Position numbers and translations under genes: made by a program. A stretch of DNA of 20,000 nt from an uncultured virus (IMG/VR IMGVR_UViG_2061766007_000327) (taxonomy: Duplodnaviria > Heunggongvirae > Uroviricota > Caudoviricetes), in the IMG/VR virus record IMGVR_UViG_2061766007_000327. One strand, given 5' to 3'. Shown in pieces: positions 1 to 20,000 of this stretch (the first letter of the stretch is position 1; every line of letters begins with the position of its first letter). The notes beneath the pieces were generated by a model that made no database searches, was not told the origin of the DNA, and worked only from the letters and a program-made list of their open reading frames with translations.

Positions 1-113
1 AGTTGCTCAATTTCCCCATGTAAATAAACTCCGCAATGCAGAAACCCGACCGCTCCGTCATGATGGTCGCGGTAGTTCTCTGAATAATAAGAGTTGATTT
101 TTAAGGTTTTCAT
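1..113 (-). CDS. Hypothetical protein, 3' end outside window (MKTLKINSYYSENYRDHHDG...)
   Basis: Manual translation from ATG at 113; open to the window edge; starts 4 nt after the stop of the upstream small gene. Confidence 0.6.
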   Translation of the reverse strand, partial: MKTLKINSYYSENYRDHHDGAVGFLHCGVYLHGEIEQ

Positions 114-117
114 AATG

Positions 118-282
118 CTAATTTATCGGTTCAACCTTTTCAAAGCCAAAGAATATCTGATAGACCCCTTCGACTCCGTTAAACTTGGCCTGCACGACCG
201 TTCCTCGTTTGCAGGTCACAATCATTTCCTTGCCGTCATACATAAAACGGCTGCCTACCGGCATTTCTGATACTGATTTCAT
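118..282 (-). CDS. Small hypothetical protein, 54 aa (MKSVSEMPVGSRFMYDGKEMIVTCK...)
   Basis: Manual translation; ATGA start/stop overlap with 279..509. Confidence 0.7.
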   Translation of the reverse strand: MKSVSEMPVGSRFMYDGKEMIVTCKRGTVVQAKFNGVEGVYQIFFGFEKVEPIN

Positions 283-509
283 TTGCACATCTCTTTTAGT
301 TCCTTCTTAATTCTCCTAGCAGTTTCGCCACGCCAGGTGCTGGCGTTGCATAAGAAGTACAGGACAACACTCTTCGCGCTGTCACAGTAATAGTTGTCGT
401 TGATGCTCTCGATCGACATCATCGCATCCAAATAGTCCTTCGCATACGGACTCACCTTTGCGCCCCAATCCTTGCGGATTTCGCGGGCAATTTCACAAAT
501 CGCTCTCAT
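279..509 (-). CDS. Conserved phage hypothetical protein, 76 aa
   Basis: ORF track; EIAREIRKDW...YLDAM...YFLCNASTWRGETARRIKKEL resembles a small protein family recurring in phage early regions (recalled, not searched). Confidence 0.85.
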   Translation of the reverse strand: MRAICEIAREIRKDWGAKVSPYAKDYLDAMMSIESINDNYYCDSAKSVVLYFLCNASTWRGETARRIKKELKEMCK

Positions 510-510
510 C

Positions 511-645
511 TTACTTTACTTTTTCAATGAAACAATACTTCCCATAGCGAGCCTTCAAGGCTATCATTTTCCTCGCTCGCTTCTCGCTCTCGTACGTGCC
601 TACTTCGATCCGCACGCCACGATACATCCTGTAAACTCTAAACAT
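511..645 (-). CDS. Small basic hypothetical protein, 44 aa (MFRVYRMYRGVRIEVGTYESEKRARK...)
   Basis: Manual translation; stop lies 1 nt before the next ATG; tight operon packing. Confidence 0.6.
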   Translation of the reverse strand: MFRVYRMYRGVRIEVGTYESEKRARKMIALKARYGKYCFIEKVK

Positions 646-712
646 TGCCGTTCACTTTTTCGTCGCTCGGGAACATTCCCACGACAACCAACATTATTAC
701 TAAGACCCACAT
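638..712 (-). CDS. Possible 24-aa hydrophobic peptide (MWVLVIMLVVVGMFPSDEKVNGNV)
   Basis: Fills the gap between neighbouring genes exactly; N-terminal hydrophobic run. Confidence 0.4.
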   Translation of the reverse strand: MWVLVIMLVVVGMFPSDEKVNGNV

Positions 713-715
713 ATC

Positions 716-898
716 CTATGCGTTTATCATTGCTTTGTACATCTCAATACTTTCGCGTCCCTCCGCGATTTGATACCATCCGCTTATCCGCGTCCAGAAC
801 TCCCCCGCCCTCATCGCTCGCTCCGCGGTCGGTCGCTCTTCAACCCGAATAATTACATTGAATCGGTCGTAAATCACTGCTGCGTATTCGTTATGCAT
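716..898 (-). CDS. Hypothetical protein, 60 aa
   Basis: ORF track; fits the tightly packed leftward operon. Confidence 0.7.
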   Translation of the reverse strand: MHNEYAAVIYDRFNVIIRVEERPTAERAMRAGEFWTRISGWYQIAEGRESIEMYKAMINA

Positions 899-1016
899 AA
901 TTCCTGTGGTTTTTCTTGTTCAACTTCGTCCGCTTCGCAATCTTACGACTACGGCGGTCGTCCATCTCGTACATCTCATCCCAAGACATACGATTCCATT
1001 CATGCTTTGTCTTCAT
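891..1016 (-). CDS. Small basic hypothetical protein, 41 aa (MKTKHEWNRMSWDEMYEMDDRRSRK...)
   Basis: Manual translation; overlaps the next start by 8 nt. Confidence 0.55.
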   Translation of the reverse strand: MKTKHEWNRMSWDEMYEMDDRRSRKIAKRTKLNKKNHRNYA

Positions 1017-1020
1017 CGCT

Positions 1021-1182
1021 CTACCCTCCAATCGTGTAAGACACTTCCGCCACAGAATAGATATACTCATCTTGGTGGCTCATAATTCGGGCATAATCTT
1101 CAGCATCGCTCTTGTTATCGCAAGTAAACAAAACTGACGGGTTCAAACTTTTGAACCAACGCAATACAACATACTTTTTCAT
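1021..1182 (-). CDS. Small hypothetical protein, 53 aa (MKKYVVLRWFKSLNPSVLFTCDNKSDAEDYARIM...)
   Basis: Manual translation; AT-rich leader (ttataaaattagttagcg) typical of Bacteroidota translation starts. Confidence 0.7.
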   Translation of the reverse strand: MKKYVVLRWFKSLNPSVLFTCDNKSDAEDYARIMSHQDEYIYSVAEVSYTIGG

Positions 1183-1802
1183 CGCTAACTAATTTTATAA
1201 GGTTATTCGTAGCGAGCGCCCGATTCGATCGGACAGCATCGCGCCTTTCGCTCGCCCATTACTCAGTAGCCAATTTTCTCTGCTTCGTGCCAGATTCTGA
1301 AACACGACATAGTAAACTCATTACTTTCGACTACCTACGGCTGTTCAACTTATATCTATTCGTTCGGTTTGCCATTCCATTGTCGCTCTTCGTCCATTTT
1401 ATCTCTAGGTATGGATACCTGTCAGAACGCTCGTGTCGTGTGTCACTCACTACTGGACATAGTTTCCTCCGAACCTTCTATGTCGTTCCGCTCGTTCCCG
1501 CTGGTTCTATACGCTCCGGTTCCAGCACCGTATTTTATACTCCTTATGAGACCGTCCACAGCAAACTCGTTGCTCGGCTTACATCGTTCGGAGTCCCGTC
1601 TACTAAACCCGTTCGTTCGGGTCGTTCGCTCGGTATTCTCAGTATGTCCTGTCATTCGGCCCGTTCACGTCAATTTGGCGTTTCAAGGTCAAAATTTGAG
1701 GGTACAAAGTGCCCCCATCGGCTACATTCAAAAAGCCGATTGCATGGCAAGCTAAGGGACGCATTCAAGTCCCTTAGCCCGTATTGATATGTAACTATTT
1801 AG
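1183..1802 (-). ncRNA. Candidate large structured non-coding RNA ending in a tRNA-like minihelix
   Basis: 620 nt without a convincing ORF in an otherwise gene-dense operon; many hairpins with G-U pairs favouring the minus strand; terminal 7-bp acceptor plus T-arm. Confidence 0.5.
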
Positions 1803-2237
1803 TTACTTTGTGGTTGTCGGTGTTACAATAGTTTGGCTGAATCGGTTGCCCTGCCTATTACTTTCAATGCAATTGATAGCGCATTTTTTCAGCAACCCGC
1901 GGGCCGTTACACCGGACAACCTTGCAACCTTGAAAACAACCTTCCCGTCTTCGGTTCTTACCTTATTGCAGGGCTTTCCGTCTTCGGTTGCATATCTTGA
2001 AAAATTCTTGATAAGCCATATTTCAGGCTTTTCTCCCTTACTGCCTGCAATCCCTGCAATAACGGAATTCAATGCCTTATAAGCAGTGTTTTCCGCTTTC
2101 AGTCCATCCCATTGTAGTTTCAACTGCTTTTCAAAAGAGTCGAAAAACGCTTTCACGCTTTCCTTTGCTTTTCTGCTTTCGTCATTGCTGAATTCATTTA
2201 TAGTCCTTTCAGCGAAGACATTTTTTACATCTGCCAT
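1803..2237 (-). CDS. Hypothetical protein, 144 aa; first gene of the leftward operon
   Basis: ORF track; A-rich leader (ttaaaaacaaaagttATG). Confidence 0.85.
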   Translation of the reverse strand: MADVKNVFAERTINEFSNDESRKAKESVKAFFDSFEKQLKLQWDGLKAENTAYKALNSVIAGIAGSKGEKPEIWLIKNFSRYATEDGKPCNKVRTEDGKVVFKVARLSGVTARGLLKKCAINCIESNRQGNRFSQTIVTPTTTK

Positions 2238-2341
2238 AACTTTTGTTTTTAAGTGTTAAACTTTGCTTTTCAGTGTTGGTAACGCTTGCAGTGTCTTATC
2301 TATTAATAGGTATTTTCCCGCTTGCGTTATACCTATATAAT

Positions 2342-2357
2342 TACAGATATTATGCCA
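2342..2357 (-). promoter_or_regulatory. Sigma54-like -24/-12 promoter (TGGCATAATATCTGTA) facing the leftward operon
   Basis: Partial match to TGGCAC-N5-TTGC with correct GG...G spacing, ~105 nt upstream of the ATG at 2237. Confidence 0.35.
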
Positions 2358-2373
2358 AATATGCTATAATATA

Positions 2374-2444
2374 TAAATTTATACCTTTTGACAACTTAAT
2401 TATCGTAAAACGATATGAAAATATATTAAATTTATACCTTTTGA
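2374..2444. repeat. 18-bp perfect direct repeat TAAATTTATACCTTTTGA x2
   Basis: Copies at 2374-2391 and 2427-2444. Confidence 0.9.
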
Positions 2445-2478
2445 ATAATTTTAAGTTTGGCACACCTAAAATAGTACA

Positions 2479-2521
2479 TGACAAAATGTCATGACAAAGT
2501 GTCAGGCCTGACAAAATGTCA
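2479..2521. promoter_or_regulatory. Three tandem palindromic operator/enhancer-like sites TGACA-N3-TGTCA
   Basis: Copies at 2479-2491, 2492-2504 and 2509-2521. Confidence 0.75.
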
Positions 2522-2707
2522 TGTTTTATGTCTTATCGAAAAACATTAAAAAATTTACGTTTTACGCTGCTTGTAACCAACATCACAAAGGGACTAAATG
2601 CTTGATTGTCAACAACTTAAAACGTTTTAAAGGGTGGCGGGGTATGCCATGTAGGCCGAGGGACAGACCCCAGGTGCGTTCCTGAAATTTTTTTTCGAGT
2701 GTAATTC

Positions 2708-2970
2708 GATGTAGCTGAAACTGTGTAAAACCTACCTAATATCATAAGACCTACACTCTATAAATAATTAATTTTCAACTTATTAATCTTTAAAATGTAG
2801 AAGTGTAGTTAAGTAATAAGATATAAAAGGTAATATGCTCTCTTTATACGTATATAAAAAGAATGGCATTTCAGACTACACTCCTACACTGGATCTTCGT
2901 AACTGCGATGATTATCAATGTGTTGCACCGATGTACCCCTGAATGTAGGGTGTACACTGCCCTACACTGG
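2708..2970. repeat. CTACA(CT)/(AG)TGTAG iteron-like repeats; candidate replication origin
   Basis: CTACACT at 2751, 2876, 2884, 2962; TGTAG at 2710, 2796, 2804, 2944; AT-rich spacers; IHF-consensus-like TATCAATGTGTTG at 2913-2925. Confidence 0.55.
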
Positions 2971-2973
2971 CAT

Positions 2974-2981
2974 TACATTTG
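2974..2981 (+). promoter_or_regulatory. Bacteroidota -7 promoter element TACATTTG
   Basis: TAnnTTTG consensus 35 nt before the ATG at 3017. Confidence 0.45.
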
Positions 2982-3016
2982 CAGCGGACGACCTTCCGAG
3001 AAATCATTCAAATGTT

Positions 3017-3172
3017 ATGGACAAGCGAGAATTGAGATTGGGCGACGAGGTGCTCTGGAATGGGCAGGTCGCAGTGGTCGACACCCTGACGCAGACATGC
3101 GTCGCACTGGTATGCGTGGATAACAATGACTACGTGATCGTGAGCTATGCCGACATTCAGCGGAAGAATTAA
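3017..3172 (+). CDS. Small hypothetical protein, 51 aa (MDKRELRLGDEVLWNG...)
   Basis: Internal ATG of ORF 2918..3172; ELRLGDxV start is typical of small phage beta-barrel proteins. Confidence 0.65.
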   Translation: MDKRELRLGDEVLWNGQVAVVDTLTQTCVALVCVDNNDYVIVSYADIQRKN

Positions 3173-3543
3173 GGAGGAGCGGAAGGCGCTCTTCGGAAAG
3201 TACGAGGTCAGCGACCGCGGGATCGTCTACAGCGACGGGATGCNNNNNNNNNNNNNNNNNNNNNNTCGGGGTCAACCTGCGAGGGAAGCGGGTGAAGATC
3301 TGCGAGCTGGTGGCGAAGGCGTTCTTGGATGGGGGCGGAGAAGGTCGCTGGGTCCGGCATAAGAACGGCGATGTAAAGGATAACCGGGTGGAGAACCTGG
3401 AGTGGTCGGAAAAGAAGGAAGAGAGAAGGGGCCGGAAGAGCGCGGAGAGGATCGTAAGGGNNNNNNNNNNGGTGAGCGAGGAGGGGATTAGGTCTTGCCT
3501 GCGGGGTGTGCAGAAAAGTGCCGGGGGACTCTTGTGGTTTTGA
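3147..3543 (+). CDS. NUMOD4-HNH homing-endonuclease-like protein (interrupted by two N gaps)
   Basis: YEVSDRGIV (NUMOD4-like), ELVAKAFL...VRHKNGDVKDNRVENLEW (HNH), IRSCLRGVQKSAGGLLW (NUMOD1-type HTH tail); the frame change coincides with an N gap. Confidence 0.8.
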
Positions 3544-3554
3544 CGGAAGTTTCG

Positions 3555-3562
3555 TAGCTTTG
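3555..3562 (+). promoter_or_regulatory. Bacteroidota -7 element TAGCTTTG (probably a leaderless transcript)
   Basis: TAnnTTTG 5 nt before the ATG at 3568; CTTG 20 nt upstream. Confidence 0.6.
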
Positions 3563-3567
3563 CGTTC

Positions 3568-3747
3568 ATGGGAAATGCAGAGATCTTAAGAGGAATGAGC
3601 AGGGAGGAGCTGGAAAGGCTCTTCGCGGAGCGGCGGATGCTGCTCCTGGAGGTGCGTGACGAGATTGACCGGCGTGACCGCGAATGGGGAAAGCCGGGTG
3701 TCGATGTGGACTTCACGAAGTATGTAGGTGACGGCATCGAGGGCTAG
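3568..3747 (+). CDS. Small hypothetical protein, 59 aa (MGNAEILRGMSREELERLFAERR...)
   Basis: Manual translation; directly follows the -7 element; helical charged sequence. Confidence 0.7.
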   Translation: MGNAEILRGMSREELERLFAERRMLLLEVRDEIDRRDREWGKPGVDVDFTKYVGDGIEG

Positions 3748-3761
3748 GCACGCGATTTGTA
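3746..3761 (+). promoter_or_regulatory. Sigma54-like promoter AGGCACGCGATTTGTA
   Basis: Close match to TGGCACG-N4-TTGCW, 31 nt before the ATG at 3793. Confidence 0.45.
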
Positions 3762-3792
3762 GCGAGGGACAACTTTTAGAAATCGAGATATT

Positions 3793-4038
3793 ATGTTTGC
3801 TATTTGTGACAAGGTAGTGTACTTGAACACTGCGACGCGGAAGTTCGACACCGCGGTTATCAAGGGAATCCAGATCGTGCCGACCGGGATCAGCAAGAAT
3901 GAGGAGGGCGAGGATGTCCTGGACGGTAGCGTTGTTTTGTACCAGACGAAGGAGGGGCCGGTGCTTGCGGAGGCTGAGGTCTTCGCGAGCGAGGAGGAGG
4001 CTAAGAAGGTCTGGACCGATGTGATTGCAAGTCTTTAG
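3793..4038 (+). CDS. Hypothetical protein, 81 aa
   Basis: ORF track; AT-rich leader; codon usage like neighbours. Confidence 0.85.
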   Translation: MFAICDKVVYLNTATRKFDTAVIKGIQIVPTGISKNEEGEDVLDGSVVLYQTKEGPVLAEAEVFASEEEAKKVWTDVIASL

Positions 4039-4123
4039 GTTTATGAGAATATCCCGCAGTGATGCGCGTACCGTGTTAGTTTTTCATTGTGATTGTTTTA
4101 CTGGCAGCCGGGAAAGACCGGCA

Positions 4124-4179
4124 GGCGGGGAAGCGGCGGTTTAGGGCCGCGGTCGGAGGTTCGAATCCTTCCCCCGTTT
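4124..4179 (+). ncRNA. D-arm-less tRNA-like element
   Basis: Acceptor GGCGGGG/CCCCGTT, 2-nt linker, GCGGC-ggtttagg-GCCGC stem-loop, GGTC variable region, T-arm GGAGG-TTCGAAT-CCTTC. Confidence 0.7.
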
Positions 4180-4225
4180 CAAAATTGGAAATGCGTTAAT
4201 GGGTACGGCGCATGAGTGGAATAGT

Positions 4226-4292
4226 AGGCGAGTCCTCGTCGGGTGTACCCACCCTCCCCTGGCGGAGGTGCCCGATGGGGGCTTGCCTTTTT
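4226..4292 (+). terminator. Long hairpin followed by a T run; terminator/attenuator-like, 20 nt before the helicase start
   Basis: 19-bp stem 4226-4244/4270-4288 (with G-U pairs) ending in TTTTT. Confidence 0.55.
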
Positions 4293-4312
4293 AGCTGAAA
4301 AACCGCAGTTCA

Positions 4313-5791
4313 GTGAGATACGACAACATAGTAGAATATCTGTGCGAGACAGTTGGTCCGGCGATTCAAGGCGCGGGAGCGACTGATGAGAGGGTAAATA
4401 AGCGCACGGAGGCAGGTATGGCGATCGCGTTCCGGCGTTACGTCTGTGGGATAGACGGCGATAGCGGATGCGATTTCTTCAAGGTTGATGACGACGATCA
4501 GCTGTTCCTCTTCAACGGCATGCATTACGAGGTCGTGAAGGAGGAGATCTTGCAGGAGATCATCATCGAGGTGATGGAGGAGATGGAGGTCGGGATCGTC
4601 TATCTGGCGAATTCGGCCAAGGGTATCAAGGATTTGTGCATGAATAAGCTGAAGACGGACGAGAGATGCCGCTTCGTGGCCGACCGGAGGTACGTCTGTT
4701 TCCGTAACGGGGTGTTCGACTGTGAGACCGGGAAGCTCCTGGCTCACGATGTGAGGTATAAGACTGACATCATCTTGGATTTCGACTACCGGGCCGATGC
4801 GGTGAGTGCGTTGTGGGACAAGGTTCTCGCGCAGACCGTGCCGGATATCAGCATGCGGGAGACTTTCCACCAGTTCTGCGGGTGCTTTTTAGCGAAGAGG
4901 GAGCAGTACAAGATCGAGTATATCTGTTTCATAGTGGGCGAGGGTCAGAACGGCAAGAGCATCATCTGCAAAGCGGTTATCAATACGCTGGGCAGGGGTG
5001 TCGCCAGTGCCTACTCGCCGGAGCAGTTGTTTAAGAGCAGCCAGGCGGAGTATCATCTGGCGGATGTGAACGGCAAGATCGTGAATTACTGCGATGATGT
5101 GAGCAAGAAGGACTTCTCCGGGGGCGATTTCAAGCAGTTCGTGAGCGGTGGGGAGTTCACGGGGAGGCATCCTTATAGCAAGAGGCCGACAAAGGTCAAC
5201 AAGATCCCGCTGATGCTGTGCTGCGCCAACAATATCCCGCCGACTACTGATGACACTGAGGGGTATTTCAGGCGCTTTTTGATTATATTGGCCCCGAATC
5301 ATATAGATGAGAGGGACAAGGATGTCACTCTGGAGGCGAAACTGCAGGCGGACGATGTAAAAGCGGCTATTTTCAACTGGATTTATGAGGGGTATAAGGC
5401 TTTTGTGGCGAATGGCGGCAAGATCGACATCGCGTCGACCGTCAAGGATGTGATAGAGGAGATGCGAGCGACCAGCAACTCGCTGCGGAGGTGGATTTCC
5501 GAGTTCAATTATGGGAAAGTCGAGCCGGAGGGGTCGAGCGATCCGAGATGGAAGCCTTTGAAGGCCTGGTGCAAGGAGTATATCGAGTACTGCCAGGATT
5601 TTGGGGAGCAGCCGAAGAACAAGAATGCCGTCACGGAGATGTTCAAGAAGATGGGATTGGCGAAGACGCGCCGGAGTGACGGAATGTGGTACTGCATGGG
5701 TACTGTTGAGGAAAAGAAGGAGCGGAAGAAAGCCGAGAAGGAGGAGGATATGCCTAATTTTGTTGAACCTTTGAATTTTTTGCCGTTCTGA
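4313..5791 (+). CDS. SF3 DNA helicase, D5/P4-alpha family (D5_N plus ATPase; no N-terminal primase domain evident)
   Basis: CFRNGVFD (D5_N), Walker A GEGQNGKS, Walker B-like VNYCDD, motif C CANNIP, FRRFLII arginine finger; GTG start. Confidence 0.9.
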   Translation: MRYDNIVEYLCETVGPAIQGAGATDERVNKRTEAGMAIAFRRYVCGIDGDSGCDFFKVDDDDQLFLFNGMHYEVVKEEILQEIIIEVMEEMEVGIVYLANSAKGIKDLCMNKLKTDERCRFVADRRYVCFRNGVFDCETGKLLAHDVRYKTDIILDFDYRADAVSALWDKVLAQTVPDISMRETFHQFCGCFLAKREQYKIEYICFIVGEGQNGKSIICKAVINTLGRGVASAYSPEQLFKSSQAEYHLADVNGKIVNYCDDVSKKDFSGGDFKQFVSGGEFTGRHPYSKRPTKVNKIPLMLCCANNIPPTTDDTEGYFRRFLIILAPNHIDERDKDVTLEAKLQADDVKAAIFNWIYEGYKAFVANGGKIDIASTVKDVIEEMRATSNSLRRWISEFNYGKVEPEGSSDPRWKPLKAWCKEYIEYCQDFGEQPKNKNAVTEMFKKMGLAKTRRSDGMWYCMGTVEEKKERKKAEKEEDMPNFVEPLNFLPF

Positions 5792-6720
5792 TGGGTAAGG
5801 AGGATAAGTTTAGAGCCATGTACGACCCGGTTGCCGCTCTGCGGAACGCCCCGCGGTTGATGGGGATGGAGTTGACTGAGCACGGAGCCGGCTTGCAGGG
5901 CGGATATTACCTCAACGGAGACCGCCACGCATATAGGCGGGACAAGTTGAAGGTCTTCATTGGTCGCGGAAGTGTCTGGGTAAGCGAGGAAGGTGGAAGA
6001 TGTGTCAGTTTACCTCAGTGGTTGGTTGAATTCGGGGGCGCCGAGAGTTATAGGGATGCCTTGAGGATGATAAAGGGCGAGAGGCAGGCTATCGACTGGA
6101 ATCGTGAGGTCAGGCAGAGGTCGCAGATGGAGTTGCGGTATGTGAGCCCGGATGTACTTGAGGGAGCGAAAGGATATGACTTGAAGAGATGCGCCCTTTT
6201 TAGGTGGATGTGTGGGTTGTTTCCCGAGGAGAAAGTCCGCGAGGCGTGGGATCTGTACAATGTGACGACGGACGCGAACGGGAACGCGGTTTTCTGGTAT
6301 GTGGATCAAAACGGAAAGATATTATATGACAAAAGAATTTTATACAAGGCCGACGGCCACCGAGACAAGTCCTTCTTCCCTGCTCGACGCTATCGTGTCG
6401 CGGATGGGTATTCCGGCAAGTGTTATTTTGGCGCATGCCTGGCTGGTGACGGCAAAAGAGCTTTCATCGTTGAAAGTGAAAAGTCAGCCCTGCTCGGATG
6501 GCTCTACTACGGAAGGCGATTCCTTGCGTGCGGGGGCAAAGGCAATCTTCGGGAAATTGAGCAAGGGATGATGCTTGTGCCTGATATGGATGCGAGGGAC
6601 GAGTGGGCTCAGAAGGGCGAGGTCTTCCGTTGGTGGGAGAAGTGGGGTTTGCCGGAGAGCGAGATCGGCGACCACGCTGACATCGGGGATATGATTGTTT
6701 ATAAAAAGGGTGCGAAATGA
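5791..6720 (+). CDS. Toprim-fold primase-like protein (DUF6371-like)
   Basis: VFWYVDQNGK...YKADGHRDK, FIVESEKSA (Toprim glutamate), LVPDMD (DxD); coupled to the helicase by a TGATG overlap. Confidence 0.75.
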   Translation: MGKEDKFRAMYDPVAALRNAPRLMGMELTEHGAGLQGGYYLNGDRHAYRRDKLKVFIGRGSVWVSEEGGRCVSLPQWLVEFGGAESYRDALRMIKGERQAIDWNREVRQRSQMELRYVSPDVLEGAKGYDLKRCALFRWMCGLFPEEKVREAWDLYNVTTDANGNAVFWYVDQNGKILYDKRILYKADGHRDKSFFPARRYRVADGYSGKCYFGACLAGDGKRAFIVESEKSALLGWLYYGRRFLACGGKGNLREIEQGMMLVPDMDARDEWAQKGEVFRWWEKWGLPESEIGDHADIGDMIVYKKGAK

Positions 6721-7373
6721 TGAGGGACGCTTGGGAAGGGATCTGCAACGCCTATCTGAAGGAGTTTTGCGACAAGCATCTGCTGGATTTGAGTGAGGCG
6801 TACTGGGGGCACGACGATCCCGGGACGATTGCGTGCATAGAGGGCAATTTCATCTCGATGGATGTCATCCGTTATGACATCGACCACGATATCCCGCCGG
6901 AGATGTTCTGGGACTGGTACGAGTACGACCTGGATATCTGCGAGATCGAGGCGGATTACCGCTATTATAATGATTTGAGGAAATTCACCCATATCAACTA
7001 CCCGAGTTTCTGTAAGGGTGTTCCGCTCCCGTATTCCTCGGAAGAAATAGCCCTATTAAGGAAGGAACTGAGTGATATTGAGGGTCCGGCGGACAACAGC
7101 GACAGGTATATAGCGGTGATGTCGGAGCTGACGGGACTTGACATAATGGAGAATTCCCGCCGGGTGTCCGTGGCCTGGCCCAGGTATATGGTTATGTACC
7201 AGATGCGGAAGGACGGGCTTACCTTCAAGCGGATCGGTGACCGTTTCGGGAAGGACCACACGACAGTGATGTATGCGGTCAAGGTGATGAAGGACATGCT
7301 GGATATGCCGAAGATGTATCCGGATGAAATCAAGTTGTGGCAACAATTCCAAAAAATAATCAAAGATGAGTAA
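6717..7373 (+). CDS. Phage protein with a C-terminal DnaA domain IV-like HTH
   Basis: SRRVSVAWPRYMVMY...LTFKRIGDRFGKDHTTVMYAV matches the DnaA C-terminal signature (IGxxFGxRDHTTVxHA). Confidence 0.85.
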   Translation: MMRDAWEGICNAYLKEFCDKHLLDLSEAYWGHDDPGTIACIEGNFISMDVIRYDIDHDIPPEMFWDWYEYDLDICEIEADYRYYNDLRKFTHINYPSFCKGVPLPYSSEEIALLRKELSDIEGPADNSDRYIAVMSELTGLDIMENSRRVSVAWPRYMVMYQMRKDGLTFKRIGDRFGKDHTTVMYAVKVMKDMLDMPKMYPDEIKLWQQFQKIIKDE

Positions 7374-7848
7374 GTTTTCAGACAAGGTGAGGGCATTCTG
7401 GATGTTCAATTTCCGGAATCCCGTTGTTCGCAAGGGCGAGCAAGGCGCATTCAAGTGGGTCTTCAAGAGGTTTTGGCTGTCGATAGAGACGGTCAGTGGC
7501 AATTTCAAGGCCAGGTTCACTGCGGCGGAGCATCCGTACGCGTATTTGCTGGCGGGGAAGGACGACAGTAACATCGTCGGGTTCTGCCAGATGCTGTACC
7601 AGACCGGTATGCTGCTGACTACCGACCAGAAGTTGGTGGACGACATCAACAAAGCGTTTACCAGCTACGATAAGAGGCTTGTCTCGGAGGTCGAGGAGGA
7701 CAAGGGTGAGGAGATCGCGGCGATCAAGGAAGTACAGGCCGTCCAGGAGCATATTGAGCTGCCTAAGAAGGAGCGTAAGCAGAGGGAGAGGGACATCAAC
7801 GGCAGATTTAAGAAGGCGGTGAAGGAAGCGGAGAAGTATGAAGGGTAG
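7366..7848 (+). CDS. Hypothetical protein, 160 aa
   Basis: ORF track; overlaps both neighbours. Confidence 0.85.
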   Translation: MSKFSDKVRAFWMFNFRNPVVRKGEQGAFKWVFKRFWLSIETVSGNFKARFTAAEHPYAYLLAGKDDSNIVGFCQMLYQTGMLLTTDQKLVDDINKAFTSYDKRLVSEVEEDKGEEIAAIKEVQAVQEHIELPKKERKQRERDINGRFKKAVKEAEKYEG

Positions 7849-8047
7849 CGGTAGCCTGATCGGAGAGATCTGCAAGCTCCAGCGCCACATCGATATGATG
7901 GAGAGGCTGATGGGGGATTGCATAATCATCCTGTCGAAGAGGGATCCTGGACATTTTACTGTCGATTATGACGAGGAGGATGTCGGTATCGGGAAGAATC
8001 TGATAGAGTTGTGTTATAAGACTGTCGAGGATTCGGCGTCGATTTAA
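7838..8047 (+). CDS. Hypothetical protein, 69 aa
   Basis: ORF track; operon packing. Confidence 0.7.
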   Translation: MKGSGSLIGEICKLQRHIDMMERLMGDCIIILSKRDPGHFTVDYDEEDVGIGKNLIELCYKTVEDSASI

Positions 8048-8059
8048 ATTAATAGTTTT

Positions 8060-8608
8060 ATGGAAGATCAAAGAAACATTCATTACCGCGTGGGTGGGAA
8101 GCTCACTCACTGTGGTGTCGAGGTCCTTCCCGGCGGGAAGGACATCGAGAGAATTATCATTGCTCGTATTGAATACAAGGAGAGCGAAATGATCAATGGT
8201 AGGACGGAAAATGGCGTGTGGGTGGCGCATTTTGCACAGAACCCTTACACCTCGCTTCCGTTGATTCTGAATGCGACCAACCGGAAGAGGCTGGTTAAGT
8301 TATTCCCGGACTGTGACGGCTACATCGCGAGGCTGGAGAATGTACCCGTGAGGCTTACGAAGGAGCGCACTAGGGACGTACAGGATGGCGGGGAGACCTG
8401 GGGGCTGCGAATCAGTAAAATTCCGGCTTCGCCGGAGACTGCTGCGCCCCAGAAGAAGGTGATTACCGCCGACAAGGTCGATATTATCATAGAATGGGCT
8501 AAAAATCAAGGCTATACTATTGACAATGTCGCAAAAATGTACGATTTTGCGGATGATTCCGTTAGACAGAAGATTAATGACGCTTTAATTGATGACTTAC
8601 CCGAATAG
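8060..8608 (+). CDS. Putative ssDNA-binding/annealing protein partnering the exonuclease
   Basis: PLILNATNRKRL and GLRI motifs; lies 2 nt upstream of the YqaJ-like gene; acidic C-terminus DDLPE. The function is an inference. Confidence 0.5.
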   Translation: MEDQRNIHYRVGGKLTHCGVEVLPGGKDIERIIIARIEYKESEMINGRTENGVWVAHFAQNPYTSLPLILNATNRKRLVKLFPDCDGYIARLENVPVRLTKERTRDVQDGGETWGLRISKIPASPETAAPQKKVITADKVDIIIEWAKNQGYTIDNVAKMYDFADDSVRQKINDALIDDLPE

Positions 8609-8610
8609 TT

Positions 8611-9339
8611 ATGGACAAGCAAGCTAAATGGCTAAAGAAAAGGCTGGGGATGATTACCGCCAGCGAACTGGGGAATATCACTTCTGCCAGTGGAAAGATT
8701 ATCGATAGCAACCTTTCGTACATAAGGGCGAAAAGGTGGGAAAGAAAACACGGCTTTTCGCATCCCATAAGCGCGAGGGCTATGGATATCGGCAACGAGC
8801 AGGAGCCGATGATTTACGAATGGGCAAAAGCGAATTTTGAGAATATTGACATTTTGTATTCAAAAGATTTTGAGGAAATCCCGTTCTGGATCGCCACGGA
8901 CTGCCCGGTAGGGGCGAGCCCGGACGCGTTTACGCCGGATAAGTCGGTGGTTTTCGAGTTCAAGACGCTCGTAGGAGCAACATCGATCGAGTTCTTTGCC
9001 GACGAGTACACGCCTTACGAGGAGAAGAAGCTCGCCGTCTGGAAGGACCACGGAGACCAGCTGCTGGGGCAGTTCATCTCGAACTCCGCAGTCGAGGAGA
9101 TCTGGCTGATCAAGTACATATATCAGGATGACGACATACTGCAGGATACGGACAGCCCCCTGGCGCCTTGGCGCGGTATCGTCTTCAAATTCGCCCGCAA
9201 GGATTATGAGGTGTCCATCGAGGAGATGAAGCGGAGAATTCTGCTCTTTGACAAGATGATTGACGCTCCAATCAGCCCGTCGGATTTCAAGAAGGGCGAG
9301 TGGTATGTTGACCTCAACGGACAATTAAATAAGAAGTGA
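8611..9339 (+). CDS. YqaJ/lambda-exonuclease-family nuclease
   Basis: WLKKRLGMITASE, AMDIGNEQEP, GASPDA, FEFK and Q motifs of lambda-type PD-(D/E)XK exonucleases. Confidence 0.9.
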   Translation: MDKQAKWLKKRLGMITASELGNITSASGKIIDSNLSYIRAKRWERKHGFSHPISARAMDIGNEQEPMIYEWAKANFENIDILYSKDFEEIPFWIATDCPVGASPDAFTPDKSVVFEFKTLVGATSIEFFADEYTPYEEKKLAVWKDHGDQLLGQFISNSAVEEIWLIKYIYQDDDILQDTDSPLAPWRGIVFKFARKDYEVSIEEMKRRILLFDKMIDAPISPSDFKKGEWYVDLNGQLNKK

Positions 9340-9343
9340 CGCT

Positions 9344-9514
9344 ATGGAAGAGCCCGGGAACTACATTATAAAGGATGCAAACGGCAATGTGCTCGTCAGA
9401 GTATATTATAACGGATATAAATATCAGGTATTCCGTCATCCGGCATGTACTCTCGGGACTTTCTTCCAGATTTTGTCATACCTCGAGGAACAAGGATTCG
9501 ACATACAGCTATGA
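9344..9514 (+). CDS. Small hypothetical protein, 56 aa (MEEPGNYIIKDANGNVLVRV...)
   Basis: Manual translation; ATGA overlap with the next gene. Confidence 0.7.
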   Translation: MEEPGNYIIKDANGNVLVRVYYNGYKYQVFRHPACTLGTFFQILSYLEEQGFDIQL

Positions 9515-10143
9515 GTTATTCTCCACTGAATAGGACGACGGCGCCCCAGATTCTGCGCCTTTGTGCATTATGCTTTAAAAATGGCGTATTAGATGCGCAT
9601 AACCTTGGTGATGATTATGCCGCAGAGGAATTTGTGCGGAATCACAAGGAGAACTGGACCTACGGTGTCTTGGGCGAGCCGGATGATTACGACTGGAAGA
9701 TGTGGCGCTTCTCGCTATATAAGTGGTGTAGGCGAGCAGGCTTATCTTCCTTCGCGGACAACTATCTTTATGAGGTCAAAAGATACAATTACCTGTATTG
9801 CCCGATTTTGATGAGCATGAGGTTTTACCTTATGGGGATCGAGGAGTGGTTGTCATATCCAAATCCAATAAATATCGAGATTTTTAAGAGATCGGGCAAT
9901 ATACATTGGCATATTCCAGGATCTCAAAAAATAACTAGGCAGGAAATAATAGCGGATATGCAGGGTTTTACTTATGAGTATAGGCGCATCCCGGAAGAAG
10001 CACAAACAGTGACTGCGGGTGTTCTTGATGAGTTCTGCTCCGCTATATTTGATTTAACTAGCAAGTATGAGAAAAAAAGAGTCTACATCAGAAAAAAGGA
10101 TACACAGCGTTCAGCACCTGGCGCCGAGGGGGAATTGGCTTAA
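9511..10143 (+). CDS. Hypothetical protein (~210 aa)
   Basis: ORF 9445..10143; start moved to 9511 because of the ATGA coupling. Confidence 0.8.
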   Translation: MSYSPLNRTTAPQILRLCALCFKNGVLDAHNLGDDYAAEEFVRNHKENWTYGVLGEPDDYDWKMWRFSLYKWCRRAGLSSFADNYLYEVKRYNYLYCPILMSMRFYLMGIEEWLSYPNPINIEIFKRSGNIHWHIPGSQKITRQEIIADMQGFTYEYRRIPEEAQTVTAGVLDEFCSAIFDLTSKYEKKRVYIRKKDTQRSAPGAEGELA

Positions 10144-10432
10144 TTTTATCCTCTTGCCATATGGTGAATTCTATGGGCAGACATCTAATATCAAAAAGGC
10201 GAAGAAGGGGGATATTATACGCTTTTTCCAGGGCGGGGACTATGAAATAGAGCGAGTTATGAAAATCCCCCAGGATGATTTCTGTGATATGCTATGTAGG
10301 ATTGTTTATGGTATCCCTTTGCGTATAGCTATGCGGAAATGGCAGTCTTATGCTGTCTTAGAGGGGAATGATAAGAATGTTGTCAGTTCTGAGTATTGTT
10401 TGTGGGTTATCTATGGCACCAGCGAAGTTTAA
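10067..10432 (+). CDS. Hypothetical protein, possibly ASCH/PUA-like
   Basis: KKGDIIRF...YEIERV...YGI...W...LWVIY pattern reminiscent of ASCH domains. Confidence 0.55.
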   Translation: MRKKESTSEKRIHSVQHLAPRGNWLNFILLPYGEFYGQTSNIKKAKKGDIIRFFQGGDYEIERVMKIPQDDFCDMLCRIVYGIPLRIAMRKWQSYAVLEGNDKNVVSSEYCLWVIYGTSEV

Positions 10433-10709
10433 CGCCCTTTATACAGAAAAGGTATTAGCGCCGGATGACGCATTGCCCAGATGGTGCGTAGAAGGGACGC
10501 CCCTGGAGACTCCCGACGAGGTTGTCTGCATGGCACATTTTTTGTCGACATGGGATAATAGCAACCACCGCTACGACGACGAGTTAGACGGGTTATGCCA
10601 TAGACAATGGGGCTGTAGTTTCGATTTGATCCGTAATATATGGCGAGGCCGTTTAGAGTTTGTCGGCGATGTCTGGCATTATATTGAATTAAAAAAGATA
10701 GAGAAATGA
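10413..10709 (+). CDS. Hypothetical protein, possible paralog of the upstream gene
   Basis: ORF 10368..10709, likely start MAPAKF; shares a DDxxDxLC...G...W motif with the upstream protein. Confidence 0.7.
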   Translation: MAPAKFNALYTEKVLAPDDALPRWCVEGTPLETPDEVVCMAHFLSTWDNSNHRYDDELDGLCHRQWGCSFDLIRNIWRGRLEFVGDVWHYIELKKIEK

Positions 10710-11095
10710 AGACTGAAGATTTGTTTAAATTCGGGGTAACTCCGAAGGAAGGCCCCCATGCGGGGGAGAAATTCGAGGTCACGAGTGTCGACCGTGATGT
10801 CGTCTATGTACAAGGCAAGGACGGGAGGAACAATTTTCCCCACGGTAGCTACAGGCTATGGGAGCCNNNNNNNNNNNNNNNNNNNNNNNNNNNNNNNNNN
10901 NNNNNNNNNNNNNNNNNCAATCTTAAAAAGGCTATGGAAGCGAGTGGGCTGTCTGACGATACTCTTTTTATTACGGATTTAACCACTTTTGACCCGTTTA
11001 GCCTTTTAAACCCGAATAGACGACTTGGGGCTAGATTCCGTGTTGTTAAGCGTATCCGCGATGACAAGGGAACGGACGAGATAATGGTTTATTGA
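10706..11095 (+). CDS. Hypothetical protein (contains an N gap)
   Basis: ORF track; ATGA overlap with the upstream gene. Confidence 0.65.
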   Translation: MKTEDLFKFGVTPKEGPHAGEKFEVTSVDRDVVYVQGKDGRNNFPHGSYRLWEXXXXXXXXXXXXXXXXXXNLKKAMEASGLSDDTLFITDLTTFDPFSLLNPNRRLGARFRVVKRIRDDKGTDEIMVY

Positions 11096-11253
11096 TGGAT
11101 ACTGCCGTTGCTTTACATCTGCTTGAAAAGGGGGAGGCGTGCTGTTTGTACGCCTCCGTCCTTATCGTACGCGTGGATGAGAGATACTACATCTCCTTCG
11201 ACGGGTCTCAGTGGGAGGAAACGGACAGCGAGTTGATAAAGGCGCAAGTATGA
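11095..11253 (+). CDS. Small hypothetical protein, 52 aa (MDTAVALHLLEKGEACC...)
   Basis: Manual translation; TGATG and ATGA overlaps on either side. Confidence 0.7.
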   Translation: MDTAVALHLLEKGEACCLYASVLIVRVDERYYISFDGSQWEETDSELIKAQV

Positions 11254-12749
11254 TCGAACTCCGTGGATACCAGAGAGACCTGATCAGCGAGTCCCGCCAG
11301 GCTCTGGCCAAACACAAGCACATCATAGTCCAGTCGCCGACAGGTTCCGGGAAGGGCGTTCTTATCGGCTCTATGGCATCGATGAGCAAGTACCGGGTGC
11401 TGATCCTCGCTCATAGTGAGGAAATTCTCAAGCAGGATGCCGGTCACGCTCGGAAGTGGGGAGTAGAAGTGGCAGAGGTTTTCGCCAAGACGAGGAAGCG
11501 TCCAACGGAGAAATGTTGCTGTATGATGGTCCAGACACTCCGGCAGAGGCTAAAGAAGCCGGAATGGTATGAATGGTTTTGCTCATTTGGCTTTTTTATC
11601 CTTGATGAATGTCATAGGGCTGAATTTGATTTCCTTTTCGAACAGCCCGTCATAATTAATCTATTTGTAGTAGGGTTGTCTGCTTCTCCGGCGAGATATG
11701 GTCAGATGCGCCAGTTGGGGCTTGATTATGGAGCCGTCGTTGTCGGGCCGCAGGTCTCGGATCTTATCGACCAGGGCTTCCTTTGCCGATGCCGCCTGTT
11801 TTCTTTGGACGCACCTTCTATGGACGATGTGGAATGGTCATATGGCAGGGGGGATTATAATCTCAGCCAAATGGCGTCGAAATTTAAATCCAGGGCTAGG
11901 TATGTCGGCGCGGTAGATAACTACGAACGCCTCTGTAAGGGGCAGAAATGCCTCGTATTCTGCTGTTCGAGTGAGCAGACGATAAATCTTACACAGGAGT
12001 TCTGTTCTCGCGGTATAGAGGCTAAATACTGCCTTTCCGGCGATTTTGACGAGGACGAAGAATATAGCGGAGACAGGAAGGAAGTCGTTGAGGCTTTTGC
12101 CCGGGGCGAGTTCCCCGTGCTTGTAAATTACGGCCTATTTACGACTGGTATCGATATCCCGGATATCAAGGTCGTAATGCTGATGTTTTCCACGACCTCC
12201 CTGGTCAAATACCTGCAGTGTCTTGGTAGGGCCAGCCGGCCCGCCGAGGGGAAGGATAACGAATTCATCTGCCTCGATTTCGGCAGAAATTATGAGCGGC
12301 TTGGCAGGTATGAAGACAGACGTGAATGGAGCGTCTGGCACAATACTTCTGCAGGCGGTGGAGTCGCGCCTACGAAGGAGTGCCCCCAATGCGGCAGATT
12401 AGTGCCGGTCTCATGGACAGATTGCCAGTTTTGCGGATACCATTGGCCGACTCAGACGGAGACTTATCATGCAGAGTTGCAGGAGATAATCGCAGGTAGC
12501 GAAGAGGAGTCTATTGAGGGCTATGTTGCCAGAAAGAAACTGGAGGGGAAAAAGACTAACTGGATCTTGGTCAATGTCTGTATTAAAAATCCCAATAACC
12601 AGAAGGAAGCCTTCATGCGTGCATGTGAGGTTTTGCGCACAAAGCACGGGGAGAATCTGAGCCCGAAATATTGGTATTTCTTTAGAAAGAACATCCTTGA
12701 TAAAGTCAAGATAAGGCAAAGGAAGGACGAGGGTCCAAAGTTATGGTAA
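11250..12749 (+). CDS. SF2 DExH helicase (RadD/YejH-like) with C-terminal zinc finger
   Basis: LRGYQ (Q motif), SPTGSGK (I), ILDECH (II), GLSASP (III), TTGIDIP (V), QCLGRASR (VI), CPQC...CQFC. Confidence 0.93.
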   Translation: MIELRGYQRDLISESRQALAKHKHIIVQSPTGSGKGVLIGSMASMSKYRVLILAHSEEILKQDAGHARKWGVEVAEVFAKTRKRPTEKCCCMMVQTLRQRLKKPEWYEWFCSFGFFILDECHRAEFDFLFEQPVIINLFVVGLSASPARYGQMRQLGLDYGAVVVGPQVSDLIDQGFLCRCRLFSLDAPSMDDVEWSYGRGDYNLSQMASKFKSRARYVGAVDNYERLCKGQKCLVFCCSSEQTINLTQEFCSRGIEAKYCLSGDFDEDEEYSGDRKEVVEAFARGEFPVLVNYGLFTTGIDIPDIKVVMLMFSTTSLVKYLQCLGRASRPAEGKDNEFICLDFGRNYERLGRYEDRREWSVWHNTSAGGGVAPTKECPQCGRLVPVSWTDCQFCGYHWPTQTETYHAELQEIIAGSEEESIEGYVARKKLEGKKTNWILVNVCIKNPNNQKEAFMRACEVLRTKHGENLSPKYWYFFRKNILDKVKIRQRKDEGPKLW

Positions 12750-12919
12750 GGCTAAGAATTTGGCTCTGCGACATAGGCTGTCGCGTTATTATGGCCCTGC
12801 ATAACAAGATGCGTCATTTCTCCCAGTGGTTATTTACTCTGACGCTTCCTCCCCACCGGCTGAATAAGGTATATAAGCGTTTATATTTTAAGCGCCAGGA
12901 ATTGCGGCATCTCTTATAA
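12743..12919 (+). CDS. Small basic hypothetical protein, 58 aa
   Basis: Manual translation (MVRLRIWLCDIGC...); overlaps the helicase stop. Confidence 0.45.
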   Translation: MVRLRIWLCDIGCRVIMALHNKMRHFSQWLFTLTLPPHRLNKVYKRLYFKRQELRHLL

Positions 12920-12926
12920 TTTTGAT

Positions 12927-12934
12927 TATCTTTG
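12927..12934 (+). promoter_or_regulatory. Bacteroidota -7 element TATCTTTG
   Basis: TAnnTTTG 6 nt before the ATG at 12941. Confidence 0.55.
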
Positions 12935-12940
12935 CTATGG

Positions 12941-13342
12941 ATGATCATAGAGACGCAGAATATGCCGCGCAAGCGGTCGCATCGCTCAAATGAAGGGAGG
13001 ATCCAGGCGGAGTGTTTCGCCTGGTTTTGGAATGAATTCCCCCAATTTAGGCGGTTGTTGTTTCACGTCTCTAATGAGAACGATAGGGCGGACAGTAATA
13101 TTATACAGGGGGCTATAAGGAAGAGCCTTGGGGTCGTTTCCGGTGTAGCCGATCTCATCCTCCTGGTTCCCCGAGGCTCTCACGGGGCTCTTCTTATCGA
13201 GATGAAGGACGAAAAGGGAACTCAAAAGCCTATGCAGAAGGAATGGCAGGCCCTGGTTGAGTCTCAAGGCTACCGCTACGAGATATGCCGTAGTTTGCCC
13301 CAGTTTAAGGGATTAATATATGACTATCTGAAAATCAAATAA
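12941..13342 (+). CDS. VRR-NUC domain nuclease (Holliday junction resolvase-like)
   Basis: EGRIQ, GVVSGVADLIL, IEMK, QKPMQKEW motifs. Confidence 0.9.
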   Translation: MIIETQNMPRKRSHRSNEGRIQAECFAWFWNEFPQFRRLLFHVSNENDRADSNIIQGAIRKSLGVVSGVADLILLVPRGSHGALLIEMKDEKGTQKPMQKEWQALVESQGYRYEICRSLPQFKGLIYDYLKIK

Positions 13343-13349
13343 TTTCAGC

Positions 13350-13357
13350 TATCTTTG
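13350..13357 (+). promoter_or_regulatory. Bacteroidota -7 element TATCTTTG
   Basis: TAnnTTTG 25 nt before the ATG at 13383. Confidence 0.55.
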
Positions 13358-13382
13358 CGGTAGACTCGAAAAACCGCATATT

Positions 13383-14448
13383 ATGAGAATTATTTTAGAC
13401 GAGGAAGGCCGTAGTTATAGTAGCCTATGGANNNNNNNNNNNNNNNNNNNNNNNNNNNNNNNNNNNNNNNNNNNNNNNNNNNNNNNNNNNNNNNNNNNNN
13501 NNNNNNNNNNNNNNNNNNNNNNNNNNNNNNNNNNNNNNNNNNNNNNNNNNNNNNNNNNNNNNNNNNNNNNNNNNNNNNNNNNNNNNNNNNNNNNNNNNNN
13601 NNNNNNNNNNNNNNNNNNNNNNNNNNNNNNNNNNNNNNNNNNNNNNNNNNNNNNNNNNNNNNNNNNNNNNNNNNNNNNNNNNNNNNNNNNNNNNNNNNNN
13701 NNNNNNNNNNNNNNNNNNNNNNNNNNNNNNNNNNNNNNNNNNNNNNNNNNNNNNNNNNNNNNNNNNNNNNNNNNNNNNNNNNNNNNNNNNNNNNNNNNNN
13801 NNNNNNNNNNNNNNNNNNNNNNNNNNNNNNNNNNNNNNNNNNNNNNNNNNNNNNNNNNNNNNNNNNNNNNNNNNNNNNNNNNNNNNNNNNNNNNNNNNNN
13901 NNNNNNNNNNNNNNNNNNNNNNNNNNNNNNNNNNNNNNNNNNNNNNNNNNNNNNNNNNNNNNNNNNNGGCTTTGCAAATCCTGTCTAAATATGATACCCC
14001 AATATATATAATAAGTGGGAATCACGATTTTTATTATCAGGAGTATGCGGGAGCTAATATAATTAAATCCCTATCCGACAGTCTGGACAATCTCACCTAT
14101 ATTGGGCACGATTCTGCCGATATTGATATAGACGGGGCAATCGTCAGACTCTTCCATGGCGGAGATGGCTCTAACTCATACGCGGTATCATATCGTTTGC
14201 AGAAGTTGTGCGAGGCTATTACCGGGGGGAATAAGCCGAATATTCTTCTTGCCGGGCATGTCCATAAATTCTGCTATATCTTTGAGAGAAATATCCACGC
14301 CATATCCGTCCCTTGTATGCAGATGCAGACTGACTTTATGCGAGGCAAGAAACTGGCAGCTCACACAGGATTCCTCGAGCTGGAATTCGATGTAAACGCC
14401 GGAACGATCTGCAATCTTGGCGTTAAATACTTCCCCTTTTATGCATAA
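13383..14448 (+). CDS. Calcineurin-like metallophosphoesterase (middle hidden by a 536-N gap)
   Basis: C-terminal motifs SGNHD, FHG and AGHVH after the gap; start MRIILDEEG before the gap; motifs I-II sit on the displaced contig 17372-17783. Confidence 0.8.
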
Positions 14449-14451
14449 AAA

Positions 14452-15005
14452 ATGGCCACACCATTGATCCCATTACGCCCACAGGGCTATGTCTCAGATT
14501 TAAAGCCAGAACAACAGCTAGCATTGACCTGGTTTGTCCTTTCGAAGTGTACGCGGAAAGAGGCTTTTCTTAGATTTGCAAGACCGGATTTGGCTTTATC
14601 CGGTTCTGGGCCTGCAGTTGATAATCATGTCAAGGAATTCTTTGCGTCTAAAAGCGCGAAGGAATATATAGAGGCATATACGAAAACGATCGAAGAATTC
14701 TTGCACCCCGCGCCGACTCCTACCGAAAAGATACAAGGAAGTATGGAGGAACGGAAGGCCAGGGCGAAAACCAAGCTGGTCGAGTTCGCTATGAGCCTCG
14801 CGGATAATATCGAGAATGCTGGCGATCCGGAGTTTGTCCTCAAGATTGCCGACAAGGCAGGCTTGCTCGACATGGAAGAGAAAGTAGAAGAGCANNNNNN
14901 NNNNNNNNNNNNNNNNNNNNNNNNNNNNNNNNNNTTATTGAGGAAAATTGCGAGCGGGTAGAGGATGGCACTAAATTTGAAGGAGAAGAAGACATTATTA
15001 TTTGA
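14452..15005 (+). CDS. Putative terminase small subunit (N gap; end uncertain, 14961 or 15005)
   Basis: LKPEQQ...TRKEAF HTH-like N-terminus, helical body, position upstream of TerL; the post-gap frame IEENCERVEDG...DIII ends at 15005. Confidence 0.45.
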
Positions 15006-15008
15006 TAT

Positions 15009-15317
15009 ATGGAGATTATAGGTAAAGTTGTTGCGGTTGCCCCTCTCGAGAGGGGTAATTCACAGAGAGGCCCCTGGTGTAGGGCTACGGTGGTTGTAGA
15101 GTATGAGTCAGGGCAGTTCCCAAAGAGCATCGCCCTACAGAATTCGAAGGATGCGGAAAATTTCGCCCGTTTGGCAGTCGGTCAGACTGGTAAGTTCTAT
15201 TTCGACACCAAGACAAGAGAGTATAACGGTAAATACTATACTGATATTAATTGCTGGAAATGGGAGGTTCAGGGCTCCCAGAATCAATCCGCACCTATAC
15301 CCGGCGGACCCTTCTAA
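15009..15317 (+). CDS. Single-stranded DNA-binding protein, DUF3127-like
   Basis: MEIIGKV...GNSQRGPW...EYESGQFPKSI...REYNGKYYTDINCWK...PF, typical of the Bacteroidota OB-fold SSB-like family. Confidence 0.85.
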   Translation: MEIIGKVVAVAPLERGNSQRGPWCRATVVVEYESGQFPKSIALQNSKDAENFARLAVGQTGKFYFDTKTREYNGKYYTDINCWKWEVQGSQNQSAPIPGGPF

Positions 15318-15358
15318 TACAAACCTTTTTCGCTTGACCCTGGAAAATGCCATGACGC

Positions 15359-15389
15359 GCCCCGGACGAAAGTTCGGGGCTTACTATTT
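15359..15389 (+). terminator. Intrinsic terminator-like hairpin
   Basis: GCCCCGGAC-GAAA-GTTCGGGGC followed by TTACTATTT. Confidence 0.65.
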
Positions 15390-15417
15390 GGAAACAAATC
15401 AATTCTTCCTAAATTTG
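15387..15417 (+). promoter_or_regulatory. Bacteroidota -33/-7 promoter for terL
   Basis: TTTG (15387-15390), 19-nt spacer, TAAATTTG (15410-15417); ATG at 15424. Confidence 0.7.
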
Positions 15418-15423
15418 CGATGT

Positions 15424-17169
15424 ATGTTCCGACTTAAGAATAAAGACGCCATTTTCCCGCCTCTTTACGACCATGTGGAGAGGAAATTGGCATCCGTTTC
15501 CGATAAGGGCTGGGACAAGGTGGGAGACTTTACGCTTCGCGAAGGCAAGGACTTGATCCCGCAGGTCGGACTTCAGGAGGATGTCTGCCATTGCACCTCG
15601 AATCTGATTTTTGCGTGCGGAATGGCGACCTCCGGAAAGAGCTTCAGTATTTTCCTCAAGGCGCTGCAAGGTATAGGTAAGCCGGGCTATACGGGCCGTC
15701 TCATCAATGTCCGAAAGCTGGACTCCGCGAAAGGTACATCCATGTTCAGGGATGCCACCAGCGTATGGGGCGATTACTCCGGGTGCCAGGTTACCTATGG
15801 CGAATTGCCGACCTTCGCCTGGCCGCAATGGAATAACGCCATACAGATGATCCACGCCAACTTCAATGCGGACAATCCCGGGGAGTGGGCTGACTTCATC
15901 GAATACATCAAGAAACAGCAGGCATCCTTCATTGCTATCGACGAGGCTACGGCTATCCGCCAGTTCAAGATGTTTACCTATATCTTTTCCCGAAACAGGG
16001 ATTCTTCCGGCGTGACCCCGCAGATGCTTCTCACCTTCAACCCAGAATACGAACACTGGACTACAAGGATGCTTTTGTGCGCTGGCTATATCGACGAAAA
16101 CACCTGGACTATCAAGCCAGAAATGGACGGCGTCGAGCGCTATTTTTATATCCAGGGTAACGAGCCCGAGGAAATGGTCTGGGGAGACTCCCGGGAGGAG
16201 GTGGTAAGGGCCGCTCATATTAAATTAAATAAGGATGATATCGCCGCCGGATTGACCGAGGAGGATATGGTTAAATCCTTCTCTTGCTTCACGGGCACGG
16301 CTGCGGGAAACAGAAAACTGGTCGCTGCCACGCGAGGCCAGTCCGTGGCTAACCTTCATAATGTCGGAGGAAAGCAGAGAGCCGTCCTTGCAGAGGCTTA
16401 TTTCGGTCCCATTGAGAACGAAGAGATAAGCGTGACCAAACAGATGGTGCGCTCGCTGACCTCCAATCCGATCAATGACGACGAGAACCTGTACGCCACG
16501 ATGGATATCTCGGGAGGAAACACGGACAGTGATAACTGCCCCATGATTATCTGGAAGGGGCTCCGTATAATCGGAATCGAGATGTTCCGAGGGGATCCGA
16601 AGCAACTTGTTGAGTGGATTGATGCGAAGCTGATCCAGTACGGAGTCCCAGTCCAGAATTTTGCATTTGATGCGACGGGAATCGGTAATTACCTGAAGGC
16701 GTATACGAGCGGATGGCCCATAACGGCAAACAAGACCGCGATGCAGGAGTACGATGAGCAGGGGAACCAAGTCGTCTTTGAGCAGTACTTCAATCTCCGC
16801 TCACAGCTCCTCGGTAAAATGAAGGTGCTTTTTGAGACTGGCAAGATATCTTCGGCTCTTCCGCTGGAGACAAGGATACCCTACGGTAAGAAGGGCGAGA
16901 CTAGGAGACTTGAAGACATCTTGTACGATGAGATCGATCTCTTCGCCGTCACTACACGAAACAAGCGCATTTATTACAGGAGCAAGGACGAGTATAAATC
17001 AAAGCACCACCACTCACCCGACCTTATGGACGCTATCACCCTCCGCTCTGTGTGGGAGTTGGATGCAAGACCGAAGAAGCAGCCCGCCCAAGAGGTCGAG
17101 GAAGACGCATATGATGATATTTTTGTTGACTACGCCGGCGGACGCGTCGGCAGTGTAGTCTGGGTTTAA
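15424..17169 (+). CDS. terL: Terminase large subunit
   Basis: Walker A GMATSGKS, Walker B FIAIDEA, LTFNP, RNase H-like TMDIS, FDATGIG, SPDLMDA. Confidence 0.93.
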   Translation: MFRLKNKDAIFPPLYDHVERKLASVSDKGWDKVGDFTLREGKDLIPQVGLQEDVCHCTSNLIFACGMATSGKSFSIFLKALQGIGKPGYTGRLINVRKLDSAKGTSMFRDATSVWGDYSGCQVTYGELPTFAWPQWNNAIQMIHANFNADNPGEWADFIEYIKKQQASFIAIDEATAIRQFKMFTYIFSRNRDSSGVTPQMLLTFNPEYEHWTTRMLLCAGYIDENTWTIKPEMDGVERYFYIQGNEPEEMVWGDSREEVVRAAHIKLNKDDIAAGLTEEDMVKSFSCFTGTAAGNRKLVAATRGQSVANLHNVGGKQRAVLAEAYFGPIENEEISVTKQMVRSLTSNPINDDENLYATMDISGGNTDSDNCPMIIWKGLRIIGIEMFRGDPKQLVEWIDAKLIQYGVPVQNFAFDATGIGNYLKAYTSGWPITANKTAMQEYDEQGNQVVFEQYFNLRSQLLGKMKVLFETGKISSALPLETRIPYGKKGETRRLEDILYDEIDLFAVTTRNKRIYYRSKDEYKSKHHHSPDLMDAITLRSVWELDARPKKQPAQEVEEDAYDDIFVDYAGGRVGSVVWV

Positions 17170-17191
17170 CATAGAAATCGCGATTTGACCT

Positions 17192-19189
17192 ATGAATGTT
17201 AGTGATTACATCAATCCAGCTAAGAAGAAGCCGTGGCTGAGAAGAGTGGCAGACGAGTCCCCTTCCAGCGCTGGATTAGGCTTCAGGATGCAAATTATGA
17301 CGCAGGACGACTTCTTGAACGAGGTCTATTCTGCCGCCCACAAGATCAACTCCCCGATGATNNNNNNNNNNATTTGAAGCGCTTAAACAAGAAGGGCTCT
17401 TGTAGCGCCTACGGGCATACTTTTTCTTTGATTAATACTCCCGACCCAGGCCCCGTCCGTCCCGAAAGAATTGTGGTGCAAAAAGATCCGACCATGGAGC
17501 GCCTGCGTAAAAGATATTCTGAGTCTGAGATCGAAGCTATCGTTCGAGGAGAGGGCATAGAGCGCAAAAGGATTAATTTCCCGGAGATTAAACTCCGTGG
17601 AAAGCATCATAAGTTTGTTGTCATCAGTGATACTCATATTGGGAGCGTGTATTCTCCGGAAGAATGGCATGATATCGTATCCGATTATGTTAACAACAAT
17701 GATATCGAGGCGGTGTTCCATTGTGGGGACTTGGTTGAGGGCATGAAGATCAGCCGTATCGGTACCCAGATTTATGAACTATCNNNNNNNNNNGCCGATT
17801 TACGGCCCTTCTGGCGTCAAGGACTCTAAGGGAAAGGAGAAATGGACGATCGTCGGGTATGACGATGTCGAGACTGTCCCTATCAGCAAGCAGGAATCTA
17901 TAATAAGCAAGAAGATATCCCATTTCGCCGCCAACGGATTCTGGACGGCATCCGAATCCCCGGATGAGGAGCGGTTTAACACCCTTATGTCGTGGGCGGA
18001 TACGGTCGGACTGAAAACCGCCTTCCTTGAGGTGACTAAATCCGCGATGAGGACGGGAGACGGGGCGATTTATCTTTACCAGACGGGCGATGAAACCGAT
18101 CCTATCCAGTATGAGGTATACGGATACGAGGAGGGCTCGGTTCTCTTCCCGCACACTACATTCGACGGAAAGAAATCGCTTGCAAGGAAGTATAAGTATG
18201 AGGGGCACGATGCCGTGGATATTTTCACAACAAGAAGCATCGAAACCTGGATGATGCTGGACGATGCCGGGGATGAAGACATCATCGGCCTTACGGGACG
18301 GGTGAAAAGCGAAGATGGCTATACCCTTGTAAGGGCTAAAGCATCGCAGGCGGGCAGTGATCTCTGCCAGTGCATCTATTTCCGTTTTGATGATATTCCC
18401 ACCGGGCCCGCACAGGCGCAGATCGAGAAACTGGAAGATGCCAAGACTTATGTGGGAGAGCATTTGAAAGGCACGGCTATGCCGATACTCTTTATGAAAG
18501 CGGAAAAGACCACGAGCCTTCCTCCTTCCAGCCTCGCCAACAAGGCGATCGGTGTCAAGGGCACTGCCGACAGTCTTGCCCACGCCGATGCGAAATGGCT
18601 TGCGCCGCCGGATGCTAGTAATATCGCTAACATGCATATCGATGGGATAGAGGACGATATCCGCGAGGCTTGCCTTTCTGTGAAAATTGATCCCGAGATT
18701 GTCAAGCAGGGAAGCGACTCTTCCGCCACTATGAAGATACTATATGCCCCCGAGGTACAGTGGGCGCAGATCCACTGGCCGGAGGTTTTTAAATCCGTTA
18801 AACAGCTGATGCTCGTCTTTAAGGCTCTTGTCGGCAAGGTCGAGGGAGATCCGGTCGGGTACGGCAAGATGCGCATCTCCGTAGGGCAGGAGGTCTGGAT
18901 ACCGCAGAACGAGGCAGAATCTCTTAAGATGGAACTCGATTCGGTATATGGCCGCATCAAGTCTCGCAAGGCCGCGATGGAGGATGCTGGCAATAGCCAT
19001 AAGGGGGATTATGACCAGATCCAGAAAGAGTGGCTTGAGGAGCTGACGATGAAGGCAGAGGCTGGCCCGAAAGCCAAGGCGAAGTTTGGGGAAGACTCTG
19101 ATACTGACGAAGAACCGAAACAGAACCNNNNNNNNNNCGAAAAGAAGCGCCTGCAAGAAGCCGGTCGTCTTCCCAAAGATCAACAGTAA
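17192..19189 (+). CDS. Portal protein (SPP1 gp6-like), interrupted by gaps and a misplaced contig; true end uncertain
   Basis: Directly follows terL; N-terminus 17192-17361 plus body from 17794; TGDGAIYLY and C-terminal SRKAAME...YDQIQKE patterns. Confidence 0.75.
17372..17783 (+). other. Displaced contig encoding the N-terminal half of the metallophosphoesterase
   Basis: FVVISDTHIGS (motif I) and FHCGDLVEG (motif II); flanked on both sides by exactly 10 N. Confidence 0.85.
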
Positions 19190-19213
19190 GTTTAACCCAA
19201 AAACTATTCAGAA

Positions 19214-19855
19214 ATGAGTAATTACGGAAACGCATTTTTCTCTCCTGAATCGAAGCAGTATCCGGGCGACGTAATGCCCATTTGGCTCGAGGTTAAGGAG
19301 CGCAAGATCGCGGGTGGCACCTTCAGCCTTGACGGCGTTGCGAAGGGAACCATTTTCCCCGCTGGAATGCCCGTGCGTCTTGACAAGATGGGTGGTACTG
19401 TCACCATCCTCCCGACCTTCCAGGTCGTCGGTGCGGTTTCTTCATCCGCCACCACGCTGGTGCTGAAGCCCCTCACCAATATTGTCCCCGCCCAGGGAAT
19501 GATTGTTGGAAAGTTATCCGGTGCAGGTACTGTCGCCAAGGGCGCGACCCTCGGTGCTGCTACCCCTCTGACCGGCACTGACGCTGGAAAGTATCAGTTC
19601 ACCATTACCGCCAATGACCTTGGTACGCTCGCCGATGGCGACATCCTTGTCATCGCAAAGGCTACCGGCGCCAGCAAGGCCGCCGATATGCCTAACGGAC
19701 TGTCCTGGCGTCAGGTCGTGGTCGACTCCGCTAATGCCACCTACGGCACCATCGCTGTCGTGACCAAGGGCCAGGTCCTCGGAGACCGCATCCCTCAGAT
19801 GCCCGAGGAGTATAAGGCTGCAATGCCCGGCATCACTTTCGAGTATGAACTTTAA
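19214..19855 (+). CDS. Head decoration/capsid-stabilising protein
   Basis: Immediately precedes the probable MCP; GTIFPAGMPV...GL...GTIAVVTKGQVLGDRIP...PGITF pattern; G/A/T-rich. Confidence 0.7.
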   Translation: MSNYGNAFFSPESKQYPGDVMPIWLEVKERKIAGGTFSLDGVAKGTIFPAGMPVRLDKMGGTVTILPTFQVVGAVSSSATTLVLKPLTNIVPAQGMIVGKLSGAGTVAKGATLGAATPLTGTDAGKYQFTITANDLGTLADGDILVIAKATGASKAADMPNGLSWRQVVVDSANATYGTIAVVTKGQVLGDRIPQMPEEYKAAMPGITFEYEL

Positions 19856-19872
19856 TATAGGAGGAAAGAATT

Positions 19873-20000
19873 ATGGCAAATAAATACAGCGAAGGTTTCT
19901 ACACCCTCATGGAAGAAGCTGGAATCCTTTCCGCCAAGAGTTTCAGCACATATATCAGGGACGTCATCGGATTCGGCAATCTGCAGGATCTGAATCTTGA
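19873..20000 (+). CDS. Probable major capsid protein, N-terminus (MANKYSEGFYTLMEEAG...)
   Basis: Open to the window edge; position after the decoration gene; GGAGG upstream. Identity inferred from synteny only. Confidence 0.55.
   Translation, partial: MANKYSEGFYTLMEEAGILSAKSFSTYIRDVIGFGNLQDLNL

What the first reader, a model, noticed from the sequence alone, without database searches (positions are those of the whole stretch)
1183..1802. Candidate ~600-nt ornate non-coding RNA embedded in the phage's leftward small-gene operon
Seen: every other intergenic gap in this operon is 4 nt or less, or an overlap, but here 620 nt carry no convincing ORF. The minus strand is purine-rich and folds into many helices: 1749-1780 (12 bp), 1717-1740 (7 bp), ACCCG/CGGGT near 1607-1622, GCTGG/CCAGC near 1500-1526, GACATAG/CTATGTC (1456-1484), and a multibranch domain closed by 1327-1335/1265-1273 that contains two inner hairpins. 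It ends in a tRNA-like minihelix. G-U pairs in several helices work only on the minus strand, the operon's sense strand. Known: phages carry large structured RNAs of similar size (ROOL, GOLLD). Inference: this is a relative of those or a new large phage RNA class, or a long cis-acting antitermination element. I cannot assign it to a family by eye.
Basis: partly seen in the sequence, partly recalled or inferred. Interest (0 to 1): 0.78.

Follow-up and report, generated by a model that had tools for sequence, protein, structure and literature searches.

The report
Phage non-coding spacer ending in tRNA-like helix
A 620-base gene-free stretch in a rumen phage operon is real non-coding sequence that ends in a small tRNA-like hairpin, sitting exactly where related phages carry self-cutting ribozymes, so it most likely marks a place where the phage's long messenger RNA is cut.

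Summary
The gap 1183-1802 is truly non-coding: all three stop codons occur in all three sense frames, and the one database relative of its longest antisense ORF switches reading frame.

It matches no Rfam family, ROOL and GOLLD included. It is not thermodynamically ornate. Whole-gap z is -1.0 to -1.7, the mean local z is -0.23, and the most conserved core has z +0.27.

The 3' tRNA-like minihelix (1211-1256, minus strand) is real. Across five phages 98% of cells pair, 8 of 12 pairs show compensatory changes, and 0 of 500 shuffles match this. In related phages the same slot before the next gene holds a pistol ribozyme (57 bits) or a twister-P5-like element. I read the minihelix as an RNase P/Z-type cutting site; this is inferred, not shown.

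The roughly 440-nt body is purine-rich and carries YGAACGR motifs on the sense strand only. In close relatives it has diverged 3-9 times less than both flanking genes. A long gap follows the "family A" first gene in all 12 phages examined. Its function is unknown; I favour an RNA binding platform.

The parts
1803..2237 (-). p144, the 'family A' first gene of the leftward operon. It is a basic protein (pI 9.6) of unknown fold and forms a module with the gap behind it.
   Evidence: ORF. In relative X3, 24 of 29 substitutions fall on codon position 3. It has 32 homologs in Logan/ENA. AF2 model pLDDT 88 with no fold match. No Pfam or PHROG family. pI.
1698..1780 (-). Cluster of post-stop hairpins: 1749-1780 (13 bp), 1717-1740 (7 bp) and 1698-1716.
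   Evidence: MFE and centroid folds. This is the only part of the gap with strongly negative local z, -3.4 to -4.3. A hairpin at the same place behind the stop codon in the L012-type phages has 5 of 12 pairs with compensatory change. No U-tract terminator was found by the scan.
1257..1697 (-). The body: purine-rich, weakly structured non-coding sequence carrying 8 GAACG motifs (consensus YGAACGR), all on the sense strand.
   Evidence: Stop codons in all frames. Motif counts. Local z near 0. X3 shows only 4 substitutions plus one 1-nt insertion across 1257-1802 (545 nt; three of the substitutions lie in this body, the fourth and the insertion at 1781-1782), against 29 in the 435 nt of p144.
1477..1638 (-). 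Best-conserved core of the body. It holds 6 of the 8 GAACG motifs plus the ACCCG/CGGGT and GCTGG/CCAGC hairpins.
   Evidence: P0033 matches here at 39 of 53 residues, in the other + frame. A 194-nt contig from an RNA library (X20) covers 1478-1638 with 3 differences and unlike sequence at both ends. Fold z +0.27, with 114 of 200 shuffles as good.
1211..1256 (-). tRNA-like minihelix. Acceptor-like stem 1250-1256 / 1211-1217 (7 bp). Linker 1235-1249, 15 nt and conserved. T-like stem 1230-1234 / 1218-1222 (5 bp). 7-nt loop 1223-1229 (AUCGAAU).
   Evidence: Descriptor scan. Alignment A7 of 5 phages: 98.3% of cells paired, 8 of 12 pairs compensatory, 0 of 500 shuffles as good, and 30-51% paired in the slid controls. 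RNAalifold finds the same helices unaided. By my reading, relatives X7 and X8 replace both acceptor strands and still keep 7 pairs.
1183..1210 (-). Short A/U-rich leader between the minihelix and the next start codon. Position 1210 is the discriminator-like base.
   Evidence: Read from the sequence. In the other phages the minihelix ends 22-59 nt before the next start.
1021..1182 (-). p53, a small gene placed between the minihelix and the conserved 41-aa gene (891-1016). It is absent from close relatives.
   Evidence: Contigs of X3, X7 and X8 join 1016 to 1205 or 1218, with 16-29 other letters between. p53 homologs follow the gap in L086 and occur in L090.

Best explanation
The interval is a transcribed, non-coding segment of the phage's leftward early operon, built from three parts. 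(1) Hairpins lie directly behind the stop codon of the first gene, p144. (2) A roughly 440-nt purine-rich, weakly folded body carries repeated YGAACGR motifs. (3) A 46-nt tRNA-like minihelix sits 28 nt before the next gene.

The minihelix mimics the acceptor/T-arm half of a tRNA. It most likely serves as a cutting site for the host's tRNA-processing enzymes, RNase P on its 5' side and RNase Z on its 3' side. Cutting would separate the 'p144 + body' RNA from the mRNA of the downstream small genes and leave that mRNA with a short unstructured leader. Related phages achieve the same cut at the same place with self-cleaving ribozymes (pistol, twister-P5-like).

The body is inherited together with the family-A first gene. 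It probably works at the RNA level as a multi-site single-stranded binding platform for a protein, possibly the basic family-A protein itself.

SHOWN: the stretch is non-coding; the minihelix structure holds; the slot is shared with ribozymes; the motif is enriched and strand-biased; the body is conserved in close relatives.

INFERRED: transcription as one RNA; cleavage by RNase P/Z; any binding role of the motifs.
For: NON-CODING.. The longest antisense ORF has a single relative among 1.84 billion representatives, and that relative changes frame against the window.

MINIHELIX. Stems of 7 bp and 5 bp abut with no gap, as in a tRNA, and close a 7-nt loop AUCGAAU. Eight of 12 pairs are compensatory across 5 phages, and 0 of 500 shuffles do as well. 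The G-U pairs exist only on the sense strand. The covariance model built from the motif also gives weak hits on other tRNA-like elements and on the T arm of a true tRNA.

SHARED SLOT. The gap before the second gene is a pistol ribozyme in L013 (57 bits, gathering score 34.5). It is a twister-P5-like element in L012 (34.5 bits) and L009 (31.1 bits; gathering score 37.6), and the same core motifs occur in L084. The same type of minihelix sits there in L008, L085, L086 and L090.

MODULE. All 12 family-A phages have a gap of 552-859 nt. All 4 family-B phages have a gap of 85-140 nt.

MOTIF. CGAACG occurs 25 times in 3979 nt of six gaps, against 3 times in 12956 nt of sense-strand coding flanks. 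GAACG occurs 48 times on the sense strand, and its complement once. The motifs are more often unpaired than average, 0.54-0.64 against 0.39-0.46.

CONSTRAINT. The gap diverges 0.5-1.9% against 2.6-6.7% in both flanking genes, in contigs from three studies. In the L012 group the body is as conserved as the gene, 67-77% against 66-78%.

EXPRESSION HINT. A contig from an RNA library covers 1478-1638.
Against: No cleavage, transcript end or strand of expression was observed. The runs laid were contigs, and DNA can sit in an RNA library.

The minihelix lacks an encoded CCA; it has ACGA. Its loop starts with A where tRNAs have T54. ARAGORN and Rfam do not call it a tRNA.

The twister-like hits lie below Rfam's gathering score.

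Links within family A between subgroups rest on weak pairwise BLASTP scores, E from 2e-4 to 0.009.

Motif enrichment is weak or absent in some family-A gaps: L087 has 1 GAACG and L090 has 2.

Low divergence in close relatives could also come from recent recombination of this segment. The L015 gap behind a 70%-identical p144 does not align.

Nothing ties the motifs to the p144 protein. Its fold has no informative match.

A DNA-level role for the motifs is not excluded.
Confidence: 0.5

Rival explanations
1. The whole 600 nt is one large, intricately folded RNA of the ROOL/GOLLD kind.
For: Its size is like ROOL's 581-nt average. ROOL and GOLLD occur in phages, in rumen samples and near tRNAs (PMC5737381, passages read). 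Two possible long-range helices exist: 1298-1309 with 1434-1445, and 1467-1485 with 1575-1593. The sister group of gaps gives a multi-branch consensus with 20 of 74 compensatory pairs. The L007 gap folds with z -4.96.
Against: No Rfam match at E<=10. Whole-gap z is -1.0 to -1.7. Local z averages -0.23. The conserved core has z +0.27. There is no covariation data for this body. The gaps of different subgroups share only short blocks. The consensus of the sister group is weak, -64.75 kcal/mol over 483 columns, and was derived from the same 4 sequences it was tested on.
Confidence: 0.1
2. The gap is a cis-acting control region, antitermination- or attenuation-like, as in lambda N/nut or HK022 put. 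The first gene's protein, or the RNA itself, would let RNA polymerase read from the first gene into the small genes.
For: It lies directly behind the first early gene and before the delayed genes. The first gene encodes a basic protein, and gene and gap are always inherited together. Strong hairpins follow the stop codon. By eye, roughly 9 of the 46 motif copies listed sit in the loop of a short GC-rich hairpin (for example ACCCG-AACGAA-CGGGU), which recalls boxB. The boxB comparison is recalled from memory, not tested.
Against: No hairpin followed by a U-run occurs on the sense strand of the gap. Most motif copies are not in hairpins. At 400-850 nt the gap is far longer than known nut or put sites. 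No protein here has a known antiterminator family.
Confidence: 0.15
3. The body acts as DNA. It would be an array of directly repeated protein-binding sites: replication iterons for the nearby D5-type primase-helicase, or Chi-like sites.
For: A short motif is repeated 8 times in one orientation. The replication genes lie 2.5 kb away. The conserved core has no folding signal. Such sites are typically conserved within a lineage and divergent between lineages.
Against: The region is not AT-rich (GC 0.48-0.49). The AT-rich repeat region at 2240-2860 is a better origin candidate. RNA-only elements (ribozymes, a minihelix that depends on G-U pairs) frame these gaps. Purine loading matches the transcribed strand.
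Confidence: 0.1
4. The minihelix is not an RNase P/Z substrate. It is a new small self-cleaving ribozyme.
For: It occupies the very slot that pistol and twister fill in relatives. About 18 nearly invariant bases (linker RGGYGCGAUGCY, loop AYCGAAU) lie between freely covarying stems. That pattern is typical of small ribozymes.
Against: The stem lengths (7 and 5 bp, abutting) and the loop are those of a tRNA, and the invariant GG can be read as a D-loop mimic. The loop change in L086 (U to C) is not compensated in the linker. No known ribozyme model matches.
Confidence: 0.08
5. The gap is a decayed gene or neutral spacer with no function.
For: No family match, no folding signal, and rapid turnover between subgroups.
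Against: It has diverged less than both flanking genes in three relatives. It is as conserved as the gene in the L012 group. A long gap is kept in 12 of 12 family-A phages. The motif is 20-fold enriched.
Confidence: 0.03

Closest known systems
tRNA-like processing elements cut by RNase P and RNase Z (MALAT1/mascRNA, MEN-beta; bacterial non-tRNA RNase P substrates, including operon mRNAs and phage-induced RNAs)
   Same: An acceptor/T-arm mimic stands at the 3' end of a long non-coding stretch, where a cut would release the upstream RNA. Review PMC4919922, section 5.4 (passages read).
   Different: This one is armless: two stems plus a 15-nt linker. It sits in a phage operon, no cleavage has been shown, and it has no Rfam family.
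Self-cleaving ribozymes in phage and bacterial intergenic regions (pistol, twister; 'RAGATH' contexts)
   Same: The position in the operon is the same in sister phages. Processing of polycistronic transcripts is the role proposed for them (PMC6765202, section 13, passages read).
   Different: The window itself has no ribozyme match. Its element would rely on host enzymes.
ROOL and GOLLD large ornate RNAs
   Same: Size, phage and rumen setting, and closeness to tRNA-like elements (PMC5737381).
   Different: No covariance-model match, no multistem or pseudoknot evidence, and no folding signal in the window.
Multi-site protein-sponge RNAs such as CsrB/RsmZ (recalled, not tested)
   Same: A short motif repeated many times in mostly unpaired RNA.
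   Different: The motif differs (YGAACGR, not GGA), no binding protein is known, and the host phylum is recalled to lack CsrA.
Lambda N/nut and HK022 put antitermination RNAs (recalled)
   Same: The placement behind the first early gene, and some motif copies in small GC hairpins.
   Different: The gap is far longer, has no boxA/boxB match, and shows no terminators.

Membership tests
ROOL / GOLLD (Rfam) | Match to the family covariance model | tested here: not met
   0 matches at gathering score over the whole window. 0 matches at E<=10 inside the gap. That these two families are in Rfam 15 is recalled, not printed by the tool.
ROOL / GOLLD (Rfam) | Many multistem junctions and pseudoknots supported by covariation | tested here: inconclusive
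   No alignable relatives of this body were available as DNA. Folding energy is no better than shuffles.
tRNA | Full cloverleaf with anticodon arm | tested here: not met
   ARAGORN finds 0 genes in the window. No Rfam tRNA match.
tRNA-like minihelix (acceptor/T-arm mimic) | A 7-bp stem abutting a 5-bp stem that closes a 7-nt T-like loop, kept by covariation | tested here: met
   12 pairs, 98.3% of cells paired, 8 pairs compensatory.
tRNA-like minihelix (acceptor/T-arm mimic) | Cleavage by RNase P and/or RNase Z | not testable with these tools
   Needs an enzyme assay or transcript end-mapping.
Pistol / twister self-cleaving ribozymes | Match to the family model in the window | tested here: not met
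   The feature is met in relative L013 (pistol, 57 bits). It is below threshold in L012 and L009 (twister-P5, 34.5 and 31.1 bits against 37.6).
tmRNA | tRNA-like domain plus tag reading frame | tested here: not met
   ARAGORN finds none.
Type III toxin-antitoxin RNA | Tandem array of about 36-nt repeats next to a toxin gene | tested here: not met
   TRF finds only a 10-nt unit repeated 2.6 times in the gap. The repeat finder reports no repeat family.
Iteron-type replication origin | Direct repeats plus an AT-rich unwinding region | tested here: inconclusive
   Short direct motifs are present, but GC is 0.48-0.49. Binding was not testable.
Protein-coding gene (either strand) | Open frame conserved in relatives | tested here: not met
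   The single relative, P0033, matches two different frames.

The most novel reading that the evidence does not exclude
The family-A gene and the YGAACGR-rich body form a previously undescribed phage module. In it a roughly 450-nt RNA is cut out of the early transcript by interchangeable cutters (tRNA-like minihelix, twister or pistol). The released RNA then works together with the basic family-A protein as a ribonucleoprotein during infection. This would also give the orphan pistol and twister ribozymes of phages a concrete job.
Probability: 0.2. Interest if true: 0.8.

Novelty: new variant of a known kind. Interest (0 to 1): 0.6.

Why it matters
The biological role of most genome-encoded pistol and twister ribozymes is still open (PMC6765202, passages read). 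In one phage group, the same operon position holds a pistol, a twister-like element or a tRNA-like minihelix. This argues that all three do one job, cutting the operon RNA at that point, and it makes the idea directly testable with a few transcripts.

The work also adds a well-supported small RNA motif that Rfam 15 does not hold. It flags a recurring long non-coding partner of an unknown basic protein in rumen Bacteroidales phages.

It corrects the tempting reading that any long gene-free phage stretch with drawable helices is a ROOL-like RNA.

Tried and rejected
RECODED GENETIC CODE. Rejected: all three stops occur in all frames.

PUBLIC PHAGE RECORDS. No DNA match. No whole genome is held for the window.

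IMG/VR SCANS. The p144 scans found only one syntenic relative, L015. The p53 scan found nothing. A 17-mer from the minihelix found only L008's contig plus 3 chance matches inside genes.

BACTEROIDALES GENOMES. Among 401 genomes sampled from the order of G003 (whose locus L073 is titled a Bacteroidales MAG), the gap DNA gave one 31-nt match (E 1.6e-4 per genome, probably chance). The family-A profile gave none. This means not found in those searched, not absent.

DGR-TYPE OR OTHER LONG REPEATS between the gap and the rest of the window: none.

attP (3' TRNA FRAGMENT) READING OF THE MINIHELIX. Rejected: a complementary 5' strand co-varies with the 3' strand at a fixed distance. Pfam finds no integrase among the 31 window ORFs scanned.

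TERMINATORS. The scan finds no U-tract terminator in the gap. That tool does not cover Bacteroidota promoters.

p144 FUNCTION. The Atlas gave no usable hit. Foldseek had no match at E<=0.001. VIA-align's best was Z 3.2. Nothing can be said about its fold.

GLOBAL ALIGNMENT OF SIX LONG GAPS. Poor; only short collinear blocks.

z-SCORES FOR THE L011 AND L009 GAPS. Not obtained: the script hit its time limit.

RUN COVERAGE. Parts of the stretch not covered in runs X7, X8 and X20 are not evidence of absence.

Full report
SETTING. The window is phage-like. It carries a D5-type primase-helicase (4313-5791), a DnaA-C HTH protein, an SNF2-type helicase, a VRR-NUC nuclease and a large terminase. Genes lack Shine-Dalgarno sequences (read). 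The D5 protein has 44-47% relatives in Bacteroidales MAGs. Near-identical DNA occurs in bovine and sheep gut runs that I laid. No whole genome is held for the window.

A leftward operon starts at the AT-rich divergent region (2240-2860). It runs through p144 (1803-2237), the gap, p53 (1021-1182), a 41-aa gene (891-1016) and further small genes.

The 166-aa ORF has one relative among 1.84 billion representative proteins: P0033, E 1e-17 (the same single hit). P0033 matches the 1287 frame at its two ends but the 1369 frame in its middle, 39 of 53 residues identical. So the two DNAs differ by frameshifting indels. P0033 is a mistaken gene call on a homologous non-coding stretch.

IS IT A KNOWN RNA, AND IS IT ORNATE? 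Rfam 15 gives nothing at gathering score in the window. It gives nothing inside the gap at E<=10, whether 1701 nt or only 646 nt are searched.
- Whole-gap folding on the sense strand is z -0.97 (5 of 20 shuffles as good) and -1.73 (3 of 40).
- In 100-nt windows the gap's mean sense-strand z is -0.23 (21 windows), against -1.10 in the flanking genes (47 windows).
- Only the hairpins just behind the p144 stop codon stand out, at -3.4 to -4.3.
- The best-conserved core (1470-1645) has z +0.27, and 114 of 200 shuffles fold as well.

RELATIVES. IMG/VR scans with the D5 protein, the 76-aa gene, the 41-aa gene family and the L012/L009 first-gene family brought in 90 loci.

In this phage group the first gene of the leftward operon comes in two families. 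Family A comprises window, L015, L012, L009, L007, L011, L083-L087 and L090. Its subgroups are linked by weak BLASTP scores, E from 2e-4 to 0.009. Family B comprises L008, L013, L006 and L077.
- All 12 family-A phages have an ORF-free gap of 552-859 nt behind the gene. My judgement of which small ORFs are real enters here.
- All 4 family-B phages have 85-140 nt.
- Gaps of different subgroups do not align and share only short collinear blocks.
- All long gaps are 57-62% purine on the sense strand.
- In six of them CGAACG occurs 25 times in 3979 nt, against 3 times in 12956 nt of sense-strand coding flanks. CCGAACG occurs 13 times against 0. GAACG occurs 48 times, and its complement once.
- The consensus is YGAACGR. 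The motifs are predicted to be unpaired more often than average.
- Enrichment is weaker in L083-L086 (4-5 GAACG each) and absent in L087 and L090.
- In the window, 4 of the 5 exact CGAACGA sites of the whole 20 kb lie in the gap, all on the minus strand.

THE 3' ELEMENT. A descriptor scan picked out 1211-1256 on the minus strand. It found like elements in L008 and L006 and, on the + strand, one in the window at 4124-4178 upstream of D5 and one in L007.

Alignment A7 covers five phages: window, L008, L085, L086 and L090. It shows a 7-bp stem, a conserved 14-15-nt linker (RGGYGCGAUGCY), a 5-bp stem and a 7-nt loop (AYCGAAU). The 3' strands of the two stems abut, as in a tRNA.
- 98.3% of cells pair.
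- 8 of 12 pairs have changes on both sides.
- 0 of 500 column shuffles reach this.
- Sliding the partner by 1-3 columns gives 30-51% pairing.
RNAalifold finds both helices unaided and adds a 3-bp hairpin in the linker. G-U pairs make the helix strand-specific.

The close relatives laid add more. X3 keeps both stems but has 9- and 11-nt insertions in the linker. X7 and X8 replace both acceptor strands. By my reading of tables 3, 4 and 5c they become CGAGAUG/CAUCUUG, again 7 pairs.

A model built from A7 finds only the five training sequences strongly. It gives weak hits on other tRNA-like elements and on a true tRNA's T arm. ARAGORN sees no tRNA or tmRNA here.

THE SLOT. The element stands 22-59 nt before the next start codon in all cases.
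- In L013 the whole 89-nt gap at this position is a pistol ribozyme (57 bits, gathering score 34.5).
- In L012 and L009 a twister-P5-like element lies there, at 34.5 and 31.1 bits against a gathering score of 37.6. Its core motifs recur in L084 around a 110-nt insertion.
- L011 has a minihelix with a canonical UUCGACU loop and a GCCA end.
- L009 and L006 share another minihelix type.
Three unrelated RNA-cutting devices at one syntenic point argue that cutting the operon RNA here is the selected function. For the minihelix this means host RNase P and RNase Z. That step is inferred from established knowledge of minimal tRNA-like substrates (review PMC4919922, passages read).

The proposal that bacterial and phage ribozymes process polycistronic RNAs is in print but unproven (PMC6765202, section 13, passages read).

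I did not examine that DNA.

THE BODY. Contigs from three studies carry close relatives.
- X3: 29 substitutions in the 435 nt of p144, 24 of them at codon position 3. Only 4 substitutions plus one 1-nt insertion in 1257-1802, and 3 in 900-1016 (117 nt).
- X7: 35 in 558 nt over p144 and its 5' flank, and 7 in 117 on the left. At most 4 in 1258-1575 and 3 in 159 nt (1605-1763).
- X8: 22 in 420, 5 in 117, at most 4 in 1258-1465, and 1 in 215.
So the gap is 3-9 times less diverged than both neighbours. This means either purifying selection at nearly every base or a recently shared segment. The unalignable L015 gap warns that the second is possible.

In the L012 group, body and gene are equally conserved, 67-77% against 66-78%. 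RNAalifold gives 74 pairs, 20 of them with compensatory changes, including a post-stop hairpin and two long-range helices. That structure was derived from the same four sequences, so the control figures flatter it.

An RNA-library contig (X20, 194 nt) covers 1478-1638 with 3 differences and unlike sequence at both ends. This is a hint of expression and of mosaic exchange, not proof.

The same 160 nt are the part best kept in P0033 and hold 6 of the 8 GAACG motifs. Conserved, motif-rich and unfolded, the core fits a single-stranded binding platform better than a catalytic fold.

All first-gene proteins are basic, pI 8.75-9.93. p144 gives a confident model (pLDDT 88) without an informative fold match.

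WHAT REMAINS OPEN. Four things were not observed: whether the RNA is cut, by what, whether the body acts in cis or in trans, and what reads the motifs. Supplements of the cited papers were not consulted.

VERDICT. The stretch is ordinary in being non-coding phage RNA with processing signals. It is unusual in its conserved armless tRNA mimic, in that mimic's interchangeability with ribozymes, and in the recurrent gene-plus-gap module.

Noticed in passing
window 4124-4178 (+): A second tRNA-like element sits just upstream of the D5 primase gene. It has a 7-bp acceptor-like stem, a 24-nt insert with its own hairpin, and a canonical T arm (GGAGG-TTCGAAT-CCTTC). ARAGORN and Rfam do not call it a tRNA. 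In L006, L013 and L004, predicted tRNAs (Rfam tRNA matches in L006 and L013; ARAGORN only in L004) stand at the same place.
   Followed up: partly
window 1017-1204: p53 (1021-1182) is a presence/absence polymorphism. Contigs of three close relatives skip it and join the minihelix almost directly to the 41-aa gene. Homologs of p53 follow the minihelix in L086 and occur in L090.
   Followed up: partly
window 646-715 (-): A second, 70-nt intergenic gap in the operon. It has a GGGAAUGUUCCC hairpin and a UGAACGG motif just before the next start codon. Local sense-strand z is -3.15 for 651-750.
   Followed up: no
window 2374-2391 and 2427-2444 (+); 2477-2523: Two perfect 18-nt direct repeats, TAAATTTATACCTTTTGA, contain a TAnnTTTG-like box (the Bacteroidota -7 consensus, recalled). 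Next to them lie overlapping palindromes and 3.3 copies of CATGACAAAATGT. Part of this block is shared with L007 and L013. It is probably the divergent promoter/operator or origin region.
   Followed up: no
window 2630-2694 (+): A block 80% identical to L008 2775-2839 that ends in a hairpin followed by a run of U on the + strand. It may be a small rightward RNA or a terminator.
   Followed up: no
window 1976-2175 (-), inside p144: Strong local folding inside the coding gene (z -3.2 to -4.0). There is also a weak RAGATH-8 match at 2055-2189 (22 bits, gathering score 86.7), far below threshold.
   Followed up: no
L008 1328-1370 (-); L077 about 1510-1560 (+): In family-B phages a further tRNA-like T-arm element lies upstream of the first gene, in the operon's leader.
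   Followed up: no
L013 3077-3149 (-); L012 1853-1941 (-); L009 3127-3188 (-); L084 3418-3578 (+): A pistol ribozyme above Rfam's gathering score, and a conserved twister-P5-like element just below it, in sister phages. The L084 copy carries a 110-nt insertion in one stem.
   Followed up: partly
window about 3100-3500: The window holds short runs of N, seen as X in translations of 3015-3737. These are masked or unresolved bases in the rightward early genes.
   Followed up: no
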